A stretch of 64,000 nucleotides of DNA. It comes from Sarea resinae (taxonomy: Eukaryota). The translations under genes were made by a program, and so were the position numbers. This document shows positions 1 through 64,000 of this stretch, piece after piece. Position 1 is the first letter of the stretch, and every line of letters starts with the position of its first letter. The stretch spans positions 124,001 through 188,000 of the forward strand of contig JAPEUD010000046.1 of NCBI GenBank assembly GCA_026026165.1. The letters are read 5' to 3'. The notes under the pieces were generated by a model. That model made no database searches. It was not told the DNA's origin and was given only the letters and a program-made list of their open reading frames with translations.

Positions 1-56
1 AGGAGGTGTGGGTGATCAAGGGAAAGCATTGTCCCCACTGTGGTACGGCTTGCTAG
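1..56 (+). CDS. Possible 3' end of an upstream gene (EVWVIKGKHCPHCGTAC*), CxxC-containing C-terminus
   Basis: Frame starting at nt 3 reads EVWVIKGKHCPHCGTAC then TAG at 54-56; protein-like, but only 17 codons are visible. Confidence 0.3.
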   Translation, partial: EVWVIKGKHCPHCGTAC

Positions 57-1234
57 CCCATCAAAAGGTATCAGTCAACTCTCATTGCCTCGAAAGAGCT
101 CTGGCTAATTTCTTCACAGTGAAGACACCGCTTCGAAAACGATAGTATTAAATTCGTCGTCAACAGCAGGCTGTGCCTGGCAACCTTTGAGGCACTGGAT
201 TGGGCATTTAGCATTTCACCTACTTTTCTATGTTATTGATGGGCAAGGACGGGAATCCGGGGTCTCCAAAAGTGTTTTTAGCGGCATCGTCTTGCATTGT
301 ACCTTTATAATTCTCTGATTAGCTTGCAAATGAAAAGTCTGCACCTCTCCTCAAGGCAGAGCTCGAGAGTAGCACCGCGAAGCAAGGCCAGCCATCGGAG
401 AGGCAAAAAGTATTTGCACTTTAGTAGAGGCCTCAAAGCTAAAGTACGCACCTCACGACGGAACCGCTCCACAGGACCTGGTACGACTTATCGAGTTTGT
501 AATAGCAGCACAGCCACTGCTGAGAGGCGAATATCGGCATTTTAGGTAGCAAAGGGCCATTCTCAAGACTGCCCAGGTGTACAGTCTGCAATGATTTCCG
601 ACCAGGGTTTGCGGTGAAGCTGACAAACAGGATAAATAGTACGACAAGCTTGGACGATTATTCGAAGCATTTCAGAGAAAACCTGAAGATGGGCGCGGCA
701 CTTGATTCTCATATTCTCTGATGTTGGGGCTTCAATGGAAGCCCGCTCTCTGAGAACCTTCAGCATCATCGAACTTCAGCAACATCAGCTTGCTGACAGC
801 AACATTTTCCGATGGAAGTCTAGGCGATGCTCTACGTCTGCTTCTGCGTTGGGCTTGCAATTGAGTGAACGGAGCCGGAGGTATTGAAGTTTCTATACGA
901 AGTTGACGACGCTGAGATGATCTGAAGTGCAGTGGATTACTGAGTATTGAAGTGAAGTGAGGTGAGATGGATACGAGTCGAGTCGAGTTGTGTGTTGTTG
1001 CTGTGAGTCGCTGCACTACAGAGTTTCTGGTATGGTCACAGCACGGGAACAAGGGTCCTCGAACTCTCCCGGTCGCAGATCACCGCGCCCACCAAAGGTC
1101 GAGCTGACGTGGCTGCCGCGCAACAACGTCGCGAAAGGCCATCGCGACCTCCAGATCGAGCAAATTGATAGAGAAGTCTTTTCAATAGCTTAGCCTTTTG
1201 AACCCCGGAAGCAGGTAGACATTGAGCGGGCAAC

Positions 1235-1705
1235 ATGGCCACGACGGCCTCGACGCAGCTCGATCCTCGACCCGCCAGACCCGACCAACTACACGCCGTC
1301 GAGGACATCGTTCGCCGCGCCTACTCGCCATATGTAAGCCGTATCGGACGAGCGCCAGGACCGATGCTGGACGACTATGGCGCCCTGATCCGCCATGGCC
1401 GCGTCCATGTCGTCGAGCGGGATGGCGTCGTCCAGGGCATCCTGGTGCTCATCCCCGACAAGGACACGATGCTGCTGGACAACGTCGCCGTTGCTCCATC
1501 GGCCCAGGGATCGGGGCTGGGGCGCAGGATGCTCGAATACGCGGAGCAGTCCGCTCGGGAGGCAGGCTACCGCTTCATGAAGCTCTACACCAACGAGGCC
1601 ATGACCGAGAACATTGGCCTCTATTCCCGCATCGGTTACGTGGAAACACACCGGGCCGAAGAGAAGGGACTGAAGCGGGTTTACATGCTCAAGACCTTGG
1701 CCTGA
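1235..1705 (+). CDS. GNAT family N-acetyltransferase, single exon, 156 aa
   Basis: Acetyl-CoA motif A 'LLDNVAVAPSAQGSGLGRRML' (Q/RxxGxG) and 'LYTNEAMTENIGLYSRIGY' motif B; strong GC3 codon bias. Confidence 0.92.
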   Translation: MATTASTQLDPRPARPDQLHAVEDIVRRAYSPYVSRIGRAPGPMLDDYGALIRHGRVHVVERDGVVQGILVLIPDKDTMLLDNVAVAPSAQGSGLGRRMLEYAEQSAREAGYRFMKLYTNEAMTENIGLYSRIGYVETHRAEEKGLKRVYMLKTLA

Positions 1706-2147
1706 CCTCCTCGGGCTGCCACCTGCCATCCATCTTCATCTCGGTCTGCCTTGCTCGATCTGATCACGACAGATCCTATGCCGCTTTTCAAGCGTTTCGA
1801 CAGAAACGAAAGCCCACATGAATGTACTGTGGATTGGTCCAGCAATAACTTACCTTGCTCGTAGCTGAAGATCTCGCACCTTTGGCAACCTACGAGCTAG
1901 CTTAGTCAGAAAGTAAATATTAAACGTCATTGTGTCGCCGTGCGATTCCACGCAGCAGGAATGGCATAGTCATGACGTCTGAGCTGCAATGGGCTAACAG
2001 AGGTATCCCCTTGCCTTACCGTGGGGTTTCACTATTGAGGTCATCACCACCGAGTTTCTCGAATGCGAAGGGCAATCAAGCATCGAACGCTTTGGCTACG
2101 GCGTGACTAGGTGCTACTCGACCGACGACCAGAGACTGACGTAGACA

Positions 2148-3353
2148 ATGCCAAAATATATCCGTCTCCTCTCGTTCTTCAACAAAGCTGCTCTGACACC
2201 TCGTTCCCGTTTCGTGAAGCAATCTAAGATAATCACATTCAGAACCATGGCAACCGGCAAGCGCGATAATGCAGAGCTGAAGAGCGCAAAGCTCTTTGAC
2301 GTGTCCGATCTCACTGCCGTCGTGACTGGAGGCGGAACAGGCATTGGACTCATGATAACGCAGGCTTTGGTTGCCAACGGAGCCAAGGTGTATATCACGG
2401 GACGCCGTGGCGATGCCTTACAAAATGCCGTGGACCAGTACAGTACAGGGCCCGGCCATATCGTCGCGTTTGTCGTCCGACCTCAACATGTGGGATCCTG
2501 ACTGATTTGTGCCAGACTACCGGGCGATATCACAGACAAATCCGACGTGAAGCGTTTGGCTCGAGAGGTCGAGGGTAAAGAGCCCAACGGCATCCATCTC
2601 CTCGTCAATAATGCCGGAATTGCCCGAGACGACGAGACCAGATACGATGTCAATGGCAAGCCCGATTTTACCTCGGCCGAGTCCATAGCTGAGCACTTGT
2701 GGAAGAGTGAGCCTCAGTCTTGGGCCGATACGTTCGAGACAAACGTGACGTCTTACTATTTCATGTCTGTGGCGTTTCTGCCTCTGCTTCACAAGGGAAG
2801 AGAGTCGATTCCGGGCTATAGTTCAAGCATCGTCAATGTAGCCAGCATTTCTGGCTTTATGAAAGGCAGTAGTATGGGACAGTTTGCCTATGCATCTTCG
2901 AAAGCAGGTATGCAAACCTCTTCGATGAGGAAAACTGCAGTCTAACCATGAGTCAAGCTACAATCCATTTGGGCCGGATCTTGGCAAATACACTTACGAA
3001 TGCTAAGATTCGCGTCAACACAATCGCTCCAGGAGTTTTCCCAAGTGAAATGACCGCCGGATCGTCGGGGTCGGACCAGAAATCGAAACTCGACGAGTCG
3101 ATGGGAAACCCTGCTGGTAAGCTGCTATCGTGTGTATCAGAGAATGGGACCGTATGCTCACCATTTGTTCAGGTCGTCCTGGCCACGATTCCGACATGGC
3201 TGCTTGCATCTTGCTCCTTGCCGGGCCAGGAGGCCTATTCTTGAACAATCAAGTCCTTCATCCTGATGGAGGTATGTTTCGAGGATCAATATGCTCGTGA
3301 CAATGTATTGACTTGCGTCAGGCAACATGATCGTGCAAGCCGCTGCGATCTGA
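2148..3353 (+). CDS. Classical short-chain dehydrogenase/reductase (5 exons)
   Basis: VTGGGTGIG, LVNNAG, YASSK and VNTIAPG motifs; GT-AG introns at about 2468-2515, 2908-2957, 3117-3172 and 3272-3321; stop TGA 3351-3353; alternative ATG at 2247. Confidence 0.9.
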
Positions 3354-5479
3354 TCAATCGCGAGTAATGGGTCGCAAACCATTTGCTATATTTGCTATCT
3401 ACCGTCTTGCTACATAGTGGGAGCTGCAAAGGAAAGTAGATAAATCAGTAGCTCAGACACTCTACTGTATTGTGATTGCGCTCGCAAAATAAATCAGCAT
3501 ATAGTCGCCCCCACATAATTTCTATCACGGCCCGATGCTTGGATTCATCAATACAGAGTGATAATCTTGCAGACAATAGTTCAAGAACGTGGCACATACT
3601 ACCTACTAGATGTATAATCGTCCCTACCGTTGCTTTTGGCTCCTGGATAAGACTTCCTACCTTCCTTTCAATCCGGGCCGCCAACACGCCTCTGACCGTC
3701 ACCATGTTGTTTCAACATGTTCCCACGTGGCTTCATCAAAGTGAGGGGATTAGCACGACTATTGATATTCAATCTCGTATCACAACGTCAAGTTACTCTT
3801 GCAGAATCGACATCTATGCGTCTGCGCTCAGATGCGAGTATCAGACGGTTACCAATGAGTATCGTCAACCTGTCACAGGCCCATAGGCATCGCAAGCGGC
3901 CATTGTACAAGCATAACAGGCGTCAGGACCTTTGCAGGGGCAGGCTCCAGCCTCTGGCATCGCCGCATCGTCTCTACGATCAATATCTACCACTCATTGT
4001 TCACGATCATGCTTGTAGCCGATGGAACGATCAATCAGATGGCGGAAGCCATTACGCACATCCGGACGTCACAGAAAGGCAAGGCAATAACGGAAAGAAA
4101 GAGTTGGCTGATTGGCGTTCAAGGTCAGAAAGCCACCCCGTCTCCGGGTGTAACGTCGCCAACGTCAATTGCTGCGGTCGGCAATGGCGTCGTGAGGCGT
4201 CTACTTCGTACCCAGTCTCTGCTGACTTGGACACGAGAGTCTCAGAGCTGACCGCAAGAAGCATCTCTTGTGGAATGCGGGGAGTAAAAGGAGAAGCATC
4301 TTGGCAACGCTTTTGAGGACCTTCCGCCACGTCAGTGGGTGACCCGTTGGTGAATGCCAGCGATGCGATGCGACGCGATGCGATGCCCGAGGTTCTCGGC
4401 CGTGGCTGCTGAGCCGAGGGATGCTGAGGCCGGCAATCGCTGATTCATGGACGCGGCTTGTCTGGAATTATATAGGGAGTACGGAGTAAAGCTCTGGGAT
4501 CGAATTCAAACGCGAACACGACCAGCTGTGACGATGACGATGACGATGGACGATGCAGCGAGCATGGACGGAATGAAAAAGGAGCGACGATACTCTAATT
4601 TGGTGGCACTCAAGATGCAGCTTACATACTATTCCTACACCCCAAGTGCTTTAGCCCGGGATACGTGGCCTCCTTGTCTCGCTGCAGTCACATATGGATG
4701 AGGGAAATGAGAGTGTTCTGGCCGGGGTCTGGTCCCGACAGGGTAAAGTGATCCGGTATCGAGACGAATCACCTCGAAGATCAATACACGTTGGCCCACT
4801 CCAAACGGCGATCATCTTCCCATTCGATACCTCCCAGTTCGCATCGAGATGCACGATCCACCACCCAAGATTCGGCGGCTTTGCCAACTTGTTCCCTACT
4901 GGCTGCCTCACTTCGATCCTTCGACTCGCTCGGACCGCGATAGGATGAGCTAGAGTACGATATGGCCGCGGTAGTGTCATATTCCCCCACCAGGCAATTC
5001 CTCTTCCAGTCCCTCGCCCAGCTCCCTCCACCTATTCGGTGCTCTTCACCCTCCGTGGTCGTCCTAGTTCTAGGCCGCTCTTCCCTTTGCTGTACGACTA
5101 CGGCAGCCTCTTGGCATGCCGGTTTGCTCCTAGGTAATATTTACTGTCAATTTTAGAGCGTCCCCCCAGTCGCGACCCCTGCACCTCATGCACTGCCAAC
5201 CTGTCGGGCGAGAACTGCTCTGGATCAGCCGCGTCTCTCTGCTCGGTTCATAAGCCTGCCCTATCGCTGGTCAAAGCAAACCTTCCAAGCACTATCCATT
5301 TCGCTGTTCGCCTTACACTTCTCGTTGATCGTAACTCGTCCAAATCTCGAGTATCGTGAGTGGATCTGTCCTTTCGATTCTGCTGGACTTTCTTCTAACA
5401 TTGTGAGGCTTCAGAAAACCAAATATTGCCACCAACACCTTTCTGCCTCGCAAACCTACTTCCCTATCCGTATCAACTG

Positions 5480-7746
5480 ATGGCAGAGTCCGACAACTTT
5501 GGCGATAGCCTCGTCAGTAATATATTGCACGAAAAACAGACTCTCTGGCAGCAACATAGTCATCTCTCTGAACAGGAGCGACAACAGCTGTGGTCCCGCC
5601 GTGCAGCGCATCTGACTTCGATATTGGGAACAGACGCCGCCGGCAATAATCATGCTCAAACATCTTACCCGCAACAGCTTGCTCACATCCCTCGGAGTTT
5701 CTCGTCCCAAGGGAGTTCGATGACAAGACAGGAATCTGTAAGCCACCCGTGCTCACTTATTTTCCGTCTGTGAATATTAACATTGATTAGGGCTGTGAAA
5801 CCCTCCAAGGCACCGAGCCGATACGAAATCTATCCCAGCAGTCCGCACCCGCAGCCATCTCTATGTCCAGGACGGGTTCCAGCCTGTCGAAAACAAGCAA
5901 CTCCCCTTTCTCAAGCACAGGTGCCCACGTCCCACCTCTTAACTCAGTGTCACAGCCTCCACCTCTCTCGGAATGGCAATCGAATCACGACGAGCCGTTC
6001 AACGCGTACACCTTCGTACCACCAACCAGTCATCGACCCATCGACTCCCACCGAAGTCAACTCTCTCGAGTAGCAGAAGTCAGTGCCGAGGTCTACGATC
6101 CCTCCGAATACATCTCGCAGCTGCCAGAAGACCTTTCTGCCACTCCGGGTCTGTCGTTTACGCCCTCGCCCGCCTCTGCCAACTTCGATAGCTTCGACTC
6201 AAGTCCTCACGGGGTCTCGATGCCCTTATCAAATCCTCTTGGTACTTTTGCAAACTACACCTCTCCGGCATCCCCTACAACGGGCGAAATGTCGAATGGT
6301 AGAATTTTCGCAAGTGACATGAGCCGTCAAACCAGCATGGCTGGCAGTTCATTCTGTGGCGGTTTTGATATGTTGAGATTTTACTCCAATGCGTCTGAAT
6401 TTGACATGAATGGAGATCAGTCTCTATTCGATCGGTCTCGGTCAGCTGCCAAAGGCAATGACGGTGGTGATGTCTTGCTTTCGGAGAACGAGCGTTCTCA
6501 TTTTCTTCTTCATGCTGGTGGTGTTGGTGAAAATGCTCAATTTTCTCACCCTTCTTTTCCTTCTTGTGCTGTTACTGCACCTTCTGACTCATCGTCATCG
6601 GCGAACGCTGTTGTGGAGGATATGAGGCGGTCGCTTTCGGACGAAAGTAACGGTTCGTCGGCTTCTTCAGATCAAGATCAATCTCGTTCGTCACGTCGAA
6701 GACAACACGAGCAGCAGCAGCTAGCGCAAGCTGTGCGGCCAATTGCCCCAAAGCAGCCAAATGATGCTGCTGCTGCTGCCTCTTCGATCGCAATGTCTAC
6801 GTCGAGAGATGCTTCGGCTTCGGCTCCAAAGATGCTTCGCATCCAGTCTAGAGACGGCTCAATGTCAGATGACAAACTAGTTGCTATGATTCCTAAGACT
6901 GCTTACGTTCGTCCCTCTCACCCTCGCGTGATGTGCAAGCGATGCAACGACCATCCCGACGGTTTCCGCGGCGAACATGAGCTGCGTCGCCACACCGATA
7001 GATATCACCAAGTCATCCGAAAAGTATGGGTCACCGTTGATATCTCAAAAGACAAGAAATTCCTCGCCAATTGCAAGGCGTGTCGCTCGGGCAAGAAATA
7101 CGGTGTCTACTATAATGCTGCTGCTCATCTTCGCAGGGCGCACTTCAATCCCCGGAAGAGGGGCAGAGGCAAGGGCAAGAGTGATGAGAGGAGGGGTGGT
7201 AAGGGAGGTGGCGATCACCCACCGATGGATGAGTTAAAGAAATGGATGAGAGAGGAGGAGGAGCTTGTCGAGGACAATACGCTTCCTCTGGCACAACAAC
7301 GTCGAATCGACGACATGGGCACTTCAGATGCTGCCCAGCAACAGGAAGCTCTCATCAACTGTGGCGCTCCGCAGATGCAACATTCTGCTAGCACCAACTC
7401 CCTCGACAGTTGCTCGTCCTTCATCCCTGACCCAAACATCCAGATGTCTCTCTACGCGGACCCGGTGAACCCCTCCGATCTCAGTCAACAGCCGCAGTTC
7501 TTCAATCCAGCGTTTGATTCGGCTTTTGATGCGACTCAAATGGCCATGCCAATGTCAATGTCTGTGCCCTTTGGCGTGGCGACGAACAATACTGTTTTGC
7601 CTGCTGGGTTCGAACCCTCGTTTCCGGCGGGTGATCCGACGACGACGTGGAATGTGGACCCGATGCAAACACAGCAGCAGGAGCAGCAACAGGGACAGCC
7701 GATGTTCGAGGATGGCGCAGTATTTGCTATGGATATCCCTCAGTGA
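5480..7746 (+). CDS. Putative fungal C2H2-like zinc-finger protein (KLAP1 'key lime pathogenicity protein'-like; DUF7896-type from memory)
   Basis: Exon 1 ATG 5480-5737, phase-0 intron 5738-5790 joining in frame to the 5863 ORF; motifs CKRCNDHPDGFRGEHELRRH and CKAC..YNAAAHLRRAHF, basic NLS-like PRKRGRGK, S/Q-rich flanks; probable 5'UTR intron 5356-5414. Confidence 0.75.
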
Positions 7747-8464
7747 TATATCCTCCTGCCGCCTTTGTAGTTGGTTTGTAGTACGATGGTACTTTGCATT
7801 CTTCTCTTATTCTTTTCTGCTTTATCTTCTGGCTTCTTCTCTTCTAATGTCCCATAATGATTTCCCCGTTTTGCCCAACGGCTTGATCTTTGGTTCTCGT
7901 ATTCATCTTTCTTCTGGACGGGTTTTTTCGGTTCATTTACTGTCTCACGGCCTCGGTCACGGTTTTGTTAAGCTCCGGTCTGATTTGCTCTGTGGTCTAC
8001 TCCAGCGATAATAACCTCTCTCTTCTCTTTTTGTTCCTGCTCTTCTCTTTGCCAACGATCCGGCCGGCCGGCCAGTGGGCCGACTGGTGTCTGGCCTCTG
8101 GAAGGGTCGAAGTACACGCGTAGGACCGACCGGATACGGTCACGGTCTCGGCGTTCTGTTCTATTCTGTTCTATTGTATGCGGGCGGGGAAGTCGTTCCA
8201 ATCAGTCTGTCTTATCTTGTCTTATGCGCAGTCGGCGGAAACGAGGGCCAGCACTTCACTTCACTTCACATACGGGATACCGGATACAGGATACAGGAAG
8301 GCGAAAGGCAACGGGAACAGGCGTCATCGGCCCCGGCTCTGGAATGGGCTGGGCTGGGCTTTGCTGGGATGGCTCGGTATGGGTGCGGACCTACGGGCCT
8401 CTCTTGTCTTCATTTCTGTTTTTTTTTTTCTTCTTCTCGAGTGCCGCGTCTTCTGCTATTTACT

Positions 8465-8720
8465 TTATGTCTGTATGCATGTATGCATGTATGGTTGTAT
8501 GGTTGTATGTATGGGACGCGGATGGATGGATGGATGGATGGACGGACGGACGGACGGACGGATGGTGGCCCATGCGTGGGATTGTATGGCTGCGGCTCAG
8601 GGGCCTGGGGCGGGTGAGGCTCTGGATATATACATATACATATACGATACGATACCGACCGACTCTTGGATACATGAATATATTTATACACATATACGCT
8701 ACGCGCCTTCTATGATCAAT
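8465..8720. repeat. Compound microsatellite tract (TGTA/TGCA, GATG, GACG, TA/CATATA)
   Basis: Directly visible tandem 2-6 bp units, e.g. (GATG)n(GACG)n at about 8520-8565. Confidence 0.85.
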
Positions 8721-9364
8721 CCTCCGCTTCAAATGATCCTCGGCTTTCGAACGAGGGCGGCAGGTTTGGGGAGGGGGGGGGGTTAATGTCATACCATGTC
8801 ATGTCATGCGCTTGGATGAGATAGATTTGATTGCATGTCTCACTCACTCCCTCACTCCCTCAATCCCTTACCATGCATGGCTTGCTTGCATGGATTTCTC
8901 TCACTCGGGGTGGGGTTTTGGTAGAGGAATCCTCTGCTCTGAGAGAGAAAATGGGGAGAGCGGGGTGGGAAGGGGGAAGGGGGGAGGGGGGTCTTTATGT
9001 CATCAGATCGGATCATTCATAGATCCCCGGATTGCTTCCACGGATGTTCTCTAGGTAGTATGTTTCGTAAACAGTGTGAACCGTGAACAGTAGTAAACAG
9101 TAGTGTACAGTCATCGGTGGACAGTGAACGGTAAACAGTCAACGGTGGACAGACAGACAGTCAACAGTAAACAGATAATAATGGACAGTCAGTCGTACGT
9201 ATATATATCGAAAAAGGCTTATCGTACATGTACAGGTGTGTGTGTGTGTATGTATCTACTTCCCGCCGGGGGGAAAGAAAGGCGATGGAGAGAGAGAGAC
9301 TGAGATGAGATGGACTGTCCCCCTCCCATCCCCCCTCCCTCCCAGTCCCTCTACCCAACACACC

Positions 9365-11147
9365 CTACCGTCCCCCAATCCCACTCCGCCAGTCCCGCGC
9401 CCGCTCGAACCCGTTCATATGGCTATTATAGTCCAGCATCGCCTGATAGACTTCTTCCTGCGTGTTCAGCACAAACGGGCCGTATTGGACGACTTTTTGG
9501 TCCAGGGGCAGGCCCGCGATGATGACTGTGTTTTTTTGTTGGTTAGTTTTTTTGTTTTTGAAGAGGGGGTGTATTGAGAGGTGGGAGAAGATGGGGAGGG
9601 AGGGGTGGATAGTAAGAGAGGGAGGAGAAGGGGAGGAGAGTAGGGTGAGGGTCGAAAGAAGAGGGAGTAAATGAAAAGAACCCGAGGGAGTGGGCAGTAG
9701 GAAAGAGAAAGGAGTAATGAAAAGAGAGGGACGGGCGGTGAGTTGGTGAGTTGGTGGATGAGGAAAACATAATAATAAGTAATGGCACGATACATAACGC
9801 GAATAGTGATAACCGGGTCATGTGAAAGGCGTTGGTGGTTTAGTGGTAAAATCCGTCGTTGCCAGAAACACGATCCGCTAGCTTATGGGAAAGAGTTTCG
9901 ACGGGCCCCGGGTTCGATTCCCGGCCGACGCATTTTTTGACATTTTTCTCCTCGCTTCGTCAAAAAATGGAAAGAACAGCATGATTTTTGAAGAGGGAAA
10001 TCGCGCCTTCGGTGTCTTATGGCGGTTGATGAAGATGATGTTGTTGTTTTGGTGGGGGGAATTGTGAAATAAAAAAATTGACTTACCAAAACGACTGCCT
10101 TCTTTCGCGTCTGGGCTGACGGCCGCCTCGACGGAATCGCCCTTTTGCTCAAACACAACATTATGGTACTGGCCGACGCTCGTCTCGTCCTTGCCGCTCC
10201 CAAACGTCGTAGTCCCCTCCAACGTATACGCAAAAGCATTCCAGCCGGCCGGGAGATTCTGCGATACCTTGCCGCCCGGCTTGACCGTAAAATCGAGGAT
10301 CCAAACGGGCGTGTATGCCAGATCGCGCACGCTGTCGACACCTTGGCTCTGGCCCGAGATCACCTTGATCTTGACCTTGCCGTCGTCCGTCTCCAGCTGT
10401 GGGATCTCCGAGCCGCGCAGGTCCCGGTAGCGCGGCTCGCACTTCTTGAGCTTCTGCGGGAGGTCCACCCACAGTTGTAGGCCAATGTTCGAGAGACCGT
10501 CCTTGTTTCTCACCGGCATCTCCGCGTGCATGATTCCCCGGCCCGCCGTCATGAATTGCAGGTCGCCCGCGAAGATTGTCCCCTTGTTACCGGCGAAATC
10601 CTCATGGTCGACGGCGCCCTGGAGGAGATACCTTTGCGGTCAAAACGAGGTTAGTTTCTTATGATATTGGATAGAGGTAGAATCTGCAGCATTAAAGGCT
10701 CGATATCGACACGTACGTGATCGTTTCCTGGCCCCGATGTGGATGGTCGGGGAAGCCCGCGGGCGGGTTGACGGTAAAGTGGTCGAGCATCAGGAAAGGC
10801 GAGAAATTGCGCAGTCGAGCTGTGCCGATGGAGCGACGGACGCGGGCCCCAACGCCCTCGGCCTGCTCGACGGCGAGGAAGGCTTGCCGGATGGCGCGCG
10901 GGATCGACATATTCGTGTTGAGTGAGGGATCTGAGGGGGGCACGACGGGCAGGCCCACGAAGGGCGTGCTGGTGGAGTCGGCAGCCGTGATGGCGGTTGG
11001 GGTGGCTTGAGAGCCACTGACGGAGCTTGATGGGTTGCGCGATGCGCTGGTGATGGTCTTGATAAGGGCGTTGTAGAGTTGACCGTCTTGATAGCTATAG
11101 ATGATGGCCGCGACGATGCAGATGAGCAGAGAGATGGTCCACTTCAT
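9365..11147 (-). CDS. Pirin family (bicupin) protein, 3 exons, with N-terminal hydrophobic extension
   Basis: Exons 11147-10717, 10631-10087, 9525-9365; motifs EGVGARVRRSIG, PFLMLDHF, GFPDHPHRGQETITY, MTAGRGIMHAE, GLQLWVDLP, and C-terminal IIAGLPLDQKVVQYGPFVLN; stop TAG at 9367-9365. Confidence 0.93.
9829..9932 (+). tRNA. tRNA-Gly (GCC) with a 33-nt intron (9865-9897)
   Basis: Acceptor stem GCGTTGG/CCGACGC+A, D-arm TGGTTTAGTGGTAAAA (A box), anticodon stem CGTCG/CGACG with loop TT-GCC-A^T, T-arm CCGGGTTCGATTCCCGG (B box); 71 nt after intron removal. Confidence 0.95.
9933..9938 (+). terminator. RNA polymerase III oligo-T terminator
   Basis: TTTTTT immediately after the tRNA discriminator base. 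Confidence 0.8.
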
Positions 11148-11913
11148 GGGAGGGGAGGCATGGATTTATATCGCGACCTGGTACTGCAGCCGGGGTTGAT
11201 CTACGGTCAGGTAGGCCGGTTGTGATGGTGGTAGCAGTCTCATTGATATACTTCTGGAAGCTTGCCTATGTGCTTGCCACCTTGCCATTTACACCGAGAC
11301 AGTTCTCTACGGCTCATGCTTGTCCGTGGTAACAATGGGGTGGGCCAGGTGGCTTGCGAGCAATATTTGTTGCGATTATCCAGCGTTTAGTCACATTTTA
11401 GCAATGCGTTGCCCCTCAGCCCCGCCAGCGCCAGAATGACAGCGGCTGAGTAAGTGGAGAGTAAGCAGGCTCGACCATTTTCCGCTCTTCGCGCTCGCCT
11501 TGTATGTTAGCGCGACCGGGCACAACTTGTCATCGCTGAGAAATTCAGTTGCTGCTCGAGCTCGCTGCTAGCGAGAATCAAGAACCGGTGGATTTGCTGC
11601 GCGGAACGCTTCTCCTTTGCGTGTGCAATACATTTGCCTGCCTCTGCAGCCAGCCGTGTGGCAAATCCTGATCCGTTCTCTACTTGCATCGAAGAGCTTC
11701 TGGGAGCGGACTTGACTTGGTCCGGAGCCGCATGTCTAAAGTTGACGTACTTTCGTACGAGGTTCTCGTCCACCATAACTCTGTCCCCGCTTCGCCAAAC
11801 GCCATGCAAACTACAAGACCGCTCTCGATGTAAACGCCAAAGAAGCCGACAGAAGATGAAAAGCTCTTCGTAGAGACCATGGAAAGCGCCGATTCATGCT
11901 TGCATTGACTCCT

Positions 11914-12775
11914 TCACTCAGCCAAGAATCCCACCAGCCCTACCAGTCTGCTCATGTCGTTTGCATAATCCGCAGCCTTTAGGTGATCTGACGGACGAAT
12001 CCTCGCTTCCGAAACAGGCTTGGGGTACAGCAGGCCTTGGGCAGAGTCCCATTTCCAGCCTTGTTTCACGAGAAGCTCGATCATCTCTTGCTGAGTCGAG
12101 GGGTCCCCTCTGGCCGTTGCCGCCTCGGAGTCGTTTTGAGAAAATGAGAATCCCAGATACCTGGCTGCATCAATAGGAGAGATTGAACTGTAGAGGCTGC
12201 TAATGTTCTTGAGGGTGGCCCCACGGAAATGGTCTGCAGGTTCAATATGTCAGGCTAGTGATCTTTGGATAGTGTAGATAGTCTCTAAGATAGTGGGAAG
12301 ATAGTACCAAAGTATCTGGATATGAGAGGCTGAAGCGGTTCGGGCCACGATGTTCGTCGGAGAATGGAATAAACAAGGGTATGTTCGTCGTTGTAGACCG
12401 CACGCAGAAGGTTCTTGGCGTTGACGAGGGTTTCATCTGTGTCTTGCAGCGTTGGCGGAGAGCGGTGTGTCAGGAAGCGTGCTTCTTCACTGTAGATATC
12501 CCAGTCAGTCGTGGAACATAATGAACGGCCAGAGAGCTCCTGCTGGCGGATCGCCACTGGAGGACGTACAGTTCATCGCAGAGCATGAGCGCAAGTTGAT
12601 AGCTTGCGAAGAAGGCGCTCAGCAAGACCGGATCCCCAGAGACGGCCGTATCGCTGTACTGGAGGGCCACTTGAGCCTCGTAGGCTTCAAAGATGTCGAG
12701 CACTTGGTCGGCGGGAGCCCCGGCCGTCCATATCGAGTTCAGAGCCGTGAGCCCGTGCAGTGAGAGAGCCTCCAT
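11914..12775 (-). CDS. CSN8: COP9 signalosome subunit 8 (CSN8/CsnH-like), 3 exons
   Basis: Spliced reading MEALSLHGL...LLSAFFASYQLALMLCDEL / EEARFLTHRSP...LLRAVYNDEHTLVYSILRRTSWPEPLQPLISRY / HFRGATLKNISSLYSSISPIDAARYLG...GWKWDSAQGLLYPKP..LVGLVGFLAE*; matches my recollection of the fungal CSN8 PCI pattern; last exon missed by the ORF track. Confidence 0.8.
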
Positions 12776-13196
12776 GGCTCTCGGATTGCTCGTTGGATCG
12801 TCGTGTCCGACACCCGAGTAGGCTTCAATCGACAATCGAAAACAAGCGGGTTGGACGAGGGTCTGTTGATGTTCTCTGCCGTTTCACGGCTGACCAATTC
12901 ACGCCCGGTTGCCCTCCCTTGAGACGTCTGCCGTTGAATGTTTCGATCACGGCCTCATGGCTCAGGGCTGTCATGCATGCAGTTATTCACCGGCCACCGG
13001 AGAGGGTGGAGCAATGGATCCGGCTGACGTAGCGATCACTACGGTGGGCGTCGACGTCGAAAGGGAAAGGGACCAAGGGCACGGCCTTGGCGAATGTTGT
13101 GAACACCTTGGAGCTTTCAGTCCGATGCGAACTCGAAATCAGACCTGAACTTCAGCTCTCCATCCTTTCTTTCCTTCATTCTTTCCACGGCCAAGC

Positions 13197-15806
13197 ATGG
13201 CGGAAACGGCATTGGATCCCTTCTTGAAGGGCAACACCGGCCGGAACACCAGAGGCCTTCTTCGCCTGATTATTCTTTGCACCATCGCCGCCGCTGCTAT
13301 TGCAAGTCGCTTGTTCAGTGTTATAAGTACGTCCGCGTCAGCTCCTTGAATGCGATCAGAGGGGCAATCGCCATGCCCGACCGCCCAGCGGCTTCCTCTG
13401 CGCTGCTCCGGAGACATCTCATGTCGTGGATGCTAATTGATTGATGACATTAGGATTTGAGAGTATTATTCACGAATGTCAGTATTGCCCTGAAGCCCCC
13501 TCGGAGAACAACCAGCTCATTCTTTGACTAGTCGACCCTTGGTTCAATTTCAGAGCCACGAAATATCTTGTCAAGCACGGCTTCTATAGCTTCTGGGATT
13601 GGTTTGATGATCGTAAGCTACCCCTCATGCGCGGGTCGATGGCCCTGCCCCGAAGAATGACGGCTGATCATTGATGTACTAGGAACATGGCATCCTCTCG
13701 GACGTGTCACTGGAGGCACGTTGTACCCTGGCCTCATGGTCACCAGCGGAGTAATTTATCATATCCTGCGCTTGCTGGCGATTCCGGTTGATATCCGAAA
13801 CATCTGTGTGCTTCTTGCGCCCGCCTTCTCCGGTCTCACGGCTTATGCTACGTATCTTCTCACCTCCGAGATGTCCACGTCGCCATCGGCAGGTCTCCTT
13901 GCGGCGGTCTTCATGGGAATCTCCCCCGGCTATATCTCCAGATCGGTTGCAGGAAGCTACGACAATGAGGCTATTGCCATCTTCCTTCTCGTCTTCACCT
14001 TCTACCTATGGATCAAATCCGTCAAGGAGGGTTCTGCATTTTGGGCTGCATTAACTGCCCTATTCTATGGCTACATGGTGTCAGCCTGGGGTGGTTACGT
14101 TTTCATCACTAATCTGCTACCGCTGCATGCCTTTGTGCTCATCGCCATGGGGAGATATAGCCCCCGGCTTTATGTTAGCTACACTACTTGGTATGCTCTG
14201 GGCACTCTAGCCAGCATGCAGATTCCGTTCGTCGGTTTCTCGCCCATCAGGAGTAGTGAGCATATGGCGGCCTTAGGTGAGCCCCACTGTTTCGGCTGTA
14301 CACTCTTGATGTGCTAACCGTGTCATAGGCGTCTTTGGCCTCTTGCAGATTGTTGGCTTTGTAGACTTCGTGCGCCAACAGCTTCCTAGCAGACAGTTCC
14401 AGACTCTTCTGAGAGGTCTTGTGCTTGCCATCTTTGTTGTTTCCCTGGGTGGTCTCGTTCTCCTCACTTTCACAGGCGTCATTGCTCCATGGACTGGACG
14501 TTTCTACTCTCTGTGGGATACCGGCTACGCAAAGATTCATATCCCCATCATTGCTTCGGTATCCGAACATCAACCTACTGCCTGGCCAGCGTTCTTCTTC
14601 GACTTGAACTTTATGATCTGGCTTTTCCCAGCCGGAGTCTATATGTGCTTCCGCAACCTCAAGGATGAACATGTCTTCATCATCATCTACGCGGTTCTTG
14701 CCAGCTACTTTGCTGGCGTCATGGTTCGGCTGATGTTGACTCTGACGCCAATTGTCTGCGTTGCTGCTGCGATGGCCCTGTCTTCTATCCTCGACACCTA
14801 CCTCGTGATTGAATCTCCGCCTGCGGAAAATGCCAATGGGCACGCTGAAGGGGATGCCGTCAAGGCTGCTGCGGCAGCTGTGCCGACTTCTCTGCGATCC
14901 ACACGAAGCCCGCTCGTGGGGGTCTATTCGAAGATGAGCAAGGTTTCGATTGTCAGTGTTGTTACAACCTACCTTCTCCTCTTTGTGTTGCACTGTACTT
15001 GGGTCACATCAAACGCCTACTCTTCTCCATCCGTTGTTCTGGCGAGCCGATTGCCCGATGGTAGCCAGCATATCATCGACGATTATCGGGAAGCGTACTA
15101 TTGGCTACGGCAAAACACCGAGAACAATGCCAAGATCATGTCTTGGTGGGATTATGGTTATCAAATTGGTGGCATGGCTGACCGGCCCACTCTTGTTGAC
15201 AATAACACATGGAACAACACCCACATTGCCACCGTTGGCAAAGCGATGAGTTCAACTGAAGAGGTCAGCTATCCGATCCTGAGAGAGCATGATGTCGACT
15301 ACATCCTCGTGGTGTTTGGAGGTCTCTTGGGCTACTCTGGAGACGATATCAACAAGTTCTTGTGGATGGTGAGGATTGCCGAGGGTATCTGGCCCGATGA
15401 GATCAAGGAAAGGGACTATTTCACCGCGCGAGGAGAATACCGAATCGACAATGAGGCTACTCCCACGATGAGGAACAGTCTTATGTAAGTTTCCCTGCGA
15501 GGATCTGATTGAGACATTGCTGATCCCGTCTGCAGGTACAAAATGTCTTACTACAACTACAACTCGCTGTTCCCGGCCGGCCAAGCGACCGATCGGGTTC
15601 GCGGTGCGACCTTGCCCGCTGAAGGTCCACAGCTGAGTACGATCGAAGAGGCTTTTACCAGTGAGAACTGGATCATCCGGATCTACAAGGTCAAAGACTT
15701 GGACAACGTTGGCCGTGACCACGCCAGTGCAACGTCCTTTGAGAAGGGACACAAGAAGAAGAAGGCGATGAGACGGAGAGGACCACGTGTTCTGCGGGCG
15801 GAATAG
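13197..15806 (+). CDS. STT3: Oligosaccharyltransferase catalytic subunit STT3 (6 exons)
   Basis: Exons 13197-13326, 13454-13477, 13532-13612, 13683-14276, 14329-15484, 15536-15806; motifs [50 protein letters not shown]. Confidence 0.97.
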
Positions 15807-16742
15807 AGGGGATTTCTCATGGGTTCTAGTCATCGAATGGAGTGTAAAACATTTTGTCAGTTAACGGGTGTGCATTGATAGAGCAAGTAGCTACAGTATC
15901 ACCTACCATTCCCGAGCTTCTGCTTAGCCGGCTGTAGTTGTGGTCGAAATCTCGCGACGTACCTTGAGCTCCCAGCAGGGTGATACATTGAAGGAAGGAG
16001 CAAAGGAATCAGGAAAGGAGGACGTGCAGGACAGTATCCTGATAGACGTTGAAAGCCACGCCAAACCATCAACTTACACCTTTACATCCGTAACCTCCCT
16101 ATCACTTTCAATCATTTCTTGAAGTTTTCGGTTTCCTTCACATTCATTAGACCTACACCTTTAGTCCGTTGTTTTATCCTACATTCCTTCACCGTTCATT
16201 CAATCACAATCTTCAAGATGAATTGACACACCAAGCTTGCCTTTCTCTGCAGACAGAAGTTCGTTCACTGTCACGCGTGTTTGTTGTCATCAACAGAGTA
16301 GAGCATCTATCAATCGCGTTCATTTCACCGCATGGTTTTTCTTTCTGAAATGTCTGACGGTACTGCTCGACCGCCTCATGCACGGACTTCTATTCTGCGA
16401 GCAGACAGTCAGTTTCCTGGGCAGGGTGGCGTGGCCAAGGCTCCGCAAGCATCTGCTTCAGCACCACCACAGGGCCGTCGATACCAAGGGTAAGCATCTT
16501 TGTGTGCTGTTCGGTTTGTGGGACATGGGAGCATTCACTGAAGGTAATCTACCAGTGCACATCCTATTCTTTCTCGCCCTGCAGAACGCGGCAGAGCTTG
16601 CGGGAAAGCATACGCCGCTTTTGACCAGAAAGCAAAGAAACCGGTTTTGATTCGCACAAGGCAGTCGCCAGGAGCTTTCAACAGAGCTGACAATCGGCAT
16701 CGAGCTTGGCCAGCTTCCGACCGTCAACCAAATCCTCACGCC

Positions 16743-18467
16743 ATGTCTTTCCCGTTCCAGTATCACCCACATTACCCGCCGACGGAGCCACCTTGGTCTC
16801 CGATCCAGGCAATGTCGATCCAACCATACCTTCCTTCGGCTTCTGTCCAAGCGGTCCACGGGTCAGTATCGCAGCAATTGTCTGCGCCTCCACCCGCCTA
16901 TCCTGGAGCAAATTACAGTTCAAGACACGGCCATGTTTACGCTCAGCATACCTGTATAGCTTGCGGTGTCATTCGCTCGTCGCGGTATCATCACACTCAT
17001 CCTGTCGCCCCGGGCAACATCCCAGCTCCGGCCATGTGTCGAAAATGCAGGAACAAACGCACATCCAGCGAGGAGCGCAAGCACTCATACAGCGAACAGC
17101 GCAGTCACACGATAGGTGAACAATATGCTCTCAGAGATCAGCCGAAACGCCATCGCCGGCATCTTCGAAAAGGTGGATTAGACGGAAGCGTTCAGATCAA
17201 CATATCCAAGGCTCTCGAAGATAGCTCCTCCTCTTCCAGCAGCGACGAAAGTGAAGAGGAATATTCCAGATACATGCGCTACGACCGTCGTGGCAGATCT
17301 GGTTCGCGCTCGTCATTTCGCAGCTTCTCACGCTCCAGGTCCCGAAGTCGAGGCGGTCTCATGCGCCTGGACTATGATTCCTCCGCCGATCACTTCCCAC
17401 GCAGTCGCCACCGCTCTCGCTCCCGCACCCGCATTGATATCGAATCCGACGACGAATTTCGGCGTTCAAGAAGTCGATGTCGTTCCCGCGTGAGCGTTGA
17501 CCTCAGGCGGCCATCGCGCAGTCAAAGTCGAAGCCGTTCTCGTCTTCACGTCGACTACGGCTCCGAGGCCGCGCCCCGTTTTGGCCGCCGCGTCAGCTTC
17601 GACTCGGATAGGAGTCCGCACAGCAGGAGTGTGTCCCGCAGTCGCATCACCATTGACTCTGAAAATGAAGACCCGTATCATCATCGCCGAGGACGTAGCC
17701 GAAGCCGCGTTCGCGTGGATCTTGAATCCGATGGCGGCAGGCGCTCACCAAGGAACACCGTCTACGTGATCGATCGGCCCGAGAGAAAGCATCATGAATC
17801 TCCATACGAAGAGAGCAGTTTCCGCCGGTATTACTCACGGTCCGAGAGTGTCGGTCGTCCTGGCTTGTTTCGGAGACGATCGAGTCGGCGGAAAGAGGAG
17901 GATTTTGAGGAGGCCTTCTCGTCAAGGGGCAAGAGGCGGAGATTCAGTCGTGCCAGGAGGCTCATTGCGGCGCATCCTAGAGCGTATCGATATGGTAGGT
18001 TTGATGGCGTTGACGGGCTGGATGAGGGTGCATATGGGTATGAGGTGGGTGAAGCGTCTCAGCAGGATCGATACCGAGATCTTCCTTCGCCGTCGGATGC
18101 TCGTGCACTCCCTGCATCTGGAAGAGAGCTCGTCCAAAACGACCTGAGGTCTGGAATTGGTTCGGCTGTTCAGGTCCGGTACTTGCGTGCCCCTCTCCGT
18201 GGCGCCAACATCGATGGCGATGGCGGTCATGATGCCGCGACTGAGGAAGACAATACGGTTTGTAATCCTACCCTTTATGCTTTTTTGAAGATCAAATCTG
18301 AGTCGAAAACAGGGCAAGGGAATGGAGAGGCGTCGACTGGCGTACGACGAGATGATCTTGCACGGCTATCGTATCGTGTCAGCCCCCCCGCTGCGTCGTG
18401 TCGCTGGTTTCCCTTCCGCCGCGAGCCCTGGAGCTGGAGCTGCTGCCATAGCGACACGGGAACATGA
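16743..18467 (+). CDS. Hypothetical Arg/Ser-rich protein with N-terminal CxxC...CxxC motif
   Basis: 606-codon open frame; CIACG..RSSRYH..HP.....P.PAMCRKC motif followed by many RS dipeptide tracts; possible upstream exon (ATG 16350, donor 16490) and possible late intron at about 18258-18312, so both ends are uncertain. Confidence 0.65.
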   Translation: MSFPFQYHPHYPPTEPPWSPIQAMSIQPYLPSASVQAVHGSVSQQLSAPPPAYPGANYSSRHGHVYAQHTCIACGVIRSSRYHHTHPVAPGNIPAPAMCRKCRNKRTSSEERKHSYSEQRSHTIGEQYALRDQPKRHRRHLRKGGLDGSVQINISKALEDSSSSSSSDESEEEYSRYMRYDRRGRSGSRSSFRSFSRSRSRSRGGLMRLDYDSSADHFPRSRHRSRSRTRIDIESDDEFRRSRSRCRSRVSVDLRRPSRSQSRSRSRLHVDYGSEAAPRFGRRVSFDSDRSPHSRSVSRSRITIDSENEDPYHHRRGRSRSRVRVDLESDGGRRSPRNTVYVIDRPERKHHESPYEESSFRRYYSRSESVGRPGLFRRRSSRRKEEDFEEAFSSRGKRRRFSRARRLIAAHPRAYRYGRFDGVDGLDEGAYGYEVGEASQQDRYRDLPSPSDARALPASGRELVQNDLRSGIGSAVQVRYLRAPLRGANIDGDGGHDAATEEDNTVCNPTLYAFLKIKSESKTGQGNGEASTGVRRDDLARLSYRVSPPAASCRWFPFRREPWSWSCCHSDTGT

Positions 18468-18989
18468 ACGCTAATGGCTGTGCTGTGTGATGACAGCCTT
18501 GTCTCTCGGTTGACTACCGTCTTTTACCATCCTTTTGTTCCAATCCAGCGGCCATCACTGACCACCGAAGAAGACTGAAAGTAGGGATTGGATACCGTGG
18601 ATGCTGTCTGGGACTCTCTCTGTCTGTTGTCTGTCTACAGGACATACATCACCCTAGATAATGCGCGTGTGTGGGATATGGGATGTAGATTTTATTAGAT
18701 TAGAATGGAAATGGATTGAATGCAAAAACAATGATGTCAAGAACTTTGAATTGCTGTTACCGTCGTCCGTCGTCGGTGCCATCATCATTGATCGTCATCG
18801 TCGTCGTCGTAGCCATCGCCATCGCCATCGTCGTTGATATTGTTGTCATCGTTGTCAAGGGCACCTCAATCTCCGCCGCACCTCCGCCCCTATACGTCTT
18901 TTCTTCTCTAGAGTCTCTAGAGTCTCTAGATTCTCTGAATTCTCTAGATATCCAGTCGATGGATTTATCTGTTGGTTGGATTACGATAC

Positions 18990-19860
18990 TATAACGGACA
19001 CGGGAAGATACATAAGATAGATAGATAAGGAACTAGTAGGTCATTAAGTAAAATAGTAGAGTAGGGTAGTAGTAGAACAAGGTAGGTAGGCAAGGAGACA
19101 GAGTAGTAACAGGAGCAGAAGATAAGATAAGAGCACTAGAGCACTAGAATCCTAGCGTCCTAGAATCCTATATACTAATATTACTCTAGAGATATAAAAC
19201 CTACCTCTAATAATATAACTAATTAACCTAATACAAGCTAATTTATACTCTCTCTCTCTCTCTCTTCTTCTCTCTTTATAAATACAAAACCCTCTTATAT
19301 AGAAAGAATAATAGGACCTAAAGTTATAAAACACCTAGACTTTTATTATAAGGTAGGCTTATGCTTTACACTAATATAGCTAAAAAAGAAGAAAGAAGAA
19401 GAGAGTAGAAGAGAGAGTGTTTCTACACTAAACAAAGCTCTACTACCTTAGATAGGTGACTAGTGCTAGCACTAGTACTAGTACTATTATAGATGTAATA
19501 TCTTCTTACCTATCTTCTAGGCTTAGGTACTTTATCTTTCTAGACCTTATAGTATAGTAGATCTGTTCTAGTCTAGCCTAGGTTGTTTAAGGTTAAGTAG
19601 GTAAGGTAGGTAGTCTAAGGTAGCTATTATCAAGTAAGATTGTTATGTTTTACTTACTATATCTCTATAGGAATAATAATAGTATCTTTTACCTAGAGAG
19701 AGAGAGAGAGAGGCACTTATATTAACTATACCAATACAAGGAGCGCTGCGCTATAATACTAGGCAAATACGCTAAACCAAACGAGCCGGATTATAGTAGT
19801 CTTTTTGGCGCACGGAGGAACGGCTTTGCCTATTTACTATACCTTATACCTTACACTGAT
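18990..19860. mobile_element. AT-rich, RIP-like degenerate sequence (probable transposon/repeat relic)
   Basis: Sharp drop in GC, very frequent TpA/CTAG/TAG and scarce CpA/TpG, no intact ORF; family not identifiable. Confidence 0.55.
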
Positions 19861-22800
19861 AAAAAGAGTAGAAGACTCTATATCCTCGTGATTTTGCATC
19901 ACTTAACAGTATACAAATGTCTGAATCACCAGACACCTCGTCCGAACCCAAGCCGTTTAACCAGCTCAAGCAAGTTCTATCCGAAATGCAGCGGCTAGTC
20001 CTTCCCCGAATCTCCTCGAGATCCTAATCTGGCCCGAAGGCCAAAGGTGAAAGCCAATTCTCCGGCACTGCGCATGTGGATGAGCGCAGCTTGTCTAGAG
20101 TTTGGTGTCCAAAGAAATAGCTCATCCCGGACCCCCTTGTGCGGACTGGGCATCTTCCCAACACGAAGGAAGGGCGCGATGATGTTACCGCCGGAAAGAC
20201 CGACCACCGTCCTCAAGGTAGGTATGTAGGTAGTTTTGAGTAAACTGTGTCGTGCCGCCAAAGGGAAGAAAATGCATGGGAAAGGCTTCCATGGGGGTCC
20301 ACGGACAGGACCCAAGCGTCCCATAACGCATGCGCATTATTGCTTAGCAGCATCCTATGCTGCATCGAGTTGATCCCCGATTGACTCATTCTCTTGCCGG
20401 TCGGTAAACATTCGGGTGGAATCCCTTTTGGACAAATATATCCTCTCTCCGGCGATTGGGAAGTCGTGAGCCGCTTGCCCTAACTCCCACTCGTCATCAT
20501 CATCATCACTATCCTCGGCCCCTGCATTGGCGAAAACGGTGCCACACACAGCGGGGCGAATCTCCCTGCCGGCTTCCATGTTGGAAAAGACGGATCTATG
20601 GAGATAGTCCGGATCTCACGCGCATATGGGCAACTTGATCGTCGATACAAATCCGACCTAGAAATCATGTGAGTGAACTCTGTTCCATCGAGATCTCGAA
20701 ATTGAAAATCCGGATATCACCTTCTTGGGCTTGCGGCTTGTCCAACTGTCTGAACCAAAAGGAAGCGCTCCCCTAAGGAGCTTTCGTCCGTTCGGGTGCT
20801 ACATATCCGATTCCCACACGATTTGACATCGTAGTCGTTCTCCAGCCGGCCGACATCTTCTTCCCATTGGGTTGTCACTGGGGTGAATGGACCCCATTCA
20901 ACCATTCAATCGCCCGGTTCTTGCCTTGCTCATTCGATGTCATCATACGCGTCCGACCCTTCATCTCAGCCAGAATACCTTACCTAGGTACCTACCATTA
21001 TCTACCACACCTACACAGTACGCAGAAAAGAAGCCGTGAACAGGAAATGATCCGTGGAGCTTTCAGTCCGCCGAGCAAGTCAGTCTTGATTGAGGCTGGT
21101 CGTAATGGGTATACTCTTTCGTGTACAAGAGCGTGCGGGGCCCCGAGATCGATTGGCTACGTGCCATCTGCGTGGGAAGAGAAGGAAGGATTGACGAGAC
21201 ACTTCTGCGTTTGGGAGGATGGAATATTTGGAGGTTCTTTGGAGGGTTTGATGGCTACGGTTTTATGTTATTGCAGTTGCTTGCATTTACTTGAGGTACT
21301 GATTTTATTATTGTGGACATCTGGTTAGTGTTGTTGGTGTTGGCTTATTCAAGAGGGAGCTATGCCTGATGGGAAAATCGCCTTGGTAAAGTTGTACGGG
21401 TCTTATGTAAGTCTTATGTAAGGTAGTAGAGTAATAGAGTAGAGTAAATAGAGTAGAGTAAATAGAGTAAATAGAGTAGCGAAACAAATACGTATGAAGT
21501 CAAACAGTTATCCAAAGGACACGCAAAAATATAAAGATCTTATTATTCCACACTTTGCTTATTCAGAGTCTAGGTATCTAGGTGGCTTTCAGACAAAGCA
21601 TGCTTAATTCACCAAGGTAGTTGACGACCTATCACAATAATACGTTTCGTGTACTTGGATGCGGATGCAGCTGCAATAGGCAGTCACTAGCGGATCGTCT
21701 CGTCACCCAGCCAAGATCACAAGCCGGACGCAAACGGTGGACGCACGATGCAGGACTTTGGCGTCGAAGATGATCAGCTGCTCTGTTATATTCACTACCA
21801 CTACCGGGCGCCATGCCGTTGGTAGTAGACAACACAGGGGAACCCTGTCCACTGCGTTGGCCGTGCTTTTATCGATAAGCCCTCGGCCGCATCATCATGG
21901 GAATCAGCCCCAGCGGGCCACAAGATTGCCATGCGGGCCAAAGGCGAAAGGCGCAGGCAAAGGCAAAGGCGACAATGTAAACAGACTGAGAGTGATGACG
22001 AGTTGGAGAGCCAATTGAGAGGCTCAAGGGCATCCACGCTCATACATGTCATGCACACCTCGGCGGCATCCGAAAATCATAAATTCCTAATCGGACAACA
22101 CTTTCCTCTTCGGACGTTTCCGATGCTTGATATCGCACTCGTGGGTCTTCACAAGGCAGCCTTGCCAGACAACAAAAGGGCGGCCGAAGCAGGTCGTCGA
22201 TGAATGGCGATGGAACTTGATCACACGGATTCGCCATGTATGCCGTGCCGTCATACGTGTTCCATCCCGTCTCAACTCTTCGGTCCGTTGCGACATTGCG
22301 TCCGCTCGGTTTCATGCGGCACAGCGGCTTGGCCAGCAGACAAAACGACGTAATGTAATCGCAAGGCGAGCTTGGTGGATGGGTATTTGAGATATTGTAT
22401 ATCAGACGAACGCATGGGGACGGAATTGGCAAAGGTCCTCGCCAATCAACCGTCATCTCAGCCTTGACACAATGCATGCCTTTTATAGCTAGGATGCCTT
22501 GCGGCGTGTTTGCCAGTCCCTCATTCGGTCCACGAATTCCTGTCAAGCTGGTTCGCAAGAACAACCAGTGACAAGCTTAAAGCTGATATTACGAGCGGTG
22601 AAGCCTTTGAGAGCGGCCTTTTCGCGGCATTGACAGACTCGATCTAGTTAGGAGGTCAACAAAGCCAAGGCGTGTATAAATCTAGGCAGCCATGTATGCA
22701 GCCATGCATGCTTCCACAGACATGAACATCCTTCCAGAAACTCGGCCACCGATTGCGACGATTAAGCTCAATGAGACTAATGAATGTGACCGTTGAGGGC

Positions 22801-23084
22801 GGTGAGCCCACTGGGTGCGCCAGCCATCAAAGCATCAACTCCTTCGTAGTGCTGACGATGTGGGTTCCAGAGAGCGACAGCGCCCCATCACCAATTGGCC
22901 TATCCTCCAGACTGTGTGCGGCTCTGTAGGCCTGCTTTAAACCGTAAATTTCCGGTAACCAGAGTAGAAGCCCTTTATCGATCGAACACTTGGTGTGACC
23001 TGTTGCCGTGGCAGATTGCAAGATAAATACCCCTCTTCCTTCACTGTTTGACTCGGCAGATCTCTTTGAGAAAAAAAAAATCGT

Positions 23085-23798
23085 ATGTCTTCCTATGATA
23101 GGCCTGTTCTGCTGCTAATGGGAACAGATCGAACCACACAAACGTCTTTGGACCCTCTAGCGATGGCACATGAAAACGGGATCCAGGAGATCCTGGATCG
23201 AGACCGTTACCCGGAACGAAAGCGAACAATCTGTACCTGCCGCTGTTCCAAACGAGATTTTCTCTACAGCGGCGATAGCAATGACAATGACGACAAGGAA
23301 GGTCGCAAGCTGAATGCCGGCCACGAAGGAGCAGAAAGCTATCCATCGCTTGGACCCGCCCCTCAACCAACTTACTCGAGCGGACTCGAGCGGTCTCAGT
23401 CACCGAGTCCCGTCTTCGATGCGCTGACGTACGAAAGGGATACGAGCCCTGGCCTCGGTCTCTATCGCTTCGTGTGGGACTCATTCAATCGCATGGAGGA
23501 GATGAGCGGCACCGAACGCAGCGCAACCCCAGATTCTCTCATCGTCCATACGAGCGGAAGCAGCCACGAGGGCAGTCTGGCCAATTCGGGCTGCCTGAGT
23601 GTGCAAGGAGTCGACTCGGACGACAGCAGCACGCACATTGGCGCTTGGGCAGCTGACGCTGCTCCAAATTGTTTCCGTTCCTCTCCTCTACCCCGGACAG
23701 GGCCAATTCGGTACTCCCATCCGGTGTCGCTTGGAAAAGATGAAGATCCCAGTCAAGACGATGCGAGCGACGTCAGCGAGGAGGATGAAAGTGCCTAG
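23085..23798 (+). CDS. Hypothetical acidic/Ser-rich protein (237 aa)
   Basis: Long open frame with ATG and disordered-protein-like composition; no recognisable domain. Confidence 0.35.
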   Translation: MSSYDRPVLLLMGTDRTTQTSLDPLAMAHENGIQEILDRDRYPERKRTICTCRCSKRDFLYSGDSNDNDDKEGRKLNAGHEGAESYPSLGPAPQPTYSSGLERSQSPSPVFDALTYERDTSPGLGLYRFVWDSFNRMEEMSGTERSATPDSLIVHTSGSSHEGSLANSGCLSVQGVDSDDSSTHIGAWAADAAPNCFRSSPLPRTGPIRYSHPVSLGKDEDPSQDDASDVSEEDESA

Positions 23799-24119
23799 TT
23801 TGCGCGTCAGTATTTCAGAGGCGTCCGTAGCTCAATGATTCTATCTGCGGAGTTTGCTTCTCCTTAGATAGACTATGATGTCACCATTGGCGTTGATGGG
23901 ATCGGACACAAACAGAACGATCATGGTACAACGGGTTTCTGATATCTCTCGACTTATTTCTAACGCTGGGCTAACAACGCTCGGAGATCGAATCGACTGA
24001 ACAAGATTAACATTGTCCCCAATGCCGTGAACCATCACCCACGTGCAGATGTTAGCTGAAGAATGGCCTTGTGAAACGTGCCAATGCAAATGCCAACAGC
24101 AGAGTGTCATGTTCGCCCG

Positions 24120-24941
24120 TTAAGGACTGGCCGTCGCTCGTTGAAGCTGTTCGCTGTCGATCACGAATCCGTAGCTATTGGCGACGTTGTGCTCACAGAC
24201 ATCTTTCGCGCCTTGGCCAGTGGTGGTCGCGGCGCAATCCCCAACCAGGAGACAATCCCAGCCCCAACTATAAGCATCAGTCAATGTTCCGAGCACGCAT
24301 TGATCCGTGTTCACCCCGGCGAACAGGATGGTCTGCTTCCCACTCTCTAACAAGTACTTGAGAAGTGGCTGGGCGGGACTCCAGAGACCGCTCATACGAT
24401 TCTTTGAGCAATGGACGTCGTCATCGGCCACGACGGACTTCAAGGGCGGATAGATATCTGCGTTCCAGCTACCGGCAAAAAGACAACGCCCTTTGCCGTT
24501 ACCTAGATCTGCTCCCAGGCCTCGATAACCGGTGTTGGTGCCCGCGATCAAATCACGGCCGAATCCTCTCTGGAGGCTGGGTGGCATGGTCAATGCATCG
24601 TCGTCGGTCAAGCCCCAGTTAAGCCACACGACTTGGATGCCTTCCGTTCGAGATTTCTCGATGACTCTGGTTAGCGGGGCAACGGCGGCCAAGCCAAGAG
24701 GATTCTCTCGACAGTCGGGGTGGAGAAAGAAGTTCTGCATGTCGACGATCACCAAGGCCGTCTTCTGTGGGTCGATGGTGACCGCCTTATGAAGTGACAA
24801 GCCATCATCTGTCGGGATGGTCAATTGTTTGGCAGAACTCCTGGAAAGATCAAAGATTTTCGTCGTAGGATCGAATGTCCATTTGTCCGTGGAGCCGAAG
24901 TCGATGGGCTCGGCGGAAGTCTCAATGAGAGAGTCGGCCAT
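24120..24941 (-). CDS. Isochorismatase-like cysteine hydrolase
   Basis: Triad motifs TALVIVDMQNFF (D), SKNRMSG (K) and AGVNTDQCV (C); single exon, 273 aa. Confidence 0.92.
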   Translation of the reverse strand: MADSLIETSAEPIDFGSTDKWTFDPTTKIFDLSRSSAKQLTIPTDDGLSLHKAVTIDPQKTALVIVDMQNFFLHPDCRENPLGLAAVAPLTRVIEKSRTEGIQVVWLNWGLTDDDALTMPPSLQRGFGRDLIAGTNTGYRGLGADLGNGKGRCLFAGSWNADIYPPLKSVVADDDVHCSKNRMSGLWSPAQPLLKYLLESGKQTILFAGVNTDQCVLGTLTDAYSWGWDCLLVGDCAATTTGQGAKDVCEHNVANSYGFVIDSEQLQRATASP

Positions 24942-26595
24942 GCAGAGGGATCAAAATTACGAAGCAGTTGCAAATGCAATCGACGAAACGATCAAGACAA
25001 GTTGAAGCAGAATCAGCTGAGGTCAATTAAAGAGATGTTCGCTCTCCACAATGAGAGGCCTCTAATTCACGAGGTATGCACGTCTATGCTCTCACACGAG
25101 ATGGATGTGGATGCCTTGTGCGGCAGCGAATGTGCTGATGCTGCTTTCACGATCGATCGACGATAAGACATGCTGATTCGACGATGATCAATACCGTGCC
25201 ATGGGTGGAGATAAGATAGATGAGGATGGGATCAACAATATGATCGGAAGAGAGGAGGAGGGATCTCCGGTACCCTCAAGCGAGTGGCCAATCCATTTAG
25301 TCGGCGAGGGGTTGCTGATGGTTGATCCCCACCATGTCTGGAGTACTCCGGAGTCTGAAGTAGAGTCAGATCGAAATCAAGGGATACGAGTATGTGCGAC
25401 TACGGGGTACTCTACATCTCCGCAGCCGTGATGATGGCTATCGAGTGGCGAATGTCAAGAGCCCAACGGTCTTCGGCTTCTCCAGGATGGGATTGCTTTG
25501 TGATAGAAGATGAATAGGAGTCCCTTCGAGTCATGGAGGTTGCCGCGAAGAGACGAGACGAAAAAAGAAGATAGCAAGCCGTGATTCTAGAAGCGTCATC
25601 TCTGGATTGGTGGTGAACAAGCCGGAAGGACTGGGAGGGCAGAGCAGAGCAAGACAGGGCAGGGCAGGGCAGGGCGGAGAGCACCAAACTAATGCAAGAC
25701 GTGCTCGCGCAACCCTTAGACACCGCGACGGCTTCCCAATTCGGTCCTGGGCCGGCTGCAGTCATCTGCGTCTATTGTTGTCCGTGTCGACACTGTCGCG
25801 TGTCCAATGCCCATGGGGAATCAGGGAGGGCTGGTTATCCGGTCAAGCCCATTGGGTGGTCCGAACCCGAACATGCTCGACATGGCTCACAGGCTCAACT
25901 CGCTCAACATGGTCGGGTATTGGCTCGCGTCGACTTGTGGTCGATTGTGGTCGATCGACGCATTGCCGAGATCGAGGGCTGGGTCGTGATATGCGTCCAT
26001 CTGACCGATGCCATGGGAGAACCTTTGGAACGAGACTTGAGCATGCAGGATGCAGACAACCAGCGGACACCCTAGGGCATCCACTCCGTACGGCCCGCAG
26101 CGGCAAGCTGGTGCTGTCCTGTCCTGTCCATCCATCTCATGGACTGATACCTGCATGATTAGATTGCCCCATGGTTCCAGATACTCTGCGACCATGATGA
26201 AAAATCCTTCTTCTCACGTAAGGTAATGTGGAAGAAGGTGGACCAACCCGGGTCGAGCCAGCGGTATTCTCTACTCGCTGTACAATACTCTATCGTCTTC
26301 ATGATCCCTCCCCGGACGGGACAGGGAAAAGCCCTGGAGGTCGGATGGACCGTCTGCTTTAAGAGCCATGCGCGACTCGAGAGATGGATGGCGCATCCAG
26401 GAACCATATCCGTGCTCTATCTCCGTACCGGCCGCCCATGATCCATAGTGCCACATGGGTCCGGCCAGCAGTGAAGCTGGTTCGCGAGTTTCACGCCGGT
26501 ATCAGAGAGAACGATATGCGACCACGACGACCATGACGACCACGACGACCACGGCGGAGACTACTGCTGCAGCTCTCGCTACTATCCCTAGTACG

Positions 26596-26658
26596 GTATC
26601 TCTAGTATCTCTAGTATCTCTAGCATCTCTAGCATCTCTAGCATCTCTAGTATCTCTA
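26596..26658. repeat. 9-bp tandem repeat G(T/C)ATCTCTA x7
   Basis: Directly visible: 3x GTATCTCTA, 3x GCATCTCTA, 1x GTATCTCTA. Confidence 0.9.
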
Positions 26659-28887
26659 GTCTCTGGTGTTTCTGCCGCCCATTCCGCGGCGTTCCAAGAC
26701 GGTCTAGAAAGTCGGACAGGACGAGCACCTACTATGTACACGGGTACCAGCAGATACATACGACAGTACGAACTTTGTAGAGTCAAAGGGGAGATGCCAC
26801 GACTCCCGTTTCGATGCTCGTGAAGGCTGTGAATGCGTAGTGGGTGTTCTGAGCTTGCTTCGTGGCCTCTTCGTTCCTTCCAGAGTCAAGTCGAGACGGA
26901 TGGGGATGGGGTGGCCCGATTGCGTGCATTCTGTGTCCTGTGTACTGTGTACGAGTATTCTGTGCATCCATCCATGATGGATCCAATGTACGAAGTACTC
27001 TACCGTATCGATGAGACGAAGTGGCAAGTACCAAAACGTGCATGATTGCAAGCCACCTCCATACGGCGGTACGCTGTACTCGGAGTACTTCATACTATGA
27101 GTATCATAGTACTCCCTCCATACCAGGACAATCCAATCCCTCGACTGACCCATGGCGGCATCGTTCCTGTTGACTCTGCGATGATCGTCGTCTCGGGCTC
27201 GCCTCCAAGGCTCCCAATGTGTGTACCCGTCCACCCCAACGCCTTAGTGGCCCGACCTGCCTGAAGACGCAGAACAGTATTTACATATCAACACTTCCCT
27301 ATCCCTCTACCCAACCTGGCTTTGGCTCTGGCTCTGGCTCTGGCTCTTCCTGATTATTGTTCAACCTACCTGACCTATATCCTTTCCCGCCTCGGACCAC
27401 AGGCCAGCTGGTTTCCTCACAGAGCACCGAGTTGACGGAGCATCTGACAGCGCCGTCGTAGTCCGATCTCAGACCTGTCCTTTCCTGACGTCCGGCCGAC
27501 AGAAGGCACCAGACGGCCCCGCGGCATCTTCAGCGCACCGCCTTTTGCTCCAGCGGCTCCTGACTATTCATCGGTGCCGAAAGAGTGTCAAAGTGCGCCA
27601 GTGTCTAGATCCGACTACGCGGACAGGTCTCGCCATTTCAACGGTTTAGCGACCAGAAGAATCGCGATAAAGGACGGGCACTTGACTCATACCGTGATCA
27701 GAGACGAGACAAGAGTCAAGCGACAAAGGGCAAAAGACGATAGGCAGCAGGTACTTTGGCCCTTCTTTTGACTACCGCGTCGTACCTTACTTAGTGGGAA
27801 AGAAGTCCAGAGGTACACCGGTCCGCAACCTGCCTGGCCGACCGTGCGTTGCTCGACACAAGTACCTACCTCGTCCCTCGTCCACACGTTTTCGCTCACC
27901 TTTCGCTCACCGTTCGCTCACCGCAACAACAACCTTCCAAGTGCGGCGACCGGTACGACGCACCGCAGACGACACTACAATCGTCTACATCCTGACACGC
28001 CCAACCACAGCGACAACTTCGTGTACTCGATTCGAATCCCAGCGTCCTCGATACTCCTCTCCCTCGACCCCCCACACCCATATCCATCCCACTGACGCAA
28101 GGGCGCTGCTGAATCCTTGAATCCTTGAAGTCCTTGCTCACCCCTCCCCCATCCTGTTCCGCAGAAACCAGCTATCGTGAAGTTCAATTGAAGTCGAGGT
28201 GAATCCTAGAAAGAGGCAAAAGAACACGGCTTTGTACGCTTGGTACGTGGCTCGACCGGACAATCACGCCGCACCAAGGGCTTTTTGAGTCGTCGCTCCT
28301 CGCTATCCCTGCCGGCTAGTTTAGTGTGCGGAAAATAGAAAGTCACTCGACCACTCAACGTCGCCTCTATACCATCCCCGTCTTACCGGTACCCACCCCC
28401 GACGTCACCCTATCTCACTTCCTCTTCGCACCGATCGATCCGCTTCGCTCGAGCCAGGCAATAATTTCAAGACTTCAACCTGCTTCACGTCGATTTACAT
28501 CTCTCGATCATCTGTCGAAGAAAGCGTATACCATCCTTTGTTTGAGCTCCATTAGCGATCGTGCTCTTCTGTTTCCTGAGGAACCACCTCACCTACTTCG
28601 CATTCTTCGGAAACATAAACCTAAATCGCCGTCTTCGATCATCTTCCGCCTCAAGCAACTTGGGCGCACGGCTTCATCTCCGAGAATTACGATTCCGTTC
28701 ACGCCGATACCTTGGACCCGCCACGACAACAAGGATTTTTAAGATAGACCCCCAATACTGCCATTGAAGATCCTAGACTTACCTGGGAGACTATCGCTCG
28801 AGTGGACCCGTCCAGCCCTCGGCAATTCGAAACCAACGCAAAGGCTTATCATTTAACTCTGGACGTCTGGTTTCGAGACGGGTGTTG

Positions 28888-28965
28888 ATGGTTTTGTTAC
28901 GAGGGAAGAATTTAAAGATCATCTGCTGCAAGGCAATATCGAGGAGGGCGTTATATCCGAGGTGA
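28888..28965 (+). promoter_or_regulatory. Candidate uORF (25 codons, MVLLRGKNLKIICCKAISRRALYPR*)
   Basis: First + strand ATG after a 1.67 kb ATG-free stretch; weak -3 context (T); stop 35 nt before the main ATG at 29001. Confidence 0.45.
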
Positions 28966-29000
28966 AGCGGGCCCCAGAGACTGCTGCGGGGCTGATAGCC

Positions 29001-30968
29001 ATGTCGACCCCGTCGCTGCCGCCACGGCGGCTGCCAGAGCCTGTCGAGACGACGACGAAAACCTCGCGCCGTTTCGTGCCGGAGCCGACCGAGACCACCA
29101 CCCAGAGTAGCCGCCGAAAGAACGGCGGAGGCCAGCCTGCCAACGTGAAATGGCAATCGGAGCACGTCGAGACGGCCACCAAACCCTCACGACGCTTCGT
29201 ACCCGAGCCTACCGAGACGACCACGAAAAGCAGCCGCTCAAAGGCTGCGCGAGGCCAAGCTGGCGATGCTAGCCCGAAAACCACTCCACAACCTATAGAA
29301 ACATCCACCAAGAGTAATAGAAAGGGTAGCCCACCCGAGGGCAGAGAAAGGTCACCGGAGAAAGCTCCTCGAAAATTTGTGCCAGAACCCATTGAGATAT
29401 CGACCAAGACTAGTCGAAGAAGATTCACGCCGCAGCTGATAGAGACGACCAAAAGGACACGCAAGTCGGGGGATGTTGCGCCAGCGCTCTTACCTACGGA
29501 TAAAACTGAGGTGTCCCCAGGCGACGATCTCAAACTGCCACGACACGCCAGGTTGCAACAGGAGGGGTTGGCTGGTGTTCCGGAAGATGCTACCTCGACT
29601 GCTGTGGGTACGGGGTTGCATCCACCTCGAAGATCCTCCTCTCTTCATCCTCACGTCAACACACGTCGCCATTCTTTTGCCGTACCAGCGTTAGAAGCCA
29701 TTGAGTCCAATTCGGAGGACGATGATTCAAACTGTCCGTCTCTATCTACATCAGCCTCGGCGTCCTCTTCTGACAATATATCCGAGCTCTATAAGCATGC
29801 CACTCGTGTACGGGAGAGCTGTGATGACCGTTTCTCGGGCTATTTGCTCGCTCTGGCCGCCAAAGCTGCCGAAAAGCAACTCAGAGAATCGGCTCTGGCT
29901 GTCTATCCAAACGAAGAATTTCACGAGACGGTCGACCACTACATCGATACAACCTCCGATCTCTCTTCTGAGGGGGCATTGACCTCTCGATCTTCATCGA
30001 GAGACGAGGATGGCGACGTCAACATGGATCGAAGAGAGTCGGCCGCCGGTATCGGTTGGGAACTGTTAGAGATGCGGAAACATCAAGAACGGATGGCGGA
30101 GAAGAAGGCAAAACGAGAGGCCTCATTGACGCTATCCCAATCTCACTCGAACACAGCTCAAGTTGCCAGGGGAGCGAATGATGCTTCTGCCGCGCCAAAG
30201 GACAAACTGGGTGGTTGGAAAAAGGGTGCCGCTCTCAAATCGATGAAAGAAGCCGCGAGCCCACCACTCTTGGGCGCCGACATCAAGTTTCCGAGGTGTC
30301 TTTCTCCCAAATCAACCAGACTGGACGTCGACCAGTATCCGAGAAGCCATCAAGGCTCCCCGACCAGCTCTCAGGAAGCCGTCGAGACCGGGGGTTTGTG
30401 GGCAGTGGGGGGAGAGTCCCCGAAGAGCAAAAAAGCTGGAGGCTTGTGGATGGGCTGTTGTAAGGCTGCAGACGAGCCGGCACCACAGTCTCCCCGTGGA
30501 ATCATGACGCCCGCGATAGAGAAAGAGGATCCGTTCAATTCCGTCTCGGTGGCTGGCTTGTTCAAGCCTCCCGGGAAGGCAGCCCGTCCCGACAACATAC
30601 CTGGCATCGACAATGTCATGTCCAAGGAAGAGGAAATGGAGCGCGAGTTCAACGACAGCTTCGTCACTCAGGTGTACAACTATCTGTCGCTGGGCTACCC
30701 ATCCGTCGCTCGCAAGTTTGACGAAGAGCTCAGCAAGATCTCTCGAGTGCCTGTCGAGGAGCTCAGCAAGGATGACCAGCGTGCCAATGCCAAAGGATAC
30801 GTGGACATCGGCTTAGAGGACGGATCACCGGCGCACAATGAGTGTGCCCGATGGAGAGCTCTCCGGGCCTATATATGGGAATGGGGGCGGCAACGGCCAG
30901 GCATGGCCAAAGAAAGTGGCAACGGCCGATGGGGTGTTCTCGCGCGAAAAGGAAGCTGGGCGGTCTAG
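29001..30968 (+). CDS. Conserved fungal hypothetical protein with about 7 N-terminal 'RRF.PEP.ET' repeats
   Basis: Single long exon; repeats such as RRFVPEPTETTT; globular-looking C-terminus FVTQVYNYLSLGYP..ARKFDEELSKISR..WRALRAYIWEW..WGVLARKGSWAV; frame is open upstream to 28857. Confidence 0.85.
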   Translation: MSTPSLPPRRLPEPVETTTKTSRRFVPEPTETTTQSSRRKNGGGQPANVKWQSEHVETATKPSRRFVPEPTETTTKSSRSKAARGQAGDASPKTTPQPIETSTKSNRKGSPPEGRERSPEKAPRKFVPEPIEISTKTSRRRFTPQLIETTKRTRKSGDVAPALLPTDKTEVSPGDDLKLPRHARLQQEGLAGVPEDATSTAVGTGLHPPRRSSSLHPHVNTRRHSFAVPALEAIESNSEDDDSNCPSLSTSASASSSDNISELYKHATRVRESCDDRFSGYLLALAAKAAEKQLRESALAVYPNEEFHETVDHYIDTTSDLSSEGALTSRSSSRDEDGDVNMDRRESAAGIGWELLEMRKHQERMAEKKAKREASLTLSQSHSNTAQVARGANDASAAPKDKLGGWKKGAALKSMKEAASPPLLGADIKFPRCLSPKSTRLDVDQYPRSHQGSPTSSQEAVETGGLWAVGGESPKSKKAGGLWMGCCKAADEPAPQSPRGIMTPAIEKEDPFNSVSVAGLFKPPGKAARPDNIPGIDNVMSKEEEMEREFNDSFVTQVYNYLSLGYPSVARKFDEELSKISRVPVEELSKDDQRANAKGYVDIGLEDGSPAHNECARWRALRAYIWEWGRQRPGMAKESGNGRWGVLARKGSWAV

Positions 30969-32514
30969 CCTTGCAGCGCGCGATGAGTTGTATTTGAAAT
31001 GGAGGGGCGTTGTCTGGGTGAGAACACATTTGAGATTTTACGGCAGCAACAGCAGCAGCAACAGCAGCAACGTCACAGCGTGCTTGATACAAAGAAGTCT
31101 TTCCATTGCGATTAGAAGGTTGAGCGTTTGGTGCTTTTTTCAAGACATGGCGTCGCAGGGTTGGGTCTGGGTTTCTGATAGATGGCCGTTCCGGCTTTAC
31201 ATGCATGACGATCCATCTACGAGGAATGGGTGGGTCGCGACGGAAGGGTCGTGGCATGTACTCTGGTTCTCTCGGAACCTCCAAAAAGAGAAAAAGACTC
31301 GGGACGACGGCGGCAAGGCGTGCGCGTGCGGATCATGATCATCTTCCCCTCTTTCTGCTCCCTGCTATCCTTATCCTCCTTTCCTCTCATTGTGTCTTTT
31401 TCGGTCTGGCTGGATATATCATGCCATGCGACCAGCTCGGGAAGCGAAACATTTGTCTTGCTTGGTCAATGGAGCGGTCCTGTGGTTCATCCGCGACGAC
31501 GTAGAAGATGAAATTGAAGATTTCCATTCGCATGAAGCCGTGTCTGAATATGATGCTGGATGCACCCCTTGTGATGGCCTCTGATAAATGGAAATGGTAA
31601 ATGGTAAATGCTCGCCTACCTTTACGTTCGTGCTTCGCCCGGCAAAGGCGCGCTCGTGTCCAGCCAGTGACATTCTAGTACCACCAACTCGCGCTAGAGA
31701 TGGCTCTAGTACATGTAGTCGACGGTCAGCATCGAATTCTATTCTCATCGACGAATAATGGACGCGAGGACAACCAACGTACGTAGTATACTTCATACTA
31801 CGACGTAGTCCGTCCCTCGGTGCGGTTAGCATTGAGCAATTTCACGACCCTGCTCGGTGAATTACAGACAGATTCGGGCCTATCGCCGGCCCTCTTCTCC
31901 CTCTCCTTCTTCTTCTCCCCGCCTGTTGGCTTTGCTATCATGTATACTGCACTGTACTCTGCGGCTGCTGCCTGCTCGCTCTGCTTTTCTGCTGCTCTGC
32001 TGCTCTGCTGTTCTCTCCTTTTGCTGCTCTGCTATTGGCCTCTCCACATCTGTTCCCTTCCTTCGCCACATCGCCAAGCCCCGGCCGAGGTGCCAGTTAG
32101 TCAGGGCGCAAGCGCCATGGAGCAGATCCCCTGCTACTGCCCTGCTAGAGTGCTCACATAGTACTGCCCTGCTACTCTACCATGGGCCCTTTGATCCCTT
32201 GAACGGTTTAGGTCCTCCAATCCGCCCTGGGATGATTTCATCTCATGGCGCGCGCGTGGGACATGGCCCACGATCTTGCTCGAGTAGGGCCGTTGCACTG
32301 CACGGCTCCGCCTGTTGACATGGTTCTAATTTAATGTCCATATCACCCCCCCAGGCTCAGCCTTGTTTGTGCCACCCACAGAGTCGGAGTCATATAGTAT
32401 ATCGGTCGTTTTCTTTCGTTGACGGTGCGGTTGAAAAAGATCCAAGTCGCCGCTGCCATCTCGTTTTCATCTTCGCAGGCATCGCAGACGGCGTGCCATT
32501 GTCTGTCCGTCAAC

Positions 32515-35138
32515 ATGCACGCGTCCAGCGCTCTCTTTCTGCTTGCCTCGCTCGTGACGCCCTCTTTCGCTCGATCTCTGCGGAGAGCAAGCGAACCATG
32601 CGCGAGCATCAGCAGCCTCAGCAAGGGGGGCTCCGGTCAGTCGGTTCCTTGATCGCATTCCCGGTCCATGCTGACATCGTGGTAGACTCGGTGCCGGCGG
32701 CCCTTGCCTATGATTGTTTAAATTCAGTCCCGATCAACGTCAATCGGGCCACGCAACTCGTCGAAGGGCTCTACCCGTACGTGCAATGGCAGTCGACCTT
32801 GTCTTATCTGGCCAACCCCCCAGAGGGCTATCTGGAGCCGGCCATCGATATCCTTGGGGGCCTCGATGCCATCGGACGCAATGTCACTTCGAACGTATAC
32901 AAGAGTGAATATGCTTTCCAGATGGATCTTTACAACCTGTTCGTCGGCGCCCACGACGGACATTTCACATTCGTTGGCGATGCGGTGGGCTCGGCCTTTT
33001 CTTTCATGAGAGGGTTGGAAATCGTTTCGGTCTCGTCGGACGGCCAGCAGTTGCCCCAGGTCTATGTGTGGGGTAAGAAACGAACCGCCAGAGCTTGCTA
33101 TACGTAATGGTGGAATGAGACTGACAATTGCTCCTCAGATGATTTTGCCAACACGTTGCTCCCACCGAAACAATCCTACACTCCCTCCGCTATCAAACTC
33201 ATCAACGGCCAAGACCCCGCTGCCTACCTTGAGAGTCTGGCGCAGTCGAACAGCTTCCAAGATCCAGATGCATTGTACAATGCTTTGTTTTTGGACCTTG
33301 CTCAGCTGTCACTGGGGAATGCAGGCGCTGGTGCCGGGACTTTCGCGGGCGGAGAGCTCAGTCCAGGAGGTTTCATCTACCCCGGACCAGAGACCAACCT
33401 CACGTTTGCCAACGGTACGACCAAGTCGTATCTCAACTATGCCTCGGTGATTGGGGATTTCTCTGATGTCAGGAGCGGCGATGATTTCTACTCCAAGTTC
33501 TGTTCGGGACCGGCGGCGGAGACCAGCTACGGAGCTTCTTCTACTGATGCTTATGCGACGCCGACCGCCACTTCTGGTTATTACGATGCTAGCGACTATT
33601 CCTGGGCCACCTACCCGACAGGCTATGCCACGGATTCTTTCTACGGCAGCGAACCTACTGTCACGGGCACCGCCGACGCCAGCGACTACAGCGATCTGTA
33701 CTCGTACTTCCCGACCACTGGCTTCTACACTGGCGCTGCGACGAGCACGGCGGCTTACACTCTTCTCACGTCGGGCGCCGCGGCCACGGCGACGCCGACG
33801 CCGGCTCTCGGATTCCCCGAGCCCGAGATTCTGCACACGGAAAATTATATTGGGGGCTATTTTCTCAACGACACGGCTCACCAAGATGTCGCCGTGCTCA
33901 GCGTTCCTTCTTTCGTCGGCGAACCGAGCGTCAGCGATCTGGAGGAGTTCCAAGCCGTCGCGAGACAGTTTCTGGCGGCGGCCGTCAAGGCTGGAAAGAA
34001 GAAGCTGATTGTCGATCTCAGCTCCAACGGCGGCGGCACCGTCTATCTCGCCTACGATCTCTTCAAGCAGCTGTTCCCGACCATGGAGCCGATGGGCAAC
34101 ACGCGCTTCCGAGCGCACGACAGCTTGAACGTGCTCGGCCAGCAGTTCTCGGAGCTCGCGTCCAACTACTCGTTCCAGAACCCGCCGAGCATCTACAACG
34201 AAACCTATGGCGAAGCCTCGTTTGAGATGAACGTGGTCGCCTCGCCCTTTAACTATCGGGCCGACGAGACGACCGACGACGGCGACTTTGCTTCCTGGGC
34301 CGACCTCTACGGGCCGCACAAGTTCAACGGCGACGACTTCACCTCGCTCGTGCGCTACAACCTCAGCGACCCGCTGCAGACGTACTACGAGTCCGGCATC
34401 AACATCACGGGCTACCTGGGCGCCCGCAACCAAGCGGGCGCGCAGCCGTTTGCGGCCGAGGACATCGTCATGCTGTACAACGGCTACTGCGCCTCGACGT
34501 GCGCCATCTTCTCCGAGTTCATGAAGACCGAAGGCAAAGTGCACTCGATCGCCGTGGGCGGGCGGCCGCAGACGGGGCCGATGCAGGGCGTCGGCGGCGT
34601 CAAGGGCGCCAACGACTACTCGTTCGCGCTGATCTGGGAGTACATTGCGACGGCGCTGTCGACGGCGACGTCCACGCAGCTGGCGACGTGGAACAAGGGC
34701 GAGATTGGCAATTTCACCACCCACACCGACTACGCCATGAACCGGTCGTACGACTACAGCGCGCCGGGCGTCAACGTGCGCGACAACATCCGCGTCAACG
34801 ACTCGGCCCAGACGCCGCTGCAGTTCGTCTACGAGGCCGCCGACTGCCGGCTCTTCTACACGCCCGCCATGACGGTCGACGTCACGGCGCTGTGGCGCGC
34901 CGCGGCGGATGCCATGTGGAACGCCGGCCAGGGCTGCGTCAACGGGTCCACGGGCAGCAATTCCAGTCTGTCTGGCAACGCGGCGCTGAACGGCACGTCG
35001 GCGTCCTCAAAGTCGGGGTCGAAAGGCAGTGGTGGCAAGCATAAGAGTGCGGCTGCTGTGGCGGTCGAGGCCAAGAGCGGGCTGGGCGCTAGTTTCGTCG
35101 CCGTCGTTTTCGCCGTCGCGTTTGCCTGCTGGCTGTAG
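32515..35138 (+). CDS. Secreted/GPI-anchored peptidase family S41 (CPAF/UstP-like) protein
   Basis: Signal peptide MHASSALFLLASLV; introns at about 32637-32685 and 33073-33138; motifs LAYDCLNSVP, AHDGHF, LIVDLSSNGGG, NGYCASTCAIFSE, GGRP, PLQFVYEAADCRLFYT; C-terminal hydrophobic GPI-like signal. Confidence 0.88.
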
Positions 35139-35139
35139 T

Positions 35140-35338
35140 CTGTTTTGTCGTGTTGTGCTGTGTCGTGTCGTGTTGCGTTGTGCTTCTTAGTACCCTATTA
35201 GCGTGTTCTTTTTCGTCGGGCATTTCTCCGGTTTCTGCTTTTTGTGTGTGTGCGTGTGTGGGTTTAGTACAAAGGAGAGAGAGAGAGAGGGACATGGACA
35301 GGGTAAGAAGATCTAGAAAGTTGTAAATAGCTAGGGGG

Positions 35339-35370
<32 letters not shown>

Positions 35371-36000
35371 CTATGCACGTATATACCTCTGAACAATGTG
35401 TCAAGGAGAGTGGCAGAGAGAGAAGAGAAGGGGAGAGGAAACGGAAGAGTATATAAAGAAGCTTTAATCGAGTAATTAAACTAGAAGAAAACATGCAATG
35501 AATTACAGAATAGAGCAGAGCAGAGTAGAATAGAACAGAACAGAACAGAACAGAACAGGTAGATGCAAAAGGAACGACATATGTATCATCCTTGCTCGCT
35601 GGTAGCCTGATTAGTGTCTTCTTTTTTGTGAGGGATCTCTCAAATCTAGTTTCTTCTTTGTGTGTGTAGGTATCTATGTGTCCTTACTAGAAGAGAGTGT
35701 CTTTAGTAGTAGAAGAGAGACAGAAAGATATAAGAAAGAAGAGAGAGAAAAGGAAGGTGAAGAGTATATAGAAGTCGCCAATAGTAAGAGAGCATAAGTA
35801 TATAAAAACATATAGTAGTAGTAGTAGTAGTAGTAGTAAAGAAGAAAGAAGAAGAACATACAAGACGCTAATAAATAACCCCGTATAATACCCAGTATAA
35901 TGCCCAGTATAATACCCCGTCTTACCCTCCAACCCTCTAACCCGGTGACCTTTGACTCGTGGACTCCCTGAACGAAGGAACTCCTGGACTAGAATCAACG
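35140..36000. repeat. Microsatellite/low-complexity intergenic region ((TA)n, (AGAAC)n, (TAG)n, (GA)n, 12-bp CCAGTATAATAC-like repeat)
   Basis: Directly visible, e.g. (TA)n at about 35340-35363, (AGAAC)n at about 35532-35557, (TAG)n at about 35813-35837. Confidence 0.85.
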
Positions 36001-36209
36001 AGACAAGATAAAAACGAGACGAAACACTCCGGAGTCGTCCTAAGCACTAAATCAACAACACCTGCTCTCTTCCCGCTTGCTAGACCCCCCTTACCCTACC
36101 CGCTCTCTCTCTCTCTTGTTTCCTGTACTCCTATACTCCTACACACCGATACGCCTCTACCGCCTTATCCACAACTCTCCACCCCCTTCTCCCCCTTCTC
36201 CCTCGCCCC

Positions 36210-38351
36210 TCACACCTCCCCATTCCACGCCACCCTCCCCCCTGTCCCCCCACTCCCCGTCAACCCCACCGAGCCCGCCGCAGAAGCCAAAAACGCCTTC
36301 ATGGCCGCCGGCGCGAGCGCGAGCGATGCGTTGCGTGAGATGTGGTATGCGACTAGCCCGGTCACGTGGGGCGTGGCCATTGAGGTACCGCTTAGTCTGT
36401 TTGGTAGTGTATTAGTGTGTGTAGGGAGGGTAAGGGGGGGAGAAGAAGGGGGGGGGAGAGGGGGAAAACAAGAGGGCGGAGGGAGGGAGGGAAAGATAAG
36501 GAAGGGAGAGGAGAAATAAAGGAGGGAGATGGGGAAGAATTAAGGAGGAAGAGATAAGGGCCAGAGAGAAGAAAAGAAGAGAGAGAGAGAGAGAGAGAGG
36601 AATAGTTGTGTAGAGGAAACAAAAAAGGCTAAGAAAAGAGTCGTAGAAAGAGAGGAGAGCGGTAGAAAGAGGAGGAGCGGAGACGTAGAGGTAGAGAGGA
36701 GAGGAGAAAGACTAGAATTAGTCAAAGGTTAAGAGCGAGGAAATGCGTGTGAATAGGTGTAGAAGAGAGACAAATAGAAGTAGAGGAAAAGGAGAAAAGA
36801 AGAGAAACAGCTATGCAGGAAAGGGGGAAAAAAAGAAAATTTACAGAAAATACAGAATGAACGAGTCTGAAATTCTGTTAAAGAGTGTGTAGAAAAGTAG
36901 TAGAAGCGAGAAAGAGGGGGAAGAAGAGAGAAGAGAGAGCAGAAAGAAGAAGGTGCAAAGGGACAGACAAGTATAGAGCAGAAAGACAAGTAGCTAGAGA
37001 GTGATACAGAAGAGAGTGTAAAAGTCGAGTCGTTGAAAGGAGCAGACTAGAAAGAGCGAGCAACAAAAGATGTGGCCTCGAGAATGGATTCCAAGAGACG
37101 GACTTACAACTTCACAACCTCCCCCCCCTCGCCAATCCACGAACTCAACACCCCCTCGCCCGGCGCATACACATCCACACAGTCGCCCCAGTTCGAAAAA
37201 CTCGACACCCGATCGTCCACGGCGCCAATACTGCCCACCGTGATGGCCGGCCCGCCCTCGCCGCCCGAACTGGCCGGCGACGCCGCACACGCATCGCGCC
37301 CCTCGTTGCCCGCCGCCGCGACGACGTGGATCCCCTCTTGCACGGCCGCCGCGATGGCCGACGCCAGTGCCGACGAGTTCGACGGGAGCGCCCACGAGAG
37401 GTTTGCCACCGAGCCCACAAAACCACTAGATGTGCCATTGGTGCTGCCGTTGCCGCTGCCGCCGCCGCTGCTGGTGCGGCGCGCCGCGTGTGCCTGGATC
37501 ACAAAGTCGAGCCCACGCAGGCAGTCGGCCGACGAGCCCGTGCCATCTGCATCGAGCACCTTGACGCCGATGACGTTGGCGCCAGACGCGACACCAAACA
37601 CGGACCCGGCCGCCGTGCCGGCGACGTGCGTGCCGTGCCCGTTTTCGTCCGAGTCCGGCGTCAGGTCAGCTGCGCCCTCGATCGAGAACCCCATTCTCGC
37701 CCGTGGTGACAGCGCCGCGTGCGTGGTTAGTAGGCCCGTATCGAGTGTGTAGATGTCTGCGCCGGCGCCGGGCTCGGCCGGTGAGGGTGTGTAGGTGTAG
37801 TTGAAGGTGGGGAGGGACGTGTTGAAGATCAAAGAGGAGAGGGAAGAGGGCTGCGAGAGACGCTGGAGGCCCCAGGGCGAGGACGGGCGCGTTGTAGATG
37901 TGGCCGTGTCTGGGTCCGATTCAGAAGACACGTCCGAGTTGGTGCTGACACGGACCACAGGCTCGACATGCTCAACTTCATCCATGGTGCTCAGGGACGC
38001 AAGCGTGTCCGCGGAGAGACTGCCCGAGAAGCCCCGGAAGCCGCTGTTGTTGTAGGTGTGTGAGATGGACGGGTGGGAAACGTGCAAACCAACACGCGAG
38101 AGGATGTGGCCGACGTCTGCCCCGACTCTGGCATGTGTCGGGGAGGCGGCATGCGAGGAGCGCGAGAGCAGCACGACGTATTGAGGTGCGGTAGTGCTCT
38201 CCGCGTCCGAGGAGGTTGCCTTGATGCCGGCCTTGTCTCGGGCCAGATGTGGATGCTGAAAGCCCCTAATGGAGTTCGAGTGCGCTGGAAAGGCCAGGAC
38301 CTGTGCACCAGCCCAAAGAAAAACGAAGATCAACGATTTAGAGAGTCTCAT
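36210..38351 (-). CDS. Subtilisin-like S8A (proteinase K-like) serine protease with I9 propeptide, 2 exons
   Basis: Signal MRLSKSLIFVFLWAGAQVLA; propeptide GFRGFSG..VEHVE; triad YTLDTG (D), NGHGTHVAG (H), AAGN oxyanion motif; exon 2 (36396-36210) supplies LSGTSMATPHVTGLVAY (S) after intron 37107-36397. Confidence 0.9.
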
Positions 38352-39214
38352 GATGGATCCTGTAGAGGCAAGCTGGCCGGAAAAAGGGTACTTGAAAGGA
38401 AATAAGCAGATCAACGCAATCAATGCATTTTACAAGCCCACGAAAATCCCGCCGTCTATCCCGTAGAAACAAAGAAATTATAAGAAAATAGTCTGGATAT
38501 GTGCCGGCACATGATCCAATGAGCGTCGAAGAAGAGAACAGAAGAGCGAGCGTATTGCTTGTAGAAACACAATTTAGACCTGAACGGGGCAGTCATGATT
38601 ATATATGCGCCACACATGAAGAGACAGCAGAGAGAAACAGACGAAACAAGTGCAGGACACGTTTCATGGTAAAGTCAAGGAGAGAGAGAGAGGCGCTGCT
38701 GGGCCGGGTTCGAGGGTCGTGAATCGGGTTTCACCACTTTGACGCGTGGCCCCGATATCGACCGTGAGAAGATCAGAGGAGAGATCTGGAGATACTTCTG
38801 GATGTGGAACACTGCATCTATGAATAAACGGGCTGGATCGTCGACGAGGATCCCGGATACCTTGTACCATGTTGCGCGTCAAGAAGCGCCGGCTTGTTGA
38901 TTGGGTAGGGATGTATCGCACTTGTTTCGGTTTCGCATCTCTGGCCAACTGCGGGCTACGGGTGCACCGCACCATCACCAAGAACAATCCAGAAAGAATC
39001 TCGTTCCGATCATATGAAAGTATTCTATACGAATTTGTCAAGAGTGGTAGGCTTGACCGCAAAGACTTATTCTAACCAACAAACGAAAAGCAGAAATACC
39101 GAGAAAGAACCAGAGATATCAAAAGACGGGCGCCAGACGCACTCACAAAGGAAATGCTATAGTGCCCTGGTTCCCCCGTTCATCAGGTCGTTAGCTGCTG
39201 GACCTCGCTCCACA

Positions 39215-42200
39215 TCACCAATCCATCGCTTCGACTTCTGTAGCTTGGCCGGCGGGCTCGGGCATGGCATTAACTTTCTGCTGAGCTGGATGCGAAGCTC
39301 CGGTATCTCGGCCGGCTTTCTTAGGCTGCACCTGCTTCGGAGATACACTATTCATCCATCCCTTGTTTTCGGCTTTTGCTGCATTTCCGTGGGTCTGCCA
39401 TGTTGCTTGCTCTTGCGGAGCGACGATGCCTTTCTGTTGCCTGACGTTGGCACCGTCCTTGGCCCACGCTGGCTTTATGCTCTTCCCCGGGCTGGCAGAT
39501 TGACTTCCTTGGGCTGTTGGTGCCCGGCTCTGGGTCTGCGTCTGGCTGGGTGGACGATTCTGAGCTTGGGTGTTGTCGTTTGGCATGTCCCACCCGAGTG
39601 TCTTTTGATCCGTGTCCGAACCGTTTCTGACCGTACTCAGGCTGCCGTCGCTGCTAGAGTCTGATCGGTTGTCCGTCTGGAATGGCTCTGTGCCAAGGTT
39701 CATTCTTGAAGCCTGCTGACATTAGCGCTTCTCTTTGAAATACACTACTAATGGCGTACCTTTTCGCGCATCAGCTCTTCTATGATTTCCTCCTTTGAAA
39801 GAGTACTCAGTCGGATCTTTTCATCCTCTGGATCTTCTGCGATAGAACAGCCGAACAACTGCTCCAACGCCTCTGAAAAGGGATCAGCAAGTTCCATACT
39901 CCTCGTGGCTAACCATACCTTTAGAGCGATACCTGAATCGAAATACCGCATAAGGCTGTTCATGAGAGTCCATATATGTTGGACGATGCATTTTGTGCGA
40001 ATATAGCACTGGTGTGCCGGCGCGTATCTGATGCGAAGTAGACCTACTCTGAACTTCTCCTTCCGGTATTTTGTCTGAATTCTTGGATGTCATGGACCAT
40101 GAGGGTGCTGACTGACCGACTCTAGGACCTAGAGCTGGACTCGAGCGGCGGCCGGACTTTTTCGATCTGCGTGAAGATTTCTTAACTGACACTAACTGCC
40201 TCGATTCGGGATGATTAGGAGACGATTCCCATGGATCGTCACCGGCGCCCACTGCCTTCCGGGCTTCGCAATTGCCTGCAGCAGAGTTGTTAGGATGCTG
40301 ATCTGAGTTGTCCCATCCATCAGGCCCCTTCTGATGTCCTTCCCAATTATCCGTGTCAGGCTCGTTGTTTTGGGCTGGCTCAGTCATGGTGGCCCAGTCA
40401 TCAGCTCCCTGCTGCTCCTCTTGCCAATTTCCGTCTCTATCAGTACCTTGTGGCGCTTGGGTGTTACTGTTGTCCCACGCCGCATTTTCTGGCTCCTTTG
40501 TTTTGTCTTGCCAATTCAAGTCGTCTCCATTATATGACGTTGGTGGAGAACCTTGCACATCCTCCGAAGGTCCACCACTCCAGTCATTACCTTCTTTTGC
40601 TAGGCCACTGCCACCTGACACGATTATATCACCCTGCGAACTTGCAATCCACTCATTGGTCTGTACAGGAGCTGGGCTGTGTTGCTTCTCTGACATCCAA
40701 CTGCTATTCACTTGAGTGTCCTGAGGAGGCGCCTGGTTGCTAGATTGGACCCAGGCTCCCGGAACCTTTGGAGATTGTCGAGGCTGAGGGATATCTAGAA
40801 TTCTCGCCACAGGAGGCTCTTGAATGCTAGCCTGAACCCAGGCGCCAGGAACTTTAGGTGAATGTTGCACCGGCGCGGAATTTCCGGGATGAGGATCTTG
40901 CACATGAACAATTCGTGGGGGTCCGCGTGCCCAATGAACGCTGCGTCTGCTCTCTGCAATGGAATTTGTCTCTAATTTTTCGGACGCTTTGTCACTGCTC
41001 CTCGAGCTGGTTTGGCTGTACTGAGATAGATTCTCAGGCTCCCAAGTTTCACCTGGCCGAGCAAAATAAGTCGTCCCAGACCCGCGAGTGGCATGCGTAG
41101 TCTCTGTGAGACCACTACCAGGATAGAACTGATCCCTTCGATAACCTTCTGAAGCTGACGGTGTTGATTGGCCGTAGTGAGCGGTATACTGTGAGGGATT
41201 ATTCTGGGAAGCACCGTACCACCCAAATCCAGAGCTTCGTTGGTGTGGCGAATGGAATGGCTTGAATTCAGATTCGGTGGGATCTGGTTCTAGAGACTCC
41301 GTTCTTTTCTGCTTTCTGGGCTTCTTCTTTGCAGGAGCGTTGACTTGGATGACGATAGAAGGACTAGCTGACGGGTTCTGCGGATCGTTGTCTGTACTTA
41401 TTCGAAGTCCTCTATTCCCAGAAGAGTCTTTCAAATCTCTTGGAGGCCTCGGAGCTTGAGGACGGCTCGAATCCAATCCATCGCGGTTTTTTATTCCCCT
41501 TGAGCGGCCCCAGTCTTGGGAGTAGTGCTCAAATGAGTCTTGTTCTGAAGGCTGCCGTCTTCCAGGGCCTGCGGAAGAGCTGCCCACAGGATGGTACACT
41601 CCGGTGTCTCTGCCAATCATGCTGTATGTCCATTTACGGTGTCCGTTCTGGTCGCGTTCAAATCTGTCATCGTCACGACTACCATCTCCGCCAAAGATTC
41701 CGCCCAGATCTCCAACCCCTTCGAATACATCATCCATGTTGCTGCTTAGCATCGGAGAAGAAACCGCAGCGGCTTCAGGTTCAACCGGCTGTTTCTTTGA
41801 GACTGTAGAATTCTTAGCAGGACTCCCCATGAAAATCTTGAAAAGATATCTCCCTATACTTGGCGGTTTATTGAATGCTGCCGGCACTCTCTTCGAGACG
41901 TTTCCAGGAACGAATATGTATTTATCAGCACTAGCATCCTGATCGGTCCCATTGCTCGCTGTGTCGGGTCTTAGCCTTTCTCAGCTCGATTACAAGGTAC
42001 TCAAAGGGCATATTTACCTTCCGGCTCAGAGGTAAATTCTAGTGCCCTTGGACCTTTCTGGCATCGTAGGACCACCACGTCAATTGTTCCGAGCTGCTCG
42101 ATACTTCCGGGCTCCGCACTACTGAGATCGTGAGGGCCGTCCGTGACTAGACATTGCCATCAGCTACTTTGAAGAACAGGCGCTGAAGCAGTGGCCTACA

Positions 42201-42563
42201 AATGTCTTTGAATTTCTCAAACTTCCATTCCTTGCCCAGCCAGGTCCCGTCAGAATACCTCTCCTCCTTTTGCCGGACACAGAAGTCGACCTCATAACGA
42301 CTCTTGTCAACCTCCTGATGCAAACATTTCAGATCATAGCGGTTGCGATTGCATTGATACACCCCGTCCATGTAGACAAACATTGCTAGTCCTGGCGCAA
42401 TGTAGCCCGTCGAAGTGAGACGGATCTTGAAGGGTGTGGGGACAGGAGGGACAACGACGTAAGATTCAACATATCCGTCGCCGTACATTGTGCCGAGCTC
42501 CTTGAGTGGCTGGTCGGCAGTGGCCAACTCGATGTTGCACTTGATCTGCTTTAGAGTCGGCAT
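39215..42563 (-). CDS. Hypothetical protein with a DUF7918-like domain (from memory) interrupted by a long disordered, Trp-punctuated region; about 5 exons
   Basis: N-terminal MPTLKQIKCNIE..FKIRLTS.GYIAPGLAMFVYMDGVYQCNRNR, then LGTIDVVVLRC, long exon of about 41803-39917 ending RPTYMDSHEQPYAVFRFRYRSK, then EALEQLFG..LSKEEIIEELMREK and a last exon ending MDW*; canonical splice sites connect the frames. Confidence 0.7.
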
Positions 42564-43646
42564 GTCGAAATATGCAGTTGTACTGCTCGGCGAGATTATG
42601 GAGGTAATAGGAAAACTCAAGCTAAAGTAGTATTAATAGCTCAGCTTGGTTATAAGGCGAACTCAAGTGGGACGAGCGGATATTGACCGAGGCCAGAGTA
42701 GAAAGAAGAGATGTCATCAGTACCGTGAGTGTTAAGACGACAAGAGGTTGAGGTTAATGGATTGAGACGGACAAGTAAAGTGCATCAGTGTAAGTGAAAG
42801 TCAAAGACCTTGCGGCTTCACGTCTGATCCAGACAGTGATTCGTGATCACAACACCAGCAGTCGTGTTGTCCAAACAACCGCCATAATTTGTGATACTAC
42901 AGTGAATCTTCGCGTTCACGTTCGTGTTTGTGTTCGTAGAAAATGAGCCAAACTCCACAGCTACTTGAATTCATCAGAGGTTCTCCAGCAGATCGAGGAA
43001 GGTGGTTGTCAAGGTTGTTTTGCGGACGTCTGTGAATGGATAGTTGGGTGGGTTATACAATGACTTGCCTTCTACCATCAAATTGTCTCATCAAATGGAA
43101 ACAGTAGTATGCCCGATATGGATGCGCAGCTCGACAGCGCATTGTAGTCAATTACTATCGCAAAGGACCACCAGTCAGACTTCACCGCAACCCCACAATC
43201 GTCTCGAAGTACGACGGAGAATACGGTCGAGATCCGTCGTTTCCAAGTCTACAATCAAGCAATAAAGACGTAACAAATGAACAGTTCCAATGGAAGAGGT
43301 AATGGATTGAGCTAGACAGACAAGAGAAACTTCCAATCGAGAGCTAGATCGTGGGCCGTGTATGCCCTATCGGCCATCGATGCCCGCTTAATGTATTCAC
43401 ATAGAACACCACGCGGCTGGGATTCCCAACGAATAGAACGACACCTATCAACATCCAACGAAAAAGAAGTGGAAAGACGGACAGTGAGATGTAGCTCTGT
43501 AATCCCATATCAAGCAATGCTCGCCAAGTAGCATGATGCAATCAGAAGGCAGATCAAGAGGCGACAGGTATGCACGCAATATACACAATGCCGCAAAGGA
43601 GCTCAGAATGAAGCTATCATAAAGCTCTGTTCGTCATTACCCATGT

Positions 43647-46600
43647 CTAGAAACCAAAGGGGTTTTGTGGAGCTATGCAATTGTTAGCATGGATCAGCAG
43701 TCAGAGTTGAAGTTACTTACTAGCTTGCGAAAGATTGGCCCTTCGCCCAGTAGGCTGTGGTGTTAGTCTCTTCGCCTCCGCCGAGACTCCAAAACGGATC
43801 GGAGGAGCCGGGCCGGTCTTTTGTGGCCGCAATGGCTGGATCGTAGGTTGCTGTGGGATTGGAGGTACAGGTGGCGGCGGGGCCTGACCGAATGTCTGGC
43901 TCGCAAACGAACTAGGCCCAGTGCGCTGTGGCTGCAGAGCACCCGGTAGGAAATTGTTGACGGAGCCAGTTGGCTGAGCTTGCTGTGCCGGAGCCTGAGA
44001 AGCGAAAGGCGGCTGAAATCCTGTCGGCTGCGGTACCATGGATTGAAAGCCACCGGGTTGCTGTGGTGGAGGACTCTGGAAAGGACTTCCAGTGGGCTGA
44101 GGATTCATGAAAGACTGCGCTTGGAACCCAGTCGGTTGAGGTTGGAAGCCGGTCGGTTGAGGTTGCTGTTGCTGAGTCTGCCCAAATGCACTTTGCGGAG
44201 GCTGTTGTCCAAATCCAGTCGGTTGCGGGTTGATGCCATTGCTCATCTGACTAAACCCGGAGGGTTGTTGTCCGAAGCCTGTCACCTGGGCCGGCTGGAA
44301 CCTTTGCTGATTCAGTTCGTTTAAGCTCTGACCGGGAGGAGCAACATGTGGTTGAAATGCGCTTTGGTTTTGGTATCCCGTAAGCTGGGGCTGTATTGGC
44401 GGAGGCCCAAAGCCACTTTGTTGGGGGATATTCTGCGGCGCCGAGAGCGGCCTCGAAGGCGGCGGCGGAGGTGGCATCAAGGATCCTTGTGACGGCACAG
44501 AAGGAGGAGCTTGGGGCCGTTGTCGAGGAGGCATCGTCATCTGCTGCGGTGGCTGCTGCTGTGGTGGAGACTGCGGTAGGGCAAATCCGGTTGGTTGAGG
44601 AACAAAATTGGGCTGTGGACCTTGAGGCTGAGCGTTCTGCTGGAATTGGCCAGGACCCGACTGCTGTGGGCCTAATTGGGAAAAGAATGAAGGGTTGGCA
44701 CCCGTCACTTGAGGCTGCTGTGACATTTGTGGCGGCACGGCTTGGGTCGGAGGTACCTGCGGCTGGCCAGTGAGCTGGGGCGGGCTGGTGACTTGCGGTC
44801 CCGTAGGCTGAGCGACCGTTGGCTGTAGTGGGGTGGAGAGTAAAGAAAGCTCTTGAAGAGACCCCGTGAGAGCTGGCTGAGACGGTGGAGCTGGTGGGTT
44901 GCTCGGAGCGGCGGGTGCTGCTGGCTCCGTAGTGGGAGCAGGCTGCTGCCGATTTGGCTTGACATTCCATGCATCATCATCAAAACCGCCAGTAGGCTTC
45001 TTCGGGGCCGGCACAGACGTTAGGGGAGTGGCCCGAGAGTCAGAAAGCTCTGGTCTCTGGGAGCCTTCGCCAGTGCTCTTCTGTTCAAAGGCTTTGGCAT
45101 TCACAACGTCGTTGGTCTGGACAGCAGGAGCCGGACGACCTTTCCGGGTGTTATTCCTTAATGCTCCGCCAGGCCCAGAGAAAAGTCCCCCGCCCGCGCC
45201 ATTTGCGGCGCCGGTGCCGTCGTCACCCTCCTCGCCGTTGCCCATGACTTCTGCACCACCAAAACTGACGTTTCTCTTGGTTCGATTTGGTAGACGGCCA
45301 TACTTGTTGTCAAGGAACTTCATGACCCGAAGTATGTCACCTTCCTTGAGACCCAATGTTCTTAAAACGCTGGGAGAGATATCTGGTAGAACGGTCTCAT
45401 CCATCGAGTCCCTGGTGAAATTGGAAGCATATCTTTCGCAAAGGTTTGGGCCCACTCCGCACTTGAGAAAGAAATCAAACCAATCGTATTCAGGACCCTT
45501 GGAAGGTTCTACGGAGGCACCAGCATTGGCTCTTGTCGGTTGCGTGCTTCGTCGTCGAGCGTCCGACAAAGGCTTGTCGTCATCCAAGGAAACCCCAGTC
45601 ATTCGCTCGACGTACTCGAGGTCTGCCAACGACATCTTCGGCACCGGAACGGCGATCTTGACCCCGTTCAGCTTGTGCAGGTGTATTTTGCCATCCTTGA
45701 GTCCAATGAATTCAGCTTCAACCTTGAACGAGCCAGAACGGTCCGTCCAAGTTCGGGTCTTCGTGGCATCCGGTTCTGGATGTTGGATTAGCTAAGCTGA
45801 TGAGAAGGGGATCGGAGTAACCCACTTGGCTTTGAGGAGGAAGGGACGCTTCCGTTAGCTCTGCTTTCGCGCTTGCTACGCTGTGAGAAACGATTATTAT
45901 CATCATTTACTCGCATCAGGCTGCTCTCCCGCTTGGGCAGCTTCAGTCCCGGGCCTACCTCGGAAACCCTTGGATCACTGTCTCCACGCGCCCTTGACGA
46001 TCTTACGGCGTCCCTCGCGAGGCGTTCCTCTTCGAGTCTACTTTGCTCTACTAAAGATAGTCCGGCGTTGATGCCGCCTGTGCTCGAACTCGTCATTGGA
46101 AGGGTCCCCGTTACCTCGACGTAACTGCTCGGCACGACGCCTTCTTTTCCGTTTTTCAAGCGTCGGACCATCCACCATTCCTCGCTCTTCGTATCGTCAA
46201 TCACGATCACTTCATCTCCAATCCCGACGGTGACCTCATCCTCTCCTTGAGCCAAAAAGTCATAGAGAATCTGGCCCTTCTTCTGCAAGTTGCCGGAACC
46301 CACGGCGAGAACCTCTCTCAGACCTTCAGCTCTGGCCGCACCGGCGACTTCACCCAATGCCGAAACGATTTCGTTAGCAGTATCCTTGGCGCCTGCGTGG
46401 AAATCGATACTCCTGCTGGGTCTGACCAGCTCCATGAACACGTGCTTGCCCTCCAACGAATAGTGAGTGAGCTTTTCAGCCGTCCATTCCTGCTGAGGTC
46501 CATCTCGCGATTTCTCGGGGGAGATCATGATAGTGCCTGTTGCGATGTTGATGCCAAGAGTAGTGGGCAACTTCTTCTTCTTGCCCATCGCAGACATCAT

Positions 46601-47471
46601 CTCATTGATATTGTACAGATGATATCCACCACGGGCTGGAGCCAGGGCCGAGTCGGAGTCTTTTCGTGCCAGTCGATTGTAGGGCGGCGATTCCACAACA
46701 CCCGGAGAAATTGGTGAGAGTGCCTCTGCATGTTGCGTCCGAATCGGTGGCAACTGCTGAGACGGGGGCCTTTGAGGTAGGGAAGGTGCCGGGGGCGACG
46801 GAGGTTCTTCGTCAGATGCTTCCGGAGTATACTGAGGTCTCCGAGGCGCTCGCGGAGAGGCTATTGCGGGGGCTGTTGCGGATGCCGAGCTCTGGCGTTG
46901 AATGATGCCAGCTAAAGCGGCCGCAGGACTGGGATCCGGGCTGCCTCCCGAGCTAGGAGTAAGTGTCTGGGCCTCTTCCTCGGGGTGCTGCGGTCTTGAG
47001 GGCATTGCCGGATGAGGGGCCGGCGAGGCTTTTGCATCGGATATCTCGATGTAGTTTGAAGGCACAAAACCAAATTCACCATTGAGACCGACCAGCGTCC
47101 AGTCGGGATCCGAGGTATCGTAGACCGACAACGTCGCATCCTCGGTGAAGGACAGCTCCTCGTCTGTTTGTCGCGTATAGTCGTATAGTGCCTTGGCAAA
47201 GTGCGCTGGTTTGGCCTGCGAGCAAGTATTAGCTGAGGCCGTTGAAAGGTCGTCATCGCGGCTTGAGACTCACCTCCTCGACGTAGTTGTTCGGGATCAG
47301 ACCCATCGGCTCCTCGTCGTCGCCATCCCGAGCCTTCTTCTTCGCCTTCCACCAGTCGTCGTCGGCACTCTTCTCGATCACATAGAGAAGATCACCCTCT
47401 TGGATTTCCAGCTCATTCTCGCCCTGAGGAGCATAATCGTAGATGGCGGAGTAGATGCCTAGGAAGACCAT
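43647..47471 (-). CDS. SLA1: Actin cytoskeleton-regulatory/endocytic adaptor Sla1
   Basis: Three SH3 domains (AIYDY..WW, ALYDY..DPDW, ILYDF..EEWW), SHD1 (RTWTDRSGSFKVEAEF), SAM-like SHD2 (YDWFDFFLKCGV), many QPTG repeats, terminal PQNPFGF* exon. Confidence 0.95.
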
Positions 47472-49905
47472 CCTCGGCCACAGCTATTCGGCTACGCCTC
47501 GAGGTCGTAGCCCAGTGCTCGAAGAGCAGATGGATTGAGTCGCTACCACAAGGCAGCTACCGGGCGAACGAGAGCTTCGTGACTTGAAGCAGGGCGAAGC
47601 CGTGGCTGGATCGAGCTTCGCGTAATTAAGGAAGAGGCCGGATGGTAGGTGTTAGGCTCTACGTCAGCCTTTGAGACGACGTGGAACAGCGGATCTTCAG
47701 TCAGAGGATAGCACTGTGAAGTGGAGGCGAACAAATGTCGCTGCTATTGCAGTGCCATTCACTGACATGCGTAATTCGTGGGGTGGTGGTCGTGATGACG
47801 ATGTTGATGATGATGAAAGTGGTCGTCGTCGTGATGGGCATCAGTCGGAAGCAGCTCAGTTGCTACTACGGAGTACTGTCCGTGAACATGCCCTGTCCAC
47901 ACGTCCACACCGTCCACGGTTGTTGTTCCATTATTGGACATGAGTCGGAGGTACGTACCGAATTTGCTTCCCAGAGGCGAGATTCTCAGCCTCGTTGATT
48001 GGTCATGAGAGCGAGGTGCTCCTTTCCCAGTACCTCGGTACTTCGTACGTATCCGACATCCACGTCCACCGAAGATAGAGTAACGCAGTCGACTCAACTC
48101 AGAGTGATGGTTGATCATCTCCACCACGTCAATCTCGTGGCCACTGGCATCTGCGTGGCCATCATCGCAGACTCCCATGTTCGCTGCCTTTTCAATGCTC
48201 ACGTCGGCTGTATACCGCTGTCAGCTTGCTCTCGACAGTATTCATACGAGATGCGCAGACCTTCCCTCGGCCGAGGATCTCTCGATCACTCTTCTACCGC
48301 CTACTCGAGGACAACTGGCATGAGGCATAAGGCATAAGGCATGAGGCATGAGGTGGCGCTCTTACAGCTCATTGCGCGAGTAGAGCGGTTCAGGGCAGGT
48401 CCAGAGTCTGCTCTTGCTGCCAAGAAGACGTGCACTTGTTGCCGCAATCACAAGTATCTTGGACCCCGAATCTTGGCATGGATGGCTGCAATCCAATGAG
48501 TTGCGGTGACACGCGGCTCTTTATGTTCAACACTGCCCGTCAGGTGCTCGTGAAAGAGCGGCGGAGTCTGAGGAGATTCCTGTGTCATCCCGATGCTGTC
48601 CGGTTAAACCACCCGCTATACGCTGCCGTTTACATGTTGGGATGCGAGACGCTGGATTGCAATGCCATCCAACGCTACCAATGCCGTCAATACCATATGC
48701 AAGCGGCGAGCGATCTCTTGCTTGCCTGATGTCAATATCTGAGAACGATGGGGTCGTTGTCGGCGGACTGTAATTCTTGATCGTCGTATCTCTCTCATGG
48801 GTATTTATCTGACTTGATTTCGAGACTGGGCTAGACTGGCCGGCTGAATGCATGCCGTAGCGACTGAGTCTGCACAGGTCTTTGACTGAAGGAAATAGGC
48901 TATACGATGGGATGATAAGGTCATGTATTGGGAGTCATACACCTCACGAAACAAAACGCATCAATAATGTGATTATCATTGTATCTCGTTTGGTCTCAAC
49001 AGCCCAGCCCAGCTCAGCTCAATCGAACCACAAGACGCCGACGGTTCACTTTGGGCTCCTTCATATCTGATTCCCCGCGGCGCCAAGAGAGTTGATGTGC
49101 TGATTGAGTGCTTTCCGCTGCTACTGGGCCGAGGGTGCATTCATATTCTGGAAGGCTTCTAGACCCGAGGCGAGCATGCACTCTACTACATACCATAGTA
49201 GTAGGCCAGTAGGGAGTCGGGAGCGGCCTACTAACTGTAGACGGAATGACAGCACGAAATCGAGAGGGTGTGGCGGGTACGAAGTTATCTTCGCCAAGGC
49301 GCCGCCACCCGTTCCTCCCCACCCTGCCAAGATCATGTTGAAGGTACGAAGAGTCTACTCCGTATTGAGAGGTGGACCCTTGCGGGAGGATGGGGGAGGA
49401 TGGGAGGATGGGAGGATGGGGATAGATAGCCGGCTGCAGCTGAGAGCCTGAGAGCCTGAGAACCTGAGACCCCAGTCCATGGAAGACTCGCTGGAGCTCT
49501 TAGTCTTCGCTAACAATCAGACCTTCCTCATTGATTGTGACTCGGTGCAAGGGTCTCGATCTCCGTGACCTAGCACTTGGCACCCTCCTCCCTCGCCCTC
49601 ATCTACTCCGGAGTACTGCCCAGGGCTGATAACGGTTACACTGCATCCAATCAGTTCTCCCGGTAGTGGGGGAAGGATCTGCCAGGATGCCAGCATAGCT
49701 GAAGCGCAACAATGCTGGCTCACACAAAAAGGATCCAGAGGCCGCGTGAGGCCTTGTCCGATGGAATTTCGTATGAGCCATGTGTGATTGTCGATGTTCT
49801 GCCTACCTTACTCTTCGCTCTAGCCGACCATTTGAAATTTTCGAGGTTGTTGAGCTTGAAGCCATCTTGAAGCCTTGATCGCATTCGATCAATTCGGTCA
49901 AGGAG

Positions 49906-52199
49906 ATGGATGAGGCCAAGGTTCCCTCCGCGTATGGCGACGAGACGAAGTCGGCCGAGGCCCACGGCGAGCCCGTCCCGGAAGAAGGAGGGACGGCGGT
50001 GACCTCAAACGGCCTTCAGCGCAAATTGCAAGCTCGACATATTCAGGTCCGTTGATATGGCTTCAGCTCGCCAGTGATGCTGTGGCTAATGATTTCACCA
50101 TCTGATTTAGATGATCGCCATTGGCTCCAATATTGGTACGGGCCTCTTCATCGGATCCGGGAAAGCTCTTCATACCGGCGGACCTCTTGCCCTCGTCTTG
50201 GGCTTTATCATGATCAGTTTGTCTCTGACGGTGATGATGCAATGTCTGGGGGAGATGGCCGTCGTCATCCCGGTTTCCGGCAGTTTCACGAGATATGCTT
50301 CACGATTCTACGACCCTTCGTTGGGCTTTGCGATGGGCTGGCAATATTGGCTGGCTTGGGTCGCCGTTTTCGGAGCCGAATCTTCGGCGTTTGTGGTAAG
50401 CTATTTTACCTATCTTGCGGGTTGAGACCAAAGAGATCGAAACGGACAACCCAGCCGGCCGAGCATCCTCACGCTTGAGACCCCAGACTCTGGAGCATAG
50501 CTTTCTGTCCCCCTCACACGAATGCTACGATAGTTCCAGCCCTGTGCCGGTCCCCGAGAGGATACAATTCGGTGCAATGTGATCTCAACCATTTGCATTC
50601 TCTCCGACCTAGACTTTATGAACGCCAAGATGCTTCCGAGGCTCAACCTGCATTGATTCATTTGGTGCCATAAGCTCACGTTCATAGCTCCTCATCAATT
50701 TCTGGGACGACAATTCCAACTTGACGCCTCTTTGGATATCCATCTTCTTGATGATCAATTTCGCTATCCACGTCTGCCCCGTCCGTGTCTTCGGGGAGGT
50801 CGAGTTCTGGGTCAGCGCCATGAAAGTAATTGCCGTCGTGGTCTTTATCATTGTTGTCTGGGCCGTCATGGGAGGTACGTCGAACATTTATCGCAGTCGG
50901 GATACGTTCCTAATCACCGTCGACAGGCGCCGGCCCCAATGGTCACAAGCATGGTGCTGAATACTGGCATCTTGAAGGCTTGGACAATGGATTGGTAGGC
51001 TGCTTCCTTTTTTGCAAGCTCAAGAGACAGAATTTTTTGCTACGATTTAGACTAGCACTGTCTGCTGAACTTATCAATTTTTGCCTAAATCAACGGCACT
51101 ACGTGCAATGTGCAGGCTGACATTTCTCGTCTAGCACAACGGATTCAAGGGACTGGCTGCCGTGTTCGTTACTGCAGCTTTTGCGGCTGGTGGGACAGAA
51201 ATGGTCGGTATTGTTGCCGGAGAAGCCCAGAATCCTCGATACAATCTCCCGCGGGCCATCCGCACGCTCATGTGGCGTATCTTCTTGTTCTACGTCGTGT
51301 CGATGCTGTTCTTGACATTCGTGGTCCCCTACAACGAAGACGGCTTGCTCGGCACCAGCAATGCCAACAGTTCACCTTTCGTACTGGCCATCAAAAGTGC
51401 TGGCATCAAGGTGTTACCACATATCCTGAACGCCGTGGTTATGGTTTGTGTGTGCAGTGTTGGCAGTACGAGTGTCTACATCGCCTCTAGAACATTGAAG
51501 GGCATGGCCGAAGATGGCTTTGCTTTCAAATTCTTTGCGCGAACCGACCGCCATGGCCGCCCATATGTTGCCCTTATATTCTCGGGAGCTGTTTGCACCA
51601 TCCTTGCATACCTGAATTGCAGTAGCACAGGCGCTACTGTTTTCGGATGGTTAGCTCCTCTCCGTTAGTCCTGGGTGCAGCCACTGATCTCCATCGTATA
51701 GGTTTTCCGCCATTTCTGGTATGGCATTCTTCATCGCCTGGCTGGTGATCATCGCCTCCAATTGGCGATTCCACGCGGCTCTGAAAGCTCAGAATGACGA
51801 TACCTTGGAGCGAAGATTTGCGTTTAGAGCTTTCGGCTGGCCATGGCTGTCCATTGCAGCCTTCATCGCCATCTTCTTCATGGTCGTCTGCCAGTTTATA
51901 GTCTCGGTCTGGCCGATCCACAAGAAGTCGAGCGCGTCGACGTTCTTTTCAAACTACATCGGAGTGCCCATTTTCCTGGTCATGTGGGCTGGCTACAAGG
52001 TCATCTATCGACCCAAATGGCAGAAATTGGTGAGCCTCATGAAAGACGTCAATCCAATGCAAATACTGATGAGTGTTTTTAGACCGAGGTTGATCTGCAG
52101 ACTGGCCGGCGCGAGGAGGACCCCGAGGAGATTGCGATGCTGGAGCACTATCACTCGCTCAGCAGATGGCAGAGGGCGGTCTCTTATTTGCATTTCTAG
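49906..52199 (+). CDS. Amino-acid permease (APC superfamily, YAT family), multi-exon
   Basis: LQRKLQARHIQ/MIAIGSNIGTGLFIGSG, GEMA...SGSF..YA.RF, FGEVEFW...KV, AAFAAGGTE, SPFVLAI, SRTL.GMA.DG motifs; terminal exon EVDLQTGRRE..YLHF*. Confidence 0.92.
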
Positions 52200-52861
52200 T
52201 GTTCGCGTATATATATACTATGACTTCGACTGAAACCTTCTTGCCCTTCGATTTCACTGGCATGGGTTGGACTCCGTGTAGAGGCGTACAGGGAAGAGAA
52301 AACCTATCGGCTGGGCCGATGATGTAAAGAGTAATGACCCTGTTACCCCATGATGTGGCAGCGGGAAGAGGGGGCGGAGAAACGAGGCCAGAAAGAAATG
52401 GAAGATGGAAGGATTGATCTGACGCGGGTGGTCTCGCTTCCTGCCGGCTCCATCGATCTCCGGCGTTCCGCTTGAGCAATCATCAAGGCGACGCATCCCA
52501 AGGTATCGTAGTACTAGGTTGGGCCTCGATAGATTTAAGTTCGATTTGACCCTAAGGTAATGCCTTCAATAACGAACGAATGCGTCACTGTATTAGATGC
52601 TCACAAATCATCGCGGCAACAACTGGTGATCGGTCCTCGTCGTTGCAGCTCGCCATCTGATCTCTTTGTCCCTCGCCATTCCCCGCGACGGGTCGCAAGC
52701 GCAAGCGCAAGCGGTGCTTGCATGTGACCTACGTCGTAACTCACGGATTACGAAGGCGATCAAGAACATCCTCTGGCGCTGCTTCGTTCTTTTGAACATT
52801 CGTCGTCCTCCGCAGCATTCTCCCAGGTGGTGGCTGGTTGCCTGCTTCTTCCCATCTCAGC

Positions 52862-54088
52862 ATGGCAGAGCCTATCCCTCCGCCAGACCTGCGGAGCTTG
52901 CTGCCACCATTTCTCGCCTGCCTATCCGTCGCTTTAGCATCCGTCGATCCTCCGCCTGCGCTATTGCCATTATTATCGCCTGTCCTGCGACACAGACTAC
53001 AGTTCCTCTCGTCAACTGCATCTTCGCCGTCAGAGCACTGGCTACCTCTACTGTGCTGGGACGCCGAACAAGGATCGAAGCTGCCAAGCGTTGTCCAGCG
53101 AGACGCATTTGAGCTGCATCCCGTTTCCGGTGAGATCGAGCTGCCAGACGTCGAGAACTTGTGCTTCAATCAGGTGGACGATGAAACCCTTCGCGCACAG
53201 GCCGTACTCGAAGAATTCGGTCTGGTCGTGATATACCTCTGGTGCGAAAAGGATGTTGAAGGAGGGAGCGGATGGAGGGTGGCCGAGTTGAACACTCTGG
53301 AGGACGGTGGTCGGGAGCGGGGAGGGCCATGGTCAGACAGCATCGAGGAAGCAAGAGCGAGGTGGAACGGAGACTATGAGGATGATGGCGTCACAATAGA
53401 TACTCCCGATTCACGACTCTACGAAGATCAAGATGATGAGGACGAAGAGGATGATGACGACGACAGTGACGACGACGACGATGACGACTACTGGGACCAG
53501 TATGATAGAACCCCAGGCAGGACACCAGCTGCGCCTCGTTCACCCGTCCCAAAGCCTAACACGGCCGCTCGCGGACGTTCCGCGTCAGAAGCTGAATACT
53601 TTGCGAGGTATCACGAAACCGAGCAGACCATTGACGGAGAGGATGCTGTGGAGGATCAGACAGCGGTTGAAGAATCCACGCTGAATGGCGGCACGATCGA
53701 AAGAGCTCTTCTTGCGGCTCAGGTGGCCACCCTCGATGAGCCTACTCCAACTGAGGAAGACCCCTTCAGGAGCGAGTCGTCTCATCCGCCTCCGTATTCG
53801 GCGCTGGAACACTCGGCGCCCGAACAAGCGCCCGAAGAGGACGTCAAGCAGCCAGAGCTGAGTCAGCCTCGTCCGTCATTCTCATCCGGAGGCGAGGAGA
53901 CCGTTGCCCGTCTGGAGGAGACGGCGGCTACACAATCAAACTCGGAGAATGGCGTCACCCAGCACATCCGAAGAAGCGTGAGGAGTCTGTATCATCTGGC
54001 TCACAGCGCTGGCATCCAACGGGACGAGTTTGCCAGGGTGGTGCGAACAGAGATGGACAATCTGAGCTTGGAGGAAGAGGAGGAGTGA
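52862..54088 (+). CDS. Conserved fungal hypothetical acidic protein
   Basis: IPPPDLRSLLPPFLACL..LLSPVLRHRLQFL..WLPLLCW..FELHPVSGEIEL, poly-D tract, DYWDQYDRTPGRTP; single exon. Confidence 0.8.
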   Translation: MAEPIPPPDLRSLLPPFLACLSVALASVDPPPALLPLLSPVLRHRLQFLSSTASSPSEHWLPLLCWDAEQGSKLPSVVQRDAFELHPVSGEIELPDVENLCFNQVDDETLRAQAVLEEFGLVVIYLWCEKDVEGGSGWRVAELNTLEDGGRERGGPWSDSIEEARARWNGDYEDDGVTIDTPDSRLYEDQDDEDEEDDDDDSDDDDDDDYWDQYDRTPGRTPAAPRSPVPKPNTAARGRSASEAEYFARYHETEQTIDGEDAVEDQTAVEESTLNGGTIERALLAAQVATLDEPTPTEEDPFRSESSHPPPYSALEHSAPEQAPEEDVKQPELSQPRPSFSSGGEETVARLEETAATQSNSENGVTQHIRRSVRSLYHLAHSAGIQRDEFARVVRTEMDNLSLEEEEE

Positions 54089-54806
54089 GCAGGATATTCT
54101 CTTATCGTCTCCATCCTCCTTTAGCGCTCGTGCATTTCTATTGGCGTATTCTTCACCGGAGTGGGGATTGTTTGGCGTTAGAGGCGATTGCCCCTAACGA
54201 TACCTTGGGTTTACTGTATTACTGTATTACGCCTGAAGCGGTGGTTTCTACTCCACCTGTGTATCCATCCATCTCTGCTGTAGAGGTCTTGGCAGCAGAG
54301 CATCGAACAGTGTTTACTTGATGTCCCAGAATGAGGTAATGCTAGCTGTGCGCAGGTCATAGAAAAGTCAAAAGGGGTGGAGGGGGTCATAGCCCCTAAA
54401 GACTCGAGGTAGAGCGGCTAGGGAGGTGGGAGGTGGGGTGGTCTCAGCTCAGATCGCCTCGCCGGGTAAGGCCGAAGAGGTGACAAGTGTTACGAACTCG
54501 GACATTATTTACTGTGTATTCGTACACCAGCAAGGGATGATCAATTGAGCCTGGAAAATCTTTAGATGTGGCCCGTCCACTTGTTCTTTTTTCCTCAACG
54601 TTCAGCATTCATCAGCATCCCGCATTCAACTTTCAACCCTATTCGACGTTCATTTGACTTCCACATTCGTTTCTTTGCTTCATCCGCCCTGTTCTTCTCC
54701 AGTCCATGTTCAACCCGTCTCCGTGAGGTCTTCGTAGCCAAGTCTCGCATAACAGTACACTGGTGTTGACGCGCAAGCAACTGACGAGTCTGCCTGCCTG
54801 CCCATC

Positions 54807-57281
54807 ATGGCGTCGGCCTCTCCCCCTTCTGTACGACATCGCGGTCCTAAAAAGGCAACCGCCTCCTCTCCAGCACCCACCTCGCAAGATGACGATTTTG
54901 GCGTCGTGGCCGCAAAGGTGAAGAGGTCGACGAAACGGGCAGCAGGCTCAGGATGGGATTATAAAGTGGCCCTCGCTGTCGTTACGGTGCTGGCATTTGC
55001 AACGAGATTCTGGGGCCTCAGCCACCCCAACGAAGTGGTCTTTGACGAGGTGCATTTTGGAAAGGTGAGTGCGCTTTACCAGATTCCCGATTGTCGAACG
55101 CTGACCCAGCCATTGTTCGCGGTAGTTCGCTTCCTATTACCTCCAGCGCACATACTTCTTCGATGTTCACCCCCCGTTTGGAAAGCTCCTCTTTGCGTTC
55201 ATGGGATGGCTGGTTGGCTACGACGGGCACTTTCTCTTCGACAACATTGGCGATTCGTACGTCGATAACAAGGTCCCTTATGTGGCTTTCCGTTCCGTGC
55301 CCGCCCTCCTCGGAGCTCTCACGGTCATCAATGTGTTCCTCATCATGTGGGAATCGGGATATTCTGTACCGGCAGCGGTGCTCGCCGCGGGACTGATGAT
55401 ATTCGACAATGCGCATATCGGACAGACCCGGCTGATTCTCTTGGACGCGACCCTCGTGTTCTTCATGTCCTTGAGCGTGCTGAGCTACATTCGCTTCTAT
55501 AAGCTGCGCCACGAAGCCTTTGGCCGCAAATGGTGGAAATGGCTGCTTCTGACCGGCGTGTCTCTGAGCTGCGTTATATCTACCAAATACGTGGGTGCCT
55601 TCACCTTCTTCACCATTGGTTCCGCTGTCGTCATCGACCTCTGGGGCCTGCTCGACATCAATCGCAAGGGTGGAGCTCTCACGCTTCCGGACTTTGGCAA
55701 GCACGTTTTTGCTCGAGCGTTCGGACTGATCTTGGTTCCATTTCTGCTCTTCCTGTTTTGGTTCCAGGTTCACTTTGCCGTTCTGACCCGATCAGGTCCG
55801 GGCGATGACTTTATGTCGCCCCAGTTCCAAGAGACCCTGAGCGATAATCTCATGGTCATGCAATCTGTTGGCATTGACTATTACGACACTATCACCATCA
55901 AGCACAAGGAGACCAAGATCTACCTGCACAGCCACCCGGATACCTATCCCCTTCGATACGACGATGGGCGGGTTTCGAGCCAAGGCCAACAGGTGACCGG
56001 ATATCCGCACAACGACACGAATAACCACTGGCAAATCCTTCCTGCAAAGGACTATCCCGAGAACAGTCTGTTCGGGCATCACGTTCGGAACAATGAACTG
56101 ATCAGACTTCGCCACGTCGGAACTGACACTATTCTCTTGACTCATGACGTGGCCAGCCCATACTACCCCACAAATCAAGAATTCACCACGGTTCCCTTGG
56201 CGGAAGCAAATGGGGACCGATATGACGATACCCTATTCGAACTGAAGCTCGACAGCGGCAAGGACGACCAGGAATTCAAGAGCATGTCGGGACATTTCAA
56301 GCTTGTCCATCACCCGACCAAAGTTGCCATGTGGACTCATGTGAAACCTCTACCGGATTGGGCCTATGGGCAAGCCGAAATCAATGGCAACAAGAACATC
56401 CAACAGAGCGGTAATACGTGGTATGTCGAGGATATCCCATCTCTGCCCGAAGAGAACGATCGCGTGAAGAGGGAACCGCGTACGGTCAAGACAATGCCCT
56501 TTTACAAGAAATATTTCGAGCTGCAACGAGCAATGTTCTTCCACAACAATGCCTTGACCAGCAGTCATCCTTATGCCAGTTCTCCCATCCAGTGGCCTTT
56601 TCTACTGAGAGGTGTCAGTTTCTGGACGCACAATGATACCCGACAGCAAATCTATTTCCTCGGGAACCCCGTCGGATGGTGGATTGCTAGCAGTGTCCTT
56701 GCCATCTTCGCCGGCATTGTAGGCGCGGATCAACTCTCGCTGAGGCGAGGAATCGATGCTCTAGATGAACGTAAGTCTTGCATTTCTCCATCCTCTCTTG
56801 CTTCCTTCTAATTCTAACCCCAGTCTGGGGCCCAGGTACCCGCTCTCACCTCTACAACTCTGTTGGCTTCTTCTTTATCGCCTGGGCGGCCCACTATCTT
56901 CCATTCTACCTCATGGGCCGTCAGCTCTTCCTTCATCATTACCTGCCCGCTCATCTCGCGTCCTGTCTTGTAACGGGCGCTCTCGTTGAATTCATCTTCA
57001 ACGTCGAACCGCTCGGTGTCGATGACCCGGTTGATGGCGTCGTCTCCGATGGCAAGGGCGGAAAGAAGAAGCCCACGAGCAGCAGGCGTCGGGGCTCAGC
57101 TCGAGAGCGACTGGGTTCACAATCCCTCCGAGCTGCTTGGGCGGCCACCGTCGTCGTGCTCTCCGCCGTCATCTGGAGCTGGTGGTTCTTCGTGCCGCTG
57201 ACCTATGGTAAGCCAGGCTTAGACGTTGCACAGGTGAATGCCAGGAAGTGGCTTGGCTATGACCTGCACTTTGCCAAGTAG
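54807..57281 (+). CDS. PMT4: Dolichyl-phosphate-mannose:protein O-mannosyltransferase, PMT4 subfamily (3 exons)
   Basis: VVFDEVHFGK/FASYYLQRTYFFDVHPPFGKLL, MIR domains (YLHSHPDTYPLRYDDGRVSSQGQQVTGY), GRQLFLHHYLP; introns at about 55065-55125 and 56771-56836. Confidence 0.95.
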
Positions 57282-58118
57282 GGCAAGATGGACACGACAA
57301 GAACGAATGCGAGACCAGTGCCTCTGGACATGCATGATGCGTGCCGTGGCCGATCTCGCCTGTAGACGCCAGGTAGATGTAAACTTTTATCGCTGGTGGG
57401 GATTCTGGTGTTGTAGGATTAGCGTTTTTCCTTTTCATTGCGTTGTGGTCGCTTTGGTTGGGTCGTGAAGAGAGAAGACAGATCTAATTAAAAGCAACGA
57501 ATTAAGAGACCATCGAGCACGACCATCAAGCATGTGGCGATCGTTCCGTAGATTGGTCTGGGGGTGAGTTGTCCAGGTATTGCAAGCTGATCAGACGTGC
57601 AATGACGACGATATCATTTTGTAAGAATTCCGCAAAAGATAGCACTGCAGATGCGGCGGCGAGCACGGTGAGCAGATGTCAATGGAGGTCAGAAAAAGAA
57701 ACGGGATCATCATTATGATACACAGAGTACAAAGATGGGTGTAGATGGCCCCAGAGAAGAAATATCTATCTTTCCCTCCCCCCTTCTCGATCGGTCCGCG
57801 CGAGTCCGCTTCCGCTTCGGAATCTCAAGCTAGCAATGATGCATGCATGCGTGCAAAGAAAGATCCAACCCCCCCACCACACACGATGCATCACACAAGC
57901 TCGACAAGCTCGGCTTCGATATGTATGAATGGCACCCGAGTCCGTCAGTCTATTTCCCATGGCGTCCCTTTTGTTCTCCGTAAAGAGCTTCTCTCTTTCT
58001 TCCTGCGCGGCCCCATCTTATCCTCGTTGATACCATCGTCTCTACCGCTTCTGCTTTACTTTCGCCCCTCTTCCTTGCTCTCCTCCATCGTCTTCCCCGC
58101 GCCCAGGTGAGTGGGCAT

Positions 58119-58643
58119 CTATTTCTTCGCCTCCTGGGCCACCTTGGACACTAGCCAGGCTTCTAGGTCGAATCGCGAGTCGTTGGGATCCGAGATGACT
58201 GCAGCAGAGAGGACATGTCAGTCCCATCATTGAGGGTGAAATATCACAAGCAAGCGGGAGAATGATGGCTTGGGATTCATGGAAAATGGCTGATTGAGGG
58301 AAGGAGAGGAAAGCAAAGGCGAAGGGAGCGAAGGAAAGACACGTACTGTGACCGCTGGCGGTCTTCTGATCCGGCGGCAGTTGATGCTCGACCCAGGCCT
58401 CCTTTGCCTGCGCAATCAGCGCCTCCTTGTGCTTGTACTCGCGGTCAATCTGGGCCACCTTTGCCGAGGCGGATAGCGAGGCCTGGTGGTAGACACCGTA
58501 GAGCACGCCGGTGATCAGGGCCGAGTAGCGGAGCACCTGCTGATGGGTTAGATGGTCCCAACCCGCCATATCAGCTAGCTAGAGACTGGATCGCGCCCGG
58601 AGACAGGGATTGAACGTACATTGACGCCGCTGGAGGTCGACAT
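58119..58643 (-). CDS. ATP21: Mitochondrial ATP synthase subunit e (3 exons)
   Basis: Spliced MSTSSGVN/VLRYSALITGVLYGVYHQ (GxxxG)...EYKHKEALIAQAKEAW.../VISDPNDSRFDLEAWL..*. Confidence 0.88.
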
Positions 58644-59141
58644 GATGACGGTGTGCGAAGGGGCAGTTGGACGTGTGTCGAGGGAGCTTCGACGGGGCTG
58701 GTCCGGGGAACGAAGAGATTGGCGACGGGGTCAACTAGCCCGGCAATTGCCAATGGTTCGAGGGAGGAGAGCGGAGTGTGGGGGTGGAGTGGAGAGGAGA
58801 GGGCGCTGGAGGAATGCGATGGGGCAGGGCGACGTCCTCTTGCACGATGGGAGATGGATAATTGAATAGCTTCGAAAAGGCGGAGATTGAAGAAGTTCGT
58901 GATTTGACTGACGGGGACGAAGATTGAAGCGATTCATTCAAGCGATTCCCTCCGAGCACCCGACGGGGTGAAGAGGTGGCCGTGCTTATGTAAGCAGCTT
59001 CGACCTTTGGCCACAACATAACGCGGAACATGCCCCAATGCGGAAATCAACACTGAGGGTTCGACCATGTGCACGCCGTCTTGCTGTCATTGCTGCTCAC
59101 CCCTCCTCGCCCGCTGCTGATTATTTTCCCTTTCACACATC

Positions 59142-61459
59142 ATGCAGCAACGCAAGGACGAGATCCTCGCCAAGAAGGCGAAGCTCGCCGAGCTCAAACG
59201 GCAGCGAGAGCTGCGGCAGAAGGAGTTCTCAGCCAGTCGGCAGAGCGTCGGTGATGCATCTGAGGTGAGAGGATGCTCGATCGTGTGGACTGTAAAGCTT
59301 TTGACTTACTGTCTGGCAGCTCATATCACCTACGCCTGGCCGCGCCGACAATCGCAAGGAGCTCGAGAGCTTGATCTCCAGTCTGGTGGGCGAGAGCAGG
59401 CCGGGCTCGGCCGGACCCCGAGAAGGGGAATCGTCGACTCCCATCGCCAGAGCCAGTCGACCGAATTCGGTCCTGAGTGCCGGCCAACTCAGCATCGATA
59501 CGACCGATTTGATCAGCCCCCCTGCCTTTGCACCAACTGCCGCACCTCAGACACAATGGCCTACGCCGACTCCTCAGACCCTGTCGACGGCTCCTCCATC
59601 CATAGTCTACGAGTTTGCGCCAGCTCCGGTGCGAGAGGTCCTCTCGTACAGCAAAGGCGTCCAGACGACCGAGCCGTGGTCACCTCAGCGGCGGCGATCT
59701 TCGGACTTTTCCGAACCCTCGGACGAAGAGCGCTCGTTGTCTCGAACACCGCGGGCGAACAAGCGACTGAGCAGGAGGGAGCGGGAGCGGGATGAGGAGC
59801 TGCGACAGAATCTGCGACGGGAGATAGAAGAGGAACTCAGAGCTCTACGCGAGCCGGTGCCCGAGGGGCCTGCGAGTGAAGCAGCACAGGCTGGTGAAGC
59901 GCAGCAGAATTTCCCCGCTCGGACGCTGACGAATGAGGAGCTCAATGCCGTGACCTCGTCGGATGACTTTATGGACTTTGTGGAGCGGTCGAGCAAGGTC
60001 ATCGAGAGGGCTCTGGATGAGGAATACGACGTCTTGGCCGATTATGCGCTCCGAGGGATGAGCGGTGTGGACGATGATGACGACGAATATGGCGGTGCAC
60101 ATGGAAAGAAGGGGAGACGGATAAAGGAGATTGCGCAGTTTTGGGACGAGCGATGGAGCAAGAAACGTATGGTCAGCGATATTGGGTTCTCTCCAAAGGT
60201 ATCAATGGCAGCCTATCGTATGTGGACCGGTATTGACAGTTTTGCAGTTCCCTGAGCTGGTGCTTGCTTCCTACACGAAAAACCCTTCGGCGCCTCACGA
60301 CCCCGATGGTCTGGTACAGGTCTGGAATCTCCACCTCCACGATCGCCCCGAATACATCTTCCACGCACAATCCGACATCCTCACCGCCAAGTTCTCCCCG
60401 TTCCACCCCAACCTCATCATCGGCGGCTCCTACAGCGGCCAAGTGCTCCTCTGGGACACGCGCGCTAAATCTGCCCCCGTGCAGAAAACCCCCCTGACGG
60501 GCTCTGGCCACACGCACCCAGTCTACTCTGTCGACATTGTCGGCACCCAGAACGCCAACAACGTCATCACCTGTTCCACCGATGGCGTCGTCTGCGGCTG
60601 GTCCGTCGACATGTTGAGCCAGCCCCAGGAATTCCTCGAACTGACCACGCCTCCCCCCGCCAAAACCGAAGACCTCTCCCCGACTTGTCTCTCCTTTCCC
60701 CAAGCCGACCCTACGTATTTTCTGGTCGGCACCGAGGAAGGGTCCATCTACCCGTGCCACCGTTACGATCGCGCCGGTGCGAAAGCGGGCGTCGATCAAC
60801 GCGTCTCGTATCGCGGCCACGCCGCCCCTGTCATGTCGCTCGACTTCCACCCGGCGCGCGGCCCCATCGACCTTGGCGACCTCGTCCTCTCCTCTTCTCT
60901 CGACTGGAGTGTCAAGCTCTGGAAAGCACGCGCCCCGGCTGCAACGTCGACGTCTACCGTGCCCGGCGGTGGCATGACCAACGTAGCCACGCCCGTGCTC
61001 GACATGGTGCGCGAGGACGTCGTGTACGACGCCAAGTGGTCCCCGGTCAAGCCGGGCGTCTTCGCGCTCGTCGACGGCGCCGGCAATCTCGAGATCTGGG
61101 ATCTGCTCGTCGACACGGAGATTCCGGTCGTCAAGACGACGCCGAGCCATCATCTGTTCAGTCACCGGCCCGCTACTACCGCAGGCGGTGCTGGTTCCTC
61201 GTCGCTTTCCATTCCGCCGTCGGCGAGTCTCATGACTAAGAGTCTGAACAAGGTCGCTTGGGAGGCGATCGATGGGAAGAGAGTCGCCGTCGGTGGTCTG
61301 AGTGGTGTCGTCTCTGTCTTTGAGGTCGGCAACGAGCTCGGCGGGCTCGAGGGCGTCAGGGGCGAGGAGTGGGCAGGCGTTAAGAAGCTGGTCGCTCGGC
61401 TTGATGGTGGTGGTGCTAGTAGTAGTGGTGGGGGAATGACCAATGGAGTGAAGGGGTGA
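59142..61459 (+). CDS. nudI: Cytoplasmic dynein intermediate chain (WD40), 3 exons
   Basis: N-terminal coiled coil MQQRKDEILAKKAKLAELKRQRELR, light-chain site YSKGVQT, SSKVIERAL, WD40 repeats (FPELVLASY, FSPFHPNLIIGG, SSLDWSVKLW); introns at about 59265-59319 and 60199-60247. Confidence 0.94.
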
Positions 61460-62109
61460 GCATGGAGATGGAGATGGAGATTTTGTGTCTGTGTGTTTGT
61501 TTGGCGGCGCTTAGCGTTGGTTTGCACTCCTATGTCTTTCTTGAATTCTATTCTGTTCTGTGTCTGGGACGTTGGCTTGCTCGCTCTCTTGCTCACCCAC
61601 TCACACATACCAGCCCTGCGTTTTCTTCTTCCTCTTTTTCCTTTTCTTTCTCTTCCTCCTCTTTTCGACCGTCACCAACATTCGTCAGCATTCATCACTC
61701 AACCTGTACTTGTAAGACGGCGTCAAAGCCCGTAAGACTGATAAGATATCCACTCGCCCGCCCTGATCGACAGGGAAAGATTCCTCATCGAGAGACGAGC
61801 ATTCCTCTCTTCCACTCTTCCTTCCATCGTCCCCCATTTCGCCGTCGGTAATCAGGTAATCTTCTGTCATCCGTCTACCGTGTTTGATTCTTTGCGGAAT
61901 TCCTAAGTAGGTAGGTAGGTAGGCAGTTAGCTGTACGAGAGCGAGGAGCTTCTTTCCCGCCCTATCCTACAGCGATAACGAGTCGGAGCGCCATCCACCA
62001 TCCACATCCACATCCACACTTATGCCACCCCATCTTATCCCATTGCATCCTATTCCGTGCGACCTTCTTCCTTCCAGCATCATCACAGACAGCCCTAGGC
62101 TCCGAACAC

Positions 62110-62123
62110 ACGCACACAGACAC

Positions 62124-62154
<31 letters not shown>

Positions 62155-62706
62155 TACATACACGCCGCCCAGCGTCGCCCGCCCGCTGGCTCCTTTGATT
62201 CTCTGAGGAGCGCTAGAGCGGGTGTATGAATAGTTTGCTATGCTATGCTTGATTTATTTTATCTTATCTTATCTTGATTGCTGTTATTGCTGTTGTTGTT
62301 CTTATCCTTGTTGTGATGCAGCTACCTAGTTAGTGCTTTTGATTCCCAAGTGTTGTTGAGTTTGATTCATATCGAGGAGTAAATTGACGATTTGAATTGC
62401 GTGCTTGCTTGACCCTGGCTGTGATATATATTCTTTTCACGATTTGCTCTTCTCTTCGCTCTTATTGATGACTTATTAATTGAATGCTTGATTTATTCAG
62501 ATAAGAAGATGAGGATTCATGTCTATTGGTTTATGTACAGGGTATCGTATCATACATCACACTTGATAGAAAGGGGAAGAAACAAAGGAGACCAGCGAGT
62601 CCTCCGTTTCAAGCCAGCGTTGGCCCATATATACAGTGACCGCTGGAAGCGCTGCTGGCCGGATTACTTCAAAACAAGACTACACACACACACACACACA
62701 CACACA
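62110..62706. repeat. Microsatellites (CATACA)n at about 62120-62162 and (CA)n at about 62683-62706
   Basis: Directly visible tandem units. Confidence 0.85.
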
Positions 62707-62860
62707 CCCAAAAGCATCGTTTCAAGGGAAACTCACCAGGACTGCTTTTCAGGCCCCAAGTTTGTTCGTTTCCTTCTTCCGTCCTTCCGACCAAGCCACA
62801 CTAACACCCCGAACAGCCTCAGGCCCGACAATACACACTCCTGGCCACAGCGCATTATTA

Positions 62861-64000
62861 TCAATAAGGATCCCACTCCAGTCGGCCCTCTAACGCATAA
62901 CTCTCAAACGGCACTCCTCGCCACTTCTTCGTGCCATCCGGGGCCACGTCGTAGAAACGGGGCTCGAAACTGACGTTGGCCCATCCCTGGATCAGTCGCC
63001 GCCAGTAGCAGACCTCGGCCGCCGGCGTCAAGTAGCGCTCGCGAAACGTGCGCACGTTGTTCTCGGCGATCTTCTCGGCTTTCTTGTCGTCCTTGAGCAG
63101 CGCCTGGATGCTGGCTTCTAAGTCCTCAAAGTCCCGTCGCACCTTGACGTAGTTCTGTCCCGGGCCCGACGACGCCATCAGAGGCGACTGATGTTGCAGC
63201 CAATCCATGTCGTGGGCCACGATGACGGAGCGGCAATTCTGCAGGTATTTCAGCCGGCCCGAGTAGCTGTTGCCTTCGGTGTGCATGAGGTATTTGTATT
63301 GGCAATGCTCCGACATGGATTTCAGGTCCGTTGACATCGAGGACTTGTCGTGCCAGTCGAGCGCCTTGACATCGGCCCATGGTTTGCTGGCTGCCACGCG
63401 CACGAGCGCTTCGCGGAGGGGCAGCGACATCGTGGCACCGCGCCAGAGGAGCCGTGGAACTTTCTTACCCCAGGACCACGATGATGGCACGGAGGGATTG
63501 GGGGCTAGGGCATCGCTGGATTTATGATCGCCTCCATTCTGTCCTTCGTCACTGCCCTGCTCCATCTCGATAGCCTTTCGCTGCACCTCGCCATATGCGC
63601 CGACCTTCGTCTCCGGCCAGCTCCAGTACCCGAAATCAGGCATGAGCCAGGTCTGCCGATCTTCCGTCTTCCGCGCAAATGCCCATTGCGATTGTGGAGG
63701 CAGCCAGTCGTCGACGCTGAAGGTGAATTCGATGTTGGGGAGGGGCGTCGGCGAGGTGATGAGGGCGCGGTGCAGCGCGTGCAGGACCGCCATGCCGCGC
63801 GAGTAGATCTTGCCTTGTGTGCTGATTATGTAGAGCTGTTTTCGCCACGGGGCGCTGGCATTAGCTTGGCTGGCATTGGCTGTCATGGTAGCACCGATTG
63901 GAAACCAATTTGCATCGGAGAGCAATGCGTGCAGAGAGAGGTAGGATTTGAATGCAGTGGCCAAAAACTAACCTCTTGATCGAAGACCATGGCGCGCACA
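62861..64000 (-). CDS. Glycosyltransferase family 90 (CAP10/POGLUT-like) protein, 5'-truncated by the window edge
   Basis: VRAMVFDQE/LYII (intron 63972-63836), PNIEFTFSVDD, WLMPDFGYWSW, LLWRGA, HCQYKYLMHTEGNSYSGRLKYL, YLTPAAEVCYWRRLI. Confidence 0.9.

Follow-up and report, generated by a model that had tools for sequence, protein, structure and literature searches.

[quoted passage not shown] The C. albicans EFG1 leader, of about 1.1 kb, is described as lacking an AUG uORF in strain SC5314 and as carrying one dispensable uORF of four codons in another strain (PMC6034079). Work in yeast reports that protein output responds only modestly when unstructured leaders are lengthened or shortened by an order of magnitude (PMC11722282). 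Upstream AUGs (uAUGs) are reported to reduce translation and can trigger NMD; the same account presents short, very uAUG-poor leaders as exceptional among fungi and gives uAUGs for 43% of the C. neoformans genes with annotated leaders (PMC7049704). Both uAUG purging and long regulatory leaders are already established, and the locus described here would be an added case rather than a new mechanism. The bZIP factors GCN4 of S. cerevisiae and cpc-1 of N. crassa are preceded by a 5'-proximal, very short and reinitiation-permissive uORF and by at least one inhibitory uORF downstream of it. A single uORF reportedly suffices for GCN4 control in C. albicans, as Sundaram and Grant are said to have found in 2014.

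We analysed a window of 64 kb of Sarea resinae DNA (positions below refer to this whole stretch), in which the + strand contains no ATG over 27218..28887. The flanking + strand ATGs lie at 27181 and 27217 and then at 28888 and 29001. The ATG-to-ATG gap from 27217 to 28888 measures 1671 nt and is the largest of the window across the two strands, with runners-up of 575 nt (+) and 855 nt (-). The desert ends 113 nt 5' of the co-oriented start codon at 29001. The initial annotation had noticed this absence of ATG between 27220 and 28887 together with repeated CAT, and a recount returned the same picture (0 ATG, 21 CAT). CAT, the reverse complement of ATG, is at its expectation of 22.0.

The desert is real, strand-specific and far above what composition yields. 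The interval consists of 22.9% A, 33.1% C, 21.0% G and 23.0% T, and the 1669 nt without ATG would be expected to hold 18.5 ATGs from base frequencies or 12.8 under a first-order Markov model. The latter figure is conservative because the AT and TG counts are already lowered by the absence of ATG. None of 5000 dinucleotide-preserving shuffles was free of ATG (mean 12.7, sd 2.9, minimum 4), so the composition-matched comparison of ATG with CAT proposed in the initial annotation finds composition alone insufficient. No other trinucleotide of the 64 is as depleted in the interval as ATG (z -3.6). Its nine single-substitution neighbours are abundant (215 observed vs 182.5 expected), hence ATGs should arise readily in the desert by mutation. 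As a reference for gap length, 80 related fungal loci (640,087 bases, both strands, 1.28 Mb of strand-sequence) provided 21,689 ATG-to-ATG gaps with a mean of 58 nt, 99th, 99.9th and 99.99th percentiles of 314, 503 and 706 nt, and a maximum of 794 nt. ATG density is 17.0/kb in the window and 14.2/kb in coding DNA here. RIP was rejected as a cause of the missing ATGs, given that TA, at 64 of 1668 dinucleotide steps, shows no enrichment and that CAT occurs at its expected level.

The composition of the desert is leader-like. On the sense strand, C exceeds G over 1.5 kb (GC skew about -0.24), which makes this one of the two most extreme domains of the window. In these fungi, the skew 5' of 77 long ORFs ranges from -0.09 to -0.14 within -400..0 and is about 0 beyond; the desert is therefore skewed in the same direction as ordinary leaders. 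The mean MFE per 150 nt is -31.7 kcal/mol for the sense RNA, compared to -42.6 for the flanks and -42.2 for the complement. Folding z-scores are about 0, which makes the low structure purely compositional, and selection for low structure as such was rejected. No gene was detected inside the interval. A Pfam search of 24 ORFs across about 25.4-29.2 kb gave no family at gathering score (the strongest match had E 0.011 and 16.6 bits, where 29.1 would be required), and an Rfam search of 4.2 kb at E<=1 gave a single match, which is sub-threshold. Scanning the interval for intron consensus sequences produced weak candidates, such as 27953-28010 with a GTACGA donor, none of them convincing. Comparing 24000-29000 with 80 fungal loci by tblastx and blastn yielded 0 matches, i.e. 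neither leader sequence nor synteny was conserved in this set, and a search of the desert against the window matched only the desert itself.

The downstream main ORF (29001..30968, +) is intronless here and encodes 655 aa. The product, of unknown function, is conserved in Ascomycota and disordered over most of its length; it carries RRFxPEPxETT repeats at the N-terminus and a conserved domain at the C-terminus. At E<=1e-3 it has 518 homologues, and the names among those listed are all "hypothetical" or uninformative. The start methionine at 29001 aligns with the starts of 14 homologues. Pfam has no family for the protein at E<=0.01, and a search at E<=1 with 15 aligned members of the protein family found no bZIP match for any of them. 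The Atlas model has a pLDDT of 0.45. TCO89 was considered as an identity and rejected, with the nearest named Atlas cluster at 0.77, under the level counted as more than a lead. RNA coverage of 26000-31500 is confined to an 809-nt RNA-library contig at 30751..31500 (about 99% identity, 8 differences) from a single metatranscriptome run (12% of words), which is mute on the leader.

The strand-specific desert, the C>G skew and the lack of a detectable coding or RNA gene make a long uAUG-purged leader the best explanation. We consider it most likely, with a probability of roughly 0.6, that 27218..28887 is the body of a scanned 5' leader of about 1.65-1.75 kb, purged of uAUGs, in the mRNA of the 655-aa protein. 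We infer under this reading where the transcription start site (TSS) lies, that the interval is exonic throughout and that the leader and its uORF have a regulatory role. Transcription would start shortly past the last upstream ATG at 27217. The stretch directly 5' of the desert (26734..27217, +) contains 15 ATGs in 484 nt, and the onset of the desert is abrupt. Over 26700-27220, there are 28.8 ATG/kb compared to 17.0/kb in the window, and 12 GTAC motifs (23/kb vs 2.6/kb in the window) form a cluster denser than any other of this motif in the 64 kb. This ATG-rich, GTAC-dense stretch may be a promoter or upstream regulatory region. A TATA-like TATTTACATAT at 27278..27288 (+), with a CT-rich tract and a (CTGGCT)5 repeat (27316-27347) on its 3' side, is a candidate core promoter and TSS zone. 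A plausible TSS would lie 3' of the TATA-like sequence, driven by the GTAC-dense 26.7-27.2 kb. The 40S subunit would load at the cap and the first AUG encountered would be used. Each new leader AUG would divert ribosomes from the main ORF, and purifying selection would have removed all of them as a consequence. The G-poor, C-rich composition would leave the sense RNA weakly structured and, thus, scannable.

The closest precedent is the WOR1 leader of C. albicans (PMC4552353). Together with the long leaders of CZF1, RFG1, EFG1 and FLO8, it resembles the proposed leader in its kilobase scale; WOR1 and, in strain SC5314, EFG1 are also alike in lacking AUG uORFs, as the proposed leader does up to -113. 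For the WOR1-type genes, however, TSSs were mapped and effects on translational efficiency were measured, whereas the leader here is proposed from its sequence. The WOR1-type genes encode master transcription regulators of a Saccharomycotina yeast, while the gene here encodes a mostly disordered Pezizomycotina protein of unknown function. The leader here also differs in ending in one uORF of 25 codons. The general depletion of uAUGs in fungi follows the same selective logic, but a single uAUG in a leader as long as about 1.7 kb would be far outside the typical picture.

A single AUG uORF terminates upstream of the main AUG. It spans 28888..28965 (+), has 25 codons and a TGA stop, is in the +1 frame relative to the main ORF and has the start context GTGTTGATGG. 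The uATG is at -113 and the stop ends at -35, out of frame with the main ORF, leaving a spacer of 35 nt (28966..29000, +). The initial annotation had the uORF exactly so. Its description of the uATG context as weak is not clearly borne out; a crude matrix derived from the starts of 98 long ORFs gives -0.22 for the uATG and 0.21 for the main ATG, with means of 1.09 (sd 1.88) for presumed starts and -0.93 for all window ATGs. The uORF, opened by the sole remaining AUG of the leader, probably intercepts some of the scanning ribosomes and would thereby dampen or gate translation of the 655-aa protein. No counterpart of the uORF peptide occurs among the ortholog upstream regions listed. Within these regions, recurring uATGs are clade-internal only, with MPPKY[SP]E near -195 (loci L053, L058 and L060) and MRPIIH[EK]N[TS]D near -75 (L066 and L072).

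The initial annotation likened the locus to GCN4 and cpc-1, with which it shares a long leader and uORF(s) upstream of a fungal ORF. In contrast to these genes, there is exactly one uORF here, of 25 codons and at the 3' end of the leader, it is not conserved among orthologs, and the protein has no bZIP domain. The analogy is therefore not supported. Systems with a single inhibitory uORF, such as C. albicans GCN4 or the mammalian CHOP/DDIT3 type, are alike in having one AUG uORF that ends shortly before the main start. They differ in that the uORF context here is not clearly weaker than that of the main start, and in that the uORF here is not conserved across classes. The long scanned leader under translational control suggested in the initial annotation is partly supported: the desert, the skew and the absence of a detectable gene inside favour a uAUG-purged leader, whereas gating of the GCN4/cpc-1 type is not supported.

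Orthologs give the long leader partial support. The initial annotation looked to them for ATG depletion and a positionally conserved uORF; the full desert does not recur across 34 ortholog groups, nor the uORF peptide among the upstream regions listed, and a partial depletion over about 1 kb is seen in 11 Dothideomycete-like groups only. The 34 groups each offer at least 1200 nt of sequence 5' of the start, and the longest start-adjacent ATG-free stretch among them is 615 nt. In the 11 Dothideomycete-like groups, a subset of mutually related members defined post hoc after seeing the data, ATG:CAT ratios are 0.39, 0.36, 0.21 and 0.41 in four 250-nt bins to -1000, and then 1.00 and 1.56. The ratio is 0.87-1.05 in all bins of 44 control ORFs. 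All 11 groups fall under the Markov expectation for ATG in -1000..0, compared to 15 below, 8 above and 1 at expectation among the other 24 groups. The Dothideomycete-like subset carries a conserved TCCG-N7-YCCG element near -170..-195; if this is a promoter site, the leaders of these groups would be short. A single proximal uATG after a long gap was considered as a family trait and rejected as not significant against controls. A first-to-second upstream ATG gap of at least 250 nt occurs in 7 of 35 groups (window included) and in 4 of 41 controls (Fisher p 0.17; Mann-Whitney p 0.75).

The leading alternative, which we regard as unlikely, is a short leader. The TSS would then be near 29001, and the interval would be promoter or intergenic DNA, or a separate sense ncRNA, with the ATGs lost through composition and chance or through selection on that transcript. 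Typical leaders in these fungi do look short. In aggregate, ATG depletion and C>G skew both die away by about -350 to -400, and the 24 other ortholog groups are depleted in -250..0 only (ATG:CAT 0.53). The RNA contig covers 30751-31500 only, and TATA-like A/T-rich words occur inside the interval too. However, a promoter has no known cause to lose one trinucleotide on one strand. The absence was not reproduced by any of the shuffles, and the longest gap in the related strand-sequence is less than half as long. The desert also stops at the gene start and has a leader-like skew along its full length.

Pure chance in a G-poor stretch, picked as extreme by a very large scan, is very unlikely. The low G content of 21% does lower the ATG expectation to 12.8, with a Poisson P(0) of about 3e-6, and a scan of very many windows could yield such an event somewhere. 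Yet the tail of reference gaps drops about ten-fold per 200 nt, and extrapolation places a gap of 1671 nt near 1e-9 per gap. A chance desert must also adjoin a co-oriented start codon and match a skew domain, with CAT not depleted.

It is highly improbable that the interval is a leader used without end-to-end scanning, either through internal or cap-independent entry, with the AUG purge as a side requirement, or through an N-terminally extended isoform started at a non-AUG codon (CUG 28857). A leader with internal entry would need no AUG purge 5' of the entry site. The sub-threshold Rfam match, to the luteovirus BTE (RF00434) at 28181-28290 (+; 24.1 bits, E 0.033), might be a faint hint of such an element; as a BTE cap-independent element it was rejected, with a score far under the gathering score of 45 and several non-canonical pairs. 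The main frame stays open for 48 codons 5' of the main ATG, as far as a CTG that has A in position -3 and G in position +4, which is what an extended isoform would show. A conserved extension was nonetheless rejected, as the median in-frame openness is 13 codons vs 23 in the other two frames (35 groups, window included), and Pfam found nothing in the 48-aa extension. Hidden coding exons of a gene starting at or before 27217 are close to refuted, even with + strand stop-to-stop frames of up to 140 codons and a long 4-kb gap between annotated-looking genes, considering that all three frames are closed repeatedly, that neither Pfam on the 24 ORFs nor tblastx against the 80 loci found a family or similarity, and that 1.67 kb of coding DNA, at its ATG density, would be less likely than non-coding DNA to lack ATG in any frame.

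If the uAUG-purged leader is real, it would be among the longest AUG-free leaders recognized from sequence alone outside Candida. A broader reading is doubtful to us: a filamentous ascomycete would have a leader of about 1.7 kb that is AUG-free up to a terminal uORF and, together with the partial depletion in Dothideomycetes, the family would be a lineage-variable, translationally gated regulator. If true, the locus would be a natural demonstration that selection in vivo "sees" each AUG along some 1.7 kb of scanning. Strand-specific ATG gaps could help to find long leaders in fungal genomes that lack annotation. The leader, if real, would provide a clean natural substrate on which to study scanning over long distances and gating by a single uORF in filamentous fungi. 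It would also mark a protein that is widely conserved in Pezizomycotina as sensitive to dosage and probably translationally controlled.

The + strand carries ATGs at 27152, 27181 and 27217, and the next ones occur only at 28888 and 29001. Between 27217 and 28888 lies a gap of 1671 nt, which leaves an ATG-free interval at 27218..28887; on neither strand of the window are two successive ATGs farther apart, the runners-up measuring 575 nt (+) and 855 nt (-). The initial annotation had described this absence upstream of the gene together with a recurrence of CAT, the reverse complement of ATG, and both descriptions hold. CAT occurs 21 times in 27220-28887 and is at expectation (22.0). G is scarce in the desert (A 22.9, C 33.1, G 21.0, T 23.0 %), and the expected number of ATGs falls accordingly, to 18.5 on base frequencies and 12.8 under a first-order Markov model. 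A composition-matched null had been proposed as a check, and none of 5000 dinucleotide-preserving shuffles of the desert was free of ATG (mean 12.7, minimum 4). ATG is also the most strongly depleted of the 64 trinucleotides in the desert (z -3.6). The nine triplets that differ from ATG by a single base show no depletion (215 observed vs 182.5 expected), hence mutation should readily create ATGs there. The 80 fungal loci collected for the ortholog comparison served as an empirical yardstick. Their 640,087 bases, read on both strands, contain 21,689 ATG gaps with a mean of 58 nt, percentiles of 314 nt (99th), 503 nt (99.9th) and 706 nt (99.99th), and a maximum of 794 nt. The desert is real and significant, and composition does not account for the absence of ATG.

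The main ORF downstream (29001..30968, +) is intronless and encodes 655 aa, with a first Met that lines up with the first Met in 14 homologues. Among the candidates scored, 518 homologues were found at E<=1e-3, the best being 46 % identical; the matches belong mostly to lichen-forming and Dothideomycete fungi and carry 'hypothetical' or otherwise uninformative names. The protein has RRFxPEPxETT repeats at the N-terminus and a conserved C-terminal domain, and a Pfam search with it returned no family. Its Atlas model is of low confidence (pLDDT 0.45), which is consistent with a disordered protein. The uORF opening at ATG 28888 (28888..28965, +) was confirmed as 25 codons in a different frame from the main ORF, ending 35 nt before 29001. 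The weak context ascribed to its start is not clearly borne out, as a crude matrix from 98 long-ORF starts scores the uATG at -0.22 and the main ATG at 0.21. The uATG is not clearly the weaker site and should therefore capture a share of scanning ribosomes. The main-ORF frame stays open 5' of the ATG for 48 codons (28857-29000, +), as far as a CTG that has A at -3 and G at +4. The extension peptide is protein-like in appearance (..DGFVTREEF..), has no Pfam match and is unconserved among orthologs. One metatranscriptomic run from wood decay contains 12 % of the sampled words. Compared with 26000-31500, it yielded one 809-nt contig, on 30751-31500 only and with 8 differences; this indicates no more than the presence in an RNA library of the organism or of a ~99 % identical strain. 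The contig takes in the final 217 nt of the CDS and then runs on for over 530 nt, as far as the compared stretch reaches; this extension may belong to a long 3' UTR or to a convergent transcript.

The best available, if unproven, reading of the interval is a long leader purged of AUGs. The nearest recognizable upstream gene is an isochorismatase-family ORF at 24120..24950 (-). Across the 4 kb separating it from the main ORF, none of the 24 ORFs scanned is Pfam-detectable (best match E 0.011, well below its cut-off), and no Rfam family reaches its gathering score. The 484 nt directly 5' of the desert hold 15 ATGs. Nowhere in the window is GTAC more densely clustered than at 26736-27223 (12 per 500 nt vs 2.6 per kb overall); several of the copies there read GTACTC or TGTGTAC, and the cluster ends 6 nt past the last ATG preceding the desert. 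The cluster may be a repeated promoter cis-element. A TATA-like TATTTACATAT follows at 27278-27288 (+), and then a CT-rich tract and a (CTGGCT)5 repeat. The region looks like a putative promoter situated right at the desert's 5' border. Short tandem repeats at 26519-26664 and 27316-27347 (CGACCACGA x3.9, GTATCTCTA x7.7 and CTGGCT x5.3) occupy the putative promoter and leader start. Among 77 long ORFs from the window and the related loci, a sense-strand C>G skew of -0.09 to -0.14 is confined to -400..0, with unskewed sequence beyond, so that such skew marks the leader and proximal promoter in these fungi. In the desert, the GC skew is about -0.24 over 1.5 kb, which makes it one of the window's two most strongly skewed domains, and the skew stops near the start codon. 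This is a second strand asymmetry, independent of the absence of ATG. The only other 1.5-kb domain of comparable C>G skew (-0.25), at 4700-6300, covers the start of a + strand ORF (5863..7746) together with sequence 5' of it, and holds 13 ATGs, hence no desert. A TSS proximal to the gene, with the interval being something else, is unlikely.

Chance is a still less likely explanation. Large scans do select extremes, but the probability of finding no ATG is about 3e-6 under a conservative null (Poisson estimate), and extrapolating the empirical gap tail gives an estimate of about 1e-9 per gap. The desert must additionally adjoin a co-oriented start and coincide with a skew domain. Internal entry or a CUG-initiated extension is, if anything, even less probable. 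The former could draw on similarity to the cap-independent translation element BTE of luteoviruses at 28181-28290 (+), but this Rfam match is sub-threshold (24.1 bits vs a gathering score of 45; E 0.033 when 4.2 kb was searched), includes several non-canonical pairs and is probably due to chance. The latter would exploit the open frame upstream of the main ATG, against which stands its lack of conservation in orthologs. Hidden coding exons inside the interval are close to excluded.

If the interval is an AUG-purged leader, cap-dependent scanning would cover roughly 1.65-1.75 kb from which selection would have stripped every AUG. The leader would terminate in the single out-of-frame uORF shortly before the main AUG, and this uORF would probably damp or gate main-ORF translation. 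The sense RNA of the desert is predicted to fold weakly because of its composition (mean MFE per 150 nt -31.7 kcal/mol, compared with -42.6 in the flanks and -42.2 antisense). Folding z-scores are ~0, giving no sign that structure was selected beyond composition. Leaders of the GCN4 and cpc-1 kind carry multiple uORFs ahead of a bZIP product, the first of them short and permissive. The putative leader described here differs in having one uORF of 25 codons and in preceding a product without a bZIP match. Of the translational control proposed in the initial annotation, the long AUG-purged leader thus stands as the best available reading, whereas gating of the GCN4/cpc-1 type is unsupported since its defining features are absent here. 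[quoted passage not shown] In Cryptococcus, uAUGs located over 20 nt from the TSS reduce translation and promote NMD, and very uAUG-poor leaders are described as the exception among fungi (PMC7049704). The nearest precedent for the desert is the Candida albicans WOR1 leader (1978 nt, no AUG uORFs; PMC4552353), and the ~1.1 kb EFG1 leader has no AUG uORF in strain SC5314 (PMC6034079). The literature, searched for mechanisms rather than for the family, yielded no description of this family's leader.

Start codons were placed in 66 of the 80 related loci as the first in-frame ATG after an upstream stop, most showing a conserved M..PPRRFxPEPxET start. At least 1200 nt of upstream sequence was available for 56 loci (57 with the window), forming 35 groups, window included; locus L032, which has 1190 nt of upstream sequence, was included manually in the ATG-depletion analyses. 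The desert predicted for orthologs is absent in every group apart from the window itself, the longest ATG-free stretch adjoining the start region being 615 nt (locus L071). No related locus shares leader sequence or synteny with the window. The first two upstream ATGs are at least 250 nt apart in 7/35 groups, compared with 4/41 ORFs of the control set (Fisher p 0.17; Mann-Whitney p 0.75). A positionally conserved uORF had also been proposed, and the window uORF peptide has no counterpart among the ortholog upstream regions listed. Conserved uATGs are clade-internal, near -195 (MPPKY[SP]E in L053, L058 and L060) and near -75 (MRPIIH[EK]N[TS]D in L066 and L072). The latter uORF comprises 10 codons (MRPIIHENTD, MRPIIHKNSD), is kept between diverged orthologs and stops ~41 nt before the main ATG in both. 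Dothideomycete-like orthologs (L049, L053, L054, L058, L060, L062, L069 and others) conserve a TCCG-N7-YCCG element at about -170..-195, with an ATG directly 5' of it in 7/12 aligned sequences, creating short uORFs such as MPPKY[SP]E. The element could be a promoter site or a leader element; if a promoter site, the leaders of those orthologs would be short. The comparison lends no support to a conserved uORF common to the window and the family.

Depletion of ATG in orthologs was recovered in part. In 24 groups, it is limited to -250..0 (ATG:CAT 0.53, farther out 0.98-1.33). The remaining signal comes from 11 mutually related groups chosen post hoc by the N-terminus RRF[KHQNE][VIP]E[PL], a form that occurs in named Ascochyta, Glonium and Mytilinidion proteins. 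In this post hoc subset, ATG:CAT is 0.39, 0.36, 0.21 and 0.41 in 250-nt bins to -1000 (1.00 and 1.56 beyond) and ATG observed/Markov-expected is 0.48-0.68, compared with 0.87-1.05 and 0.92-1.04 in 44 control ORFs. ATG falls below Markov expectation in -1000..0 in all 11 of these related groups. The principle of long regulatory leaders and uAUG purging is known already, and the desert would add a further case. The upstream sequences give partial support to long ATG-poor leaders as a trait that may vary among lineages in this gene family.
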